Of a stretch of 50,821 bases of DNA, positions 1-50,821 are shown piece by piece (positions within the stretch are counted from its first letter, which is position 1; each line of letters begins with the position of its first letter). A program made the position numbers and the translations under genes. Under the pieces are notes generated by a model. That model ran no database searches. It saw nothing but the letters and a program-made list of their open reading frames with translations, and had not been told where the DNA came from. The DNA lies in the IMG/VR virus record IMGVR_UViG_3300026551_000004, positions 1 to 50,821 of that record, one strand, 5' to 3'. Source of the stretch: a virus. Lineage: Duplodnaviria; Caudoviricetes.

Positions 1-75
1 AACAATGCTCTCGCTAACAAATCTAATGATGGCTTAATTATTTGTCTTTCACCTTGATATGATCATAATGCTGAC

Positions 76-104
76 TTGACAATGCCACAATCAAGGATTA
101 CAAT
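76..104 (+). promoter_or_regulatory. sigma70-type early promoter
   Basis: TTGACA(76-81)-17 nt-TACAAT(99-104). Confidence 0.8.
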
Positions 105-510
105 GGTATCAATAATAAGAAAAGGTATGCAAGAGTAAGCATCAATCAAGAATGCTCACTTGCCAGCTCTTTCTCATCGTTAATCAGACCCAAGCATTGC
201 CTTCACCTTGCCCGTTCACAAGAGATGTAGCAATGATAAAAGTCTATCAATCTACATTGCGCACAATATGGTTGTCTACTGTGCGCAAGCATGATCGTAA
301 TCTAACCGATTGTTATACGGCTAGATATGCGAGTGGCAGTCTTAATCCTCACTATTCCGTCCCTGCTAAGAATGTATTGGTTGTGTTTACTAAGTTTACA
401 CAACCAAAAAGTATGCACTTAGTCATCGGGCAACATGACGGTGCAGATGGGTACTCAATAGACTGGGAATATCCCGTAACCTAACAAACCAACGGAAAAG
501 GAACAAGGCA

Positions 511-735
511 ATGAGTTGTATCGTTATCACTAAGACTATCAAGGATGTGCGCCCTATCGATATCGTATATAATCGTCCTTCCGATCCTAGCATCGGAGGT
601 GTGATTAACACCTATCTAGAACAATGCGCGGAGAACCATGACACTGTTCTCTCAGTCTTAGTTGAAATGGAAGAAACGGAATGGTTGGCTCATGCCAAAT
701 ACATCCGTGAACTTAAACCTTCCGCGCGTGATTAA
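511..735 (+). CDS. Hypothetical early protein
   Basis: 74-aa ORF with purine-rich upstream sequence (AAGGAACAAGG). Confidence 0.6.
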   Translation: MSCIVITKTIKDVRPIDIVYNRPSDPSIGGVINTYLEQCAENHDTVLSVLVEMEETEWLAHAKYIRELKPSARD

Positions 736-829
736 CAGGTAATCAAGCCTACGAAGTTCTAATCTAACCTGCAATACACACGGGCAAGATGCGGGCAATG
801 TAAGGGTCTACAACATCAAGGTGAATACA

Positions 830-2110
830 ATGGCACGTATGCCCCGAACACAAACACAACAGCCTGCAACCAAGCCTGTTGAGCCGGATGTAAAGTCTCC
901 GTCTCAAGATGCGATCGCAGAGTGGAAGCGAAAACAGGCATTGAAGGATACAACATCCGATCCAGTGCAAGCCAATGTACAGGCCAACGTGTACGCGGAA
1001 GATGCCGAGATTAACGCAATGCTCACACGTGCTGGTGAATTTGGTGAGGCACTTGACAGCCATACTGAATATCGGCAAGGCGCCAGTGAGATAGCCAAGG
1101 CTAAGGAAGTCGATGACTACAAGGCAATAGCGTTTCTGAAATATCTAGAGACGTTCCTGTCATCGGCGCAATTGGCTTATCTACCATGGCCAGGCATGAC
1201 TAAATCGGATGCGGATGCAAAGAATATCCGCAACACTGCTTCTAACGAGAGCCCATTGCTGTTCGACAAGCCTGTCAACAGCGGTGGGCGTGCTAAGGTC
1301 GAAACGTTCTACGGTAAGTTGATCAAGAGCACGAAACTCGGACAAGAAGCGCAAGAAATACTCGACGAACTCGACAAGGAAGAGGCGAGAGCGAAGCTTG
1401 CACCTAGTGAGGCACGCGAGCGTGGTAACTTTGTTGCTGATAAAGCATCGGCAACGAGGCGTCTCAACAATCTGGTATCGGCAATGCGAACAGCGGCGCA
1501 TGTCCATCTCTTGATTAAGGACATTCAAAAGAGAATGCCGCATATCGTAATTGAGTGGATACGGGAACCGAGCGAGAAGGAAATACCGGAAGGTTCCGAC
1601 CTTACAATGCTCAACATCCCGGAAGCAGGGGAAGTTGTGCATTCCACTCAATGCCTCATGATCTACAGCACCAAGGGTTATGCTTCTCCGGCGCAAGCAT
1701 ATAAGAAAGCCAGACCCTTCTCACTCGGATCGTTCAAGAGATGGAAGCCGGATCGTGCAATTGCTAAGGCGGCAAGAAGAGTGGACGCACCTAGCGTCAC
1801 GGTAGACGATCTTATCGCTAGCGCAAAAGCACCGGCACAAGCACCTACCCCTGGATCAGTAGCCAAGGTTAGAGACGTTACCAATTGGACACAATTGGTT
1901 GAGAACCTAGACGCTATCGAAACTTATCTAACCGGACAGCCTGACAATCAACAAGCCCGGTCGGTTGAGTTCACTGGCAGTATCGGCGCAACGGATGACA
2001 CGCTCTATACCGCATATAGAATGTTCATCCGATTGCGTGCGGCATTCAATGGCAACCCGGCATTAGAACCGAAGGCAAAAGAAATCCATCTAGCACGCAC
2101 CAAGATATAA
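830..2110 (+). CDS. Large early hypothetical protein (~426 aa)
   Basis: Long ORF; ATG at 830 follows AAGGTG; followed by an intrinsic terminator; no recognisable motif. Confidence 0.8.
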   Translation: MARMPRTQTQQPATKPVEPDVKSPSQDAIAEWKRKQALKDTTSDPVQANVQANVYAEDAEINAMLTRAGEFGEALDSHTEYRQGASEIAKAKEVDDYKAIAFLKYLETFLSSAQLAYLPWPGMTKSDADAKNIRNTASNESPLLFDKPVNSGGRAKVETFYGKLIKSTKLGQEAQEILDELDKEEARAKLAPSEARERGNFVADKASATRRLNNLVSAMRTAAHVHLLIKDIQKRMPHIVIEWIREPSEKEIPEGSDLTMLNIPEAGEVVHSTQCLMIYSTKGYASPAQAYKKARPFSLGSFKRWKPDRAIAKAARRVDAPSVTVDDLIASAKAPAQAPTPGSVAKVRDVTNWTQLVENLDAIETYLTGQPDNQQARSVEFTGSIGATDDTLYTAYRMFIRLRAAFNGNPALEPKAKEIHLARTKI

Positions 2111-2115
2111 CTAAC

Positions 2116-2147
2116 AACCCCATGTCAGTAATGGCATGGGGTTTTTT
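2116..2147 (+). terminator. Rho-independent terminator
   Basis: CCCCATGTCA-GTAA-TGGCATGGGG followed by TTTTTT. Confidence 0.9.
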
Positions 2148-2350
2148 ATTGTCCTGCGTTATGTTTACACATATACAACGCACAGCATAGAGCGTTGTGT
2201 ACACATGAATATAGCGAATAGGTAACAGACCTGTCACAAACGCCAATGAGGCTGGCAATTTACAAACACAAATAGTTCTAAGAAATTAATATAATTGATA
2301 AATAGTTTTTATAAGGATGTGTGTGATATATGTCAACGAGCCTTACCAAT

Positions 2351-2379
2351 TTGACTAAGTGACTAAACTAGTTTACTAT
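2351..2379 (+). promoter_or_regulatory. sigma70-type promoter
   Basis: TTGACT-17 nt-TACTAT downstream of an AT-rich tract. Confidence 0.65.
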
Positions 2380-2554
2380 ATGAGTATAATCGGAGATAAG
2401 GAAATGGAACCGAAAGCAGTCATAGTTTATCGCAATGGAACATTCGGACATTACATCGAATGTTTAACATGGGACGCTTATAAATGGTGGGTCGGTCCTT
2501 ATGCTTGGGATGGCTGCTATAACAATGAATGTTGCTTATTCATTTGGTGATCTA

Positions 2555-2749
2555 ATGCGAGTCATAACATCAGTTAACTCACAGGTTATCGAACAGATAG
2601 CGTTCGATACGTACACCCGTGCGTTATTCGTTACTATTAATGGTTCAGACTACACCTATTTGAATATATCATTTGAACAATGGCGTTCGTTCATTACTGC
2701 TGACTCCAAGGGATCGTTCTTTAACATGTATGTACGTGGGAGGTGGTGA
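2555..2749 (+). CDS. KTSC-domain protein
   Basis: VNSQVIEQIAFD...LFVTINGSDYTYLNI...ADSKGSFFNMYVRG matches the KTSC pattern; start moved to ATG 2555. Confidence 0.8.
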   Translation: MRVITSVNSQVIEQIAFDTYTRALFVTINGSDYTYLNISFEQWRSFITADSKGSFFNMYVRGRW

Positions 2750-3189
2750 TGTCTAAACGTCCACGTAAGTCAGGTATGCGGCGTGCATACTTAAAGAAAA
2801 CTTCGCACCATTACGACAGCAGTCCAGATAGTGCTTTGAAAGCAGCTATTGGGTTGGGTAGAAACATCAATCCAATTACAGCTACTCCTAACAGAGCTAG
2901 ATTATGGTTGAATAAGAATAAACACACACCAACCATGACTCAACCAATGATTGAGCGTGTGGAGTCATGGCGTATTGCTGTTAAAGAACAAAAGAATGAG
3001 TATTCACATTACATTACTAACACTCCTCTGAAACAAATTAAATTGTTTTATACTGGTTTCTCTGTTCGTGAAACCTATTGGTTTGTTTGGTTTGATCCTA
3101 TACTTAACGAACACCGTACATCAATAACCTACGGTAGCAGAGTGATTGCCATGGGTCACTTTACTAAAGGATCAATCACATGGAAATAG
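2749..3189 (+). CDS. Hypothetical protein
   Basis: ~146-aa ORF coupled to the KTSC gene (TGATG overlap). Confidence 0.65.
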   Translation: MSKRPRKSGMRRAYLKKTSHHYDSSPDSALKAAIGLGRNINPITATPNRARLWLNKNKHTPTMTQPMIERVESWRIAVKEQKNEYSHYITNTPLKQIKLFYTGFSVRETYWFVWFDPILNEHRTSITYGSRVIAMGHFTKGSITWK

Positions 3190-3354
3190 GTGAATGAATG
3201 TGCAAAGCGAGGTTAGATCATGACACTGTCTGGACTTGTCCTAGTAAGCTTGACTGTGTGTTGTATGGCCATTGCTTACAGCAAATACGTAAAGGTTATC
3301 ACGCATGTGCGCCATATCCTGGTCCAGCAAACTATCCAGTACCGGAGGTAATAT

Positions 3355-3693
3355 ATGAGAAAGATACGGGGGTGTAACTTATGCACACTGGGTGATGATT
3401 GTATGTGTCATCGAGTGGTTAGATGGAACAACATACGCAACATCAATACTCCTCCTGATTTTAAAGAGGGGTATAGACGCAAATACTTAATCAATATCTA
3501 TGGTATTGATCCTGATGATCATACCAACTTAGATAGATGGTGTGAGATCCATGATAACTATACCCTACCTTACTTAATTCTGGATGATGGTTCGAGACTC
3601 CCTAATCCAGCATGTCGTTACAATGGAGATGACGGATATAACAGGTTTATCCGTGATCTTGAAGCACTTAAACCCAAACCTGTACCATGGTGA
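3355..3693 (+). CDS. Hypothetical protein, Cys-rich N-terminus
   Basis: GGAGG RBS; CNLCxxxxxCxC. Confidence 0.65.
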   Translation: MRKIRGCNLCTLGDDCMCHRVVRWNNIRNINTPPDFKEGYRRKYLINIYGIDPDDHTNLDRWCEIHDNYTLPYLILDDGSRLPNPACRYNGDDGYNRFIRDLEALKPKPVPW

Positions 3694-3739
3694 TCTATGT
3701 GCGAACCAACTCCAATTCCACAGAAGGAAGAAGACGAGG

Positions 3740-3994
3740 ATGAAGAACTTGATCTTGTTGCTATCCGTTCTAGTAACTAACACGACTGTTCAAGCACAAC
3801 AGCGTGGTATGTACTGGAATGACTGGACTCAGCGTTGGGAATGGCGTGGTCCCGGTCCTGTCACACGTCCATATCCTCCCGGTCCTGCGTACAATCCACC
3901 CCGTGATCTATATCAAGAATATCGTGAGTGGGGTGGAAAGAGACGCGATATATGCTATCGACCCAATGGTCAGGCATATTATTGTTACTACTGA
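3740..3994 (+). CDS. Small secreted/periplasmic protein
   Basis: MKNLILLLSVLVTNTTVQA signal-peptide-like N-terminus; W/Y/P-rich mature part. Confidence 0.6.
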   Translation: MKNLILLLSVLVTNTTVQAQQRGMYWNDWTQRWEWRGPGPVTRPYPPGPAYNPPRDLYQEYREWGGKRRDICYRPNGQAYYCYY

Positions 3995-4132
3995 TGGAGA
4001 ATGGAGGTGCAATACGGAACTTGGTTATGGATGTACGATAAACCCCGTACATCTTTCACTAAACTCGAATGGCAGGCTACTCATAAATGGCCTTTACGAA
4101 TTCGTAAATGGCAAAGAATAGGAGCAGACAAC

Positions 4133-4378
4133 ATGGTAAAGTTTAGCAGAGATGTGCGAGACAGACTTGTTGACGCTATGGATGCTGTTGCAGATGGGAA
4201 AATGGACAGCACTGATGTTAGTTCATTGTGCAAACTTGCTGATTCAATTTCTAAGCAAGATGCGGTTCATTTGAATATGGCAAAATTCATATATGAACAT
4301 GAACTGCATGCTCTGCCCGCAATGACCAAACTCCTTGGTAAAGAAACGCCCAACGGCAAAGCTTCGCAACCTTCATAG
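4133..4378 (+). CDS. Hypothetical protein
   Basis: AGGAG RBS before ATG 4133 (MVKFSRDVRD). Confidence 0.6.
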   Translation: MVKFSRDVRDRLVDAMDAVADGKMDSTDVSSLCKLADSISKQDAVHLNMAKFIYEHELHALPAMTKLLGKETPNGKASQPS

Positions 4379-4494
4379 CGACCTCCCACATCAAAGAAAG
4401 ATCAGTCAGGTAGGGTAATGACACCCTGACTGATTAAACTCACCACGGACCTTCCTACGCAGTCCTAGGGGCATTCTAATAGGAGTGGAGCACA

Positions 4495-4760
4495 TGCCAA
4501 TCATCAGTAAGATAACTATGCCTAAGCCAGTTCGTGAACTGAAGACAGAAACTGTGGAGGCTAATTACATTCCTGTTGATCATCCTATTGATTTAGATAA
4601 AACCATAGAAGAAGAATTAAAACGTGAATTGGCAATGGCGTCAATGATTACTCACCTATGGAAAACTAAACCCCGTATATTCAAAATGATATGCATGCAC
4701 TGTGACACTGATTATTTAGATATTTATGAATGGGCAAGGGAGAGACTAAGATGCAAATGA
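4495..4760 (+). CDS. Hypothetical protein
   Basis: ORF with GGAG RBS; start position approximate. Confidence 0.55.
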
Positions 4761-5043
4761 TCAGCAGTATCCAACCGCATCAATGGTTGGAAATGATACT
4801 AGCCATTATTGGTTTGTTCATTTACTTTATCCTCAAAGATAATAGGAGGATATGATAGGATGGCATGGCGTATATGTAAAGTACCAGGATGCCATAAAAT
4901 GAAACGTATTCAACCGTTCAATGCTAATACAAAACATCCTTGGTTGTGTTTCACACACAGACAAGAGCTGCAACAGAAAAGAATAGAACATTTAACCAGA
5001 ATGACTAATGTTAAACTATTGACTAAACTCTTTACCTCGAAAT

Positions 5044-5309
5044 AAACTCCGTAGCCGACTGCGGAGTTTTCCAACCGCTTGAGCTGATTTCCTCAGACCT
5101 CAGCTCGCGGTTGGTTTTCTACCCTAGCTGGCGAAAGCCAGCGTCGACGTTGCCAAAGGCAACTCGAAAGCTCAGAGAGAACGCTTCCCCACGGTAACCA
5201 CCGGCGAACTCTCTGGGCCTCGCCCCTCAGTATTTTTGTTCGCCCTTAGGTACTGAGGGGCACTTATTCTCAGGATACCCACATGAAACCTGGGTATCAC
5301 CAGAATAAG
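5044..5309 (+). ncRNA. Array of seven consecutive hairpins (structured leader or ncRNA)
   Basis: Stems at 5044-5069, 5071-5114, 5127-5142 (GAAA loop), 5149-5163, 5170-5218, 5222-5261 and 5263-5309; several G-U pairs fit + strand RNA. Confidence 0.6.
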
Positions 5310-5324
5310 CGAATGGAGTGAAAC

Positions 5325-5822
5325 ATGATGTACGAGACTATCGTTCGTCTCTTTGATACGTCTCAATTTAATACATGGGTGTTCAATAACCCTGTGTTAT
5401 TTTTGTGCATCCTTACACTTGGTTTAAGCACAGGATACTTTCTCTTCCCCCGTCTTATGTTGATTTACCTGTACCTCAGACATAAGCGTCGTCTGTGGTC
5501 ATGGCAAATACTTCGGGGGAAGCAGATGAGCAAAAGGGCGAGAGATCAAAAGCTAGGAGAACGTCTATACGACTTTTGCCTAGACGAGATCAATTCAGGA
5601 AGAATGACCCACAAGGAAAAACGACGTTATCTAAGAAACATAGAAATGGCGTTTGAGCTGGAACCTGGGACGCTGATACCCAAGCCATCCATTCATGAGC
5701 GCAAACGTCGAACTCTAGGTAGACTTTCTACTGAAGGAGCTAGTAAGTTTACTGAGAAAGTATCAGCAGCCGCACAGCCGCTTAAACAACGGTTGTCTTC
5801 TCTTATCGCAGGAAAGGTGTAA
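5325..5822 (+). CDS. Membrane-anchored hypothetical protein
   Basis: GGAG RBS; hydrophobic segment VLFLCILTLGLSTGYFLF followed by a basic domain. Confidence 0.7.
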   Translation: MMYETIVRLFDTSQFNTWVFNNPVLFLCILTLGLSTGYFLFPRLMLIYLYLRHKRRLWSWQILRGKQMSKRARDQKLGERLYDFCLDEINSGRMTHKEKRRYLRNIEMAFELEPGTLIPKPSIHERKRRTLGRLSTEGASKFTEKVSAAAQPLKQRLSSLIAGKV

Positions 5823-5827
5823 ACATC

Positions 5828-7195
5828 ATGTCGACTGTTAGCCGGACTTGTTTGGTCTATGCCAACAAAGGCAATCTACCTCCGGATGATTACTTGGCAC
5901 GTGTAGCTGCCAAGTACAACTCTTGGTACGGTTTTGCATTCGTCCAAGATGGCGAGATCATTTACGACATGGCCGCTGAAAGTGCCACTGCCGACGGTAT
6001 CAAACTGTTTCTCCAAAACAAGGAGATTGAAGGCGTCGACAAGATTATGGTTTTCGGCAAAGAAGCGAACAGCGTCACTCTTGACCCGAAAGATGCTGAT
6101 CACCCAAACATTCAGCCACTCATCTTGATTGAAGAAGGCGAAGGCAGCAACGCCGTACCTAAGTGTCTCGTCTTCATTGACGGAGAATTCCCTGGACTGG
6201 AAAGCAACACAGCGGACGAAGGTCGGCCGTATTTATTCTGTGGTCAGTATCTCAATCCCAAGATCCAAGAGAAATGGGAAGACTCTGGAGCAGATGTTGC
6301 GAAGTTTCTGGAGAAGATCAAACGGCCAGTCTTTCAGACTGACATCGAGAACTATGATAAGGAAATCGCTGTTGCCGTACTGTGCCCCGGCGATGGTGGT
6401 TTCGTTTACTTCGCAGCTAGAGACTCCCACGATTATCCCTGGGGTTTCACTAACGATACCTGCGGATGGGAAGACAAAGTCCCTACGTCTGGGAGTCCGT
6501 CTTCAACGGTAACCCCTGGTAAACGGGGTAGACTGACATCATTGATGACAAGTGTGGCACCGGCTGCAAGCGATGCAGTTGTCGACAATACTTCATCTGT
6601 TATTCTGTATGAAGGGCAGCTACCTGCTAACATCATTAAGAATAACGACATCCGTGCTGCATACAAGAAATACCACGGACGTGATGAACCTCCGGGGTGG
6701 AAGAACGGAAAACCATGGGTGTCTATTCTCCCGAACATGGTGGACAATGCAAGACAACAAGGATGGAACATCCGTACATCAAAACACCTCGCTGCTCAGG
6801 CTCCCATATCACCTAGCGGTACAGAGGCTCCGCCGCAAATCCTCACCGATGTGATGAAAGACAAACTGCTGAAGTTTGTTAGCGCTATTGATGCTAACAC
6901 TCAGCAAGTCGTATCTCCGGAAGAAATGGAGAAGAATGAGACAGCGTCTCCGACATTCTGGGATGATACTGGAATGACTTTGGAAACAGGCGTCAAAGTC
7001 TTTGGTGGAAAGGAAGAGCATCGTACTACATTGATTAAAGAAAATCCTACGGCTACTTCCAAACTTATTCGTGACTTATGCTACGCTCTCTTTCGCCAAG
7101 ATGCTGCAATCGAAGCGCTCACCGAGCCTACGCCTAAAGCACCAGCTGAGCCTGCGGTTGCTGTTACCCCAGCGAAGAAGTTCTCTATGAGATAA
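5828..7195 (+). CDS. Degenerate class II glutamine amidotransferase (Ntn)-like N-domain with a long C-terminal extension
   Basis: CLVYANKG...YGFAFV, NIQPL (vs NxHPF) and FIDG (vs HNG) are spaced like GATase-II; the Cys is not N-terminal. Confidence 0.5.
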   Translation: MSTVSRTCLVYANKGNLPPDDYLARVAAKYNSWYGFAFVQDGEIIYDMAAESATADGIKLFLQNKEIEGVDKIMVFGKEANSVTLDPKDADHPNIQPLILIEEGEGSNAVPKCLVFIDGEFPGLESNTADEGRPYLFCGQYLNPKIQEKWEDSGADVAKFLEKIKRPVFQTDIENYDKEIAVAVLCPGDGGFVYFAARDSHDYPWGFTNDTCGWEDKVPTSGSPSSTVTPGKRGRLTSLMTSVAPAASDAVVDNTSSVILYEGQLPANIIKNNDIRAAYKKYHGRDEPPGWKNGKPWVSILPNMVDNARQQGWNIRTSKHLAAQAPISPSGTEAPPQILTDVMKDKLLKFVSAIDANTQQVVSPEEMEKNETASPTFWDDTGMTLETGVKVFGGKEEHRTTLIKENPTATSKLIRDLCYALFRQDAAIEALTEPTPKAPAEPAVAVTPAKKFSMR

Positions 7196-7198
7196 CAA

Positions 7199-7274
7199 TA
7201 ATGCGCAGTCCACCCTAGGACCCCCAGGACTGCGTATTAGCCCCCGGCCATGCGCCACACACTTGGTCGGGGGC
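7199..7274 (+). promoter_or_regulatory. Tandem long hairpins (possible RNase III or stability elements)
   Basis: TAATGCGCAGTCC/GGACTGCGTATTA and GCCCCCGGCCA/TGGTCGGGGGC. Confidence 0.6.
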
Positions 7275-7295
7275 ACTTATTGAAAGGATATTATT

Positions 7296-7535
7296 ATGTT
7301 ATATGATCCTCCAGCAGGATGGCGATATGGATTTCCTAAACTTTATTTACCTCTGACAGGTGAAACAATCGAACAAACATTACTTCGAGATGGTTATCCA
7401 CAACATGAAATAGATAATGCCGGTGCTAAATATGTTAGATTTTTAGGTTCAAATCCGGAGTCTCACGATGCACAACCCGTTCAGCAGCAAGAAACTAAAC
7501 CAAGATTGGTTGGACAAGATTGCAGAGGAAACTGA
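7296..7535 (+). CDS. Small hypothetical phage protein
   Basis: AAGGA RBS; DPPAGWRYGFPK...GYP motif. Confidence 0.65.
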   Translation: MLYDPPAGWRYGFPKLYLPLTGETIEQTLLRDGYPQHEIDNAGAKYVRFLGSNPESHDAQPVQQQETKPRLVGQDCRGN

Positions 7536-8277
7536 GTTTACAGCCGATGCACCGGAGTTGGCACGTTGTGACTTTCATAATCTATTTGTTATTGACGATA
7601 TGCAGAGAGGAAGAAAATATCATAAAATCTTATCAGAAGGTAATGCTACACTCGTAGCAACAGCCTTCACTGAAGCACAATTCCATTGCTGGAAACGTAC
7701 TCCCGATGGACCTGAGACTGTCGCCATACAAAACACAACTAATATTGTAACTGGTCCTGAAGAAGTATTCACAGTGAAAGAAGGAAAGAAAACATCACTG
7801 GGTTTTGCTTATGATTTATCCCCTCCTGTGCGAAAGAGAGAACTTCCTCCTGCTCCTCCAATTAATGTGAGCGAGTCTCTCATTATCGCCCTCCCCAAAC
7901 AAGATCAACTAACTACTACAGAATGGGTCGAAGCCAATAGACATCGTAACCGTTACGATCATTGGGCTAAGATCAAAGGAGAACTGTGGAAAGTTCCCTC
8001 GAACCATTTCTATTCTCTTGACAAATTCATGGGAAATGGTAGAGTATTCAGACGTAGCCGAGTATTGCTTGAAGTACCGTTGAAGATGTTATATCGAAAT
8101 GGTGCACATACTCACATCGAGCGAATAATCCCAAACCAAGAAGCCTATATGTATGTAGGTATAAAAGAGTTCTGGGAACCTCAACTTGATGGTGGCTACT
8201 ATTTTCAACCCATGACCATATTCAACAACAGTAGTCTTAACCGAAAATACTATTGCTATACCAAACTGGAGGATTAA
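7468..8277 (+). CDS. Gamma-glutamylcyclotransferase (AIG2)-like protein, degenerate
   Basis: LFVIDDMQRG (vs LFVYGTLxxG), IKGELWKV, LDKFMG (vs LDxLEG), AYMY. Confidence 0.6.
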   Translation: MHNPFSSKKLNQDWLDKIAEETEFTADAPELARCDFHNLFVIDDMQRGRKYHKILSEGNATLVATAFTEAQFHCWKRTPDGPETVAIQNTTNIVTGPEEVFTVKEGKKTSLGFAYDLSPPVRKRELPPAPPINVSESLIIALPKQDQLTTTEWVEANRHRNRYDHWAKIKGELWKVPSNHFYSLDKFMGNGRVFRRSRVLLEVPLKMLYRNGAHTHIERIIPNQEAYMYVGIKEFWEPQLDGGYYFQPMTIFNNSSLNRKYYCYTKLED

Positions 8278-9810
8278 ACGAGTACAATCATTGAACAACA
8301 CATTCCCTGTGACCGTTGTGGTTCTTCAGATGCTAAGTGTATTTGGGATGACGGTCATGGTTTCTGTTTCTCTTGCCAAACATTCTTTCCGAGTGAACGC
8401 CATGGGACCTCGGCCAATACCAAGGAATATACTTACGAGTATGTTCCTTGGCGTGGCGTAACTAAAGAAACAATGCAATTCTACGGTGTCAAAACTAAAG
8501 TAGACGCTGATGGTAAACCTATTGAGATTATATTTCCTTATCCTAATGCATCCAATAAGATTAGAAAGATTGAGGAAAAAGAATTTAGAACTGAGGGTGA
8601 TATATCCAAAGCTGGTTTATTTGGTCGTGATAAATTCTCGGCCGGTAGTAGCAAATTCGTTACTATCTGTGAAGGAGAACTCGATGCTCAATCGCTCCAT
8701 CAAGCTATCAACTCTCCTGTGGTCAGCGTTCGTAGTAGCACTACTGCTGCTAGCGATGTCACTTTGGATAGATCCTGGGTTGACTCATTTGAGAGGATCT
8801 ATTTATGCTTCGACAATGACCGACCTGGCAAAGAAGCTCTGGGCAATGTTGCCAAGCTATTCGACTATAATCGGGTTTATCAAGTAAAGCTTTCCAAACG
8901 AAAAGACCCGAATGAGTATCTACAGGCAGGTGAAGCGGCAGAGTTAAAGCATATCTGGTGGAATTCTAAGAATTACCTGCCTGATACCATAGTATCGTCC
9001 TTCGATGAGTTCGAAGAAATCTTAAATGCCGATCTGCAATATGGGTTTCCATATCCATGGACAACCCTAACGGAGATGACATATGGGATCCGAACAGGAG
9101 AATCAGTTCTCATCACGGCTCAAGAAGGAGTCGGAAAAACAGAATTTCTCCACGCAATCGAGTACAAGTTCCTCAGAGAAACCGATGAAAACATCGCCTC
9201 CATCTTCCTCGAAGAACCCAAAAGAAGACATCTACAGGCTATTGCAAGTCTTGAGCTTGGTAGACCTGCGCATATTCCCGCAGTTGATCTCACACAAACT
9301 GACATCATGGCTGCTGTCCGAAAAGCTATATCGTCGGATGGCCGTTACCACCTGTACAATCACTTTGGGAGTGTGGATCCAGATACACTTCTGGATGCTA
9401 TACGGTTTTTACGTACTGCCCGTGGCTGTCGCCGTATCTTCTGTGATGGTATTACTCTGGGCGTTAGCGGTCTTCAAGGAGAAGACGAAAGGAAAGCTCT
9501 CGATTACCTCACCAACAGACTAGAGATGATGGTGAAGGAACTAGACTTCTCTTTCATCTTCAGTAGCCACGTGAACGATAACTACCAAACACGTGGCTCT
9601 CGCAATACTTCTAAGGTTGCGGACATACGTATAGATTTAACAAGAGACTTAACCAATGCCGACAACACCATCAGGAACACCACAGATATCTCAGTCTCAA
9701 AAAACAGGTTCTGTGGACGAACTGGACCTGCTGGTCGACTCCTATTTAACCCTAACACGTATTCCTACGTGGAGGCATCTAATGACAACCAACGGGAGAT
9801 GGCAGCATGA
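8278..9810 (+). CDS. T7 gp4-like DNA primase-helicase
   Basis: Zn finger PCDRCGSSDA...FCFSC upstream of the ATG 8473 call; TOPRIM CEGELDA and FDND; Walker A QEGVGKT; RGS; KNRFCGRTG. Confidence 0.93.
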   Translation, partial: TSTIIEQHIPCDRCGSSDAKCIWDDGHGFCFSCQTFFPSERHGTSANTKEYTYEYVPWRGVTKETMQFYGVKTKVDADGKPIEIIFPYPNASNKIRKIEEKEFRTEGDISKAGLFGRDKFSAGSSKFVTICEGELDAQSLHQAINSPVVSVRSSTTAASDVTLDRSWVDSFERIYLCFDNDRPGKEALGNVAKLFDYNRVYQVKLSKRKDPNEYLQAGEAAELKHIWWNSKNYLPDTIVSSFDEFEEILNADLQYGFPYPWTTLTEMTYGIRTGESVLITAQEGVGKTEFLHAIEYKFLRETDENIASIFLEEPKRRHLQAIASLELGRPAHIPAVDLTQTDIMAAVRKAISSDGRYHLYNHFGSVDPDTLLDAIRFLRTARGCRRIFCDGITLGVSGLQGEDERKALDYLTNRLEMMVKELDFSFIFSSHVNDNYQTRGSRNTSKVADIRIDLTRDLTNADNTIRNTTDISVSKNRFCGRTGPAGRLLFNPNTYSYVEASNDNQREMAA

Positions 9811-10151
9811 AAACAATCCTCATTATCTGTGCAACTCTGATGTTCGGATGTGTCTCTGCCCAATCTGCATCTCAGCCCAAATACGAACAGAACTGGTTCG
9901 AACAAATCTTTCAAAGTCTGACAGGAACTGGTGGGTCAAGTACTTCTCAAATCGTGGCCCCCGTCACCCCACGGCACCACCATACAATCAAGAAGAAACA
10001 CCGACACTCCCACCATGCGCACGTTACGACACCGCATGCATCTGCTGGGGGTACGATATCCCCTGCCCATACAAAACTCTTTGAAGAGTTCCAAGTGTGG
10101 CAGAAGAAGCATCAGTGGGAAGATATAATTAACGGTGGGAGGATTGAGTGA
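9807..10151 (+). CDS. Putative lipoprotein/secreted His-rich protein
   Basis: MKTILIICATLMFGC lipobox-like N-terminus; HHHTIKKKHRHSHHAH. Confidence 0.6.
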   Translation: MKTILIICATLMFGCVSAQSASQPKYEQNWFEQIFQSLTGTGGSSTSQIVAPVTPRHHHTIKKKHRHSHHAHVTTPHASAGGTISPAHTKLFEEFQVWQKKHQWEDIINGGRIE

Positions 10152-10316
10152 GCAAACTCCGACAGATTGTTGAGACTGCCCGTCTTAATATGAACTACAG
10201 AGGAGATACTACAATACCTCAGTTTTATATGATGAAAACAATCGCAACAATGGAAGCCGGTGAATTCAGAGATCTTTGTCGAATTATAAGCCTAGGATTT
10301 ACGGAGGATATGCAAG

Positions 10317-10535
10317 ATGTCTAATAGACACATCCTAACGGAAAGCTCAAAGTTTCCGGGGATGTGGTTAATCTGTTATCCAGATGGGACATTGAGCGAT
10401 ATGTTGAATTACACAAGAGCACATGATTTAGTAATGGAGATAAATAATGAAATTGAACGAGAAGGAGAAAGAGTTGGAGAACTTAGAAGATCAATCCAAC
10501 GTCGTAGCACTAAGCGACGTAGACCGAGCGGATAA
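10317..10535 (+). CDS. Hypothetical protein
   Basis: GGAGG RBS; 72 aa. Confidence 0.55.
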   Translation: MSNRHILTESSKFPGMWLICYPDGTLSDMLNYTRAHDLVMEINNEIEREGERVGELRRSIQRRSTKRRRPSG

Positions 10536-10776
10536 GTATCCTGATTGGTTAACACCAATGAATAGACTTTGTAAATTTGTAGTTAGAGAGAAAGATAGAT
10601 TTCATCCTAATATTTATCTTAGTGCTTATACCAAAGTAATAAACCATGAGTATTGTATTGAACTCATGGAACATAGTATATACGGTGAAGAAAGAACATT
10701 ATATGTCTTCGCTGTAGAGTTTTGTAAGAAATACCAATTGATAGAAATAGTAGATGAATATACTGGGACCGTATGA
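10447..10776 (+). CDS. Hypothetical protein
   Basis: GGAG RBS; 109 aa, AT-rich. Confidence 0.55.
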   Translation: MKLNEKEKELENLEDQSNVVALSDVDRADKYPDWLTPMNRLCKFVVREKDRFHPNIYLSAYTKVINHEYCIELMEHSIYGEERTLYVFAVEFCKKYQLIEIVDEYTGTV

Positions 10777-11062
10777 TGCGGATGATTGGGAACTGATGTT
10801 AATATTGAAGAATAACTTCAAGAAGAAGCATCTATACGCAACAGAAACAGCATGGGTAAAAGAAAAGCAATTATATTTGAAAATAATACATAAATAGTTA
10901 AAATACCTATTTACTTTTGTCTTAAAATATGGTACATACGTACGTATTGGTCGGTTAGTAAGTTTTATGGTTCTTACAACCTTCGGGTTCAAGTTAGATG
11001 GTTTTTAATTAATTTCAAGTTAGATATATAGGGATATACTTATGTAGACTGATACTTCTACT

Positions 11063-11308
11063 ATAAACAGATATACTAATCTTCCTAATAAAATCTATAG
11101 ATTTGGAGATAATACTCATTGTCTTGTTTTTAGAAGAAAAAGAGGATGGAGTTACACTTGTAGAATTCCAATAGAAGGAAAAAGATTTATTCAAATGTCT
11201 CTTAATAATCATACTTTTGCTGAGTCAGAAGAAGATGCTAAAAGTAAATCTATTCCTTCTTTATTTGATCTAAAAGAAAGACTATCTGGTTTACTTCTTA
11301 CAGCATGA
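11063..11308 (+). CDS. Possible hypothetical protein lacking a canonical start
   Basis: Stop-free frame 11048-11308 in AT-rich DNA, ending in an ATGA overlap with the polymerase start; ATA at 11063 is a candidate start. Confidence 0.4.
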   Translation: MNRYTNLPNKIYRFGDNTHCLVFRRKRGWSYTCRIPIEGKRFIQMSLNNHTFAESEEDAKSKSIPSLFDLKERLSGLLLTA

Positions 11309-13239
11309 GAGTAGTCTTAGACATAGAAGCTAATGGTAAAGATAACCCTACTAAAATATGGGTTATCTGTTGTCTGGATATCGACACTGGTAAACTACAT
11401 ACCTTCAGGAGAGTCAGCGATGATCCCGTACAGAAAGAAGAGTTTCTGGTATTTAGTAAGCGCGTCAATACTTGGATTGGCCATAATATTATCGCTTATG
11501 ACTTCCCCGTTCTCTCCTCTCTTCTTTCTCTTCAAACTCCTCCTCTTAATTGTAATAGGTGTATTGATACTCTTATTGTTAGCAAACTTAACGATTACTC
11601 CAGAGGACAAGGACATTCCTTAGAGTCTTACGGGGAAGAACTAAACTACCCCAAGAACCTCTTCTCTGACTGGTCTAAATACTCTCAAGAACTGGAGGAT
11701 CGTTGTGCAACAGATGTTCGACTCAATCTACTGGTTTACAATACTCTCTTCGATAGCTACATTAAGCATAGCTGCAATAAATCCGCTATTACTACAGAGC
11801 AGGAGTTTCAGCAGGATTGCGTGGACCTTGGTAACACTGGCTTTGGGTTTGCCACTCCTAAATGTAATCTTCTTCTAGAGAAAGTAACCAGGGAATTAAA
11901 GGAACTTGACGATGACATCAGACAATCCTTTCCTCCGCGCTTGCACTGTATTCGTGAAATCACTCCCAGATACACCAAATATGGGACTCTTAATAGGACG
12001 GACTTCCGATGGGTATCTGGCGGTGATGTATCGGAATTCAACGGAGGTTCATTCTGTAGATGTGAATACCGACCCTTTAATCCTAGCTCTCATAAACAAA
12101 TTATTCGCATCTTGCATAGTGCAGGTTGGAAACCAACAAGTAAAACCAAAGGTCACATTGAGGCCCTCCGCAACAGACAGACTCTCCCAAGCAGGCTACA
12201 GGAGATACAAAAGACCGGGTGGAAGATCAACGAAGAAAACTTAAGTACTTTACCTTCTAGTGCCCCATCCCCTGCTCGTGCGCTTGCAAGGCGTATCTTG
12301 CTTGAGTCCAGGCGTCGCACTCTCACTGAGTGGACAGGGTTAGTGGCGGAGGATGGACGCATCCACGGTAGTTTTCTCAGCATTGGTGCCTGGACTCACA
12401 GGATGGCTCACCAGAAGCCAAACATGGCTAATATTCCCAAAAGCCATGATCTTGAAGGAAAGGTTAAGCTTCTTGGGTCAGAGATGAGATCTCTATTCTG
12501 TTGTAGTAGAGACCGTCTATTGGTGGGTGTAGATGCGGAGTCAATACAACTCCGGATCTTTGCCCATTACATAGATGATGAAGAGTTCACTAACTCTCTT
12601 ATTTACGGTAAGAAGGAGGACAAAAGTGACCCACACAGCCTCAACCAAAGAGTACTCGGTAGTGTTTGCAAAAGCAGGGAAGCCGCCAAGCGTTTCATCT
12701 ATGCATTTCTACTCGGAGCGGGACTTGGAAAGCTATCTGAGATACTTGGGTGTGGAAGAGAGGAGGCGGAACGTGCTCTTGCGAAACTTATGGAGCGATA
12801 TACCGGTTTCGACTACCTTAAGAGAACAGTTATTCCAAGAGATGCCCGTAAAGGCTGGTTTACAGGACTGGATGGACGCAAAGTTAATATACCTGGAGTG
12901 GACGTGGGGGAAAGACGGCATCTGGCTATGTCTGGCTATCTTCAGAACGGAGAAGCCATCATAATGAAGAAAGCAAGATTAAATTGGAAGAAAAAGATTG
13001 ACTTAATCTTTCCGAAGGAGTACAACATCAAACTAGTTAACTTCGTACATGATGAATGGCAAACTGAAGTACCTAATGATTTAATGATTGCTCATCAAGT
13101 AGCGAAGATTAAGTGTCAATCACTGGTAGAAACAGGAGTAGAACTTAAACTAAAGTGTCCATTAGCAGGTAGCTATGGAGAAAACCACAATGATCCACGA
13201 ACGTGGACAATAGGGAGTAATTGGAAAGTTACACATTAA
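11305..13239 (+). CDS. Family A DNA polymerase with 3'-5' exonuclease
   Basis: ExoI DIE, ExoII HNIIAYD; motif A DAESIQLR, motif B KRFIYAFLLG, motif C VHDE. Confidence 0.97.
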   Translation: MRVVLDIEANGKDNPTKIWVICCLDIDTGKLHTFRRVSDDPVQKEEFLVFSKRVNTWIGHNIIAYDFPVLSSLLSLQTPPLNCNRCIDTLIVSKLNDYSRGQGHSLESYGEELNYPKNLFSDWSKYSQELEDRCATDVRLNLLVYNTLFDSYIKHSCNKSAITTEQEFQQDCVDLGNTGFGFATPKCNLLLEKVTRELKELDDDIRQSFPPRLHCIREITPRYTKYGTLNRTDFRWVSGGDVSEFNGGSFCRCEYRPFNPSSHKQIIRILHSAGWKPTSKTKGHIEALRNRQTLPSRLQEIQKTGWKINEENLSTLPSSAPSPARALARRILLESRRRTLTEWTGLVAEDGRIHGSFLSIGAWTHRMAHQKPNMANIPKSHDLEGKVKLLGSEMRSLFCCSRDRLLVGVDAESIQLRIFAHYIDDEEFTNSLIYGKKEDKSDPHSLNQRVLGSVCKSREAAKRFIYAFLLGAGLGKLSEILGCGREEAERALAKLMERYTGFDYLKRTVIPRDARKGWFTGLDGRKVNIPGVDVGERRHLAMSGYLQNGEAIIMKKARLNWKKKIDLIFPKEYNIKLVNFVHDEWQTEVPNDLMIAHQVAKIKCQSLVETGVELKLKCPLAGSYGENHNDPRTWTIGSNWKVTH

Positions 13240-13240
13240 G

Positions 13241-13408
13241 ATGAAAACATATCAATTTGAATTTGAATATATGGTACCAGAGTTTGCTACTGTGACTGTG
13301 GAAACCAAAGATGATATTAATACAGCCAAGACTTTGGCTATGGCAGAATTTACCCGGATGTATCCAGAAGCAATTGATCCGGAGATTGTTAGTACTACCA
13401 GTGACTGA
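13241..13408 (+). CDS. Small hypothetical protein (55 aa)
   Basis: MKTYQFEFEYMVPEF...; fills the gap between the polymerase and SSB genes. Confidence 0.55.
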   Translation: MKTYQFEFEYMVPEFATVTVETKDDINTAKTLAMAEFTRMYPEAIDPEIVSTTSD

Positions 13409-13883
13409 ATACGTTTATTTAAGTGGTAAGTGTAAGTGGTGTAAGGCCATTACACCTAATCAATTCGGAGACTGGAGGACTGATCTTTATCCTGACGACA
13501 AGTCTTTAACAAAGATCATGGAACTTAAAGCGAGAGGACTTAAGAATACGCTAAAGAAAGATGACGATGGACCATGCATGTCTTTCAAACGTCCCATGAC
13601 AAAGATGATGAAAGGCAGAGCAGTTAACTTTACAAACCCTGTTGTGGTTAACAGTGCTGGAACGCCTATTAATGAAGCAATAGGCAATGGTTCAGAAGTT
13701 ACAATTAAACTCTTGATTTATCCATTTAGAACTCCCAACGGTGCCAGTGGTATCGGTGCCAGATGGGAGTCAGTAAGAGTTGATAACTTAGTTCCTTGGG
13801 AATTGAAAGACTTTGCGAGTCCAGAGGAAAGAGAAGCTATCTTTGGACTTAAGGAAGCACCTAAAGGTGAATATAACTTCTAA
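13401..13883 (+). CDS. Single-stranded DNA-binding protein (T7 gp2.5-like)
   Basis: LSGKCKW...IGNGSEVTIK...RWESVRV, aromatic C-terminal residue; GTG start at 13401. Confidence 0.75.
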   Translation: MTEYVYLSGKCKWCKAITPNQFGDWRTDLYPDDKSLTKIMELKARGLKNTLKKDDDGPCMSFKRPMTKMMKGRAVNFTNPVVVNSAGTPINEAIGNGSEVTIKLLIYPFRTPNGASGIGARWESVRVDNLVPWELKDFASPEEREAIFGLKEAPKGEYNF

Positions 13884-14039
13884 TGGAATTCTTAAAAGAA
13901 TACTCTAAAGAAGAGTTGGAGATTAATAAACTTAAATGTCAAGTAGAAGGACTGACAGATCGAGTTAATCTCTTAGAAAGATACTATATTGAGTGGTTGA
14001 AGTTAAAAAAGTACTATAATTTGAAAGAAGGAGAATAAT

Positions 14040-14249
14040 ATGTACCTTACAACCGAGAAGATTTATGAGAAGGATGCTGACTCAGCACATTCTCATTACA
14101 CACGAGCATGGTCAACTAGAGAAGCAGCTGAGGATCATGCTAAGCGTAAGGCTCAGACTACCAACGGTGCACCTGAGTTCCAGGTGTATATGTTGATTTC
14201 TACTACTAAGACTTCAGGTGTTTATGAAGCTGAGGTTAAGCTTGTTTGA
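14040..14249 (+). CDS. Small hypothetical protein (paralogue group)
   Basis: AGGAG RBS; WSTREAAEDHA. Confidence 0.7.
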   Translation: MYLTTEKIYEKDADSAHSHYTRAWSTREAAEDHAKRKAQTTNGAPEFQVYMLISTTKTSGVYEAEVKLV

Positions 14250-14298
14250 AATTTCTAACTTCATAGAAGATATTTACAATAAAAAGGAGACAAGACCA

Positions 14299-14511
14299 AT
14301 GTCTAGTGCTGTTTATGTAGAAACTTGGATGGATGGTTATTGCAACAATCAATTCAAGACCCGTGACGAAGCTGTTGCATCCGCAACTAAGCACGCTCAG
14401 TATTATAAGACTGACGTAGCGATCTGGAGGTCCGTGGCTGTTGCCCGGTATCCGTTTCCCACAATCACTATTGAGGAAATTGTACCAGTGGTGGCACAAG
14501 CCTCAAGTTAA
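14299..14511 (+). CDS. Small hypothetical protein (paralogue group)
   Basis: AGGAG RBS; FKTRDEAVASA. Confidence 0.7.
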   Translation: MSSAVYVETWMDGYCNNQFKTRDEAVASATKHAQYYKTDVAIWRSVAVARYPFPTITIEEIVPVVAQASS

Positions 14512-14529
14512 TGTTGAGGAGATTGTTTA

Positions 14530-14808
14530 ATGTCTTTTAAAGATTATCTCACCGATGGTGAGTGGGATGATTTTATGTTTGACGAAGAAGAGGAGAATAC
14601 TATGACTATTGATTTCACGAAACCCGTTTACCTCGTTGCTTGCCAGGACTCTAGCGCCTTGTTCAATGATCTTGACGGGGCAATCAAGAAGGCAGCAACA
14701 AGCGCGAAAATGGATCGAGACGGTGACGATTATTTCGTCATGCAAGCGATCAAGCGTGTGGCTACGCCACGTCCCGAGGCAACCATTACGGATATGCCTG
14801 TTGCCTAA
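14530..14808 (+). CDS. Small hypothetical protein (paralogue group; alternative start 14602)
   Basis: RBS before both 14530 and 14602; FNDLDGAIKKA. Confidence 0.7.
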   Translation: MSFKDYLTDGEWDDFMFDEEEENTMTIDFTKPVYLVACQDSSALFNDLDGAIKKAATSAKMDRDGDDYFVMQAIKRVATPRPEATITDMPVA

Positions 14809-14946
14809 CTACTCATCTAGTTAGGTATCTCCTGCCAGTAACAAAGAACCTGGTAGAGCCCGCGGTCAAAGGTTCTAATACCAATGTGCGCGGCGGGCAT
14901 AGTTCATTAATAGTTAGGCAATTTGCCCTCACTTGGAGTAAAGATC

Positions 14947-15189
14947 ATGTCTATCTTTCGCACAACACACATATACAATTCCGATAAGATAGAAAAGTAT
15001 CATCCCTCCAAGGAAGAGGCGGTGACTTTCTTGACTATCAAAGCTTTCGAAGATTTTCTAGGACGCATACCTACCAAAGGAATGAACTTAGAAAAAAGAG
15101 CTGATACTGCAAGACAACTTCTTCCTGCTCTTTTAGACCGACTTGAAGAAATTGAGAAACACGTCGAGGAATATAAACCGGTAAAATAG
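14947..15189 (+). CDS. Hypothetical protein
   Basis: GGAG RBS before MSIFRTTHIY. Confidence 0.6.
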   Translation: MSIFRTTHIYNSDKIEKYHPSKEEAVTFLTIKAFEDFLGRIPTKGMNLEKRADTARQLLPALLDRLEEIEKHVEEYKPVK

Positions 15190-16750
15190 TTTGTTACTTG
15201 CCACTAGTCGCATATATCACCGGGTGGTAATAAGCTCTAGTAAAGCTGACTAGAGTACCGAGTGCAACTCTGACCTACTGAAGTCCTTTTGTCCATGACT
15301 ACATGATGAGTGCGATACCGCGGGAATAGAAACAGTAGGAAACATTCCCGCCTTGGTAGTAAAACTTCATGTAAGATGCAACTCAGGAACGTGGGTGAGT
15401 GGTGGTAGAGTGGTGATCTACCCTAGTGAGGAGAGACCCAGCGTGTGCACGTAATGTACATCCATATAGGTGTGAAAGCAGACTGAGGCTTCTCAATCCA
15501 TTTAGCTGCAGGATACAAAAAGCAGCAAGACTGGCTACATCAGTACTTGTACTGGTTCGACTCCAGTCCTACTCGACTGACAGGTATCGAGAGTGTGGCG
15601 CAATATGGCAGACGCAACTGATGATGCCACCCGCAACGTCACCTGTGGAGGCTAAAAACGGAGACAATAGGACGTGTACCTCTATGTCCGGTGGCAGACG
15701 ATCAGCCGTCTGAACCACAACGGAGTCCATACCCTAGTGGTCAGACAACATAGAGCGACGTCATCCACGCCTCACGTGGAGTAGCTTTGAATAATCGTCT
15801 CATACGTAACAACCTGAGATGTGTCTCTCGGGCTAGTGTTCCTAGTATAGTATGGGACAAGTAGGATACACACCGCTCTTTGGACGGAGTGTAGGTTCCC
15901 AGATGGTTCGAAGCCATCATGGTGGTAGTGGGACCAGCTAATCCCTCAACGGGAACGCGAAATACCAAATGGTAAAGGAACCGAGGCCAGTCCTAAACGT
16001 CTTCTCTCAGAGTCCCTGGGAAATAAACCGACGTGTAAGCAAATCACATTGACAGAAACGAGACAGTCTTGTGTACCAGGCCACCGCTGAAATAGTGCGG
16101 ACTGGAATAGACAGCAGCAGATTACTGCTTCCTCTATTGTAAGCAAGATACCTCTCAAGGATGTATGCAGGGTGCAACCTGTAGATGCGGACTACCAACC
16201 CGCGTGTGGTAAGGCGAATACTGTTGAAGAGGTGAGGAAGAGTGTGATCCGAAAATAATGGGTTTCTTAGGTGTTACAGCAACGAGCAGAGCGAGTCTGC
16301 TGTTGCTAGACTGTTGAGGCTCCATTAGCTTCTCTGGTCGTCTTCTTTCCCTTTTGAAGGCAGAGGAAGCCGTTAACGATCACCGATGAACAATACCCAC
16401 TCCAAGCAGCAGCTGCTATAGTGCGCAAACTCACATTGACCGTCTTGTCTGGGATGCTAGACAGAATGGTGACGAGCAGTAGAATGTGTAGTCTTAAGTC
16501 CCAGCCGCAAGTTCCCGACTTCTCACACAGTCGCAGACATAAAGCCGCCGGATGCAAGACAACTGAGTACTCGGCCTGACTCGGGCAGGAAAGGTATTCT
16601 ACATAAGTCTCTTGTGAGGTACTCAAGTTCTACTTACCCAGTTCCGGCAGTCAACCGTAAGCTGGACCATCGTAGAGATTGGAGGTGTTGGATGAGGCAT
16701 AAGTATATTACTCCACCTATCCGCCCCCCTTAAGTTCACCAGTATGCCGA
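15190..16750 (+). ncRNA. Candidate large structured non-coding RNA (one RNA or a cluster)
   Basis: No credible RBS-led ORF over 1.55 kb; continuous stems, T-loops, a pseudoknot and a permuted tRNA-like domain; boundaries approximate. Confidence 0.75.
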
Positions 16751-16765
16751 GAAGAGGAGGTTAAC

Positions 16766-17038
16766 ATGTTCGGCTATCCAATTTATCAACAGTCACAACC
16801 ACAGAAATCAATTAAAGAACAGATAGATGAATTAGAACTTCTATCTGAATTTCTGAAGAAGAAATATGAAAAGAAAGATGATAAAGGATCACCTAAGTTG
16901 AAAGATAAGAAGTTCTCCATATGGGAGGGAGGTTTAATTCTCTGGGTATTTAGCTTTACTTGTGCTGTTCCTATAGTTGGACTTCAACTGAGCAGTATCT
17001 ACAATCTATTTCAAACTATGAATAGGATGTTTAAATGA
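16766..17038 (+). CDS. Membrane protein
   Basis: GAGGAGG RBS; C-terminal hydrophobic segment. Confidence 0.7.
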   Translation: MFGYPIYQQSQPQKSIKEQIDELELLSEFLKKKYEKKDDKGSPKLKDKKFSIWEGGLILWVFSFTCAVPIVGLQLSSIYNLFQTMNRMFK

Positions 17039-17286
17039 AAAGACCAGAATTAAGACCCCATCATTTTGATGGGAAAGTTTCCAAAGTAGTTGAAGAATGC
17101 GGAGAAGTATTGCAGGAAATAGGTAAACTTCAGAGACACGGAGCCTTTGCAACTGATCCATCTGACTCAACTAAACACTATGATAACATTTCTCCCTTGA
17201 AAGCAGAGCTTCTTGATTTGCAAGATGCAATAGAACAATTACTTATTGAGCGAATATTTGAAATCAATACACACACTAGTACCTGA
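17035..17286 (+). CDS. MazG-like nucleotide pyrophosphohydrolase
   Basis: KVVEECGEVLQEIGK...AELLDL (EExxE...ExxD). Confidence 0.75.
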   Translation: MKRPELRPHHFDGKVSKVVEECGEVLQEIGKLQRHGAFATDPSDSTKHYDNISPLKAELLDLQDAIEQLLIERIFEINTHTST

Positions 17287-18124
17287 CGTTTACGAACTCT
17301 TACAAACGAAGGGATGGTACAATGAAACTCTACTTTCCTACTTCAGCGCTCAACTCAATACGAGCCTTAAAGCGCAATGGTCAGATAGTGACGGTACACA
17401 TCGCGGACTTAGATTATCTCGAATGGGAGATCAGTGTCCGAGAGCTTTATGGTACAGCATCCACCAGCCAGAACTGGCCGAACCTCTCCCATCTTGGGCT
17501 AATTTTAAATACACGTACGGACACATAATAGAGGCTTTGGCTCTAACCTTAGCTAAGGCCGCAGGCCATCGAGTTGAGGGAGAGCAGGATGAGTTGGTCG
17601 TCGATGGGATTAAAGGTCATCGCGACGCTGTTATTGACGGCTGTCTCGTGGACGTTAAATCTGCTACAAGTTTTAAAGTGGCAGAGAGCAGAAGGGGATC
17701 TTTGGAGAAGAACGATAATTTTGGCTACCTCGATCAGCTTGATGGTTATGTACTTGGATCTGCTAATGATCCTTTGGTTACTGTAAAGGACAAAGGATAT
17801 CTCTGGTTCATCGATAAAACCTTGGGGCACATGCATGTCTACGAACACACCGCGAGACCCGAACGGATACTTCATCGAGTTAACGAATATAAAATCGTTG
17901 TTGAGCGAAGCTCAGAGCCTGCTTGTACGTGCGGAACAAGACCAAGAGGAACATCCGGAAACATCGAACTCGATGTTAGAGCAAGCTATTCACCGTTTAA
18001 ACACAGCTGTTTCCCGCACCTTAGGACTTTCCTCTACTCTGATGGGCCGGTTTATCTTTCTAGAGTTTCAAAGACTCCTGATGTCCCAGAAATTAACAGA
18101 CAAGGAAGAATAGTTTATCACTAA
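17258..18124 (+). CDS. PD-(D/E)XK (Cas4-like) exonuclease
   Basis: LRLSRMG..CPRALWY, YGHIIE, GHRDAVID...VDVKS, YLDQLDGY; probable TTG start MKSIHTLV. Confidence 0.85.
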   Translation: MKSIHTLVPDVYELLQTKGWYNETLLSYFSAQLNTSLKAQWSDSDGTHRGLRLSRMGDQCPRALWYSIHQPELAEPLPSWANFKYTYGHIIEALALTLAKAAGHRVEGEQDELVVDGIKGHRDAVIDGCLVDVKSATSFKVAESRRGSLEKNDNFGYLDQLDGYVLGSANDPLVTVKDKGYLWFIDKTLGHMHVYEHTARPERILHRVNEYKIVVERSSEPACTCGTRPRGTSGNIELDVRASYSPFKHSCFPHLRTFLYSDGPVYLSRVSKTPDVPEINRQGRIVYH

Positions 18125-18470
18125 GACTAGGAATAAGTTCGAGGAAAGAACTCGAAGACAGTTAATTCGTGCCAAGATGGGGTATGGATATGAAACAGAA
18201 AAGATATCTTATACGATCTATGGCACTTACACCCCTGATTTTATTATCAATGACAATTGGTTTCTTGAGTGCAAAGGTTATTTCAGACGAGAAGATAAAC
18301 GGAAGCTTGCTGCAGTTAAACACTGCAATCCGTCTCTTGATATCCGGATCTTGTTTTATTCCTATAACGCCAGAGATGTTGAATGGGCAGTCAAGAACGG
18401 CTTCCCATACGCAATAGAAACCATACCGACGGAGTGGTTAACATGCAAACAATCTACACAATCGGCTTAG
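18117..18470 (+). CDS. T7 gp3-like endonuclease I / Holliday junction resolvase
   Basis: RNKFEE upstream of the ATG call; YTPDF, ECKG, DIRILF, WAVKNGF. Confidence 0.88.
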   Translation: MTKTRNKFEERTRRQLIRAKMGYGYETEKISYTIYGTYTPDFIINDNWFLECKGYFRREDKRKLAAVKHCNPSLDIRILFYSYNARDVEWAVKNGFPYAIETIPTEWLTCKQSTQSA

Positions 18471-18566
18471 GTCTAGAACTCTTAACTGGAATAGGTTTTG
18501 CAGCTATTCTATCTTTCTGCATAGGAGTTGCTTTGTTGCATGACTTCGGACCAAGAGGGGATTAAA

Positions 18567-18794
18567 ATGAAACCATATAAGGGTGAGATACACAATTGGC
18601 GTAGGATACACAGTACATTTCTTAAAGAAGGTTTAGGTTTTAAAATAGGTGGGACACCTGTAGGTCATCCTAATTTTCATGTTTGGATACTTACATCTGA
18701 AGTAGTTTCTTTTGGAAAAGATTGTATAACAGGAAAGTTGAAGATCATAACTCTTAATTCTGAATATTATTTAATAGGAGACGAATTGTGTTAA
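18567..18794 (+). CDS. Hypothetical protein
   Basis: GAGGGG RBS before MKPYKGEI. Confidence 0.55.
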   Translation: MKPYKGEIHNWRRIHSTFLKEGLGFKIGGTPVGHPNFHVWILTSEVVSFGKDCITGKLKIITLNSEYYLIGDELC

Positions 18795-19410
18795 AATTCT
18801 CAGTAGGTTTCTTTCTAGGAGTAACTGCTTGTTCTATTTATTGGATTAGTATGTCTAAGTGTATAGGGAGAGCTTGTGTGCTTTGGTACTCATTACCGTA
18901 GACGAAGTAAATAAAATACTCCAGACCTATACTTTAGAAGAAATTCTAGAATGTAATGAATATACTGAAGAAGAATTAGTATTATTGTTAATAAATGAAA
19001 TGGGATTTAATGTTCCTAAGCCGGAGCCATTACAATGAAATCAGACGCATTAATACTTGCTGAAGGTATACTTGAATACTTCTCAGACAAAGCTGATGGA
19101 CATTTTGTGTACCGTTGGGAACAAGATCGTTTAACCCATTATGCTTTTAAAGTTAAACAACAAGAAGAAATGCGTGAGTGGAACCTATGAAACATTTACA
19201 TCCATTACCTAAGAATTGTTTCTGGCCTCCTTGTCTTGAAGTATATGATCTTTGGATTAAAGAAGGTTGTACCAGATCCGAAGCTTTAAGATTATATTAC
19301 TTTGGCACTAAGGAATTAAAAGATGAAACATCCGCAAGATAAAGCACAACGATTGTATATAAATGAAAAGAAGAAACGAAAGAAGAAAGATAAAAGGGAA
19401 GTCAATGATA

Positions 19411-19584
19411 ATGGAGAAGACGATAGCTCGACAGAACATCGTTGACGCTGTAACTACAATGCTATATGCATTGTCTATTGTTGACGATGATAAAAAGATC
19501 ACTAACATTCAGTTCTCTGATTTGTTTGGTGTTTCTACCAAAGAATTTTGTAAACTTAAGATATTTATAGAGGAGGAGGTGTAA
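19411..19584 (+). CDS. Hypothetical protein
   Basis: ORF MEKTIARQ...; start uncertain. Confidence 0.5.
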   Translation: MEKTIARQNIVDAVTTMLYALSIVDDDKKITNIQFSDLFGVSTKEFCKLKIFIEEEV

Positions 19585-19588
19585 TACT

Positions 19589-19822
19589 ATAGTCCATAAT
19601 TACGCAAAGGAAAACAAGTGGGAAGACTCTAGTGCTCAAGTTAAGCGCAGAGAGGCGCGCAATAAAGCCCGTCTAAGCGCAAAGCGTCTGGGGAAAGTCC
19701 ACAAAGGAGATATGAAGGAGTTAGATCATGTTGGATACCACCGCACTGGTTCACTCGATCGCGTCCCCACCCGCGTTGTCTCACGACACGCCAACCGCAT
19801 CAGACAACCTCCACGTCATTAA
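19589..19822 (+). CDS. Small HNH-like phage protein (absent from the ORF track)
   Basis: VHNYAKE...REARNKAR...GKVHKGDMKELDH...RVVSRHANR; GGAGG 9 nt before ATA. Confidence 0.7.
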   Translation: MVHNYAKENKWEDSSAQVKRREARNKARLSAKRLGKVHKGDMKELDHVGYHRTGSLDRVPTRVVSRHANRIRQPPRH

Positions 19823-20006
19823 TCACTTCACAGAAGATGGCGTGGGTTATCTAGAAACAGCATCAGATATTGAGAACTTCAATAGTGCTGATGCTACTCG
19901 GTCATTCTTCCAAGACTCGGAAGATTTGACGGATGAAGATGATGATCTTGTAGAAGCAAGAGAACGTTATTTCGATGGAGAAGACGATACGGTTGATTAA
20001 CTGAGT

Positions 20007-20132
20007 AGACAGGACCTGTAGCTCAAGCAATAGAGTCCCACCTGTATGAGCCGGCGTGATCCGGTAGGAAACTGTGGGAGGTCCGGGGGATACGGTGAGA
20101 TCCCGTAATAAGATGCCCGGCAGGTCCTGTTT
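20007..20132 (+). ncRNA. tRNA-like RNA with expanded anticodon and T arms
   Basis: GGACCTG/CAGGTCC acceptor; TA; GCTC-AAGCAATA-GAGT D arm; CCCAC/GTGGG; AGGT; CCGGG/CCCGG. Confidence 0.65.
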
Positions 20133-20147
20133 ATTAAAGGAGAATAT

Positions 20148-20738
20148 ATGAACAGACAAAAGAAAGAACAGAGTAAGAGAATGAAAGACAATTGTGTAAC
20201 AACTAAGACAATTACAACTAGTAATGAGATAGGTTCAATTAGTACTACGTTTACACCTACATTATATAATATGTTATTCCCTTTTCGGCCTGGGGATTTA
20301 ATACCTACACAGGCTAAACCAGTACAGGAGAAGAACATGTATTTCAGTGAAGATACCCAGGACTATCAGGCACGCAATCGTCTCTATTGCCGTGCAGCAG
20401 ATGCCATTCGCGCTCATGAGATCCATCTTCGTGATGTGTATCATCTGAACGATACTGATACGAGCAAGTGGTCGCAGGAGGATGCTGTCCAGGCAATTAA
20501 GGACGGTAAGTTTACCTTCCGTCGACCGGATGAGGCGAAAAAGCCTGGTACTTTCATCTACTGTGGTCTCGATATTCGTTACCGTGATCCGGAGAAGCCG
20601 GCTGATGAAGTTGGTTTTAAGACCGCCCGTGAGAAGCTTTCCGAGGCTTTCGAGACGGTGGTCGATCATATCTCCGTCACCGATCCGAAGGATGCTCTGA
20701 AGAAGGTTGACTCCTTCCGTGAGCATAAGTTCCACTAA
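20148..20738 (+). CDS. Hypothetical protein (second in-frame start at 20337)
   Basis: AGGAG RBS before both ATGs; last gene of the left arm. Confidence 0.75.
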   Translation: MNRQKKEQSKRMKDNCVTTKTITTSNEIGSISTTFTPTLYNMLFPFRPGDLIPTQAKPVQEKNMYFSEDTQDYQARNRLYCRAADAIRAHEIHLRDVYHLNDTDTSKWSQEDAVQAIKDGKFTFRRPDEAKKPGTFIYCGLDIRYRDPEKPADEVGFKTAREKLSEAFETVVDHISVTDPKDALKKVDSFREHKFH

Positions 20739-20847
20739 TCCACGTGGGAACTAAGAGAGTGGATCATCAGAGGTCGGGTCAGTATACCGAAGCAAAAAGC
20801 GGGCTCTGATGTAAGAAACTACAAGTGCCTCGCAAGCACAAATGACT

Positions 20848-20881
20848 AAACCCCGGCACCGAAAGGTGACCGGGGTTTTTT
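20848..20881 (+). terminator. Intrinsic terminator at the junction of the two arms (possibly bidirectional)
   Basis: AAA-CCCCGG-CACC-GAAA-GGTG-A-CCGGGG-TTTTTT. Confidence 0.88.
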
Positions 20882-20930
20882 AGTGTCTAACGTGTCGTTT
20901 ACTGCATAAACGCACAAATTCTAGATTAAG

Positions 20931-22598
20931 TTATTTTGAAGGCTTTAATTTACCTTGTAGCATTTTAAGATAATCATCTTCTCTAATAGTCTTACCTTCA
21001 GCACGCATTGTATTAATCTTGTATTCATGTATTCTTCTCTGAAGATCTTCGACAAATGCTTTTTCTTTCTCTAGAGTCTGTTCCATTTCTTCTTTGAACC
21101 AGTCAGGTAAATCTTCCTTACCATATTTATTAAGACCTAAATTTTCCATTTGCCATCTTATCGCTGCTCTAGAAATGCCTAGTTCTTTAGCAATATTACT
21201 AATAGATTTACCAGATTCTAAGCCTTCTTTAATAGCTTTATCAAACAATCCTTTTACCACCCCTTTAGCAACTCGGGCCATACCTAATTCACCAGTCCCT
21301 ATAATATCCTCTGGCTTAACATCTCTGAGAATCTCTTTAAGCTTAGAACCTTCTATCTGATGTTTCTTAGCCAAATCTTCAATTGTCTTATCAGATATAG
21401 GAGAATAAGTATTATCTCTATCTTCGGGATTAAACGGTAATGTCTGGAACTTAGGTTGTTCAAATCTTGGATCATAAGCATCGAATGTTTGTTGTAATTT
21501 ACGGGGAGGAAGTCCGTGTTTCCACCAACCTAAAGGTTCTTTACCAGTGTCACCACGTCCTTCGGTCTCACCTGCATTTAAAGGTAAACCTGGTTTCCAC
21601 CAACCACCGTATCTATCATCAAAACTACTAGGTTTAAGAATAGTAGCATCAGGTTGGAACTGAACAGTACGTACTGTACCTGGTTCTGTTTCTTCCTTAA
21701 CTACCTCATTGTAATCAATATCAGGATTATCTTGACCAGTCTTCTCCCAACCTTTAAGAGTAGCTTCTACTCTATTATGAGTGAGAATAGCTAGGTTCTT
21801 GTCTTTATTATTTAATATAGCATCTCTAATACCAGCAAAAGATCTACCTTTAAAATCATTAAAGCTTTCACCGCCTGGAACAGGTTCATCCTGCTTGTTC
21901 TGGGCGTATTCTTTTAATACTGGATTAGAAGTAGAACAAGGTTTACCTGCGTGTTCACCTACATTCCACGTACGTAACCTAGGATCATACTGTGGAACAA
22001 TACCTAATTTCTTCCCTATGATCTCAGCAGTCTCCTTGGAGCGCTGTAAATCAGAAGCCACTAGTGTATCTACCCCTTTTGATTTTAACTCATCAGCGGC
22101 CTTCTCAGCCTCTTGGCGACCCCTTTCATTTAGAGACACAGGTTCCCAACCACGTACAGTATTATCTGCATTCTCTGTAGTTTCACCATGACGTACAATG
22201 TGTACATTTTTAGGTTCATCTAACTGACCTACTTCAGGAGGTTTAGTATTCTGTCTTTTTGTTTTATAACCAACACCTCCACCTTGTAATCCTTTAATCT
22301 CATACCAATCTTGTAACTCTTCTTTTTGAGAAGGATATAATTTATCATGCCATTGTTGAGATTCTGGACTACCAGCTTTATAAGGGTTTATATAATCAAA
22401 CTCATCTTCTTTACCTTCAGTATCGATACCTTTTAGACCAGCCATACGAGTATCTTGCTGGTCTTCACCGGCATTCATATGAGGCGTAATAGTTAACTTA
22501 AGTGGTTCTTTCTTTTGCGACGGATCAGCAACCATAGGTATACCTAATGCATGGTGCATTTCATCTTCATAAGAATTATCTGGTGTACCTATAACCAT
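20931..22598 (-). CDS. Multidomain protein: histidine phosphatase (PGM-like) domain plus C-terminal HTH
   Basis: HIVRHGETTEN, SDLQRSKET, PGGESF, ILTH; SISNIAKELGISRAAIR. Confidence 0.85.
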   Translation of the reverse strand: MVIGTPDNSYEDEMHHALGIPMVADPSQKKEPLKLTITPHMNAGEDQQDTRMAGLKGIDTEGKEDEFDYINPYKAGSPESQQWHDKLYPSQKEELQDWYEIKGLQGGGVGYKTKRQNTKPPEVGQLDEPKNVHIVRHGETTENADNTVRGWEPVSLNERGRQEAEKAADELKSKGVDTLVASDLQRSKETAEIIGKKLGIVPQYDPRLRTWNVGEHAGKPCSTSNPVLKEYAQNKQDEPVPGGESFNDFKGRSFAGIRDAILNNKDKNLAILTHNRVEATLKGWEKTGQDNPDIDYNEVVKEETEPGTVRTVQFQPDATILKPSSFDDRYGGWWKPGLPLNAGETEGRGDTGKEPLGWWKHGLPPRKLQQTFDAYDPRFEQPKFQTLPFNPEDRDNTYSPISDKTIEDLAKKHQIEGSKLKEILRDVKPEDIIGTGELGMARVAKGVVKGLFDKAIKEGLESGKSISNIAKELGISRAAIRWQMENLGLNKYGKEDLPDWFKEEMEQTLEKEKAFVEDLQRRIHEYKINTMRAEGKTIREDDYLKMLQGKLKPSK

Positions 22599-22599
22599 A

Positions 22600-24801
22600 T
22601 TATTGTGGCTTCTTCTTACCTAGTCCTTTAACTTCTTCTACCATTTTATTGAGATCATCTTCATACTTCTTCTGCTGAGCTGCGTGAGTATTAATGAGAG
22701 ACTGCATCATACCTCCGGTAGTGCTGGTCTTACTCATATCTACATTCATACTGTTCATCATATTATAAATATAAGCATCAGGATGACTACCTTCTGCTTT
22801 AGCTATATCAGCCATAGCATGTAAACCTATATTAAGTTTATCAAGAAGTCTTTGCACAGGATGATTCTTAGGGTCTACGTAACCTAATCTTGGAGTTGTA
22901 ACAGCTCCAGTAGGAGTTTCTCCAAATCCTCCTTCTTTCCCCCAAGTTCTAGGTGGCGGAGTATAAGTGTATTCATGCTTATCTGAATTATAAATAACAT
23001 TCTTACCAGCATCAAATTGATTTAAATCTAATGCTTGCTTCTGAAATTCAGTACTAATCATAGCACTCGTAGTAGATTTATAATTATCCCATAGACCATA
23101 TCTTTTAAACATAGGATCTGAGTCTAACCGTCTAACTTCAGCAGTTATCTTTGGATCAGTCATGGCTCCAAGCATAGTCCAACGATCTGGTTTATCAGAT
23201 ACAGTACCATCTGGTTGAATACCATTACGATTCCAAGTACTCAATACACCTACGTTCTTAGGACCGAAAGTGTATAAAATCTTAGCTGCTTTCTGTTCAT
23301 TAGGAATATTAGAATCAGGCATAAGACCATGAAGATCATCGATAAACTTGTTAAATACTTTAGGAGACTTTACTCCCATTTTATCAATAAAATTACTAAT
23401 ATCATCTTGTAAAGATACTGCTGGTTTTACTCCAGCAGATTGAGCTTGCATCGGCGTCATCCAACTTCTACCCATAACAAAACCATTAAAAGCTTTAAGT
23501 CTAGGTACAAGATTATCTTTCATAGAATCTTGTGTCATCTGGGTGACATATTGTTCCATACCTAACTTCTTAAGAGCAGACACAACCAATGGAGTCGCCC
23601 CAATTCCATTCTCTTGAGAAAGTAACTGAGTTGTAACATCTTGTTCGGCAGCAGCTTGCATTCTAGTCCAATAAGTTAAAGACCCAAAGTCTTTATCTTT
23701 AACAAGTTCAAGACCTGCGTGGAAAGTCTTCAATGAATTGTCAATATTAGTTTGATAGCCTGGATGCAATTGGGCATAACTCCATACTTCTTTCTGACCA
23801 GTTTGTGGGTTTATAACTTCATGCATTTCATTAGCTTTGGCATTCAAACCTTTTCTAATTTCTTGTTCATGATTAGCGTAGGCAGCTGAAACAGCTTGCA
23901 TATCAACTGCACTATATTGTGCAGGATGTTGCAAAGCATATTCCATTTCACCTACATTCTTAAATCCAAACTGTTCAGTCATAGCGTGCATAGAGTTAGT
24001 AACTAAATTATTAACTTCACCTATGAACACACGTTCAGCCATTTGACCTTGATCTTTACTCATAGCTTCATGAGTACTGATTTCTTCTTTAAGATTTCCC
24101 AGTTGGAATTTACGAGATTGAATAGCGTTAGCATAAGCCATTCCTTGTTCAGGAGTCCATTCACCTCTATGTACTTTACCCCAAGCATCAGCAGCATTGG
24201 CAGCTCCTAGTGCAGGACCAGAACCCATATTCTGTTGTATTTCAGATAGAGCTTTATTCTGGACTTCATTCTTCTTAGTTAAGAAACTATTAATATCTTT
24301 AAGAGTAGACTGATAAAGTTCATTAGCTGTATGAGATACCCCAGTTCCCTGTGCAATTCCTTTATCAATAGCTTGAGCATACATAGGAAATCTACTACGC
24401 ATATCTGAAGCTAGTTTATCTAATTGACCATAATAATATGTAGGACTAATAGCTCCATTGGCTCTAGCTGAACCTAAATCTTCTGCACTCCTTTGAGAAT
24501 TCTGAACTTCTTTAGGAGCATCTTCATTACCTTTATTAGGAGGATTAAGAAGATCAGTTTGAACATCCTGAAGCTTATTAAGATTACCTCGAAGAATCTC
24601 TTCTGATCCTGATTGTGCCTGACTCTCTACAACATCATGTCCCAGCTCTGCTGCACCATGAATAGCAGTACCAATAGTTTTACCTAGAGTCTCTCCAGAT
24701 TTATCTGGTTCAGGTGTTGATATAGACTTAGACCAACCTAACCATTCACCTTCAGCTTGTCTACCTAGAGGTTGAGGAGCACTTGAATCGAATGTTGCCA
24801 T
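22600..24801 (-). CDS. Internal virion (ejection) protein
   Basis: 733 aa, helical Q/A/N-rich; podovirus synteny. Confidence 0.65.
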   Translation of the reverse strand: MATFDSSAPQPLGRQAEGEWLGWSKSISTPEPDKSGETLGKTIGTAIHGAAELGHDVVESQAQSGSEEILRGNLNKLQDVQTDLLNPPNKGNEDAPKEVQNSQRSAEDLGSARANGAISPTYYYGQLDKLASDMRSRFPMYAQAIDKGIAQGTGVSHTANELYQSTLKDINSFLTKKNEVQNKALSEIQQNMGSGPALGAANAADAWGKVHRGEWTPEQGMAYANAIQSRKFQLGNLKEEISTHEAMSKDQGQMAERVFIGEVNNLVTNSMHAMTEQFGFKNVGEMEYALQHPAQYSAVDMQAVSAAYANHEQEIRKGLNAKANEMHEVINPQTGQKEVWSYAQLHPGYQTNIDNSLKTFHAGLELVKDKDFGSLTYWTRMQAAAEQDVTTQLLSQENGIGATPLVVSALKKLGMEQYVTQMTQDSMKDNLVPRLKAFNGFVMGRSWMTPMQAQSAGVKPAVSLQDDISNFIDKMGVKSPKVFNKFIDDLHGLMPDSNIPNEQKAAKILYTFGPKNVGVLSTWNRNGIQPDGTVSDKPDRWTMLGAMTDPKITAEVRRLDSDPMFKRYGLWDNYKSTTSAMISTEFQKQALDLNQFDAGKNVIYNSDKHEYTYTPPPRTWGKEGGFGETPTGAVTTPRLGYVDPKNHPVQRLLDKLNIGLHAMADIAKAEGSHPDAYIYNMMNSMNVDMSKTSTTGGMMQSLINTHAAQQKKYEDDLNKMVEEVKGLGKKKPQ

Positions 24802-27800
24802 TATCTATTCCTTAATGTAGAGATCCATTGATCTGTACGTTGATCTTTAAGCCACGGGGGTACATCTTTAGTACCGAACTGTTGTCTTGTTCGTTGAACA
24901 ACATCTTGAAAACGATTAAACATTCGCGACAATACTTCTTCTTTTCTCTCTTCAGGTATATAAACATTTAAATACATCATGGCATTAGTCATGAAATCTT
25001 CGCCTTGAGCGGTATCTTTATTATCATAGGCTTCCATGGCTCGTCCTGCTTCTTGAATTGCACGACTTTGTGCCCACTTCTCTACATTCTGTTCAGCCGT
25101 TTTAATATCCGTTACATGTCTTAAGTCTGCAACCTCTTGAGGTTGAAGTCCTGTAAGAAAAGACATAACAGACTCTGGAACTGTAACTCCGCGTAGTAAA
25201 GGATTATCACCTTTACTAATCCAAGCACCTGTTTTAGCAGCAGCAACAGCTCTTTCAGCAGCATTAAAAGTAGTTATCTCTCTTAATGGCTGAAGAAGAT
25301 GTTGATAGGAAATATTAAATTGATTACCATCTTGTCTATAACCAGACATGATTGCTTGTCTAAAAGGATCAAAGGCTTCCATAACACTACCTAAAGTACT
25401 GAAAGCAGCTCCACCAGTTATATCCCATATAGTTTTATCACCATAGAAAAGATCATTAAGACCTGTATTACCAAATCTTTCACCTACATTCCAATAACGA
25501 TCATGATCTACTAAAGCTAATATAGTAGAAGGAATACCTTCTGTGACTAAAGTATTTAAGTAATTATCACCAGGATTATATCCTTGTTCAATAGCTGCAT
25601 TTCTAAAGTAGTCTGAAGGTATTCCAGTTATACCCAGACCAACAGGCAGACCGTAAGCCATTGCATTAACTGTAAGCAATCTAGCTTTCTCTGGAGAAGT
25701 AAGACGTTTACCCCACATCAACTCTGCTTGTCTAATAGTATAAGTTAAGAACTGAGCTGGTAAGGCAGCAAATCCTCTTTGAAACATAGCATTGCTAGCT
25801 CTATTCATATTACCATTAAGAAGAGCAGCTCTGTTTAATACTTTCAATCTATCAGCATTAGTCCATTGACTTACTGGTTTAATCTCAGCTTGTTCTTTAG
25901 CAGCAGTGTACCATGATCCGAAACGGGCATTACGTTCACCTTCGGTAAATGGCAATGCACCAAAGTCTAGAAATTTACCCCACTGTGTCTGAACTATTTT
26001 GTTAGACATGGGATTATCTCTAAGAGCGTATTCACTACCTACATTAAAGAATCCAGTAGAAAAACCTGCTTCTCGAAATGCCTCCCATTCACCAGGTCTA
26101 TACCCAAATTTCTCTGCATTCTTACCGAGTGCGGTGAGTATCCTGGGATCAGCATTCATCCGAGACCATTGATGCATAAGAGCGCCAACAGTTCCTTGAG
26201 AAGCTCTTACAGGACCCGCAATACCTAGAATGTTTACGTATGTTTGCCCTTGAACCAATATCTGAGGAATAGCAAATAAACCCATCTTCATATGGAAAGT
26301 CATTGTTCTAATGAACCTGGTAGGATCAGAAAGAGTATGAGCTAAGTTAACTGGATCTATTTGTTTAGCTAAACGAGATACTCCAGGTATAGTACTTTGA
26401 TAAAGAGCATCAGCTAACTTCTGAGTCCAATAACCTATGACTGCATCTGTCTCAGATACTTGTCCAATGAATTGTTTAATCTGTTCTCTTGCTACTTCTA
26501 ATTCAGCTATTTTACGTGAGTCTAGAGGACTTTTAATGAAATTGGCATGATGAAACCAATACAAGGGAGAAGCATTCAACATATCTTCTTTAACAGCTAA
26601 TAGATTCTTTGCTTCTTGTATCCAAGAAGATACTGCACTAATCTTCATATCATCCATGGCTAATGTATTAGATATCTTATTCATAGCTCTGTTCATAGTG
26701 GGAACAGCGTCTAACAAAGGAGAAGGCTCATACCGATACATAGGAGCATCTGCTGTTCCTATATTATTCCAAGTAAACATCTCATTGGCATCACGTTCCT
26801 GACTGAATTCAGTCATAAATCTTTGATTAGGAGATGTTGATCTTATATCTTCAAAATTCTTATATCTAGCTTTAAGTTCAGACTCAGGAACTTTATTTAA
26901 GAGATTCTCATTAGCTCCGTGTAATACAAAAGGTTCATTAAGATTAAATCTAGGTTTAGTTCCTTTAGTCCATTGACCGAATGAATTACGAGAAGGAGGT
27001 GGTTTAAAGAAACCCAAGAACTCATCCCAATTTATACCCAATTGATTTTCAATTATATTTCTAGCAGCAGTTCTATCTGTTCGAAGAAAACCTCTTACTT
27101 GATTTAAAAGTCCTTCAATCTTTGCTCCGTCAACTGTATTCATTACATGCCAGCCAGACGTAACACCTACTAATTTATGAACAGTACGTGATCCTATTGT
27201 TTCTGGACGAACATCTAACTGACTAATTCTCCAAGGAGCTTTATAAACAAAATGCCCTCCACCTCGCTCTGGAAGTTGTGCTCCCCAAGCTATAGGTTTA
27301 GTAGAAAACATATAAGAAGGAGCTAATACATGTTCAACAATGTCAGTGTCTTTAAGTCCTCCGTATCCTGCTAGAGGAGTCTGTTCAGGAGCGTGTAATC
27401 TAACTACTTTATATTTACCTTGCTGTACCATATCTGCATAATACTGAGACTTAGGAAATGCTTTAGTACCTGGACCAGACGCTGGATGATTGCCTAGAGC
27501 ATTTAAGCGTTTAACTGTAACACTGCCATCGTGTTCTATAATAGCTATGGTACGGTTTCCAGTAGGGAAATGATCTCCAGGTATGGCGTCGAATTCAGCA
27601 CTCTGTACAACATTACCCGGCAACTTTGGATCGCGCCAGGTAACTTGATGGGACATAACACCGAGTCTTTGTTTGTGTTTGAGAATAGAAACAGTCCTTA
27701 AGATATGGTCAAATTCATTAATTCTCTTAAAAGCAAAGTAAGCAGCTATCTCCTGATTGTCTGGAGAACGTCCTATTGTTCTGCGATAAGCATATTCAAG

Positions 27801-29795
27801 TTCACCTATATTTTTATAAGTATACCCTATTCTATTATTATCAGGATCATATTGTTTACGCGCAGCATTTAATACACGTTCCCAATCATTCCATTTCTGT
27901 TTGTCTGTTATACCTGGTACCATACCACGTATGGCTTCAGCTTCCTTCCAAGCATAGTTCTCTATAACTGAATTTACAAATGTAGCTGACTCCCTATTTC
28001 TATTACTCCAAGCTGATTGAGTTTCATTGGGAGTTCTCCATCTAGCTAAGAGTGAATTAATCACTCCACCTTCTGGAACTTTATCTTCTGGAAGTCTAGC
28101 GTAGAAAGGACGCATAGCAGGAGCATCTTCAGGAATAGGAAATGGTTTGATTATATAAAAACCAGAACCACCTTGTTGTATTGTTACTTTAGGTTCACCT
28201 GCTTCAATACCAGCTTCAATCTTAATTGATTTAGGTATAAACTGATCTCTATGAATATCAAAGATATTCTGAGCTTCTGCAGGAGTTAATCTTCCAGGAG
28301 TTTTAGTAATCTTATTACCAATGATTTGAAAACCACTAAGACCACGGTCTTTAGCAAACATACCTGCTTCAGCAGAAGTACCGAAAGGATCTACAACAGA
28401 CCTGCCAATTATAGCATCAGACCACCAAGACCGATCAATAGGATGTTGATAAGGATTAGATTGGTTTAAGAAATTATCAGAGATATCTCTCGATCTACTT
28501 CTTACAGTTTGAAGAGCAGCAGCAATGGCTTCAGGATCTTTCTCAGCTAATGCTGGAAAACGTTCGGGATAAGTCAATCCTTTTAGAACACCTGGAAGCT
28601 CTCTTTCCATTCGTTCATATTCTTCGATAATGGCATTAGTTCCGTTAATATCTCCGCCATTATTTAGAATAGCATCAGCTCTACCTCTTCGTAGAATATT
28701 AGGAAGATTCTTCTCTGCTTCTACAATAGGATCAGAACGTCTGGCTAAATTAACTAGAGTACCCCAAGCACGTTGTGCAGCAGAATTAGCTATATTACCC
28801 GAAGCAAGAGTAGCTGCTTGAGTAGGTGATATTCCAGCTTGTATGGCTGATGATTGTATTTGTTGTCTAATTGCAGTATTAACAGTATTTCTTAGAACAG
28901 TAGATTTAACTAACCCTGCTACTGCAGAAACCTCTACACCAGGCATAGCAATAGGAAAGACATCTTGCATTACTTGATCTGAAGTAGACATGCCCACCAT
29001 GTTGGTAGCAAACTGTAGTCTAAGACCAGGAGGAAGAGAACTAGATATTGTATCGTATCTATTCTTCATAGCTTCATAACTAGGAAGAGTAAGTAAATCT
29101 GTTCTTGTAGCTTCTTGCGTACTTCCAGGAAGATCATACCAATTACTACCAGTATGCATTTTAATCCAAGGATATAATGTAGTTAAATTCTTGACTTCAT
29201 CCCAAGTCCAACTCAACCAACTCTGCTTATCATAATTTTCAGCAGCTTCCTGTTGTCTTAATCTCAGAAATTGAACCCTAGCCATATATTCTGAACCTAG
29301 GTTTATATCTTTATCCCAATTTGTGTCTGCTTCTTCAGGATGTATCATATTTAACCAAGAAGTATTATCTGGATTACCTTTAGGCCAGTTAAGATGATCC
29401 ATATATCGTTGAGAATAATGATCTTCTATTACACTCCTAGGATCATTAACAGCAGCGTTTACATTGTCAACATCTTCTTTTGTTAATGGCCATCCTGCTT
29501 GAGCAAGTTGTCTTATCTGATCTACCTTACGTGCAGCACTTGTTTCAGCTAATTTATCTGAAACATACTGACGAACATTCTTCTCTTGTCCTTGTATAAA
29601 AGAAGAATAATATCCATTATAATCAACATTAACTTTGTTCTGTAAACCAAATACAGCTTTAGTAGCTCTATCTCCGGCAATAGCAGGAGACACAGGAGGG
29701 CTAGGAGTCTCAACAGGAATGTTAGGACCCGTATCTTCTTGAGACGGTTCTTCTACAGGTATATTATATTCGTTAGCCAAAAGCTTTACCTGCAC
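24801..29795 (-). CDS. Large internal virion (ejection) protein
   Basis: 1664 aa; position after the gp14-like gene; start may be slightly downstream. Confidence 0.7.
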   Translation of the reverse strand: MQVKLLANEYNIPVEEPSQEDTGPNIPVETPSPPVSPAIAGDRATKAVFGLQNKVNVDYNGYYSSFIQGQEKNVRQYVSDKLAETSAARKVDQIRQLAQAGWPLTKEDVDNVNAAVNDPRSVIEDHYSQRYMDHLNWPKGNPDNTSWLNMIHPEEADTNWDKDINLGSEYMARVQFLRLRQQEAAENYDKQSWLSWTWDEVKNLTTLYPWIKMHTGSNWYDLPGSTQEATRTDLLTLPSYEAMKNRYDTISSSLPPGLRLQFATNMVGMSTSDQVMQDVFPIAMPGVEVSAVAGLVKSTVLRNTVNTAIRQQIQSSAIQAGISPTQAATLASGNIANSAAQRAWGTLVNLARRSDPIVEAEKNLPNILRRGRADAILNNGGDINGTNAIIEEYERMERELPGVLKGLTYPERFPALAEKDPEAIAAALQTVRSRSRDISDNFLNQSNPYQHPIDRSWWSDAIIGRSVVDPFGTSAEAGMFAKDRGLSGFQIIGNKITKTPGRLTPAEAQNIFDIHRDQFIPKSIKIEAGIEAGEPKVTIQQGGSGFYIIKPFPIPEDAPAMRPFYARLPEDKVPEGGVINSLLARWRTPNETQSAWSNRNRESATFVNSVIENYAWKEAEAIRGMVPGITDKQKWNDWERVLNAARKQYDPDNNRIGYTYKNIGELEYAYRRTIGRSPDNQEIAAYFAFKRINEFDHILRTVSILKHKQRLGVMSHQVTWRDPKLPGNVVQSAEFDAIPGDHFPTGNRTIAIIEHDGSVTVKRLNALGNHPASGPGTKAFPKSQYYADMVQQGKYKVVRLHAPEQTPLAGYGGLKDTDIVEHVLAPSYMFSTKPIAWGAQLPERGGGHFVYKAPWRISQLDVRPETIGSRTVHKLVGVTSGWHVMNTVDGAKIEGLLNQVRGFLRTDRTAARNIIENQLGINWDEFLGFFKPPPSRNSFGQWTKGTKPRFNLNEPFVLHGANENLLNKVPESELKARYKNFEDIRSTSPNQRFMTEFSQERDANEMFTWNNIGTADAPMYRYEPSPLLDAVPTMNRAMNKISNTLAMDDMKISAVSSWIQEAKNLLAVKEDMLNASPLYWFHHANFIKSPLDSRKIAELEVAREQIKQFIGQVSETDAVIGYWTQKLADALYQSTIPGVSRLAKQIDPVNLAHTLSDPTRFIRTMTFHMKMGLFAIPQILVQGQTYVNILGIAGPVRASQGTVGALMHQWSRMNADPRILTALGKNAEKFGYRPGEWEAFREAGFSTGFFNVGSEYALRDNPMSNKIVQTQWGKFLDFGALPFTEGERNARFGSWYTAAKEQAEIKPVSQWTNADRLKVLNRAALLNGNMNRASNAMFQRGFAALPAQFLTYTIRQAELMWGKRLTSPEKARLLTVNAMAYGLPVGLGITGIPSDYFRNAAIEQGYNPGDNYLNTLVTEGIPSTILALVDHDRYWNVGERFGNTGLNDLFYGDKTIWDITGGAAFSTLGSVMEAFDPFRQAIMSGYRQDGNQFNISYQHLLQPLREITTFNAAERAVAAAKTGAWISKGDNPLLRGVTVPESVMSFLTGLQPQEVADLRHVTDIKTAEQNVEKWAQSRAIQEAGRAMEAYDNKDTAQGEDFMTNAMMYLNVYIPEERKEEVLSRMFNRFQDVVQRTRQQFGTKDVPPWLKDQRTDQWISTLRNR

Positions 29796-30255
29796 TCATA
29801 ATACTACCACCAATAGCCGAGATACCTTGATCAGTAGCAAGTTTACCTTGAGCCTTAGCCATTGACATTTTCAAATCATCTAGTTGACTGGTAAGATTAA
29901 ATTCTTGTTCACCGAACTGTAGACCTTTACTTAGTTCTGCTATATTACTTGATCCTTGTCCAGATATACTTCCGTATGCACCTGCAAGACCAGATCCAAA
30001 CTGTGCACCTTGAGATGCTCCCGTTTCTAGAGCCATAGACCTAGCTTTCTGAGTATTTCTAACTTGCTGTAACATTTGACGATGGGCACTCATTTCCATA
30101 GCCTGTCTACGCACTTCATTCTGTTGTTTTTCAACACCAGCTTCTTGCATAGAAATATTAGCGATATCTTTTTGAGCTCCCATAGCTTCAATACCGCCGT
30201 ATATACTTACACCTAGACCTACTGCTTCTGTTCCTATACTAAAAGGATTGGGCAT
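29773..30255 (-). CDS. Internal virion protein (T7 gp14-like position)
   Basis: Gly/Ala/Gln-rich 160 aa immediately after the nozzle gene. Confidence 0.65.
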   Translation of the reverse strand: MPNPFSIGTEAVGLGVSIYGGIEAMGAQKDIANISMQEAGVEKQQNEVRRQAMEMSAHRQMLQQVRNTQKARSMALETGASQGAQFGSGLAGAYGSISGQGSSNIAELSKGLQFGEQEFNLTSQLDDLKMSMAKAQGKLATDQGISAIGGSIMSAGKAFG

Positions 30256-30256
30256 A

Positions 30257-32680
30257 TTATATTCCTGTATTCACTTCGTTCCAGATACCCCAACCCATAA
30301 GGTCAAAGGGTTTACCATCTACTGATGTTACTTTAATTTGCATTGCTAATCCTCTGCCTCTAAGTCTAACCTTATGATACATATTAGTATAATTATTGGG
30401 AGAATTAGATTTCTGTTGTTTAACACTCCATCTACCTGTTAACCCACTACCAGCATAGTCCCATATAGATTGTATATAATAAGAATTACTAGAAGGATTT
30501 CTAGAAAAGATATAAGCATAAGGAGCTTGGAATTTGGTTAAGGCTTTACCTGTTAATTTAAACCCAGTAGTAAAGAAACTAACATAATTATAACCTATGT
30601 TATTCTCTGAAAAGAAATCTACAAAGTTAATAGAATCGTTTTCTTCTGCGAATGTAATGTTAGATCCAACTGCAATTAAATATTTAAATACAGGAGCAGG
30701 ATTATTAGTACCTCCAGGATTCTGTATATACTTAATATCAGTTACAGTAGATAAACTATTAGTAGGTAAAGAATATGGATAGAAAGCCTGGGTAACGATA
30801 TTAAAAGCTAATATAGTATCGAAGTTATACCTATTAGATATACCAGATTCGTTAGTACTTCTAAAACACCATTGAACTACATAATCAAGTTCATGGTAAT
30901 CACCTCTAGCGTACTTCTTACTTAATATAGGAAATCCTGCATAATAAGAAAGAATAGTACCTAGAGTTAGATTCTTAACATCTAATTGAATATCAGGACT
31001 ATGGGCTGAACCAGCTTGTGAAGTAGGAGTAACATGATATATTCCTTCTTCATTCCAGAACATTGGATACCCTTGTACATCAATAAATGATTGACCTGAT
31101 ATTGCTCTGATACTGGATATCTTAGTTACAGTGTAATCATTAGCAGCAAATCCTATACCAGTACTACCGGCTATAAACCATATACCATTAGCAGCGAAGA
31201 CGAGTACACCAAATCTAAGAGCAAAGAGTTTATATATAGCTCCGCATCCAGGGATAACAATCTGACCACCATCTGAGGGTAAGAGATCAAAAAGAGTTTC
31301 ACTAGTAGGATCATTCTCTTGGTAGCATTTACCAAATGACTTCGCACTTGTAATGATCTGAGAGAAATAAATATTCTCAGACCACGTGTAAAAAGGTTCG
31401 TCTCCTAATGCTTGAAAAGAATCGTTAACTCCAGAATAGAAAACTCTACCTTGAAAGAATGCTCCAGTTAAAGGTCTAAGTTTAGTCGATACAGTTGTCA
31501 ATCCAGGTATATTAGAAACAGCAGAACGATCCTGTATAAATGGATTAAAAATAAATGAACCTTTAGGAGCTGCTGTTACTTGTTGCTGAACATTAGCAAA
31601 TGTAGTGGCTGGATTAAATACATTCGATGTATCTTTATACAACCACCATATATCTGAGTTAGACGGATAATTAGCAAGAACACCTAGCCATTTAGTAATA
31701 AAACCTACACTAACTAAAGACATAGTTAATGTTTCATTAGGTGTACTAAAGAAATTACCTCCTGACCAGAAACCCATTTGATTTAAATCAGTATTTGAAT
31801 TAGATAATACAGCGATAGTAATAAAAGTAAATGGAGAAACATAGGATGTAACCGTACCTGTAATAACAACAGAACCATTTAAATTATTATTATTAGATCC
31901 TGTTTTAGCAGCTTGAGGTATATTAACTTGAATTACAGAACCATTCGTCACAGATGTGGTATCAACTTGTGACGAAACATGCAAAGTGTAAAGTCCACCT
32001 GACGGAGGGATATTACCACTACCATCTCCAGTTCCTGTAGCAGTCCAAGTAGATCCTTGTGTCCATCCTTGATTAATTAGATTGTATAAATGTTCAGTAG
32101 TTAAAGTCTTAGGTCTTAAGTTATCAGGAACTCCAGGTTCATTAATACCCACGAAATCTCGTGTCTGTAATGTTACCGCTGCTCCTGTTACTAAACCATT
32201 AGAATAAGTACAAAAGAATGAATCACAATTAGGGTGAAATACAAACAAATATCCGTTACCTGTTGCATACTGACATTCAACTTGAGATATGTCTACTATG
32301 TTACCAAACGCTTGGAATCCAGGGATATTGACAGTAGAAGGCAATAAAGTAGTAGAAAGAGGATTAGTTATGGTAGCCGAACTAGATCTATAGAAATAGA
32401 GAGTACTTCCAATCTGTTCAACTAATATTTGAGTTAAGCCGTCCCCGCCAGCATTCAACCATCTAAAGGATGACCGAGCCACATTAATAGTGTTTATCTT
32501 ATTGAGGGAGAAATTACTCTCATAGTTAATCCCACTCCTACGAGTGACATCTCCAATTAAAGAATAAACGCAGTTCTGAGTATCAGTAGCTGCGTTTTCA
32601 GGAAAGTTTAATCCTGTAAATTCTGTCTTTAACCCAGCGATGAAATGGTTCTCTACTGCGGGTGAAGGTTGTTGAGCCAT
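30257..32680 (-). CDS. Tail tubular protein B (nozzle)
   Basis: 807 aa; NHFIAGLKTE N-terminus; KVRLRGRG...FDLMGW C-terminus; synteny. Confidence 0.8.
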   Translation of the reverse strand: MAQQPSPAVENHFIAGLKTEFTGLNFPENAATDTQNCVYSLIGDVTRRSGINYESNFSLNKINTINVARSSFRWLNAGGDGLTQILVEQIGSTLYFYRSSSATITNPLSTTLLPSTVNIPGFQAFGNIVDISQVECQYATGNGYLFVFHPNCDSFFCTYSNGLVTGAAVTLQTRDFVGINEPGVPDNLRPKTLTTEHLYNLINQGWTQGSTWTATGTGDGSGNIPPSGGLYTLHVSSQVDTTSVTNGSVIQVNIPQAAKTGSNNNNLNGSVVITGTVTSYVSPFTFITIAVLSNSNTDLNQMGFWSGGNFFSTPNETLTMSLVSVGFITKWLGVLANYPSNSDIWWLYKDTSNVFNPATTFANVQQQVTAAPKGSFIFNPFIQDRSAVSNIPGLTTVSTKLRPLTGAFFQGRVFYSGVNDSFQALGDEPFYTWSENIYFSQIITSAKSFGKCYQENDPTSETLFDLLPSDGGQIVIPGCGAIYKLFALRFGVLVFAANGIWFIAGSTGIGFAANDYTVTKISSIRAISGQSFIDVQGYPMFWNEEGIYHVTPTSQAGSAHSPDIQLDVKNLTLGTILSYYAGFPILSKKYARGDYHELDYVVQWCFRSTNESGISNRYNFDTILAFNIVTQAFYPYSLPTNSLSTVTDIKYIQNPGGTNNPAPVFKYLIAVGSNITFAEENDSINFVDFFSENNIGYNYVSFFTTGFKLTGKALTKFQAPYAYIFSRNPSSNSYYIQSIWDYAGSGLTGRWSVKQQKSNSPNNYTNMYHKVRLRGRGLAMQIKVTSVDGKPFDLMGWGIWNEVNTGI

Positions 32681-32931
32681 TATTCTATTACTACTTCAAT
32701 GCTTCTTCCTTTAAAGTAACTGGTCACATACTTTATGAATTGATTATAATTAGTGAACTTCTGCCGTAGTGCAGATGGGACTGCACCTTGAGAATACGCA
32801 GCGTGCCACAGAGTAATATCTTGCACGGCAAATAATTTATTATCTCCATTAAGAAGACGAGGATCTACATGACCCTTATAATCTTTAGGATTACTACCCG
32901 GTATAGGTCTGAGTTTAAATTCTAATTGCAT
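32680..32931 (-). CDS. Hypothetical protein
   Basis: Translationally coupled between the tail genes. Confidence 0.65.
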   Translation of the reverse strand: MQLEFKLRPIPGSNPKDYKGHVDPRLLNGDNKLFAVQDITLWHAAYSQGAVPSALRQKFTNYNQFIKYVTSYFKGRSIEVVIE

Positions 32932-34097
32932 TATGGAGAATTAACTCCACCAGAGTTACCTATGGAATTACGCATCCATAAATTAGGCGGATAACCCCCA
33001 TAACCACCAGTCCTAGGCACGCGACCAAAATCAGATAGTTGATCGAAATAGGAAGGTTTATTTGATTTTGATTTTGTCTTCTGTGCAACTGCCCACTGCC
33101 TTTTAATCTCCTCATCTGCTTTCGCATGAGGCATCTGTTTAAGTTCATAAAAAGCTAGAGATGTAGTTTCATTAAGTAGAAGAGGAAACTGTTGGTCATC
33201 TAACTTGGGAACAAAGTTATCCTGAAGTTTAAATACAGGAACTACTTGTCCAAAACCTAACGTCTTACTAGCTTGAAGTGTACTATCTTGAGTAGCATCG
33301 AAGGAATCAAACAATACCCAATTGTTCTGAATTACAGTACACATCATAGGTGTACGGTCATTTCTACATCTAAATGTAAACTGAGCTAAACCATCATTGA
33401 ATACATAAGAAAGTGTATTAGGTTGAGTTAAGTCTAGTTTATTAACTATATTTAGAAAGTAATCATTAGGTACTATCTCTACATACTTATACCCCGGAGG
33501 GATATTAGGAGGAGTAGCAGAAGATATAATCCAGTTGTTAAATGTACCTGGACCTGAAACATTAGTAATACTCATTGTTAATGAAGTACCTACATAAGCA
33601 ACTACATTACCAAGAATAAAATGACTACCTGATATAGCTTCAATAAACTGATTGAGCACTACAGGTAATGTACCAGAGGCTACAGTAAATGTTACCGTAC
33701 CAGTAGATAGTACAGGAATAGTAACACTAGACGTAGAGGTAGTTTGCCAAGCAACAGAAGAAACTAAATTAGTATTAAGATCATGTTTAAAAGATCCGAA
33801 CTGATCTGTCTGTGTATTGTCTAGAGGATTAGTATCAAAATACTGTAACCAATCTATTCTAGACACTCCATCGGGTAATACCATCTGTACAGGATTGTTC
33901 GAATTATCCGAAGGTGATAGTTGAAACAGCGTCTCATCAATAGTTAGCGTACCACGAGCTACTATATCATAATACTTATTCTGTAGTATCGTAGCTACCT
34001 GAAGTGACTCGGGAGTATCTCCTATCGAGTTTACTTCATCAGATGACATCCTAGAAAGGATATTCTGAACCATTGTTAAGACTGTTTGTTCGGCCAT
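32931..34097 (-). CDS. Tail tubular protein A (adaptor) with an inserted domain
   Basis: TVLTMVQNILSRMSSDEVNSIGDTPESLQVA N-terminus; FDSFD; synteny. Confidence 0.75.
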   Translation of the reverse strand: MAEQTVLTMVQNILSRMSSDEVNSIGDTPESLQVATILQNKYYDIVARGTLTIDETLFQLSPSDNSNNPVQMVLPDGVSRIDWLQYFDTNPLDNTQTDQFGSFKHDLNTNLVSSVAWQTTSTSSVTIPVLSTGTVTFTVASGTLPVVLNQFIEAISGSHFILGNVVAYVGTSLTMSITNVSGPGTFNNWIISSATPPNIPPGYKYVEIVPNDYFLNIVNKLDLTQPNTLSYVFNDGLAQFTFRCRNDRTPMMCTVIQNNWVLFDSFDATQDSTLQASKTLGFGQVVPVFKLQDNFVPKLDDQQFPLLLNETTSLAFYELKQMPHAKADEEIKRQWAVAQKTKSKSNKPSYFDQLSDFGRVPRTGGYGGYPPNLWMRNSIGNSGGVNSP

Positions 34098-34098
34098 G

Positions 34099-34494
34099 TT
34101 ACTGTTTCATAAACTCTTTAGCTGTGCCTACAATAGTGTTATGCAAGAAATAGAAACCAATAGTAACCATTATTACATTCCACAATTCAGGAGTCAGCGT
34201 TGTTGAAGCGTCATACCAAGCAAAGGCTTTATCCCACATAAATATCTTAGCTAAGATAAAAGCAGGACCAGCTGCAAGCAGTGTTCTCATAGTAAGATCA
34301 AGATTACTATGAGTACCGTCTGCAATAAGAACATCACGTTGAGCTTCGAGAGTTTTAATCCTCTCTTCAATCTCAACTTTCTCTTGATCGGTAGTGGCAT
34401 TAATATGAGCTATTCTCTCATTGGAGATAGCTGTAGTAATGCCATTAACCGTAGTAAAGATACCTGGCAATAAGCCTAGTATTGCTGTTAGCAT
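34099..34494 (-). CDS. Holin-like membrane protein
   Basis: Several hydrophobic segments, ending in IGFYF; adjacent to the lysozyme. Confidence 0.65.
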   Translation of the reverse strand: MLTAILGLLPGIFTTVNGITTAISNERIAHINATTDQEKVEIEERIKTLEAQRDVLIADGTHSNLDLTMRTLLAAGPAFILAKIFMWDKAFAWYDASTTLTPELWNVIMVTIGFYFLHNTIVGTAKEFMKQ

Positions 34495-34661
34495 TAGGGA
34501 AGCTTAGCTTTGATAGCAGTCACATCAGACTTAAGAGTATTAATCTCAGTCGTAATAGTATTCTGGAGACCCACAAAGGTATACTTACCAATGAGCCAGC
34601 CAGAACCGAAGCCCACTGCCGTGAGAATCGGAGTCGCATATTCAAGGACAGTTGTCCACAT
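34494..34661 (-). CDS. Small membrane protein in the lysis cassette
   Basis: MWTTVLEYATPILTAVGFGSGWLIG followed by a coiled coil; TAATG overlap. Confidence 0.55.
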   Translation of the reverse strand: MWTTVLEYATPILTAVGFGSGWLIGKYTFVGLQNTITTEINTLKSDVTAIKAKLP

Positions 34662-34662
34662 A

Positions 34663-35223
34663 TTATTTTCCTTTCGAAAATAGTTTCGTTATTAAATTAT
34701 AGTAGTAATCTACTACTGAATTCCAACCAACTGTTGGAATAGACGTAGTAATAACAGATTTTAAGAATAAGTCTTTCTCTGCTTGCCTACGTCGTACAAG
34801 ACCAGCAAGAACTCTGCCTCCAGCTTTATTGTAGAGAAGAAGATGATCTGCAGCTTCTACATACTTACCTTCATTGAGAAGAGGAAGAGCTGAAGAGTGT
34901 GCCAGAGCACCAGTGTTAAACTGGAAAGAAACAAGAGCATCAAACTGATTCTGATTAAGCGTAACATGTACTAGATTAGTTACTTCTCCTTCGACTCGTC
35001 CGAGGTCTTGTCCGAGGATTTTATCCGCGTCAGCTTGTGTAATAGTATCCCCAATAGATACGTGAGGAGGACCAGCAGCACTAGTATGCCCATACCCGAT
35101 AGTAAGTACTCCATGAACTGTATCCCCGGTGTTGACAATATGATCGTTGTAATCATCATACGATTGAAGGATTAGACCTTCAAACGATTCAATCAGACTT
35201 CTGCCGTTTTGGCTTGTCTTCAT
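34663..35223 (-). CDS. Endolysin, GH24 lysozyme
   Basis: FEG...TIGYGHT, NQNQFDALVSFQFNTG, GLVRRRQAE. Confidence 0.95.
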   Translation of the reverse strand: MKTSQNGRSLIESFEGLILQSYDDYNDHIVNTGDTVHGVLTIGYGHTSAAGPPHVSIGDTITQADADKILGQDLGRVEGEVTNLVHVTLNQNQFDALVSFQFNTGALAHSSALPLLNEGKYVEAADHLLLYNKAGGRVLAGLVRRRQAEKDLFLKSVITTSIPTVGWNSVVDYYYNLITKLFSKGK

Positions 35224-35320
35224 ATTCTTTTATCTTCTCCTGTAATTGTGCTATTTGTACTTGAAGAGCAGCGACAGTGAATGCATATTCACCAAGTAAA
35301 GCTTTAACTTTCTGTTCCAT
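35189..35320 (-). CDS. Small coiled-coil protein (43 aa)
   Basis: MEQKVKALLGEY...; coupled to the neighbouring genes. Confidence 0.5.
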   Translation of the reverse strand: MEQKVKALLGEYAFTVAALQVQIAQLQEKIKEYEDKPKRQKSD

Positions 35321-35613
35321 TATGGACCGGAAATAGAATTTACAAAACTAGTTACTCCAGAAGCAAGTTTTCTAAGATTAACTCCAGGTACACTTGAGTC
35401 TTCACCTAAGATTAAATATAAAGATTTACCATCCCCAGCTGAAATCCTAAGAGTATCTCCTATTCCGCCAGCATTATCTCTAGTTCTAAAAAATCTAACA
35501 TCTGTAAAATACCCTGAAGCCTCCACAGTTGATGTATTATCAGCAGTAGAGTAATCATAAACTACAGGAGCGCCGTCAAAAGCTCTGGTTAAATTAGCAA
35601 GATTAAAAGCCAT
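35320..35613 (-). CDS. Hypothetical virion-associated protein
   Basis: AAGGA RBS; YSTADNTSTVEASGYF. Confidence 0.6.
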   Translation of the reverse strand: MAFNLANLTRAFDGAPVVYDYSTADNTSTVEASGYFTDVRFFRTRDNAGGIGDTLRISAGDGKSLYLILGEDSSVPGVNLRKLASGVTSFVNSISGP

Positions 35614-35624
35614 GTTTTATTTCC

Positions 35625-37157
35625 TTATGTAGTTGTGTTGAATGCAGTCCAAACATTTGAACCAGTTGTGTTAATATATAAACGAGCGTTAATCACTCCA
35701 TCAGTTCTCAAATAAAGAGACCCTTGTGCAGCCGTTATAGTCGGAGCACCTACACCATAAAATATACCGAATAGTGAACCTGAAGCCATAAAATAAGCAT
35801 GACTTGTGTCTCCACCTGATATGGCAGGAGTAGTACTTCCTACTTTAGCACTTCCAGTAGTAACTAAATTACCACTAATATCTATAGTAAGATTACCAGC
35901 ACCTAACTGAAGAGTTCCACCAGTTGCTGAAGAGCTTAAGATAGCTGAACCACTCGTCTGTCCTGCTAATGTTAATTGACCTGCTGTAGAACCGATAACA
36001 CCTACTTGAATAGGTTGGTTAATAGTTAATAGATTTGATGTAGCATTAGTTTGAAATTGAATTTGACCACTAGTAGTTCCAGCAAGATTCAAAGTACCGT
36101 TAGATATTCCTGGACCACCTACACCAATTGTTCCTGTAGGTCCTACTGAAAATCCATTAGTTAAAAGAGCATTTCCACTAAATGTAGTAACAGAAAAATC
36201 AATACCACTTACAACTGTAGACCCACCTTTTGTTTTAATAAGGGTTCCTCCAGTCTTTACAGGAAACTGGTTAATACCATCTCCGAATTGAATTCCATTT
36301 AACCAACCAACAGAACCTGATTGATTGACCAAACGAACAGCCGCATCATTACGAGATCCAAAAACAGTGTCGTTACTTGTTTGAACAATCGCAAATCCCC
36401 ATTTATCAAGAACAGAAGAACCTGTTAAACAAGTTGTATTTATTTCACCGCCTGATATTTCTGCCATATTAGTAGCGGCAGCATTCAATATCACAGCTGG
36501 ATTAATTCCACCTATAGTTCCCTTTTCAGTTCCTATGCCACCACCATCATTAGAGACAGCTTGTGCAGTAAATACACCAGCTATATAGTTTCTACTGGTA
36601 TTAGAAACAGAAGTAGGACTTAATAATTGAATGGTTGATTGAAATGCTTGTCTAGCGCCTTTAGTATTGGAACCTCCAATACCGTGGTAAATAGAAAAAG
36701 CATCAGCTACATTCCCTAGTCCACTTGCATCTAAATTATCACCTGAAACAGCAATTTGATTGAATACATTAGTTGTGGTAAAAGAACTGGGATTTGTATT
36801 TGTTCCTAAAATACCTGCGTTAAATGTCTGTATTCCAGACCAAGTATTAGTTCCATCTAGAAATGGAACAGTATGTCCTGAGGTTCCTGTGAGAGCACTA
36901 ATAATTGTTATATTCTGAGCATTGGTTACATCCTGTAACCTAGCTGGAGAATTCAACGTAGTGGGAAAGGGAAGATTAATTATTTGATTATTGTTCATAT
37001 CCAGAGTGGAACTCATCTGATTAGGACTAATTCCACTTCTAGAAAGAACATCATTCATTGCAGTAGTTATAGCTGAGAAATTAGTGTTCACAGTATTAAC
37101 TGCAGACGTATCGTTTTGAAACGTAGCTACATTATTGAGATTTAAATTTTCAGCCAT
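35625..37157 (-). CDS. Tail fibre/spike
   Basis: N-terminal anchor SRSGISPNQM..LDMNNNQIINLP; G/T/S/N-rich body; C-terminal GSLYLRTDG. Confidence 0.8.
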   Translation of the reverse strand: MAENLNLNNVATFQNDTSAVNTVNTNFSAITTAMNDVLSRSGISPNQMSSTLDMNNNQIINLPFPTTLNSPARLQDVTNAQNITIISALTGTSGHTVPFLDGTNTWSGIQTFNAGILGTNTNPSSFTTTNVFNQIAVSGDNLDASGLGNVADAFSIYHGIGGSNTKGARQAFQSTIQLLSPTSVSNTSRNYIAGVFTAQAVSNDGGGIGTEKGTIGGINPAVILNAAATNMAEISGGEINTTCLTGSSVLDKWGFAIVQTSNDTVFGSRNDAAVRLVNQSGSVGWLNGIQFGDGINQFPVKTGGTLIKTKGGSTVVSGIDFSVTTFSGNALLTNGFSVGPTGTIGVGGPGISNGTLNLAGTTSGQIQFQTNATSNLLTINQPIQVGVIGSTAGQLTLAGQTSGSAILSSSATGGTLQLGAGNLTIDISGNLVTTGSAKVGSTTPAISGGDTSHAYFMASGSLFGIFYGVGAPTITAAQGSLYLRTDGVINARLYINTTGSNVWTAFNTTT

Positions 37158-37169
37158 ATTCTACTTTCT

Positions 37170-37649
37170 TTAAGCATACACGTTGTATGCTGGAGATGTA
37201 ACGTTAGAGATTTGAAGAAGAAATATCTTCTGAGTACCAGTAGCTATCGTACCAGTAGAACCTGAAGCAAGAGTGCCTCCTGTACCTACTGCAAGAGTAA
37301 CTCCTGCCGCTCCATGTGCACTTACAGTAAAGGATACCGTAGTACCTGATGTAGATGTAGTAGTTGCTCCTGAATAGGTATTAGCTAGGGCTGCAACAAT
37401 ATTAGCTGCAGTATCCAATGTAAGTGTAGTAGCACCTGCATTAGTAGAAATAACCATACCAGTAGCAATATTAGCCAACGTCAATGTAGCAGATGTTCCT
37501 GCAACAATAGTTGGATTAACACTATTAACATCAATAACAATATTACCTTGTGATCCGCCTGTACCAACAGTACCAGCAGAAGCAAAAGCAAGAGCATTCA
37601 CAATAACATCATTTCCACTGAGATCAAGGCGTCTTGAAGTATCGACCAT
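37170..37649 (-). CDS. Virion structural protein (head fibre/decoration-like)
   Basis: T/A/G-rich beta protein downstream of the capsid genes. Confidence 0.55.
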   Translation of the reverse strand: MVDTSRRLDLSGNDVIVNALAFASAGTVGTGGSQGNIVIDVNSVNPTIVAGTSATLTLANIATGMVISTNAGATTLTLDTAANIVAALANTYSGATTTSTSGTTVSFTVSAHGAAGVTLAVGTGGTLASGSTGTIATGTQKIFLLQISNVTSPAYNVYA

Positions 37650-37664
37650 TTGTTTTCCTTTCTA

Positions 37665-37695
37665 CATCTAGTGGGGCCGAAGCCCCACATAGATG
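37665..37695 (-). promoter_or_regulatory. cUUCGg hairpin after the capsid genes (stability or weak terminator)
   Basis: - strand CATCTATGTGGGGC-TTCG-GCCCCACTAGATG; no U tract. Confidence 0.65.
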
Positions 37696-37702
37696 ATATC
37701 AG

Positions 37703-38452
37703 TTAGTAGCTGATGTTACCATAGATCCAGTACTTCACACGCATCTTTATAAGACCCGATGTGAATGCACCGTTCGTAAGTGTGGAAATCCAAGCATTCT
37801 GAGGAAGCGGAGTAATAGCGTTCGTCACGAGAGGAACGTTACCCAACCATGCACCACCGTTACCAGTAGTAGCAGTGGGAACACCACCACCAAAAACTGT
37901 TCCGGTTACACCTGCAACGTTGAACTCAGTACGAGTACCAACAACGAGGATAGTGCTGCTCAAAGTCAACCCAGTAGCTGCACTTGTACCAATAAGCTGA
38001 AATCCTGCATTAGGAGTAGCTTGTACAAATGTAGAGCTGGGAGAACCTGGATTAGTGAGAACCAAACCAACAGTCATAGTGTTACCACTAGGAGCGATAG
38101 TCTGGAGAGTTTCGAGTTCAACTTTCTCAATGAACAACTGAGTGTTAGAGAGAGTCAATGCACTGCCAGATGCAGTCTGCGGAGCAGTAATCTGCAACGG
38201 GAACTCAGTCGTGAGAGACTGAATACCAGACTGATACGGCGTACCAGTACCACTGAAGGTAAGGCTAGTAGGCGGTGGCTGAACAGTGAATTGGGAGTTA
38301 AGACCCCAAGTTGTGGGAACAAGCGGAATATACTGCTCTATTTCACGGTATTCACCGTAAACCAGATAGTCTCCGCCCATTTCCGGGAGTTGTTTCTGAG
38401 TGCCGTATTGAAGCGGCAACCCATCTTGATTATACCAAAAACCTGCGACCAT
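37703..38452 (-). CDS. Capsid decoration/minor capsid protein
   Basis: WYNQDGLPLQYG N-terminus; immediately after the MCP gene; GGAG RBS. Confidence 0.6.
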   Translation of the reverse strand: MVAGFWYNQDGLPLQYGTQKQLPEMGGDYLVYGEYREIEQYIPLVPTTWGLNSQFTVQPPPTSLTFSGTGTPYQSGIQSLTTEFPLQITAPQTASGSALTLSNTQLFIEKVELETLQTIAPSGNTMTVGLVLTNPGSPSSTFVQATPNAGFQLIGTSAATGLTLSSTILVVGTRTEFNVAGVTGTVFGGGVPTATTGNGGAWLGNVPLVTNAITPLPQNAWISTLTNGAFTSGLIKMRVKYWIYGNISY

Positions 38453-38464
38453 ATTATGTCTCCA

Positions 38465-39436
38465 TTAGCTCGGAACAACAGTAGTGTTGGTCAGGATTGT
38501 AATCAGGTTTTCCGGCCGATAGAGCTTGAAGCCCCATTCAGCAACGGTCAAATACTCTTCTTGCTGGAGATCTTTATTGAACTCCGAATACACCGTCGGG
38601 AGCTGACGGAATGCGCCAACCCAAGGAAGTGTGTCGCCGGGAGCGGCAGAGAAGAAGAAATTTGCAACACCATTAGTTACAGTACCAGCGGAACCACCAG
38701 TTGTAATAGTTTCGGAAGCAATTGTCGGAAGGTAATTTGACACATAGATATCAAAACCAAACAGATTAAATCTGAATTTAAATCCAGTCATAGCGCCATC
38801 ACGGATGACGTTTTCCCACATTGGCATGGGGGAGAGAAGATTTACCAGATTAGACTGGGTTTGAATAGTATATGCGACGGAAGGGTCAACAATCGCGCAC
38901 AGATTCACCAGTGGAACATTAGCCTTTGTAAGGGCATAATGCGCACGTGCGAAGTCTGGATATGCGATAGCGGCGCTTGCGCCAGTACCTACCCAACGAT
39001 GATCGGCAAGGTTAATTATGTTTGCATTGCCAGCGGTCTGACCGCCATTTGCCTTTGCAAGAATGTCCGTTTCTACGGCTTCCATCAATGCACGGTGTTG
39101 ACGCGGAATAAACGCGGCAATAACATCGGCTGCATAGAAAGAATCACGCTTAAACTTTTCGGAGATTGCGTTAGCTGAATACTTGTATCGATCAAATGCA
39201 AAGGTAAAGTTACCTGTATCCATTGCATTATACTTAATAGCCTGACCTTCTGTAAAGTCAGCAGTAATAGCTTCACCAATCGACGGAATGTTAAGTGTAA
39301 CACCATCTGGGAAGTCGGAGATAATACGAACAAACTTCATGGCATTCAGTTCGTCTAGGAGCAATTCCTTTATGTGGCGTGACCACAGGTTTGTTCTTAG
39401 AAGAAACTGAGTATTGGCATCCATAAAGCCTGCCAT
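38465..39436 (-). CDS. Major capsid protein
   Basis: 323 aa; FPDGVTLNIPSIG, WGFKLYRPENL; follows the scaffold gene; AGGAG RBS. Confidence 0.9.
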   Translation of the reverse strand: MAGFMDANTQFLLRTNLWSRHIKELLLDELNAMKFVRIISDFPDGVTLNIPSIGEAITADFTEGQAIKYNAMDTGNFTFAFDRYKYSANAISEKFKRDSFYAADVIAAFIPRQHRALMEAVETDILAKANGGQTAGNANIINLADHRWVGTGASAAIAYPDFARAHYALTKANVPLVNLCAIVDPSVAYTIQTQSNLVNLLSPMPMWENVIRDGAMTGFKFRFNLFGFDIYVSNYLPTIASETITTGGSAGTVTNGVANFFFSAAPGDTLPWVGAFRQLPTVYSEFNKDLQQEEYLTVAEWGFKLYRPENLITILTNTTVVPS

Positions 39437-39451
39437 TTGTTAGTCTCCTAT

Positions 39452-40219
39452 TTAATAATTTATACGAAAATCTTTGTCAAAACGATTAAAGTCACCAGTT
39501 TCAAAGGCTGCGCCTAGAGCTAATGCATCTTTATGCATTTGGACGTTTGTTTCACGAGAATAGTATTTCTTAGGTTCTTTCACTTTCAAGTCCTGATACC
39601 ATGCCCAGTCTCGTACTTCAGTCTTTGGTTTGAACTGGTCTGTTCTAACTTGAGAACGAGGTGGTGCGAACGGATCACGGGATGGAACCATCTGAGGTTC
39701 TAAATCCAAAAGTCTTGTTAAAGCTTTGGGATTATTACGAGCCATCAAATTGAACTGATCAGCAGAAAGATCTACTTCAGCCATTCTCGATTGAAGCGCA
39801 TCATGATATTCTTTACCAAGAGTTGCTTCTAGTTTTGTTTTAACAAACTGAATATTCTCTGCTTCTCTCTTAGTCTGCTCACGCTGACTCATACGAGAAT
39901 CAATCAAATCTTCAATCTGTTTGGAATCGATGGGAGACTTTGTTTCTGGGACGAGGGGTTTAATGTCCACTGAAACAGGTTTATTCTGGATGTTCATTTT
40001 GTCAATTAATTCCTGCAAACCAGCCTTAGCCACTTGCTCTTCATGTAGTTTTAGATAATCTCCTCTCAGTTGGTCCATCTGAGATTCGAGTGTTAGTATA
40101 TAGTTGTCAGAGATATACTTGCCTTTAGCAAGTTCTTCCGCTGTTTTAAACTTCTTTCCTTCACCTACAAGATTTTCTAAATAATTATCTTGTGGTAGGT
40201 TCAGTAGGTCGTCGGTCAT
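39452..40219 (-). CDS. Capsid scaffolding protein
   Basis: LVGEGKKFKTAEELAK; coiled coil; lies between portal and MCP. Confidence 0.8.
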   Translation of the reverse strand: MTDDLLNLPQDNYLENLVGEGKKFKTAEELAKGKYISDNYILTLESQMDQLRGDYLKLHEEQVAKAGLQELIDKMNIQNKPVSVDIKPLVPETKSPIDSKQIEDLIDSRMSQREQTKREAENIQFVKTKLEATLGKEYHDALQSRMAEVDLSADQFNLMARNNPKALTRLLDLEPQMVPSRDPFAPPRSQVRTDQFKPKTEVRDWAWYQDLKVKEPKKYYSRETNVQMHKDALALGAAFETGDFNRFDKDFRINY

Positions 40220-40425
40220 GGCCTATAAATTCTCTCAATTCTAATGCGAAGTATATAAATCCTATAAGAAAGGTCCTATCTTCGTAGGTTAATGTATCGT
40301 TAGTAATTAGTTTCTTTTGTATTGTTAATGCTTCAGGCTTCAATGTCTAGGCACTCCACAGCTTAAACAATTAGGAGCCGTAGGAGGATTTCTTGTACAA
40401 CAACGCCGACATATCCACATAAAAC

Positions 40426-42294
40426 TCATTGTGAAGCTATTGTTCCTTTAGGAGAAGCACTAGCAGCTGGTTGACGCTGTAGATTCATAGCATTGGACTG
40501 AGGAGGCGGTTGTCCACCACCTGCATTATCAAAGTCATACCCTTGTCCTGTAGCTGTTTGACTAGATGCGTGTACTTGCTCTTCTATGGCATTCATAAAC
40601 TTTTGACCTTCGCCTTGCTCAGCAAGAGCAACGAAAGGCATAACTACTTGATAATCTTCCAGATTAAATACCTTTTCTAATATCTTCGCTAGTTTAACAC
40701 CAGAGAAATGAGGTTGTACTGAGGGCCATAGGTTACTACCAGTAAGGGCGGTTAAGTTCTGTATTAAATCTGCCTGTTCTGCGAAATGCCTGGCAGCTAT
40801 TGGTTTAATCCGTCCAATACCAGTAATATCGTCTATGGTTAAGTTTTGGAACGTTACGATCTTTAATTCGTTATCAAATACAGGTATCGTGGTTGCCCCG
40901 ACAAGATTACGTTGGGCAAGTTCCAACATTGCGTTGAACAGATGTTCTTCGAAATGCTCTTCAAATTGTTTTATTTTATTGTTATAGATACGAGCAGAGG
41001 CATTTTCCAATCGTTGAACTTCATACTTAGTCTTTTCCCCGGGGGAACGAAAACCCATTGCTTCGCGAGGTGCACCTGCCATCTCTTCCATAAGACGTTC
41101 AAGATTTTGTATCTCCATGTTGGCTTGTAAAGCATTGACATCAGGGACAACCATTTCAACATCCCCTTCATCTCCCACAAAGATTTTCTCACCCGGACGC
41201 CACGTAAAGTCTTCGACAAATCCTTTTACCTTTTGTACTGGATATGTAATGAGATCGAAAACATCTGCTTTCATATTCTCCACATGATCCATACGATATT
41301 GCATACCTACTAGATTATCTAGAGGTCCCATTCCCCAAAGATTGTCTTGTTTCTTTCTCCAGGGGACATGAAATATAGGAGGATAACCAAAGAAAGAGGG
41401 ATTAGGCTTATTATTGATGAGCTTATGACGATCAATAACAGTGATGACACGGTTCTTCTCGAATGTATCGTTTATATAGTCGTAGTAATCACCGTAGAAG
41501 GTGAGTATTTCAACAAAGTCGGACATAAGGTACTGTCTAAAAGATGTGAAGCCATCCATTTGGTAGAGATGGTCCCTTTGTATCCAGTCTCCCTGAAAAG
41601 AGCGTGCATGAAAACGAATGTTCTTAAGATAGTCATAGAGTCTTTCGTATTCAACTCGGTTTTCATCATTAGACATTCTCTCCAATAGTTCTCTCAACTC
41701 ACCCATTGAGATAATAGAACGTACTATCTTAGGTGAAGAAAGAAAGTTTTCAGCAGTAGGATTAAATACAATATCAAGAGGGGAGATACGGCGAACCATA
41801 GGTCCTACGTATCCAGCTTGTGTTTTATCGCCAGTAACCTGGACCCTCTGATCTATCCACTCTACAGTAGCAAAGCAATTACCAAAATCTATGTAATCCA
41901 TGATAATCTTGTCCATTTCATGTTTAAACATAGGTTGGGCAATTACCCAGTTCATATAATTCGTAATAGCATCTCGTTTAAGAGTAGAGTTGCTATCGTA
42001 TTCATTGGCTTCCCATACCAACCATTTACGTTGAGGAAAGAGAGTAGCAGTATAGTTAGAATAAAGATTATCTCTTATTTGGCAAAGTTTCGGGACTGTC
42101 GTCTTATTCTTCCACGGGAGCTGGTTATTCGTTGTTTGTGTCGTATCTGTCGCGTAAACATATCTACGTACCTCTTCCCAATCATTCTTCTTTGTAATAC
42201 GTAAAGTATCCCACTCGATAAATCTCTCGGTGAGACGCGTAGCCAGAAGATCTGGCTCTATTACATTATGTAATTCTAATACTCGTCCAGTCAC
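40426..42294 (-). CDS. Portal protein
   Basis: 622 aa; FGNCF, RISPLDIVF, GMGPLDNL, AMGFRSPGEKT; synteny. Confidence 0.9.
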   Translation of the reverse strand: MTGRVLELHNVIEPDLLATRLTERFIEWDTLRITKKNDWEEVRRYVYATDTTQTTNNQLPWKNKTTVPKLCQIRDNLYSNYTATLFPQRKWLVWEANEYDSNSTLKRDAITNYMNWVIAQPMFKHEMDKIIMDYIDFGNCFATVEWIDQRVQVTGDKTQAGYVGPMVRRISPLDIVFNPTAENFLSSPKIVRSIISMGELRELLERMSNDENRVEYERLYDYLKNIRFHARSFQGDWIQRDHLYQMDGFTSFRQYLMSDFVEILTFYGDYYDYINDTFEKNRVITVIDRHKLINNKPNPSFFGYPPIFHVPWRKKQDNLWGMGPLDNLVGMQYRMDHVENMKADVFDLITYPVQKVKGFVEDFTWRPGEKIFVGDEGDVEMVVPDVNALQANMEIQNLERLMEEMAGAPREAMGFRSPGEKTKYEVQRLENASARIYNNKIKQFEEHFEEHLFNAMLELAQRNLVGATTIPVFDNELKIVTFQNLTIDDITGIGRIKPIAARHFAEQADLIQNLTALTGSNLWPSVQPHFSGVKLAKILEKVFNLEDYQVVMPFVALAEQGEGQKFMNAIEEQVHASSQTATGQGYDFDNAGGGQPPPQSNAMNLQRQPAASASPKGTIASQ

Positions 42295-42387
42295 TTAACA
42301 ACTTCTTTACAATAAGGACATATTCCATGATTAGACCAGGAAATCCACTCTCCACACTTAGGACAGTAAAATCCTTGGGGATAAAAA

Positions 42388-42561
42388 CTATTCATCTTTT
42401 AACTTTAATACTTCTTCTACTGTTTCCATAACATGTATGGCTTGAGATAAATCTCCCCGTTGAACTACAACTACAGAACCTTTATCTATATGAGGACTTA
42501 TTGATTGAATCTTTTCACGATCAACATTAACTATAATACCATTGTGAATGGTTAAATTCAC
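42388..42561 (-). CDS. Small protein, FlbD-like pattern
   Basis: IIVNVDREKIQSI...VMETVEEVLKL; GTGA overlap with terL. Confidence 0.45.
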   Translation of the reverse strand: MNLTIHNGIIVNVDREKIQSISPHIDKGSVVVVQRGDLSQAIHVMETVEEVLKLKDE

Positions 42562-44132
42562 GTAACACCTCCAAACTTATTATGAAAAGTAAACTCTTGT
42601 ATATCTAAACGTCGTAAACTGCGGAATAGAGAAGTAGGAGGAACACAGAAGTCAACACAAGAAGCTAGGGCATCTTTGCAATCATCATGAGATGGATTAA
42701 CAAATATCAGTTCTTCCTCAAGTACCTGACAGTTTCCACCGAGATAATGCCATATTTGTCTATTGGCGTATTTAGGCTCCAAGACTGCCAGTATTCTTTC
42801 TTCTTTACTACCCGTCCATCGACTAGGTCTATATTCTTCGACTGCAAGAGAAAGGCCATTCTTTCTTATATAATTATCCCTTAAATCTCTAACTATTACT
42901 ACTTGTGCTGAAGAAACTTCAGCTCTGATCTTATAGAATCCCCATTTCTCATATAATTTGAGTATTCTGCTATAGTATTCCGAGGGTTTATCAGTCCTGA
43001 AACGTTCAATATCAAGTATGTAGTAGTTATGGCTCCCATCGCAACCAACCACAGCAATGGCAGTATAATCGGACTTCCTATTAGTAGTATAAGCGAAGTC
43101 AACCGCTGCGAAAACATTAAGTCTTTCATTCTTAAAATACCATCTACCATCTTTAGCAACTAGCCAGATTGGATCATAGTATTGGAATTGATCTCTTTTG
43201 ATGGGGGCCGAATCGACGTCGTGCGGATCGTTATAGTATTGTGCCCGGAAGTGTACTTTATTAAGGTACTGTGCTCTTTTTTCAGCAAGTATCTTGGAGT
43301 CAAATCCGTACCATCTTCCGTTTTTAGCTTGTTGTCTTGGCCAGAGGAACTGTCCAGTTCCGTCTCCCATCGTTTCGACAGGGTATTCTTTAGTTTCAAA
43401 TAATGGTTCAGAACGGGCCACATTACCCAACTCATCGTAATCAGATATCTCCATTGCCTGTAGGTCGGCGTATAAGTCTAATGGATGGTAGCGAGTACCT
43501 ACTACCCACTCCCTTGCACCTACTGTTTCAATAGAAGAAAGAAGTGAATACTGATCTTTTACTTTTGATCGTCCTTCTTCTGTGTAGGCGTTGGCTTGAA
43601 CAACCACGTCATCAAGTACAGCAATGTCACAATGCATACCAACGATATTGCTAGTGAGCCCAGCAGTAAAGATGCTTGGATCGCGTACATAGTGTTCCCT
43701 CCTTGCTGGGTGGTCTATTGATATTTCTTTCTCAGTCCATTTCTCACGTTTAGCTTCCTCTTGGAAGATCATATCGGGCCATAATGCTCGATAATTATCA
43801 CACGTAAGAATATCTTTAATGAACTTAAGTTGTTTTATTGCTAGATTAGAAGTAGAAGAAATATATAAGATACGTAGAGTGGGATCCCGGGTTAGTTCCC
43901 ATGCCACGCGAAGTCCTATTAAAGAAGACTTCATGTGGTCTCGAGGAAGCAACAATAGTTGATACTTATGCGCTTCAGACCTCGTCCACCAAGATATTAC
44001 TTCTCGGTGTATATTTCCTAACAACCTGTGAGGTTGTACTATTTCAATGAACTTAATAAAGTCTGCTTCAGCATCTAGACGGTGTACATCCCTAGCTTCC
44101 TGAAGTTTACTTACTTTCTTTTTACGAGGCAT
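42558..44132 (-). CDS. terL: Terminase large subunit
   Basis: LLLPRDHMKS (Walker A variant), AVLDD Walker B, GTRY, AVDFA, DDCKDA. Confidence 0.93.
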   Translation of the reverse strand: MPRKKKVSKLQEARDVHRLDAEADFIKFIEIVQPHRLLGNIHREVISWWTRSEAHKYQLLLLPRDHMKSSLIGLRVAWELTRDPTLRILYISSTSNLAIKQLKFIKDILTCDNYRALWPDMIFQEEAKREKWTEKEISIDHPARREHYVRDPSIFTAGLTSNIVGMHCDIAVLDDVVVQANAYTEEGRSKVKDQYSLLSSIETVGAREWVVGTRYHPLDLYADLQAMEISDYDELGNVARSEPLFETKEYPVETMGDGTGQFLWPRQQAKNGRWYGFDSKILAEKRAQYLNKVHFRAQYYNDPHDVDSAPIKRDQFQYYDPIWLVAKDGRWYFKNERLNVFAAVDFAYTTNRKSDYTAIAVVGCDGSHNYYILDIERFRTDKPSEYYSRILKLYEKWGFYKIRAEVSSAQVVIVRDLRDNYIRKNGLSLAVEEYRPSRWTGSKEERILAVLEPKYANRQIWHYLGGNCQVLEEELIFVNPSHDDCKDALASCVDFCVPPTSLFRSLRRLDIQEFTFHNKFGGVT

Positions 44133-44410
44133 TAATCAATATTATGACCATCTCTACGAAGATAGTCTAAAACCTTATCAAATCTACGTTCAAATAACTC
44201 AACACGATCTTTTAAATATATTATATCTTTTGTTAGTATGGCAGACTCAATAATAAGTTTGTTTAATATCTTGATATCATCTTTGATATCTCTGATATCT
44301 TCTTTTATTTCCTTGGAGTCATAGTTCTGTTTCCAATAGAAACCAGCAGCACTAACTAGAACAGTTCCTAAAGTCAATAAAGTACCGAGACTGATTTCCC
44401 ATACAATCAC
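44132..44410 (-). CDS. Membrane-anchored coiled-coil protein
   Basis: N-terminal hydrophobic segment followed by heptad repeats. Confidence 0.65.
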   Translation of the reverse strand: MIVWEISLGTLLTLGTVLVSAAGFYWKQNYDSKEIKEDIRDIKDDIKILNKLIIESAILTKDIIYLKDRVELFERRFDKVLDYLRRDGHNID

Positions 44411-44839
44411 TCAGATCATGTACCCCCAGATATTAGCAGCACACAGAGTAGCTCCTGCACCATTAGTAGTAGTAGATATACTAATAGAACCTGTGGGAGT
44501 ACCTGTAGCACCATTAGTCACACCAGTAATATACATATAGGAAGCTACTGGAGGTATTAGATTAATTTCAAAGGGAACTTGAAGAGTTCCTGCTCCTGCA
44601 GATATAGGATAACTCCAAGTACCTAGTACTACTGCAGTACCATTAGCTGCTGGGGCATATGAAATTGTTATAGTTACTTGAGATGCAGCCGTAGCTCCTG
44701 TACTTTGATAACTAAAACCTGTACAGTACATATTACGGCCTGTATTTGTATTAGCACCTAACGTTGCAACCAAAGTACCTGATGTACCTGTAGCCGTAGC
44801 TGATAAAGGTTGTGCTCCCGATGGTATTGTATTAGCCAT
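44411..44839 (-). CDS. Virion-associated beta-rich protein
   Basis: T/A/G-rich, aromatic C-terminus. Confidence 0.6.
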   Translation of the reverse strand: MANTIPSGAQPLSATATGTSGTLVATLGANTNTGRNMYCTGFSYQSTGATAASQVTITISYAPAANGTAVVLGTWSYPISAGAGTLQVPFEINLIPPVASYMYITGVTNGATGTPTGSISISTTTNGAGATLCAANIWGYMI

Positions 44840-44973
44840 TATCTTCCTCTTCCAACCGCTGATTTACCTGAATGTTTACTATTCCAAATCATAGCGGCAT
44901 GTTTCTTAGCGTATTTTGTTGATTTACCTTTAGAGATAAACTTATCTCTTATTTTCTCATATCCTGCTGGCAT
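44839..44973 (-). CDS. Small basic protein (44 aa)
   Basis: MPAGYEKIRDKFISKGKSTKYAKKHAAMIWN; TAATG coupling. Confidence 0.55.
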   Translation of the reverse strand: MPAGYEKIRDKFISKGKSTKYAKKHAAMIWNSKHSGKSAVGRGR

Positions 44974-45109
44974 TCTTAACTGCTTCTCTTAAAGACTCTC
45001 CAGCTTTGTCGTGACAATCTATTGCCTTCTTTACTGCTTCACGAGCAGCATCAATTGCATCTGCAGTAGCTATAACTGCAGCAGCAGCCTTAACTACTGA
45101 CTCTGACAT
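44957..45109 (-). CDS. Small Ala-rich protein (50 aa)
   Basis: MSESVVKAAAAV...; TAATG coupling. Confidence 0.5.
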   Translation of the reverse strand: MSESVVKAAAAVIATADAIDAAREAVKKAIDCHDKAGESLREAVKNASRI

Positions 45110-45402
45110 TAAGAACCTACAGGAAATTTAGCTGAGCCTTGCGGTTTAGCCTTATTACCTTTACCAAAGTGAGAAGAATCATCAATCATCTTCTTAGGAG
45201 GCATAATCTGTGGCTTCTGACCACCGCCTACTGGACGTGGGCGATTATCAATAGGATGTTTACTTACATCCTGAATATCACTACGTTTAGGCATTAGATG
45301 GTCATTAGACAGACCATGATGTGGATACTTAGGATCCATGCCTTGCATAGACTCTGAATAGAGTTGATTACCCTTATTATCTTTAGGTGCCATAATTGTC
45401 AT
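45109..45402 (-). CDS. Small low-complexity protein
   Basis: Coupled ORF, P/G/K-rich. Confidence 0.6.
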   Translation of the reverse strand: MTIMAPKDNKGNQLYSESMQGMDPKYPHHGLSNDHLMPKRSDIQDVSKHPIDNRPRPVGGGQKPQIMPPKKMIDDSSHFGKGNKAKPQGSAKFPVGS

Positions 45403-45602
45403 GCTGTCCTCCCAAACGACATATCCTGAGTCGGTCCCATAGGCGTACCATCGTCACCTGGACCCATTGGTCCTTGAGGCGCCATTGATTGAGAACCTAG
45501 ATGAGCGGCTTGACTATCTGCTTCTTGTGGAAAGCCAGGAGCAATAGTCTGAGCTATGTTCCTACCACGGTATGCGTGTGAACTTTTAGTTTGTTTCTTC
45601 AT
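45399..45602 (-). CDS. Small low-complexity protein
   Basis: ATGA coupling. Confidence 0.55.
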   Translation of the reverse strand: MKKQTKSSHAYRGRNIAQTIAPGFPQEADSQAAHLGSQSMAPQGPMGPGDDGTPMGPTQDMSFGRTA

Positions 45603-45805
45603 TCATTTATTCCTGGAGTTGTAGAAGCATCAGGAGCTGAAGATTGAGAACCAGAAGATGCTGGCTGTGCTGATCCTTGAGTAGGAAAAGAATTATCTAT
45701 CCTAAAGTCATGTTCTGCATTCTTACCACTGGGAAACTCAGGAAGCTTCTTTGGTACTGAAGGCAGCGGATAATGTTTAGGTTTATCCGCGAAAGGATTA
45801 TCCAT
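45599..45805 (-). CDS. Small low-complexity protein
   Basis: Coupled ORF, P/S-rich. Confidence 0.55.
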   Translation of the reverse strand: MDNPFADKPKHYPLPSVPKKLPEFPSGKNAEHDFRIDNSFPTQGSAQPASSGSQSSAPDASTTPGINE

Positions 45806-46005
45806 TACATATCCATACCAGAAGGAGCACCATGCTCTAGACGAGTTGGAGTACCAGAACCTACTTTACCAGCGGTATACCCACCTGGATCGTGGACTGG
45901 AGCGCCAGCACTACCATCATGCGACATAGAACCTTCGTGAGCTCTTGTTGCTGTTCCCTTTAGATTATCGTAAGAAGGAACGTTATTTAGACCATATTGA
46001 GCCAT
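45805..46005 (-). CDS. Small low-complexity protein
   Basis: AAGGA RBS; G-rich. Confidence 0.6.
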   Translation of the reverse strand: MAQYGLNNVPSYDNLKGTATRAHEGSMSHDGSAGAPVHDPGGYTAGKVGSGTPTRLEHGAPSGMDM

Positions 46006-46031
46006 TTATCGGTTTTTCCTTATAAATTTTG

Positions 46032-46148
46032 TTATGCTAAGCGGTTTCTACGGCTTAGGCTTTCTATTGTTAATGGTTTTTGCTTAGGTGGGATACCTAT
46101 GCTAAGCGGTTTTCTAGGCCGTCCGCCGAGCTTTCCCAAGGCTTGCAT
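46032..46148 (-). CDS. Basic peptide with an AT-hook-like GRPRK motif
   Basis: AAGGA RBS before MQALGKLGGRPRKP. Confidence 0.45.
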   Translation of the reverse strand: MQALGKLGGRPRKPLSIGIPPKQKPLTIESLSRRNRLA

Positions 46149-46152
46149 TTCC

Positions 46153-47958
46153 TTATTTTTTCCATCTGTGGGCTGCGGCAATGGACGCAAGAAGGCTTCT
46201 CTCAGCTGCTGTGCGGGAGTTCGCACTTGCGAGACCTCCGATTGATCCGTATTTACGGGCAATGCTTGATATTACCTCTTCTGGAGATATCCACCGACCT
46301 GCTGAAGTAATTACAATAGGAGGTGGAGGTTCTGGTAAATTAAGAACTAAAGACTGCAACCATGTTTGATCTATTGGTTGCGTTGTTTTAGGTAAAGGCC
46401 AATCAGTTTGATTGAATGGTTGTATACCTACTGGTAAATAAATTACTAGATTTTGATTATGATTCCTATACCAATATAGTGGATAAGGATTCTTCCAATC
46501 TGTTTGAGAGAAAGGAAATGTATTCGATTGTAGAAATTCAGAGAGATTCTGGATCCAAGTAGCATCTATAGGTTGACTAACTACTGGAAGAGGAAAATCT
46601 ACATTCTGAAAGAATGGTGTAGGTCTAGGTAAAAGCTGTAGATTATTCTGCCAAAACTGATCTATAGGCACGTATGTTCGTGGTAAAGGCCAGTCTGTTT
46701 GAATAAATGGTGCTTGGAAAGTAGGAGTTAGCGTACCTTGTAAAAGATTAACACGCCAATCCTGATACCATACCGTTCGCTGTGGATTAGGCCAATCAGT
46801 CTGTACAAAGGGAAAAGTCTCTGATTGATAAAATAAGTTTAGACTTTGAGACCATGTTTGTAGGAGAGGCTGATTAGACTTAGGTAAGGGCCAGTCTAAC
46901 TGATTAAAGGGTATTGCTTGTTGAAAGCTTCGTGTCCAACTTTGATACCAAGTAATTGGTTGAGGATTTGGCCAACTATTCTGACGAAACGGAGCTTGAG
47001 TAACTGCTGTTAAAGCATTACCTGAAACACACCAACTCTGATACCAACTAACAGGTCTAGGGTTAGGCCAATCAAAAGGTAGAAAAGGAGTAGGTTTAGG
47101 AAGTAATGTGTGTTCTTCCCAAGACCTGTACCATGTTACTGGGTACGGATTAGGCCAGTCTTTCTGTACACGTAGTGTTTGTGTTAATACCGTAGGTGTA
47201 GGAAGTAGAGTATTGGTATCATCTGTCCATTTATACCAATCTGAATAAACATATCCACTAGGTGGTAAATTTGTTACGTTAGATACAAAAGGAGCAGCAC
47301 TACTACTAACAGTACCTTTAACTGTAGCAATAAAAGCATCCCAGAACTGAGCAGTATTTATCGTTGCAGTTGCAGTAATCGCAGTCGTAGCTGCGGTCAC
47401 TTGGCTCATTGCTACGGTGCTGTTTGAGTTGTAAGTACGAACACCGTCGTTAGCCCAGCCAGAGCCGACAGCGGTAATAGTGCCGGTATAAGCGAGGCCA
47501 AAGCCTACGGCGAACTCAGCTGCCTGAGCTAATGTTCCGGAGGACCCGCTACTTATTGCGGTTGAAGATCCAGGAAGAAGCGCATCGACCGCTTTGTCAA
47601 AGGAGGCTGTTCCCGCTGTGAATCCAGCTACTTCGTATATTACTAAGTCTCCTAAAACTGCAGCACTGTAATTTACAGTTACAGAGGTAGTTCCAGAAGT
47701 AGGGTTAAAGAAAGCTTTACAAAATACCCAGTATGAATTCCCATCAAATAGAGCATTGAAAGATGCACTATCATTGGCCCATGTCGTAACAGTATCACTG
47801 TTATTATCCGTCATGGAGTTTAGATTAGCAGAGCTTTGTAGACTACCAACAGCTACAATAATGCTTCCTGCAGCAATACCAGTATTGAAAGTAACAGTTA
47901 AAGAAGTAGCGGCAACTGTTAAGACGCCAGTCTTTACCTGAGTTACTGATAGTGCCAT
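46153..47958 (-). CDS. Repeat protein: beta-rich N-domain, ~9 PFxQxDWPxP repeats, basic C-terminal motif
   Basis: Repeats read directly from the translation. Confidence 0.85.
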   Translation of the reverse strand: MALSVTQVKTGVLTVAATSLTVTFNTGIAAGSIIVAVGSLQSSANLNSMTDNNSDTVTTWANDSASFNALFDGNSYWVFCKAFFNPTSGTTSVTVNYSAAVLGDLVIYEVAGFTAGTASFDKAVDALLPGSSTAISSGSSGTLAQAAEFAVGFGLAYTGTITAVGSGWANDGVRTYNSNSTVAMSQVTAATTAITATATINTAQFWDAFIATVKGTVSSSAAPFVSNVTNLPPSGYVYSDWYKWTDDTNTLLPTPTVLTQTLRVQKDWPNPYPVTWYRSWEEHTLLPKPTPFLPFDWPNPRPVSWYQSWCVSGNALTAVTQAPFRQNSWPNPQPITWYQSWTRSFQQAIPFNQLDWPLPKSNQPLLQTWSQSLNLFYQSETFPFVQTDWPNPQRTVWYQDWRVNLLQGTLTPTFQAPFIQTDWPLPRTYVPIDQFWQNNLQLLPRPTPFFQNVDFPLPVVSQPIDATWIQNLSEFLQSNTFPFSQTDWKNPYPLYWYRNHNQNLVIYLPVGIQPFNQTDWPLPKTTQPIDQTWLQSLVLNLPEPPPPIVITSAGRWISPEEVISSIARKYGSIGGLASANSRTAAERSLLASIAAAHRWKK

Positions 47959-47964
47959 TGGCTA

Positions 47965-48342
47965 TTAGCCGTTAGGTACTCTTATGTAACTATTAAACTG
48001 AGCAGATATCGCATTAGAAATATGAGTATCAGTTACTAATATAGCTTGAGCAGCTGCATTGGCTCCTGTAATGGGAACTGTACCAGCTACTGTAGCATCA
48101 GCTAAGATACTAGTATCAGCAGCTACTGAGTGCGCAAACTGTACTTGATAAGGATTTACACCCTGAGCACTTAAAGGAGCATTAAAGACATTAACTGCTA
48201 ACTGTGCTCGTTCCCTATGAAATGCTACAGTCCATCCTTCTGTACCTACTACTTGACAGTAGGTGAACAGACCTGCTCCGACCCTGCCTTGGAAGGTAGG
48301 GTCTTGAGCGAGTAGGTAGGAATCTGAGAAAGAAGCAGCCAT
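47965..48342 (-). CDS. Hypothetical virion-associated protein
   Basis: Coupled ORF in the late operon. Confidence 0.65.
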   Translation of the reverse strand: MAASFSDSYLLAQDPTFQGRVGAGLFTYCQVVGTEGWTVAFHRERAQLAVNVFNAPLSAQGVNPYQVQFAHSVAADTSILADATVAGTVPITGANAAAQAILVTDTHISNAISAQFNSYIRVPNG

Positions 48343-48662
48343 TAGGGGTTTAGCATTGCAGAGAGGTTAGTCACTGCAGATGGATTAGCCTGAGTAGCGG
48401 GGACAACTACAGTAGCGACATTAGAGGCTGCTGAAGTATGACCAGTTGTATCCTGGACAGTAACTGTAAAGTTATGCGTATCGACAGTTAGCGTTGGAGT
48501 GGTGAAGGTAATGCCTGCACCTGGGACAGTTCCAATAAGGACAGTACCAGGGACTAGGTTGGCTAGATCGAAGACGTTGATCTGAGCGATATCAGTAGGA
48601 GCAAGAGTAGAACCATCCAGACGTGTAGTTGGATTAGTCCAAGTGAGAGTAGCAGTAGACAT
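48342..48662 (-). CDS. FN3/Ig-like protein
   Basis: ATLTWTNPTTRLDG...NFTVTVQDTTGHTSAASN...PSAVTNL; AGGA RBS before ATG 48662. Confidence 0.7.
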   Translation of the reverse strand: MSTATLTWTNPTTRLDGSTLAPTDIAQINVFDLANLVPGTVLIGTVPGAGITFTTPTLTVDTHNFTVTVQDTTGHTSAASNVATVVVPATQANPSAVTNLSAMLNP

Positions 48663-48756
48663 AGAGGTATTATTCCTGTATTTTATATGTAAATCTAACC
48701 TGGTTATTGCAGCAGGTTTAGGTGGAGATTTAGAAGGTGGTCTTTTCCTAAACCAA

Positions 48757-49293
48757 TCAATAAGGCTCATAGATAATATGGGCGTTAGCAGTTGCAGCAC
48801 CACCAGTACCGGCAGTCATATTCATTAAAACTGATTGTCCAAAAGTAACAGGAGGACCAGCAGCAAAGACAGCATTACCAATCATAGTAAATTGCTGAGT
48901 TGGAGCTGCGTTCCAACGGATAATTCCACCAAAAGTGTTTAAACCAACGTTAATCTTAGGTGCTGTAATAGCGTTAGATGCTTGAGGTCCATTAGTAGTA
49001 GCAGCAACATATGTAGTATTTGCTACCGGAGTTGCATTTGACTGAACAGGACCATCTGAATTAGGAGCTGCTAGAGCGGTAGCGCCACCAGCCTGAGCTG
49101 TAGAAATGGGAATATAAGCAAATGCTCCAATGGTAGAAGCAGCACCAGTACCTGAAATAAGAATCTCAAGAATATCTGTAATTTGAGTAGTAGATGAACC
49201 GACCATAGCCATATAAGTACCGTTGGCTAGGTTAGTTGCCAAAGCAGTATTAGTGAAGGTCTGTCCGAAAGTATTAAACGATCGTTTAGCCAT
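48757..49293 (-). CDS. Virion-associated beta-rich protein
   Basis: AAGGA RBS; A/T/G-rich. Confidence 0.65.
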   Translation of the reverse strand: MAKRSFNTFGQTFTNTALATNLANGTYMAMVGSSTTQITDILEILISGTGAASTIGAFAYIPISTAQAGGATALAAPNSDGPVQSNATPVANTTYVAATTNGPQASNAITAPKINVGLNTFGGIIRWNAAPTQQFTMIGNAVFAAGPPVTFGQSVLMNMTAGTGGAATANAHIIYEPY

Positions 49294-49295
49294 TA

Positions 49296-49643
49296 TTATT
49301 CCTTAAAGTTTGAATAGAAGGTAAGACCTTCTTCTAGTATTTGTGTATAAGTTTTATGTACATAATCTGGTAATCTCATTCCTATTCCACAATTATCACA
49401 AATATACTTATTGCAAGCTTGACAATAAGATCTTTCTCGTGTACGATGTGGGTTCATAATAACAACAGTACCACAGTGACTACAGTGATTAGTCTTGGCT
49501 TCATAGAGTTTCTCTCCAGAAGCTTCTGTACCGTAACCTAGACTCATGGCTTCCTCCGGAGTTAATCCTGGAGATGCTCTGTGGTCTAGCATTAAGTAGC
49601 CTTCGTGTAGTTGTTTATTAGAAATAGAATGAATATTACTCAT
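49296..49643 (-). CDS. Zinc-binding protein, first gene of the late arm
   Basis: CSHC...CQAC...CDNC; start moved to ATG 49643 because the promoter overlaps the longer call. Confidence 0.7.
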   Translation of the reverse strand: MSNIHSISNKQLHEGYLMLDHRASPGLTPEEAMSLGYGTEASGEKLYEAKTNHCSHCGTVVIMNPHRTRERSYCQACNKYICDNCGIGMRLPDYVHKTYTQILEEGLTFYSNFKE

Positions 49644-49650
49644 ATACATA

Positions 49651-49679
49651 AGTATAAACCTTTTTAAGGAGTTTGTCAA
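49651..49679 (-). promoter_or_regulatory. sigma70-type promoter for the structural arm
   Basis: - strand TTGACA-17 nt-TATACT. Confidence 0.8.
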
Positions 49680-49924
49680 GTGTTTTATTACGAATTTAAT
49701 AAAAAAGATAATTTACATGAGTTTTGTTATAGTAGAAATAGAGGAGAGTTTATTACTTGTATGAACTTTCCTAAAGATACGGATAATTTAGAATCCTTTT
49801 GTAAATGGATTAATCAGTGTTTAGATAAAATAGAAGACAACCATTTACATTAGAATGCCTCGCCAAGCCCGTAGGAAGCTCACTGATGCATTATTTTTAC
49901 AACTTGGAGGGATAGTATCACTTT

Positions 49925-50230
49925 ATGAAAATAGCACATAAAAGACCGTCTAATGCGATAGTAGTTCACTACGATCAAATAGATAAAATACCTATGAATG
50001 TTAAACCTAGAATTCAAGTATTTTGTAAAAATCTTATGGAATCTGGGATTCAGGGACAATTATGGATTTATCACAACTTAGATAAAGATTTAGAACATTT
50101 ACCTGATGTTATTTATCCTTCTATAAAAGAAGCAGCAAATAATGCAACATGTAAGTATTTACAAATGGGGATACATTACTGGGTGAATCAAGGTAAAGTT
50201 TACAATTTACCAGGAAATAAATATGAATGA
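49925..50230 (+). CDS. Hypothetical protein
   Basis: GGAGG upstream; 101 aa, divergent from the late arm. Confidence 0.6.
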   Translation: MKIAHKRPSNAIVVHYDQIDKIPMNVKPRIQVFCKNLMESGIQGQLWIYHNLDKDLEHLPDVIYPSIKEAANNATCKYLQMGIHYWVNQGKVYNLPGNKYE

Positions 50231-50639
50231 ACATTGGTTAACAACCAACTCACATTGGTTAGATAAGAAAAGCAAACATGGAATGTCTGATTATTTCTGG
50301 AAACATAAATATCCTTGTTTACTAGAAGCTACTGGACATTCAGAAGAAGAAATAGAGAAATTAATAAATGAATCAAGAATTGAAAGAATTAGCTAAACAA
50401 CATTATCAGTTTATAGTAATAGAAAAGAGATTGTTCTCTGATCCGGAAGTTATTGAGAATCAAACTAAGTATCAACAGTTAATATCCAAAATAGAAGTTC
50501 CTTAAAATTTTACCGAGATACTTTTGAGGTGTAGAAAATATTGTTAGATATTCTCGAGGTGTAGTTCATTGCGCCGACGGTGGGGGTATGACCCCTATGG
50601 AGGGGGTCAAGAGGTTTCACATTGTAGCATTGGCTACAC

Positions 50640-50821
50640 TTTCTACTATAGTATTCCATATGTACATATGTATACATGATGTAGTACGTACTGTACGCAC
50701 ATAAACATACGTTAGTATCTATAGTTTATTACGTATGTAATAGCTGCGGATACGTACGTATACCTATAGTCTTACAATAGGATAACAATAGGATAATATA
50801 GTAAGCATACGTAGGTAGGAA
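50640..50821. repeat. Terminal region rich in short palindromes and repeats
   Basis: TACTATAGTA, CATATGTACATATG, ATACGTACGTAT, ATAGGATAA x2. Confidence 0.55.

What the first reader, a model, noticed from the sequence alone, without database searches (positions are those of the whole stretch)
15190..16750. Candidate giant (~1.5 kb) structured non-coding RNA in a compact lytic phage
Seen: in an otherwise tightly packed genome, 1.55 kb has no credible RBS-led gene yet is paired almost continuously: CTCTAGT/ACTAGAG, TACATGA/TCATGTA enclosing GCGGGAAT/ATTCCCGC, GGTAGA/TCTACC, CTCTATGT/ACATAGAG, TCCACG/CGTGGA, AGCAAC-AGCAGA/TCTGCT-GTTGCT, TGTCTGG/CTAGACA, TGAGTAC/GTACTCA. It includes nested multiloops, two TTCGA T-arms and TGCAA loops. 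Known: phages encode large ornate ncRNAs such as GOLLD and ROOL, typically under 1 kb. Inference: a larger, possibly undescribed class or a cluster of RNAs. It does not interrupt a gene. This is the best candidate for a new system in the window.
Basis: partly seen in the sequence, partly recalled or inferred. Interest (0 to 1): 0.92.

Follow-up and report, generated by a model that had tools for sequence, protein, structure and literature searches.

The report
Giant phage RNA with stalling leader
A 1.5-kb stretch of this soil phage that encodes no protein appears to be a large folded RNA of a previously uncatalogued family, and it ends in a tiny conserved gene whose Pro-Pro-stop ending probably stalls ribosomes.

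Summary
The ORF-free stretch is real. No stop-codon reassignment opens it. Against its one close relative, L002, it differs without 3-base periodicity and by hairpin-sized indels.

Single-sequence folding is not exceptional. Comparative evidence for structure is strong:
- Window/L002: 47 compensatory pairs, against 25.8±2.6 in column shuffles.
- Six sequences of a sister subgroup: 43 covarying pairs, against 20.9±3.0, 0 of 500 shuffles.
- A shared two-hairpin core in 20 distinct sequences: covariation 0.588 against 0.189±0.028.

Rfam 15 has no match in the window or in 15 related loci. The core occurs only in uncultured phage contigs; the window's own DNA is held by soil runs.

New here: the last ~50 nt are not non-coding. 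A Shine-Dalgarno-led micro-ORF (window 16692-16733, MRHKYITPPIRPP*) ending Pro-Pro-stop closes the ORF-poor region in 38 of 39 clade loci. It is absent at that place in 44 more distant relatives.

Best reading: a new family of 1.0-1.6 kb ornate phage RNAs, coupled at the 3' end to a ribosome-stalling leader peptide. Expression and function are untested.

The parts
15190..16680 (+). Body of the large structured RNA: ORF-free, conserved, and kept by compensatory changes.
   Evidence: The homologous stretch is L002:3926-5553. It is 75% identical with indels counted and 81.7% over aligned columns. RNAalifold gives 467 pairs, 47 of them compensatory, against 25.8±2.6 in 15 column shuffles. Mismatches fall 94/101/78 over the three phases, and 27 indels are mostly not multiples of 3.
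15235..15255 (+). Hairpin CTCTAGT/ACTAGAG.
   Evidence: All 7 pairs are kept in L002 (CCCTGGT/ATCAGGG) and in L109 (CCCTAGT/ACTAGGG) through changes on both sides.
15551..15567 (+). T-arm-like hairpin 1 (ACTGG-TTCGACT-CCAGT).
   Evidence: Read from the sequence. It is conserved in L002 with a single loop change. ARAGORN calls no tRNA here.
15637..15666 (+). Core hairpin C: a covarying 6-7 bp stem closing a 16-nt loop that holds GGAGGCTAAAA (15647-15657).
   Evidence: On 10 sequences (A5) covariation is 0.578 against 0.179±0.053, 0 of 500 shuffles. On 20 sequences (A8) all 7 pairs show changes on both sides.
15688..15707 (+). Core motif D: CCGGTGRCAGACG(N)GATCAGYC, a 3-bp stem G-R-C/G-Y-C around a conserved loop.
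   Evidence: The R-Y pair is A-U in 13, G-C in 6 and unpaired in 1 of 20 sequences. The CCGGTG.CAGAC columns are invariant in the 20-sequence alignment.
15680..15755 (+). Helix CTCTATGT/ACATAGAG, enclosing motif D.
   Evidence: L002 has CCCTATGT/ATATAGGG with all 8 pairs kept.
15902..15918 (+). T-arm-like hairpin 2 (GATGG-TTCGAAG-CCATC).
   Evidence: Read from the sequence. L002 keeps the stem, with loop TTCAAAT.
16168..16181 (+). Hairpin E, with a GTGCAA loop.
   Evidence: Invariant in L002. The sister subgroup has the same loop on different stems: TATAGG/CCTATA, or CTGGA/TCCAG.
16681..16685 (+). Shine-Dalgarno sequence (GGAGG) of the leader micro-ORF.
   Evidence: It lies 6 nt upstream of ATG 16692. 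An SD-like word precedes the micro-ORF in all 38 loci that have one; this was a condition of the search.
16692..16733 (+). Leader micro-ORF MRHKYITPPIRPP*, ending Pro-Pro-stop.
   Evidence: Translation. Found in 38 of 39 clade loci on the + strand, 0 of 39 on the reverse strand, and 0-2 of 39 in 20 shuffles. Other doubled-residue tails score 0-3 of 39. Pro codons vary synonymously and L110 has TGA instead of TAA.
16752..17038 (+). Ribosome-binding site (GAGGAGG, 16752-16758) and gene of a 90-aa protein with a hydrophobic C-terminal stretch. This is the first gene after the leader.
   Evidence: ORF. It has no Pfam or PHROG family. Homologous N-termini follow the leader in L023, L030 and L034.

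Best explanation
Window 15190-16680 most likely specifies a large, multi-domain structured RNA of a family that Rfam does not hold.

**What is shown**
- It lies on the + strand, inside the phage's replication-gene block. The order is primase-helicase, DNA polymerase A, Gp2.5-like SSB, small ORFs, the RNA, a small hydrophobic protein, a MazG-like pyrophosphohydrolase, and a Cas4-domain exonuclease.
- Its sequence evolves by compensatory changes and by gain and loss of whole hairpins around short invariant loops. These are GGAGGCUAAAA, AGACG.GAUCA and GUGCAA, plus tRNA-like T-arms.
- The region always ends in an SD-led micro-ORF of 11-33 codons that ends Pro-Pro-stop (8 codons only if a shorter alternative start is used in one locus).

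**What is inferred**
- No promoter or terminator of its own was found, so it is probably transcribed with its neighbours.
- The folded RNA is the functional product. It would work like the phage-borne ornate RNAs GOLLD and ROOL, as a self-folding and possibly self-assembling particle whose exposed conserved loops contact a partner.
- The ribosome translating the leader pauses at Pro-Pro-stop directly at the RNA's 3' edge.
- That paused ribosome insulates and tunes the downstream genes. It would melt the G+C-rich hairpin that overlaps or follows the stop codon. It would also block Rho or exonucleases arriving from the long untranslated stretch.

**My odds**
- The RNA structure is under selection: about 0.9.
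- The leader is translated and its Pro-Pro-stop ending matters: about 0.7.
- The stand-alone-RNA-plus-insulator arrangement as described: about 0.45.
For: **Non-coding**
- No ORF over 106 aa.
- With any single stop read through, the longest open frame is 189 codons. It reaches 359 only if TAG and TGA are both read.
- Window/L002 mismatches fall 94/101/78 by phase, against 86/36/186 in polA. The 27 indels include lengths 1, 2, 5, 7, 8, 14, 26 and 40. Indels in the flanking genes are almost all multiples of 3.

**Conserved structure**
- Pair alignment: 47 compensatory pairs and -949 kcal/mol, against 25.8±2.6 and -837±14 in 15 shuffles. The reverse strand gives 38 and -906.
- Sister subgroup, 6 sequences: 252 pairs, 43 with changes on both sides against 20.9±3.0 (0 of 500 shuffles). 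Slid controls give 5-10.
- Core hairpins, 20 sequences: covariation 0.588 against 0.189±0.028 (0 of 500 shuffles). Slid controls reach at most 0.158.

**A family**
- Model R2 finds the core at E ≤ 6.5e-8 in 22 of 98 sources. These are 20 seeds plus L110 and L018.
- The pattern scans gave 8 viral and 17 metagenome stretches.
- The profile of the window pair hits L034 and L023 at two collinear places, E 0.0026-0.047.

**Not a known family**
- 0 Rfam matches at gathering score in the window.
- 0 Rfam matches in 124,385 nt of 15 related loci.
- Only two microRNA-model noise hits at E ≤ 10.
- 0 tRNA or tmRNA genes.

**Leader ORF**
- 38 of 39 clade loci have it, with controls at 0-3 of 39.
- 0 at that position in 44 distant loci.
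- It is the only SD-led micro-ORF shared by the window and L002, 1 of 6.
- An ORF-poor stretch precedes it: median 1378 nt, and at least 880 nt in 35 of 38 loci.
- G+C-rich hairpins sit on or just after the stop codon in L023 and L004.

**Context from papers**
- Passages say GOLLD and ROOL are phage and prophage RNAs of unknown function that form cages, and that GOLLD sometimes carries tRNAs in its linker.
- Passages say C-terminal RAPP-like peptides upstream of diverse genes arrest ribosomes.
Against: - No transcript evidence. The only runs that hold the DNA are soil DNA runs.
- Single-sequence folding energies are ordinary.
- The whole-length structures come from RNAalifold on the same alignments that were then counted. 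The shuffle and slide controls are therefore lenient.
- The window's own subgroup has only one full-length relative (L002) and one partial relative (L109).
- The core hairpins are found clearly in only about 15 of the 38 clade loci. Homology of the other ORF-poor stretches to the window's RNA rests on short shared motifs, position, and the leader.
- No promoter or terminator of its own was found. It may therefore never exist as a discrete RNA.
- Strict co-occurrence with the leader fits a cis-acting leader just as well.
- Stalling at Pro-Pro-stop is inferred from other systems. The leader lacks the R-A/G-P-P motif of the studied arrest peptides.
- In the window, the single-sequence fold does not show clear masking of the downstream RBS.
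Confidence: 0.45

Rival explanations
1. The whole stretch is one giant cis-acting leader. The 1.0-2.3 kb fold would sense a cellular or phage signal, for example a tRNA, a ribosome or a protein bound at the T-arms or conserved loops. It would then open or close the Shine-Dalgarno sequence of the Pro-Pro-stop leader. Stalling of the leader would in turn set expression of the small hydrophobic protein, the MazG-like protein and the exonuclease. The RNA would have no role in trans.
For: - The RNA and the leader co-occur strictly: 38 of 39 clade loci, against 0 of 44 distant loci at that place.
- There is no promoter or terminator between the RNA and the leader.
- In the sister subgroup, an invariant long-range helix (A7 columns 913-920 with 1274-1281) and a covarying local hairpin (helix 43, 3 pairs with changes on both sides) both overlap the leader's SD and start.
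- In the window's local fold, part of the leader's SD pairs with the C-run at the leader's own 3' end.
Against: - From recall, known bacterial cis-regulatory leaders are a few hundred nt at most. I know of none of 1-2 kb.
- The long-range SD-masking helix never varies in the 6 sequences, so it has no covariation support.
- Its 5' strand is not conserved in L002.
- Invariant exposed loops and modular hairpin turnover resemble the free-standing ornate RNAs.
Confidence: 0.3
2. The stretch is a cluster of several separate small RNAs, for example tRNA-like elements and sRNAs, followed by an unrelated leader peptide. It would not be a single molecule.
For: - The conserved blocks are separated by variable hairpins and by indels of 19-40 nt.
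- There are two T-arm-like hairpins in the window.
- ARAGORN makes odd tRNA-like calls inside the equivalent region of L038 and L041.
- Subgroups share some modules and not others.
- In run X5, contigs of relatives cover conserved blocks and skip variable ones.
Against: - The predicted folds have long-range helices that enclose several hundred nt, some with compensatory changes. Examples are A7 helix 10 (272-285 with 400-411, 4 covarying pairs) and helix 17 (443-460 with 596-612, 3 covarying pairs).
- No internal promoter- or terminator-like sites above chance on the + strand.
- No Rfam small-RNA family matches.
Confidence: 0.12
3. It is not a functional RNA. It would be a DNA-level element such as a replication origin or packaging site, or decaying remnants of genes.
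For: - It sits in the replication module.
- There is no expression evidence.
- Ordinary folding z-scores.
Against: - Compensatory changes that keep pairs, including G-U pairs that would be A-C on the other strand. Examples are A7 pairs 231-246 and 961-1114, G-U or U-G in 6 of 6 sequences.
- The + strand scores better than the - strand.
- Invariant blocks of about 60 nt lie between diverged stems.
- Identity of 81.7% is as high as in the neighbouring genes.
- G+C is above the flanks, not below as in typical origins.
Confidence: 0.05
4. It is protein-coding, read under a changed genetic code or through programmed frameshifts.
For: If TAG and TGA were both read through, one - strand frame would be open for 359 codons.
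Against: - Every frame has 18-34 stops.
- All neighbouring genes read normally in table 11.
- No 3-base periodicity of substitutions, and indels that are not multiples of 3.
- The ORFs inside differ between the window and L002.
Confidence: 0.02

Closest known systems
GOLLD and ROOL RNAs (large ornate RNAs of phages and prophages)
   Same: - Phage-borne and very large.
- Many covarying helices around conserved loops.
- One part more conserved than the rest, with variable inserts.
- tRNA-like elements inside or nearby.
- Function unknown.

Paper passages seen say that GOLLD often exceeds 800 nt, has a conserved 3' region and a variable 5' region, sometimes carries tRNAs in its linker, and rises during lysis. 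They also say both RNAs form RNA-only cages held by kissing loops and A-minor contacts.
   Different: - No match to any Rfam model, so it is not a member of either family.
- Longer: about 1.5 kb in the window and 1.0-1.2 kb in the sister subgroups.
- No tRNA genes in the genome.
- It sits in the replication-gene operon, not beside tRNA islands.
- It is always followed by a Pro-Pro-stop leader ORF, which I have not seen described for GOLLD or ROOL (recalled, and not found in the passages read).
- Oligomerisation was not tested.
C-terminal RAPP-like arrest peptides (ApdA, ApdP, ApcA, CruR, SecM-type)
   Same: A small SD-led ORF immediately upstream of another gene, with two prolines at its C-terminal end, often preceded by Arg. 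Passages say such peptides stall the ribosome near their C-terminus and regulate downstream genes of diverse function.
   Different: - 0 of 38 leaders have R-A-P-P or R-G-P-P. The endings are RPP in 17, QPP in 12 and other-PP in 9.
- The peptides are much shorter (mostly 11-23 residues, up to 33).
- They are phage-encoded.
- The stop codon directly follows Pro-Pro, so the pause would be at or just before termination.
- Stalling was not tested.
TnaC (tna operon) and proline-codon leader ORFs such as mgtP. Both are recalled from memory, apart from the TnaC passage.
   Same: A short leader peptide with Pro next to the stop codon. The paused ribosome controls what happens on the RNA just downstream, either by blocking Rho or by remodelling a hairpin.
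   Different: - No sequence similarity.
- No evidence of a small-molecule inducer.
- Here the leader follows, rather than precedes, more than 1 kb of structured RNA.
tRNA and tRNA-like structures of phages
   Same: Two hairpins in the window have the 5-bp stem and 7-nt TTCGANN loop of a tRNA T-arm. Equivalent hairpins recur in 27 of 38 clade loci.
   Different: ARAGORN finds no tRNA in the window and none in 45 of 47 related loci. The hairpins are embedded in a much larger fold.

Membership tests
GOLLD RNA | Match to the family's covariance model (sequence plus consensus structure). | tested here: not met
   cmscan of the window against all 4227 Rfam 15 families gave 0 matches at gathering score. 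At E ≤ 10 on 15000-16900 only two microRNA models appeared. Fifteen related loci gave 0 matches. That Rfam holds a GOLLD profile is stated in the methods passage of PMC12286853.
ROOL RNA | Match to the family's covariance model. | tested here: not met
   The same searches apply. An Rfam profile for ROOL is mentioned.
GOLLD / ROOL as a kind (ornate phage RNA) | Homo-oligomeric RNA-only assembly. | not testable with these tools
   This needs in-vitro transcription followed by cryo-EM, mass photometry or a native gel.
Group I / group II intron | Match to intron models, and interruption of a host gene whose exons join in frame. | tested here: not met
   No Rfam match. The upstream ORF ends with its own TAG at 15189, and the downstream gene has its own RBS and ATG at 16766.
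tRNA / tmRNA / RNase P RNA | Detection by ARAGORN or by Rfam models. | tested here: not met
   ARAGORN found 0 genes in the window. Rfam gave 0 matches. Only isolated T-arm-like hairpins are present.
RAPP-type ribosome arrest peptide | C-terminal Arg-Ala/Gly-Pro-Pro motif. | tested here: not met
   0 of 38 leader peptides carry RAPP or RGPP. 17 end in RPP, 12 in QPP and 9 in another residue plus PP. The motif definition comes from passages.
RAPP-type ribosome arrest peptide | Small ORF encoded directly upstream of the regulated gene. | tested here: met
   In the window the leader's stop at 16733 lies 32 nt before ATG 16766. The position is the same in 38 of 39 clade loci.
RAPP-type ribosome arrest peptide | Ribosome demonstrably stalls at the motif. 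| not testable with these tools
   This needs toeprinting or PURE translation with Pro-to-Ala controls.
Protein-coding gene | Open frame, 3-base periodicity of substitutions, and indels in multiples of three. | tested here: not met
   See, for 15190-16680. These features are met only by the 13-codon leader. There the evidence is synonymous Pro-codon changes and a TAA-to-TGA switch.

The most novel reading that the evidence does not exclude
The RNA and the ribosome stalled on its Pro-Pro-stop leader may form one machine. A >1 kb ornate phage RNA would stay tethered, through its own 3' end, to a paused host ribosome. Two readings are possible. In one, the fold (T-arms and SD-like GGAGG loops) captures or reprograms ribosomes or tRNAs during infection. 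In the other, it is the largest known sensor leader, gating translation of replication-module genes. Either would be a kind of RNA-ribosome coupling not described for GOLLD, ROOL, or any riboswitch or attenuator.
Probability: 0.2. Interest if true: 0.95.

Novelty: new variant of a known kind. Interest (0 to 1): 0.8.

Why it matters
- Only a handful of bacterial or phage non-coding RNAs larger than about 500 nt are known. Each has proved structurally remarkable; GOLLD and ROOL form cages larger than a ribosome.
- A further family of 1.0-1.6 kb would be among the largest non-ribosomal structured RNAs of the prokaryotic world. It would give structural biologists a new target.
- The core was found only in uncultured phage contigs. 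The runs that hold the window's DNA are soil metagenomes.
- Its invariable coupling to a Pro-Pro-stop leader peptide gives a concrete experimental handle. Toeprinting and reporter fusions could address what such RNAs do, which is an open question for the whole class.
- It also adds a phage example, with a different motif (x-Pro-Pro-stop), to the growing set of proline-based arrest peptides.

Tried and rejected
**Searches that found nothing**
- blastn against 50,697 phage records: no match.
- Single-sequence nhmmer and blastn against 87 fetched loci: only L002. Relatives beyond one subgroup are too diverged for sequence search.
- Exact 19-mer scan of viral contigs: only L002's contig.
- The hairpin-only model R1 found its 10 seeds plus L024 (E 0.023) and nothing else convincing.

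**Alignments that were not usable**
- MAFFT alignments A3 and A4 did not put the helix arms in register. I did not use them for counts.

**Matches judged to be chance**
- L104 was not re-found by R2.
- L114, from a Clostridia MAG, lies inside a 328-aa ORF. So no bacterial or archaeal genome among the GTDB species representatives held in genome contigs gave a credible match to the core pattern.

**Stop-codon reassignment**
- Rejected.

**Own promoter or terminator**
- Promoter-like sites: 4 found, against 4.7±2.7 expected.
- None of the 8 terminator-like sites bounds the RNA on the + strand.
- The conserved 5' block occurs once in the genome.
- No repeated promoter-like word lies at the RNA's edge.

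**Kissing loops**
- I considered that the palindromic words in conserved loops (GAUC, UGCA, CUUAAG) mark self-pairing kissing loops.
- CUUAAG turned out to be the Pro-stop codons of the leader.
- 4-nt palindromes are too common to count as evidence.

**RNase P**
- A resemblance of GGAAAGUCC-like words in some relatives to RNase P was considered. It was dropped because no Rfam model matches.

**Expression**
- No RNA holder is listed among public runs, so expression could not be examined.
- Contigs of four DNA runs were laid. X6 covered nothing.

**Closed or limited sources**
- Supplementary tables of PMC10690425 (8,495 candidate structured RNAs from IMG/VR intergenic regions) could not be seen. 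Local pieces of this RNA may already be listed there.

**Claim 'not in print'**
- It rests on searches, and on passages read. None mentions a >1 kb phage RNA followed by a Pro-Pro-stop leader.
Full report
**1. What the window is**

The window is a complete 50,821-nt virus record.
- Genes on the + strand run to about 20.7 kb. Structural genes run on the - strand from 20.9 kb onward.
- The + strand block holds a Toprim/DnaB primase-helicase (8473-9810) and a family A DNA polymerase (11305-13239).
- It also holds a Gp2.5-like SSB (13311-13883), a MazG-like NTP pyrophosphohydrolase (17035-17286) and a Cas4-domain exonuclease (17246-18124).
- The nearest cultured phages are only 33-42% identical in polymerase and exonuclease. 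They are Roseobacter phages CRP-5, CRP-4 and CRP-13, Sinorhizobium phage phiM6 and the SIO1 group.
- The DNA of this phage is held by soil-metagenome DNA runs only.

**2. The observation**

Between the TAG at 15187-15189 and the ATG at 16766 there is no ORF longer than 106 aa.
- Every frame has 18-34 stop codons. Reading through any single stop opens at most 189 codons.
- Predicted folding energies of 300-nt windows are not unusual. The + strand z-scores run from -1.85 to +0.52, and coding flanks reach -5.5.

On the single sequence, then, the pairing is not above chance.

**3. The one close relative**

A protein search with the exonuclease brought in L002, which is 78% identical at the amino-acid level.
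- L002 has a homologous ORF-free stretch at 3926-5553. It is 75% identical with gaps counted and 81.7% over aligned columns.
- The alignment (A1) shows invariant blocks of up to about 60 nt. These alternate with diverged segments and with indels of 19, 21, 33 and 40 nt.
- Mismatches show no codon periodicity: 94/101/78, against 86/36/186 in polA.
- The 27 indels are mostly not multiples of three. Those in the flanking genes almost all are.

RNAalifold on the pair gives 467 pairs, of which 47 changed on both sides.
- Fifteen column shuffles that keep the conservation pattern give 25.8±2.6 such pairs and -837±14 kcal/mol. The real alignment gives -949.
- The reverse strand scores lower, at 38 pairs and -906.
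TGTCTGG keeps 6 of 7.
- TCCACG never varies. The AGCAAC/AGCAGA hairpin is absent from L002. TGAGTAC keeps 5 of 7 pairs.
- A partial third sequence, L109, is 85% identical over the first 668 nt. It keeps CTCTAGT with its own compensating change.

**4. A wider family**

An alignment of seven exonuclease homologues fetched 80 more loci.
- In the loci at least 48% identical in this protein (38 distinct, plus the window), short words recur upstream of the exonuclease in a fixed order.
- These words are T-arm motifs, GGAGGCTAAAA, CCGGTGACAGACG, GGGTGCAACC and CCACCTTAAG.
- GGAGGCUAAAA is the centre of a 16-nt loop closed by a stem whose sequence differs in almost every member but stays complementary. 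On 10 sequences covariation is 0.578 against 0.179±0.053, 0 of 500 shuffles.
- CCGGUGRCAGACG(N)GAUCAGYC holds a pair R-Y that is A-U in 13 and G-C in 6 of 20 sequences.

A pattern joining both motifs was scanned across three collections.
- It found 8 stretches in viral contigs, 17 in metagenome contigs and 1 in genome contigs.
- After removing duplicates and two chance matches (L104; L114, which lies inside an ORF), 20 distinct sequences were aligned (A8).
- On these, covariation is 0.588 against 0.189±0.028, 0 of 500 shuffles. Slid controls reach at most 0.158.
- The model R2 built from A8 finds the core at E ≤ 6.5e-8 in 22 of 98 sources. Weaker partial matches (E 5e-4 to 0.05) occur in nine further clade loci.

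A sister subgroup gives a good full-length alignment of about 1.15-1.2 kb (L023, L030, L034, L094, L096, L110).
- It has 252 predicted pairs in 44 helices.
- 43 pairs show changes on both sides, against 20.9±3.0 in shuffles (0 of 500). Slid controls give 5-10.
- Several pairs are G-U in all six sequences, which fits only the + strand.
- The profile of the window pair hits this subgroup at two collinear places, E 0.0026-0.047.

The window's RNA and the subgroup's RNA are therefore diverged homologues with the same order of modules.

**5. Not a known family**

- Rfam 15 gives nothing at gathering score in the window.
- It gives only two microRNA-model noise hits at E ≤ 10 in the region.
- It gives nothing in 124 kb of 15 related loci.
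- ARAGORN finds no tRNA or tmRNA in the window and none in 45 of 47 related loci. The two exceptions are odd tRNA-like calls inside the equivalent region.

**6.

The word CCACCTTAAG is the end of a tiny gene.
- In the window, GGAGG at 16681-16685 is followed 6 nt later by ATG 16692, 13 codons and TAA. The peptide is MRHKYITPPIRPP*.
- An SD-led ORF of 11-33 codons ending Pro-Pro-stop stands at the 3' edge of the ORF-poor stretch in 38 of 39 clade loci. An 8-codon version appears only as an alternative start in one locus.
- The same search finds 0 of 39 on the reverse strand and 0-2 of 39 in each of 20 shuffles. Seven other doubled-residue endings score 0-3 of 39.
- The Pro codons vary synonymously (CCA/CCG/CCC and CCT/CCC), and one member has TGA for TAA. 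The constraint is therefore on the peptide end.
- The endings are RPP in 17, QPP in 12 and another residue plus PP in 9. None is RAPP or RGPP.
- In 44 more distant loci (at most 44% identity) no such ORF stands there. Three hits lie about 2.9 kb upstream.
- T-arm motifs in those distant loci belong to ordinary tRNA genes.
- The distance from the last SD-led ORF of at least 60 aa to the leader has a median of 1378 nt. It is at least 880 nt in 35 of 38 loci.
- Among SD-led micro-ORFs in the window's stretch, only this one is shared with L002, 1 of 6.

The long ORF-poor RNA region and the Pro-Pro-stop leader thus form one cassette that defines this phage clade.

**7. How it may work (inference)**

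- No promoter or terminator of its own was found.
- Terminator-like GGGGTTTTTT words at 2138 and 20872 bracket the + strand block. The RNA is therefore probably made as part of the operon transcript.
- Its invariant loops on covarying stems, its T-arms and its modular hairpin turnover resemble GOLLD and ROOL. Those are phage RNAs of unknown function that fold and assemble on their own (passages).
- Consecutive prolines at a peptide's end are the hallmark of arrest peptides that regulate downstream genes (passages). Proline next to a stop codon slows termination, as in TnaC and in the Pro-Pro-stop work of Hayes and Sauer (recalled).
- In L023 a G6/C6 hairpin begins 4 nt after the stop. In L004 a hairpin encloses the stop. 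A ribosome held there would melt either one. In the window the picture is less clear.

I therefore favour a self-folding RNA product whose 3' edge is guarded by a paused ribosome. That ribosome would shield and tune the genes behind more than 1 kb of untranslated RNA. The main rival is that the whole fold is a giant sensor leader gating the leader's SD.

**8. Limits**

- There is no expression data.
- Whole-length structures were predicted on the same alignments that were counted.
- The window's subgroup has only two further sequences, one of them partial.
- About 23 of the 38 clade loci lack a clear core match.
- An earlier survey of IMG/VR intergenic regions reported 8,495 candidate structured RNAs (passages). 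Its tables could not be seen, so local pieces may already be listed.
- No paper found in searches describes a >1 kb phage RNA with a Pro-Pro-stop leader.

**9. Verdict**

The finding is real and interesting. It is a new family of very large structured phage RNAs. It works like, but is not a member of, the GOLLD/ROOL kind. It has an unexpected, clade-wide ribosome-stalling leader at its end.

Noticed in passing
window 2138-2168 and 20872-20902: Two copies of a GGGGTTTTTTA.TGTC... word (77% alike) lie at the two ends of the + strand gene block. They look like the tails of intrinsic terminators bracketing the early/middle transcription unit.
   Followed up: no
window 17035-17286 and 17246-18124: The MazG-like ORF and the listed TTG start of the Cas4-domain exonuclease overlap by 41 nt. 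The homologues align only from residue 5-8 onward, so the true start of the exonuclease may lie further downstream.
   Followed up: no
L038:1617-1710 and L041:2453-2548: ARAGORN calls over-long, odd tRNA-like genes inside the ORF-poor RNA region of two relatives. They are 94 and 96 nt; one has anticodon att and the other a 4-letter anticodon. This recalls tRNAs in the GOLLD linker.
   Followed up: partly
L030, L096 and L094 (A7 columns ~485-590): An insertion of 50 to about 100 nt is present in three of six sister-subgroup RNAs. It carries a T-arm hairpin (GAAGG-TTCAAAT-CCTTC) flanked by a stem, like the acceptor/T 'top half' of a tRNA.
   Followed up: no
window 13300-18300 in run X5: One soil run holds many contig pieces 80-99% like this stretch. 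Some join across the variable hairpins of the RNA, skipping 15289-15378, 15673-15760 and 15899-15970. This suggests a swarm of related phages that differ by whole hairpins.
   Followed up: partly
L023:2180-2215, and likewise L034 and L094: Directly after the leader's stop codon comes GGGGGG-N6-CCCCCC followed by a U-rich run. This is a likely attenuator or terminator that the window itself lacks.
   Followed up: partly
window 821-2110 and 5828-7195: Two large early ORFs (429 and 455 aa) have no Pfam or PHROG family.
   Followed up: no

Follow-up and report, generated by a model that had tools for sequence, protein, structure and literature searches.

The window, the whole 50,821-nt stretch of DNA that was analysed, is the 50.8-kb genome of a soil podophage. 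Between its SSB-like gene and its Cas4-like exonuclease gene lies a conserved and covarying RNA of ~1.57 kb (15190-16765, + strand), free of any credible ORF and with a folded size given as roughly 1.6 kb (Table 1). A related locus, L001, is homologous over the full length of this RNA; blocks of 100% identity alternate with variable stems, and the indels between the two copies are not divisible by 3. Compensatory changes occur in many of the helices. The large RNA is presumed to be transcribed; its transcription, and the strand and ends given here, are the probable ones to judge from conservation, G-U pairs and T-loop polarity. A promoter and terminator scan found promoter-like sites at the level of shuffled sequence and no convincing flanking signals, and the conserved 5′ word at 15198-15220 was ruled out as a repeated phage promoter, being unique in the genome.

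The large RNA represents a new family, absent from Rfam. Searching the window with the Rfam 15 families, both at gathering thresholds and at E up to 10, returned only one chance snoRNA-like match, and ten related loci gave 0 matches. The 1.58-kb region has no blastn match among the INPHARED phages, and comparison of the whole RNA with L002/L003-type RNAs by blastn-short and nhmmer revealed only short, non-collinear words. A survey of candidate RNAs from IMG/VR lists 8,495 of them (PMC10690425); full-text searches of the literature turned up no description of the module analysed below, although pieces of it might be contained in the supplementary tables of that survey.

Table 1. Features of the large RNA and of its permuted tRNA-like domain (window coordinates)
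Feature	Position	Strand	Details
Large structured non-coding RNA	15190..16765	+	Without credible ORF; homologous; compensatory helices; no Rfam family
Basal helix, 5′ strand TGGC	15532..15535	+	Pairs with 15626-15629 across 2x2 internal loop 15536-37 / 15624-25
Closing stem, 5′ strand CATCAGT (tRNA anticodon stem 3′ strand)	15538..15544	+	Pairs with 15617-15623
Variable loop ACTTGT	15545..15550	+	ACAAGT in L001
T arm ACTGG-TTCGACT-CCAGT	15551..15567	+	5-bp stem and TTCGACT loop; stem covaries across modules
Acceptor-like hairpin CCTACTCGA / 10-nt loop / TCGAGAGTG	15568..15595	+	9 positions; cap 15577-86
TG (U8 and G9 equivalent)	15596..15597	+	TG in 9/10 aligned modules; TA in L050
D arm GCG / CAATATGGCAGA / CGC	15598..15615	+	tRNA-Leu type; sequence and module alignment
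Closing stem, 3′ strand ACTGATG (tRNA anticodon stem 5′ strand)	15617..15623	+	Sequence; covariation with distant modules
Basal helix, 3′ strand GCCA	15626..15629	+	Sequence; conservation in close homologues
Near-invariant block directly 3′ of the domain, containing GGAGGCTAAAA	15630..15672	+	42/43 positions identical in each of 5 homologues
Second T-arm-like hairpin GATGG-TTCGAAG-CCATC	15902..15918	+	3/5 stem pairs compensatory in 4 homologues

Within the large RNA, flanked on both sides by conserved structured RNA, sits a 98-nt domain (15532-15629, + strand) whose elements follow the order of a circularly permuted tRNA: the 3′ strand of an anticodon-type stem, a variable loop, the T arm, a capped acceptor-like hairpin, U8-G9, the D arm and the 5′ strand of the stem. 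Inspection of the sequence located every one of the elements that the original prediction had named, each at its stated coordinates. G18G19 are at 15607-08, A15616 is the equivalent of tRNA position 26, and the closing stem continues through the 2x2 internal loop into a GGC/GCC helix kept in all six close homologues, the outermost pair being kept in two of the six. The acceptor-like hairpin has standard pairs at seven of its nine positions, with C15569/T15594 and A15571/A15592 unpaired; the A-T pair 15576/15587 becomes G-C in L001. The 7-nt anticodon loop context of U33 and purine 37 is absent, the neighbours of the 5-bp stem being T,G and C,A, and G15575 is followed by ACT, so that no CCA is encoded. 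Because it lacks an anticodon loop, a CCA and a free acceptor end, the domain can neither decode nor be charged.

On the native window, ARAGORN calls no tRNA, no tmRNA and no tag peptide, and run directly on the first seven loci it reports 0 genes. In an un-permutation test the two native halves were re-joined in tRNA order at the anticodon-equivalent stem, and a tRNA of 74-79 nt was then called in 216 of 729 junction choices; the anticodons named by the program shift with the arbitrary junction. This likeness to tRNA goes beyond chance. When the same re-joining geometry was applied every 10 nt on both strands of the genome, 5 of 60,492 constructs gave calls, all five being the same locus read from the other strand; none of the 60,487 constructs elsewhere in the genome and none of 3,000 shuffles did so. 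The test is nevertheless fragile, because the un-permuted L001 copy yielded 0 calls in 6,318 constructs, and with a parser scoring cloverleaf pairs only, L050 was the one real module that stood out from its shuffled flanks.

Folding of single sequences points less clearly to the cloverleaf. The domain is not more stable than its shuffles (MFE z -0.16), and the full cloverleaf is the single-sequence MFE in only two of six close homologues. A long hairpin (15534-15539/15594-15599, 15543-15550/15580-15587 and further pairings) competes with it, being the MFE in three of the six and the structure preferred by RNAalifold for the close-homologue set. The domain is almost invariant among these close homologues and shows a single compensatory pair, a result equalled by 86 of 500 shuffles. 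Covariation in the domain appears once the distant modules L030 and L033 are added: given the window, L001, L030 and L033, RNAalifold predicts the cloverleaf de novo, with compensatory changes in 13 of its 19 pairs and pairing in 73/73 cells, a result that none of 500 shuffles equals. Relative to L030 and L033, six of the seven closing-stem pairs are compensatory. L023 and L048 support an acceptor-less version (7/19 pairs compensatory), and over ten modules the T and D stems are paired in 79/79 cells with 4 of 8 pairs compensatory, again unmatched in 500 shuffles. Shuffle tests of the closing stem are individually weak when made module by module (p 0.001-0.68). The T, D and closing stems covary across modules.

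If the long hairpin were the structure that forms, no tRNA-like fold would exist and the tRNA features would be the fossil of a captured tRNA. We regard this as very improbable, despite the single-sequence and close-set folds just described, for three consecutive pairs of the hairpin are broken in L001 and one in the window itself, and the distant modules, which are unable to form it, retain the cloverleaf through compensatory changes. Moreover, U8, G18G19 and the T-loop, the unpaired nucleotides specific to tRNA, are invariant. Anatomy, the ARAGORN calls after re-joining and covariation together bear out the original prediction of a circularly permuted tRNA-like domain within a large RNA, including the expectation that homologues would retain its T, D and closing-stem pairings; the program named for checking it recognises the domain in re-joined form and finds nothing natively.

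Viral and metagenome contigs supplied seven homologous copies. Relative to L001, the domain is identical at 90 of 100 positions and the block that follows it at 42 of 43, with 75% identity in the 5′ part of the RNA and 51% in a neighbouring stem. The following block carries GGAGGCTAAAA, a motif common to other large RNAs of the clade. Natural variation in the domain is found at T-loop positions 57 (G>A) and 59 (C>G/A), the only variants of the T arm, in the D-loop before G18G19 and at position 20, in the variable loop and in the cap, and it also includes one compensated pair. All of it falls where tRNAs vary.

The module also recurs in more distant phages. A covariance model (R1) detects it at 30 bits or more in 15 of 80 related exonuclease-anchored phage loci, 59 of 61 matches lying on the sense strand; ordinary tRNA-Arg genes score ~21 bits. 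In a strict motif scan the + strand had 15 matches and the - strand 0, compared with 0.1 in shuffles. Each of the 16 modules falls within a stretch of 1.0-3.4 kb that has no + strand ORF of at least 100 aa, and is situated 465-2,686 nt upstream of the exonuclease gene. We take the modules of distant phages to be homologous, although independent captures of tRNA-Leu are possible. The clade's phages carry almost no ordinary tRNA genes, and their cultured relatives, roseophages and pelagiphages, are distant (exonuclease identity at most 42%); in CRP-13 there is no gap at the corresponding place.

Beyond these loci the module was hard to find. Four exact-word scans of the viral contigs returned the same 2 contigs only, and a gapped module pattern returned only the contigs of L001 and L002. 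In a genome collection the window's T-arm/acceptor word had 0 matches, and an acceptor-less module pattern matched 32 stretches, ~20 of them in Microcoleus-type cyanobacteria. One of these (L124) lies inside a protein-coding frame, and L114, L129 and L116 each proved to be an ordinary tRNA-Leu gene with a T-arm-like hairpin ahead of it; of the 32 loci, 14 were scored with R1, and none of these was confirmed as a phage-type module.

Comparison of the modules reveals which parts are held constant. Of 13 modules, 8 have an acceptor hairpin, which is 4-17 bp long and in some has a cap as short as 3-6 nt; the other 5 have a linker of 5-7 nt in its stead. The 6-nt variable loop of the window domain is atypical. 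A variable arm of 14-30 nt takes its place in 8 of 13 related modules. In the D arm, the middle pair of the stem changes from C-G to U-A in 4 of 10 modules, and loop variation, including a 29-nt hairpin insertion in L012, falls just before the invariant GG; the consensus of this arm also fits ordinary tRNA-Leu genes. What stays the same throughout is limited to the T arm, D arm, U8-G9 and closing stem. With a tRNA-Leu-type D arm and an optional acceptor, selection therefore appears to act on the elbow and core and not on the acceptor end.

The variability of the acceptor bears directly on the suggestion, made in the original prediction, that the domain is an RNase P processing handle. RNase P would cut 5′ of G15589, a 3′ nuclease would trim after G15575, and CCA might be added, leaving two pieces that the acceptor stem would keep together, as in the YrlA of M. 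smegmatis or in two-piece tmRNA. ARAGORN indeed fits an acceptor stem of 7 positions that stacks on the T arm, with G1 at 15589 (or 15588) and G15575 as the discriminator, and the M. smegmatis YrlA is described as having a 7-bp stem, being cut by RNase P and receiving CCA (PMC4201824). In the window, however, -1 and -2 are base-paired, to 73 and 74, and two inner positions are unpaired. CCA is not encoded, and the hairpin is missing from the five modules with linkers and is only 4-6 bp long with 3-6 nt caps in others. As an account of the domain this is improbable, and a conserved function of this kind is unlikely; cleavage in the window's own phage is possible.

A further possibility is that the locus is a permuted gene giving a working tRNA, either with the flanking RNA acting as a permuted intron or with another ligation creating the anticodon loop, after which the acceptor cap would be removed. 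Permuted tRNA genes exist in the red alga Cyanidioschyzon, and the order seen here (3′ half, linker, 5′ half) matches such genes. In addition, an alternative pairing between 15619-15627 and 15633-15641 is available, one of its pairs being U-G, and L050 has a perfect 7-bp acceptor stem. We nonetheless consider this exceedingly improbable: neither U33 nor purine 37 stands beside the closing stem, which continues as a helix, and the acceptor-less relatives cannot yield a tRNA. The permuted intron-exon idea is likewise unsupported, with no group I/II intron match at E up to 10 and no RtcB in the genome.

The setting of the module in the large RNA raises the alternative that it is an architectural piece, a rigid elbow whose flat G19-C56 face docks on the same RNA or on another copy and aids folding or multimer assembly, as in GOLLD and ROOL. 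Further T-loop hairpins do occur in the large RNA, among them that at 15902-15918, around which a permuted tRNA could not be built. Relatives also contain minimal elbows, consisting of a T arm and a GG-containing bulge inside a stem, and hairpin loops with self-complementary UGCA recur; moreover, phage GOLLD and ROOL are described as forming RNA-only cages (10.1101/2024.12.08.627333). On the other hand, the position of the module relative to other shared motifs differs between loci, which a portable handle fits better than a fixed internal contact would. The stems are also invariant in sequence among close homologues while neighbouring helices covary, suggesting a reader that is sequence-specific, and no receptor was identified. 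An architectural role is unlikely, although its probability is not negligible. A simple circular permutation relating the large RNAs of different phages as wholes was considered separately and rejected, because rotating the motif order of one does not give that of another.

Of these readings we favour, with moderate confidence, that the 98 nt are a genuine circularly permuted class-II (tRNA-Leu-like) tRNA body, displayed as a portable tRNA-core mimic and bound by a partner that recognises tRNA bodies. The body, closed by the equivalent of the anticodon stem, would continue as a stalk into the ~1.57-kb phage RNA, and canonical D-loop/T-loop contacts most likely fold it. The resulting elbow and core would be the selected feature of the module, because only the T arm, D arm, U8-G9 and closing stem are constant. 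A host protein or RNA could fill this role, candidates being T-loop/D-loop enzymes, class-II synthetases, the specificity domain of RNase P and the ribosome, and binding would tether the partner to the large RNA or sequester it there. Searches for a partner protein within the phage found none, and PDB sequence searches with two large phage proteins of no assigned function returned nothing. The earlier suggestion of a tRNA-elbow mimic, which may or may not act as a decoy, is in keeping with the constant elements, whereas that of a conserved RNase P handle fares poorly.

More speculatively, we envision that the kilobase RNAs of this clade form a new class of large, "ornate" phage RNAs assembled from portable modules. 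Among these would be a permuted tRNA-Leu body from which the anticodon was lost first and, in some lineages, the acceptor stem afterwards. Such RNAs might capture a host reader of tRNA bodies, which could be a class-II aminoacyl-tRNA synthetase used as a folding cofactor or a tRNA-directed defence nuclease that is decoyed. The synthetases CYT-18 and NAM2 act as folding cofactors of group I introns. We hold this wider proposal only tentatively and think it rather unlikely as a whole; if true, host-factor capture would be an RNA-based route by which phages take over or disarm tRNA-recognising machinery. The loci also form a natural series illustrating how a tRNA-Leu gene can be reshaped to serve as one component of a larger RNA, and the module provides a defined RNA surface for fishing out its partner.

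Several known RNAs resemble the domain in part. As in two-piece, permuted tmRNA, the anticodon stem is replaced by a helix into a larger RNA and the T arm stands ahead of the 5′ acceptor strand in gene order. Unlike tmRNA, the window domain has a true D stem, no CCA, and G3-C70 in place of G3-U70 (position 3, G15591, faces C15572 when G1 is 15589), and its acceptor is capped, or absent in relatives; the true D stem and the lack of CCA and of G3-U70 are as the original prediction had read them. Neither ARAGORN, which models permuted tmRNA, nor the Rfam tmRNA families found a tmRNA, and no SmpB gene is present in the phage record; hosts normally supply SmpB. The domain is not a tmRNA.

GOLLD and ROOL are likewise large, intricately structured phage RNAs that appear protein-free, and both are described as tRNA-associated, with GOLLD linkers sometimes holding tRNAs (10.1101/2024.12.08.627333). 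Their Rfam models have no match in the window or in 10 related loci, and here the tRNA is permuted, lacks an anticodon and is joined through its anticodon stem. The tLRNAs, small tRNA mimics of bacteria, share with the window domain an acceptor-like helix (5-8 bp) abutting a 5-bp/7-nt T stem-loop of the UUYRANY type: 15568 comes right after 15567, and the loop is TTCGACT. By the description given of them, however, tLRNA-1/2/3 are small free RNAs without the canonical D-loop/T-loop network, whereas the window's D arm is canonical, its module is embedded in a kilobase RNA and the acceptor helix is dispensable, being absent in 5 of 13 related modules. The corresponding Rfam 15 families (skipping-rope RF02924, DUF2693-FD RF02926 and salivarius-1 RF03030, with accession numbers from the preprint describing tLRNAs) gave no match.

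The closest likeness is to YrlA (RF02553), found in bacteria and some phages. Most YrlAs are described as resembling circularly permuted tRNAs with closed acceptor stems, and their conserved D and T stems as a possible site for a further factor (PMC4201824, 10.1101/312249). The topology is identical to that of the window domain, element by element, in agreement with the predicted YrlA and permuted-tmRNA element order, and the canonical tRNA tertiary nucleotides are present here too. The proposed search with YrlA and tmRNA covariance models nevertheless came out negative: RF02553 has no match at its gathering threshold of 69 bits and none at E up to 10, in 14000-18000 or in the whole genome. 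A YrlA would be expected to have a Ro60/Rsr (TROVE) gene no more than a few kb away, and the phage record is without one (PF05731, 0 matches at E up to 0.1 over the complete 50.8-kb record); the original prediction, too, had recognised neither a Ro nor a SmpB gene. The GNCGAAN0-1G motif occurs 14 + 11 times in the window, with no occurrence within 15190-16765. Finally, YrlA is an RNA of 80-220 nt whose own ends form the Ro-binding stem, whereas the window domain is an internal module of a 1.57-kb RNA and its relatives can dispense with the acceptor hairpin. The domain thus shares the YrlA topology but is not a YrlA member. Permuted tRNA mimics with closed acceptors have been known essentially from the Ro60-tied YrlA Y RNAs; the same design is seen here without Ro, inside the kilobase structured RNAs of an uncultured clade of ~50-kb podophages, and this family shows which part matters, the elbow and core being kept and the acceptor optional.

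The domain at 15532-15629 can be read as a tRNA whose anticodon loop is cut open and whose acceptor end is closed, and each of the elements listed in the original prediction was located at its predicted position. The conserved tRNA nucleotides are all present: U8, A14, G18G19, A21, G53, T54-T55-C56-purine57-A58 and C61. ARAGORN finds no tRNA in the native sequence; once the two native halves are re-joined in tRNA order at the anticodon-equivalent stem, it calls a tRNA of 74-79 nt in 216 of 729 junction choices, the anticodon it names being a meaningless artefact of the arbitrary junction. Control cuts and joins at every tenth base on both strands yielded five calls among 60,492 constructs, all from this same locus on the other strand, and shuffled controls yielded none (0/3,000). 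That the domain is a cryptic functional tRNA is scarcely credible. It has no anticodon loop, CCA or free end, which excludes decoding and charging by sequence.

Coordinates of features in the phage record and in related contigs
Feature	Position	Strand
Domain order, part 1: anticodon-stem 3' strand, variable loop, T arm, acceptor 3' strand, cap		
Domain order, part 2: acceptor 5' strand, U8-G9, D arm, position 26, anticodon-stem 5' strand		
Second T-arm-like hairpin	15902-15918	
21-nt direct repeat	15558-15578; 15982-16002	
GTGCAAC hairpin loops	15262-15272; 16166-16182	
Words GGAGGCTAAAA, CGGCTGTNTACCG and CCACCTTAAG shared between large RNAs	15641-15667; ~16645; ~16725	
Intergenic element	14801-14921	
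Primase/helicase	8473-9810	+
Family A DNA polymerase	11305-13239	+
gp2.5-like SSB	13311-13883	+
Cas4-domain exonuclease	17246-18124	+
429-aa ORF	821-2110	+
455-aa ORF	5828-7195	+
269-aa ORF	7468-8277	+
T arm with GG bulge	L003 4800-4850; L021 ~4905-4950; L039 ~5135-5185	
Perfect permuted tRNA	L050 2749-2950	
Non-permuted tRNA-like element	L002 3040-3170	
Hairpin before tRNA-Leu gene	L114 3459-3500; L129 3416-3450; L116 1772-1798	

From the stop codon at 15187-89 to where the next gene starts, at 16766, the surrounding sequence holds no credible ORF. Its full 1,581 nt are homologous, at 75% identity, to a stretch in another viral contig (L001); in this alignment variable stems are interspersed with identical blocks of up to 60 bases, indels measure 1, 2, 19, 21 and 40 nt, and the non-coding stretch is more conserved than the upstream protein gene. 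Pattern scans gave five further copies (L010=L012, L011, L013, L014 and L016), some cut by contig ends, and RNAalifold on the seven sequences finds compensatory changes in many helices. We take the stretch to be a real structured + strand RNA of ~1.57 kb; Rfam 15 gave no family match at gathering threshold, and none at E <=10 over 14000-18000. The domain and the next 43 nt are its most conserved part (90/100 and 42/43 identical to L001), the next stem being 51% identical.

Elsewhere in the large RNA, a second T-arm-like hairpin, with 3/5 stem pairs compensatory in four homologues, has a GG-containing single strand 3' of it; attempts to construct a permuted tRNA with this hairpin failed (0/6,318 constructs). 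A direct repeat (76% identical, second copy 424 nt downstream) takes in the 3' side of the T arm together with the 3' strand of the acceptor and may be the trace of an internal duplication. The word GTGCAAC, and hence the self-complementary UGCA, lies in hairpin loops here and in the related loci L021, L028 and L039; these could be loop-loop kissing sites.

Judged by the close homologues, the domain might have no tRNA fold. Its MFE is no better than that of shuffles (z -0.16; minus strand -0.54), and in six close homologues 90.5% of cells pair with one compensatory pair, a result equalled by 86/500 shuffles. RNAalifold on this set favours a long competing hairpin over the cloverleaf; single-sequence MFE gives the full cloverleaf in 2/6 and the competing hairpin in 3/6. 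Un-permutation of the L001 copy, whose D-loop is 2 nt longer, gave 0/6,318 calls. In L001, however, three consecutive pairs of the competing hairpin are broken while the cloverleaf is intact. Natural variation, across the seven copies and contigs of four further soil runs, is confined to tRNA-variable sites: in the T-loop, position 57 (G>A) and position 59 (C>G/A); in the D-loop, the site just 5' of G18G19 and position 20; the variable loop; and the cap. One copy (L012) carries a 29-nt hairpin inserted before G18G19, and the single compensated switch among close copies is A-T to G-C at 15576/15587. That the domain and the next 43 nt are the best conserved stretch of the large RNA likewise speaks for the fold.

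With an exonuclease profile, 80 loci were obtained from related viral contigs, only nine of which hold ordinary tRNAs by ARAGORN. They contain 66 T-arm-like hairpins, 58 on the + strand; most lie upstream of the gene for the exonuclease, at 0.5-3 kb, and 12 of the 66 become ARAGORN tRNAs once un-permuted. Ten modules aligned with MAFFT have in common the word pattern T arm ... TG-GYG-(A-rich loop with GG)-CRC; in their T and D stems 79/79 cells are paired and 4/8 pairs are compensatory, matched by 0/500 shuffles. For the window, L001, L030 and L033, RNAalifold predicts the permuted cloverleaf de novo, with 13/19 pairs compensatory and 73/73 cells paired (0/500 shuffles; slid controls 32-49% paired), and for L023 and L048 it gives the same core without the acceptor stem, with 7/19 pairs compensatory, some of them in the closing stem and in a long variable arm. 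By covariation, these related modules settle the predicted structure of the domain as a permuted cloverleaf, and we regard the absence of a tRNA fold as very unlikely.

R1, a covariance model for the T and D arms, was searched over 924,229 nt and gave 61 matches, 59 on the sense strand. Those of at least 30 bits number 21, ten of them seed sequences that match by construction, and spread over 15 of the 80 anchored loci; ordinary tRNA-Arg genes score ~21 bits. Five independent new modules emerged (L023, L026, L042, L046 and L048). In a scan with a strict motif, hits numbered 15 on the + strand, none on the - strand and 0.1 in shuffles. All 16 of 16 modules lie inside 1.0-3.4 kb intervals without + strand ORFs of at least 100 aa, and Rfam gave no match in ten of the module-bearing loci.

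The constant features of the modules are the T arm and U8-G9; a D stem of 3 bp, whose loop is A-rich and contains GG; a single nucleotide; and a closing stem that measures 5-9 bp and has its own sequence in each phage. In 8/13 modules the acceptor segment folds end to end into a hairpin of 4 to 17 bp, and in 5/13 it is a mere 5-7 nt linker; the variable region has 5-6 nt in the window, L030, L033 and L050 and forms an arm of 14-30 nt in the others; and hairpins are inserted into the D-loop in L012, L042 and L026. The D-arm consensus also fits ordinary tRNA-Leu genes, met by chance in a genome scan; this match, together with the 3-bp D stem and long variable arms, suggests a class II, tRNA-Leu-like ancestor. 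Large RNAs of different phages have further words in common, GGAGGCTAAAA, CGGCTGTNTACCG, CCACCTTAAG and GGGTGCAACC (the last in 5/24 large-RNA regions). The module lies 5' of these words in some phages and 3' in others and so behaves as a portable unit; the large RNAs of this clade look modular and rearranged.

Some relatives without the full module have a T arm and a 12-14 nt GG-containing 3' bulge inside a 7-bp stem, which by eye looks like a minimal elbow, the T arm with a stem-less D-loop analogue. The related locus L050 contains a perfect permuted tRNA (7-bp acceptor stem, canonical D arm, linker of ~24-26 nt), with an anticodon-arm-like hairpin before it and A/T-rich AAAGCT/CAAAGTT-type repeats after it; similar repeats adjoin a tRNA-like element in L002 that is not permuted and is uncalled by ARAGORN. 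Three planctomycete-type genome contigs each have a T-arm-like hairpin, lacking an acceptor strand of its own, directly before an ordinary tRNA-Leu gene.

The phage itself, a complete virus record of 50,821 bases, carries a T7-like replication module on its + strand half and head, portal, terminase and tail genes of podophage type on its - strand half. Its cultured relatives are distant (exonuclease identity <=42%) and include roseophages CRP-13 and CRP-4, SIO1, pelagiphages and HMO-2011, most with alphaproteobacterial hosts; the sequencing runs containing the stretch are soil metagenomes. No TROVE, SmpB or RtcB gene was found in the genome, in line with the original prediction, in which neither Ro nor SmpB had been recognised; nor could any of the scanned ORFs be recognised as a phage RNA polymerase. 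Three large + strand ORFs have no PHROG or Pfam match, and the 429- and 455-aa ORFs no PDB sequence match. A ~120-nt intergenic element, which a 16-nt inverted repeat (88% complementary) closes around GC-rich inner pairings, is conserved in L010 with a ~90-nt insertion; possibly this is another small structured RNA, 5' of an 88-aa ORF.

On these comparisons, what selection keeps is a D-loop/T-loop elbow on a stalk. A processing role would fit the RNase P handle originally proposed beside an elbow mimic; because the family can dispense with the acceptor hairpin, the module is unlikely to have a conserved role as a substrate of RNase P, a CCA-adding enzyme or a synthetase, and we consider processing improbable. 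The interpretation first offered is supported in part, as regards a tRNA-elbow mimic but not a conserved RNase P handle. In the close homologues, the module stems are sequence-invariant while neighbouring helices freely covary, which suggests a reader that also senses sequence. The leading rival, an architectural or multimerising role, we hold possible but distinctly less probable. With the elbow kept and a sequence-reading partner suggested, we favour a tRNA-core mimic: the domain would be displayed and bound by a candidate partner that recognises tRNA bodies, a reading to which, its claim of identity included, we lean modestly.

YrlA has the same topology as the domain. In the parts of two reports concerned (PMC4201824, 10.1101/312249), YrlAs look like tRNAs that are circularly permuted and whose acceptor stems are closed, and their D/T stems are proposed as a site for some factor. 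Membership was rejected (no RF02553 match, no Ro gene in the phage, no GNCGAA motif in the large RNA); unlike YrlA, the domain is an internal part of a kilobase RNA. A tmRNA was also rejected, with no ARAGORN call and no Rfam match; as had been stated at the outset, the domain has no G3-U70 (it has G3-C70) and no CCA. The nearest large phage RNAs are GOLLD, whose linkers, according to part of one report, sometimes contain tRNAs (10.1101/2024.12.08.627333), and ROOL; neither model matches the large RNA here. The small tLRNA families, as portrayed in part of a 2026 preprint, resemble the domain in that the acceptor helix abuts the T arm, but differ in having no canonical D/T network. Set beside these systems, the domain would represent a tRNA-elbow mimic within an uncatalogued family of large RNAs.

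Follow-up and report, generated by a model that had tools for sequence, protein, structure and literature searches.

The structured sequence between two plus-strand genes of this phage is best explained, if tentatively, as a remodelled tRNA relic lodged in a fast-evolving intercistronic hairpin slot, where it would act in mRNA processing or stability. Related phages carry unrelated hairpins at the same spot, and for that reason the element is probably a punctuation mark of the mRNA rather than a working tRNA.

The window, by which we mean the whole stretch of DNA analysed (50,821 bp), is a complete virus record with a G+C content of 41%, and its genes are arranged in a plus-strand arm (1-20738) and a minus-strand arm (20931-49679). 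Pfam and PHROG searches place T7-type replication proteins in the plus-strand arm (Table 1); for 20 of the 22 other plus-strand ORFs scanned, no PHROG family was found. The phage comes from soil and looks lytic, and Shine-Dalgarno sites, an intrinsic terminator and a CCA-encoding tRNA in a relative together point to a bacterial host. Both genes flanking the element encode proteins without an assigned family. The upstream protein has a relative by tblastn at 56% identity and gave no family in Pfam and PHROG searches, and the downstream protein, conserved at 59-73% amino-acid identity in a five-way alignment, matched nothing in Pfam, PHROG, PDB or Atlas. Only 3 nt separate the stop codon of the upstream gene from the closing helix of the element. 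The plus-strand arm ends before a bidirectional terminator with an A-run in front and T6 behind (folds of 20729-20935, both strands), an example of a plain terminator in this phage.

Table 1. Positions of the element's parts and of neighbouring and replication genes in the window
Feature	Position	Strand	Remarks
Primase/helicase	8473-9810	+	
Family A DNA polymerase	11305-13239	+	
gp2.5-like SSB	13311-13883	+	
Cas4-like exonuclease	17246-18124	+	
Endonuclease I	18177-18470	+	
Upstream gene, 90-aa acidic protein	19728-20000	+	ORF list; stop TAA 19998-20000
Closing helix, 5' arm, AGTAGACAGGACCTG	20004-20018	+	MFE; pair probability 0.98
UA linker and D-like arm, GCTC - AAGCAATA - GAGT	20019-20036	+	linker 20019-20020, arm 20021-20036
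Anticodon-like arm	20037-20078	+	5-bp stem CCCAC/GTGGG, 20037-20041/20074-20078
Variable-region-like linker, AGGT	20079-20082	+	Rfam consensus at this place Aggc
T-like arm	20083-20120	+	stem CCGGG/CCCGG, 20083-20087/20116-20120
Closing helix, 3' arm, CAGGTCCTGTTTATT	20121-20135	+	acceptor-like 3' strand 20121-20127
Shine-Dalgarno AAGGAG of downstream gene	20137-20142	+	unpaired or weakly paired (flanking pair probability 0.34-0.70)
Downstream gene, 196-aa ORFan, last of the plus-strand arm	20148-20738	+	ORF list; ATG at 20148
Bidirectional intrinsic terminator between the convergent arms	20851-20875	.	about 11-bp stem with one bulged base, 4-nt loop

Anatomy and tRNA likeness of the element

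RNAfold predicts a four-way junction in both the MFE and the centroid structure, as had been drawn in the preliminary description from the letters of the sequence; the stems and loops named there were all found in place, and every named stem recurs in the MFE. The acceptor-like stem pairs GGACCTG (20012-20018) with CAGGTCC (20121-20127) and is lengthened to 12 bp (20007-20018/20121-20132). Once the flanks are included, the MFE extends the closing helix to 15 bp (20004-20018/20121-20135) at a mean pair probability of 0.98, with helices across the element lying between 0.80 and 0.98. The 3' arm of this helix has a U-rich end, doubling as a weak terminator-like tail, and no CCA follows the acceptor-like stem. 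Inside the helix, the D-like arm has one G.U pair and an 8-nt loop without GG. The anticodon-like loop comprises 32 nt, made up of an 8x8-nt internal loop starting CU-GUA and then an inner hairpin (GCCGG-CGTGAT-CCGGT, 20050-20065), and the 28-nt T-like loop holds a second inner hairpin (TACGG-TGAGATC-CCGTA, 20091-20107). Not one of the 21 core base pairs is mismatched. The element is non-coding on the plus strand (3-4 stops in each frame), it forms a G+C island of 56% against 41% for the genome, and a Pfam search of the antisense ORFs lying over it returned no family.

The fold is more stable than expected from composition, at -49.5 kcal/mol for 126 nt (z -2.83, 0 of 200 shuffles as good) and -54.3 kcal/mol for 141 nt (z -3.04, 1 of 200). 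The interior taken by itself (20020-20120) gives -30.4 kcal/mol, hardly different from the mean of its shuffles (-30.2; z -0.05), of which 98 in 200 are as stable. Whatever stability the element has beyond its shuffles thus resides entirely in the closing helix. The minus strand, too, gives a good fold (-49.4 kcal/mol, z -3.65), but the plus-strand fold is better by about 5 kcal/mol, and three G.U pairs, among them pairs in the outer part of the closing helix, are possible on the plus strand only.

Compared with a tRNA, the element shows the cloverleaf order with stems of 7(+8)/4/5/5 bp and linkers of 2/0/4/0, and it departs from a tRNA in its loops. The anticodon-like loop retains C32 and U33, and at 32 nt it offers no cut that would yield a loop of 7 nt. 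Neither side of the tRNA elbow is present, the T-like loop starting GGAUACGG with no UUCRANY and the D loop reading AAGCAAUA with no G18 G19. The likelihood of the arrangement arising by chance was assessed by keeping the closing stem fixed and dinucleotide-shuffling the 102-nt interior 2000 times. Three branches formed in 358 of the 2000 shuffles and tRNA-like linkers in 16, and the strict linker pattern 2 / 0-1 / 4-5 / 0, to which the native 2/0/4/0 conforms, did not occur in any of the 2000. The D-arm word TAGCTCA-N6-AGAG has one occurrence in the window where 0.01 would be expected.

A third line of evidence was obtained by threading the element onto the Rfam tRNA consensus, as printed by cmscan for the real tRNA of a relative. 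The upper-case consensus positions are matched at 14 of 29 (U8 A9 G10 C11 A14 A21 G24 C32 U33 A44 G52 G53 C61 C62), the D-like arm contributing U8 A9 G10 C11 A14 A21 G24 and the T-like stem keeping G52 G53 / C61 C62; the threading was done by eye after the fold was known, and chance estimates from it are accordingly post hoc. Eleven of the 15 misses fall in loops (U16 G18 G19 U20, A37 A38, U54 U55 C56 A58 U60). The other four are C25 changed to U, which still pairs as G.U, both bases of the G30-C40 pair, which is A-U here, and the discriminator, where U stands in place of A73. Geometry, D-arm word and consensus positions agree that the core is tRNA-like beyond chance, even with the threading being post hoc, and the earlier suggestion of a tRNA-derived RNA is borne out to that extent. 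In the predicted fold, the junction-building part of the tRNA core is intact, and the anticodon loop, the elbow (T loop together with the D-loop GG) and the CCA end have all been rebuilt.

The same description had anticipated that tRNA scanners would pass over the element, and had proposed ARAGORN and Rfam searches. At default settings ARAGORN reports 0 tRNA and 0 tmRNA in the window, and none with introns allowed. The Rfam tRNA model RF00005 (threshold 29 bits) gives nothing over the whole genome at E<=10. Across the whole window Rfam 15 yields no match at gathering score, and at E<=10 on stretches of 351 nt and 131 nt it identifies no tRNA or relevant family, tmRNA and bacterial Y RNA/YrlA included, and lists only chance matches (sR2, ZEB2_AS1_2, SBWMV pseudoknot). 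No known Rfam family is thus matched, and the scanners do miss the element.

Several candidate identities were considered and set aside. Lowering the ARAGORN threshold to 80% produces a 'tRNA-Tyr(gta), 25-nt intron' at 20013-20117 with a poor acceptor stem, which we regard as noise; at that threshold the window receives 102 calls with introns and 27 without. An archaeal-type intron is not supported, no bulge-helix-bulge motif being seen by eye and the host signals being bacterial. Among look-alikes of hammerhead, twister-sister and kink-turn motifs sought in the internal loops by eye and with Rfam, none fits.

The two inner hairpins resemble each other. Both contain the word CGGYGWGATCC (20052-20062 and 20093-20103), which has no other exact match in the window and none in the relatives. 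Their loops are C-GUGA-U and U-GAGA-U(C), and in our reading of the letters both would be GNRA-type tetraloops on a Y.U step. The likeness between the anticodon-like and T-like arms as wholes is equalled in 45 of 2000 shuffles, the other 1955 falling short of it. Taken with the mismatch-free core of 21 pairs, the 11-nt word present in both inserts and the likeness of the arms hint at selection on the interior itself, and a pure 'passenger' interior fails to account for them.

The slot in related phages and hairpins elsewhere in the lineage

With the flanking proteins as queries, eight related contigs were recovered, seven from metagenomes and one, G001 (28.7 kb), viral; further scans with the downstream protein returned only G001 again from viral_contigs and none from genome_contigs. 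A whole-genome alignment shows G001 to be collinear with the window (74-86% nucleotide identity); the alignment ends at window position 20002 and restarts at 20134, a 62-nt hairpin replacing the 131-nt element. In soil-run contigs of relatives, position 19999 is joined to 20137 with 70 other letters between. Two near-identical strains show zero differences within the element. By blastn against phages the element has only a 29-nt chance match (E=5), and a 23-mer from it is absent from both viral_contigs and genome_contigs.

All eight related contigs have an unrelated branched hairpin in the slot, representing four further sequence types. Their closing stems measure 10-13 bp and their interiors 29-76 nt, with z from -2.6 to -5.5. 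One type (L002 = L004 = L005) has a 12-bp closing stem, an interior of 33 nt and a UUUU tail (z -5.49); a second (L006 / L009) has 12 bp, about 51 nt and again UUUU (z -3.55 / -2.57); a third (L007 / L010) has 10+3 bp, about 29 nt and the tail ACCAC (z -4.22 / -4.67); and the fourth (L008) has 10 bp, 76 nt and ACCCAC (z -2.67). In eight of eight the closing helix stands directly after the same TAACTAA stop context and 4-7 nt before the same AAGGAG. None of the eight has a tRNA-like interior or a tRNA call in the slot, and Rfam gave no match there for the five slots searched, i.e., those other than L004, L005 and L009.

Direct reading of the folded stems reveals how they change. The L002 and L006 types have GAAGCCC/GGGCUUC in common, and four inner pairs are changed on both sides in compensatory manner; the L007 and L008 types have GUGGG/CCCAC in common, with four outer pairs changed on both sides. 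These double changes indicate that the helix is maintained while its sequence turns over. A U-rich tail after the stem is found in three of the five slot types (the window, L002, L006/L009) and is absent from L007/L010 and L008, so that one function common to all slots is not assured.

Other loci place the slot in a wider pattern. G001 has a tRNA-Ile(GAT), called by ARAGORN and scored at 55 bits by Rfam, in another intergenic location, where the window has unrelated DNA (7245-7456). The window in turn contains an orphan canonical T arm, ACTGG-TTCGACT-CCAGT (15551-15567), in a region 91% identical to G001, and an acceptor partner for it was sought and not found. The lineage evidently gains and loses tRNA material. 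An array of seven hairpins at 5036-5329 (z -11.1), compared with G001, has 58 pairs unchanged, 16 broken and 6 gapped, together with 13 kept by one-sided change (10 of them to G.U on the plus strand) and 5 compensatory. This pattern of substitutions suggests that hairpins in this phage are kept as plus-strand RNA. The last hairpin of the array (5263-5309) has the same 8-bp closing stem in G001, with 47 nt here and a branched 113 nt there, so that a conserved closing stem around a free interior is a property of the plus-strand RNA hairpins of the lineage.

Proposed action and competing explanations

The element is understood as a punctuation mark on the polycistronic plus-strand mRNA. The part under selection is inferred to be the long closing helix with a compact interior. 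Going only by its persistence, this helix could form a nuclease-resistant block that guards the 3' end of the upstream cistron against 3' exonucleases, and an endonuclease specific for double strands or for structure might also enter the mRNA there. By stacking on the 5-bp T-like stem, the 15-bp helix would reach about 20 bp, and an AU-rich single strand comes next; candidate cuts are of RNase III type on the stacked helix and by RNase E in the AU-rich tail. Endonucleolytic cleavage would uncouple the last plus-strand gene from the genes preceding it. Here the U-rich tail may contribute partial termination besides. The tRNA-derived interior, on this proposal, would be material that the lineage happened to recruit as a loop, with no decoding and no charging involved.

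Two functions had been suggested for the element at the outset, namely decoy for anticodon nucleases and cis-regulator. The former finds no footing, because the element has no 7-nt anticodon loop on offer (it is 32 nt and partly paired) and recognition by PrrC depends, according to PMC3014915, on the sequence of the anticodon, on its modifications and on the stem. The latter holds as regards position and structure, a structured hairpin preceding this ribosome-binding site in eight of eight relatives, and fails as regards the tRNA shape, which none of the eight has; any action in cis would hence belong to the closing helix and not to the cloverleaf. A regulator specific for a ligand or a gene seems unlikely, given that the same downstream gene (59-73% identity) stands behind five unrelated interiors.

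Punctuation does not account for the mismatch-free core and the matching inserts, and this keeps alive the alternative of a stand-alone tRNA-like non-coding RNA, unlikely as it is on balance. Its 15-bp helix would be a leader-trailer stalk as around rRNAs, from which host RNase III, P or Z would excise the RNA; the two GNRA-capped hairpins thus displayed would work in trans and might, for instance, titrate a defence protein or an RNA-binding factor of the host, and the slot would be a site for hypervariable non-coding RNA cassettes. Besides the core without a mismatched pair, the matches at 14 of 29 invariant positions with misses mostly in rebuilt loops, the word confined to positions 20052 and 20093, the arm likeness and the G+C island all speak for an RNA of this kind, for which T4 rnaC, a stable RNA of 139 nt whose T arm is of tRNA type and whose arms are expanded, provides a precedent. 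Against it, the element is a single instance, absent from the eight relatives and without a copy in the phage, viral-contig and genome collections; its determinants for RNase P and RNase Z are poor (leader and trailer paired, no CCA, no T-loop/D-loop elbow), and the promoter scan shows none of the element's own. The fuller version, in which the slot takes up structured RNAs cut at their stalk and the present occupant is a tRNA-core scaffold whose two GNRA-capped hairpins affect a host factor or a defence factor in trans, is distinctly doubtful. Were it true, a phage non-coding RNA would have been made by re-purposing the tRNA fold.

Equally doubtful is a leaky intrinsic terminator or attenuator, with the closing helix and UUUAUU lowering expression of the last plus-strand gene and the interior as filler. 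The U-rich tail in three of five slot types is as expected from it, as is an upstream A-rich run that pairs with the U-tract in the manner of bidirectional terminators. However, L007/L010 and L008 keep the helix and carry ACCAC with no U-tract, the interior of 102 nt compares poorly with the 3-8-nt loops of efficient terminators, and a terminator scan did not list the site despite its G+C-rich stem of 12-15 bp and UUUAUU. The clear terminator of this phage (Table 1) looks quite different, and there is no room for a promoter of the downstream gene's own.

A dead tRNA pseudogene with no present function, its helix and hairpins being accidents of decay or insertion, would explain why no tRNA model accepts the element and why its interior is no more stable than shuffles, and it would agree with the presence and absence of tRNAs in the lineage and with the orphan T arm. 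It is nevertheless improbable: neutral decay should break stems, while here 21 of 21 core pairs hold and changes are confined to loops, and the slot hairpin recurs in eight of eight relatives in stems with compensatory changes. Highly improbable is an element acting as DNA instead of RNA (a miniature inverted-repeat mobile element, recombination site, or cruciform/origin), to which the ends of the element, a perfect inverted repeat of 10 bp, its sharply bordered, cassette-like replacement and the well-folding minus strand might lead, but which is contradicted by the single copy in the genome and none in the phage, viral-contig and genome collections, by the lack of a target-site duplication beside the repeat, by inverted repeats that differ in every relative (arguing against a recombinase site), and by the G.U pairs and better fold of the plus strand.

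Relation to known systems

If our reading of a punctuating tRNA relic is true, the phage has turned a tRNA gene to other use, keeping the four-way-junction core and replacing the parts that serve in translation, and the intercistronic hairpins of the lineage behave as slots that preserve the closing stem and let the interior change freely. For the annotation of phage non-coding regions the case is useful, since such elements escape tRNA scanners and Rfam. With it one could also ask, on a concrete and testable substrate, whether phage mRNAs are punctuated by bacterial RNases that process tRNAs or cut double strands, in the way known from organelles. For now the finding carries modest weight, being a single instance from a metagenome for which no homologue of the cassette was found. 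Among the systems compared below (plant mitochondrial t-elements, T4 rnaC/rnaD, Lak tRNAs and T7-type RNase III sites) it is a member of none and is best filed with the tRNA-like elements.

In function, the closest known system would by analogy be the plant mitochondrial t-elements, for which a role in marking the 5' and 3' termini of mRNAs by way of RNase P/Z is proposed or shown in Forner et al. 2007 (PMC1920247); the same report has simple acceptor-like stem-loops replacing them. On that account, t-elements are likewise non-canonical cloverleaf-like structures in mRNAs beside coding regions, and the acceptor-like stem-loops as substitutes parallel the mixture of tRNA-like and plain hairpins in the slot. 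They differ in keeping a GGTTCRANYCC T arm as described there, which the element is without (matches in the window only at 7446 and 15554). They are also organellar with cleavage mapped, whereas the element belongs to a phage and is known from its sequence and predicted fold.

The closest phage object is T4 rnaC. The T4 RNAs rnaC and rnaD (species 1 and 2 RNA), to which PMC3014915 ascribes no known function, are phage RNAs of 119-139 nt and so near the element in size, and rnaC (139 nt), folded here, is multibranched and tRNA-like with enlarged arms. Unlike the element, with which it has no sequence similarity, rnaC belongs to a tRNA gene cluster and its T arm, CCGGG-UUCGAAU-CCCGG, is canonical; the element is without the T loop, sits between protein genes and is enclosed in a 15-bp stalk.

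The tRNAs of Lak megaphages carry unexplained inserts, the 'enigmatic introns' of Devoto et al. 2019 (PMC6784885), tRNA-Tyr(GTA) being one example. They resemble the element as tRNA-shaped phage RNAs with extra sequence in the anticodon loop, the GTA of the tyrosine tRNA comparing with the loop start CU-GUA here. As described, however, allowing for the insert is enough to identify them as tRNAs, whereas the element receives no ARAGORN call with introns at the normal threshold; in the element, moreover, the T loop is replaced too and no cut leaves a 7-nt anticodon loop.

The intercistronic RNase III sites and stabilising hairpins of T7-type phages, the most evident counterpart of the slot, are long irregular helices between cistrons, conserved in position and not in sequence. 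Each RNase III site is a single hairpin with an internal loop, cut by the enzyme in an irregular double helix of about two turns. The single hairpin differs from the four-way junction predicted for the element; alike in both is the intercistronic helix in a polycistronic phage mRNA, and the replication genes of the present phage are of T7 type.

Structured intergenic segments shared with a related contig

Several further segments of the window (see table) carry hairpins, and comparison with G001, a collinear 28.7-kb viral contig, shows how far these are retained. Upstream of gene 5325, seven long hairpins with stems of ∼4-14 bp lie in tandem, and the array has a folding energy of -138.5 kcal/mol (z -11.1). 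G001 retains it in part, with one-sided as well as compensatory changes; the closing stem of the final hairpin is common to both sequences, the G001 form being branched and 113 nt in length. The intergenic element combines a closing stem of 12 bp with three inner hairpins, and its 8-nt word TAGTTAGG is present twice, so that two alternative pairings with CCTAACTA are possible. Its identity to G001 is 90%, compared to ∼75% for the flanking coding DNA, and at one A-to-G change the two bases still pair on the + strand, as G.U. Rfam gave no match for this element.

Positions of the features described
Feature	Position	Strand
Hairpin array	5036-5329	
Final array hairpin	5263-5309	
Hairpin pair	7199-7275	
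Segment differing from G001	7245-7456	
GGTTCAAATCC word	7446	
Intergenic element	14799-14927	
Stretch around T arm	15190-16420	
T arm	15551-15567	
His_Phos_1 protein gene	20931-22598	-
tRNA-Ile(GAT) of G001	L012 13312-13386	
Extra hairpin of L010	L010 2105-2135	

tRNA and tRNA-like sequences

Directly after gene 5828-7195 come two strong hairpins of 13 bp and 11 bp, the second of which is kept in G001. That contig has a genuine tRNA-Ile(GAT) with encoded CCA, directly preceded by a conserved 11-bp hairpin. In place of this tRNA, the window has ∼210 nt of different sequence, including a GGTTCAAATCC word that forms no T-arm fold there. A canonical tRNA T arm, ACTGG-TTCGACT-CCAGT, is found elsewhere, inside a ∼1.2-kb stretch lacking a convincing + strand gene. 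The surrounding 200 nt are 91% identical to G001, with indels of 1 and 2 nt. No acceptor partner was found within 650 nt upstream, and Rfam at E<=5 returned nothing for the region beyond a chance miRNA match.

Surroundings of the slot hairpin and the - strand arm

In one relative, the contig L010, an additional small G+C-rich hairpin (GCCGCAG-CCAU-GCGGC, then UUCU) separates the stop codon from the slot hairpin, the branched hairpin upstream of the 196-aa gene's RBS. The - strand arm opens with a gene whose 555-aa product contains a histidine phosphatase domain (His_Phos_1, residues 133-278). This gene adjoins very large virion-type genes (733 aa, 1664 aa), and such a domain is unusual at this position.
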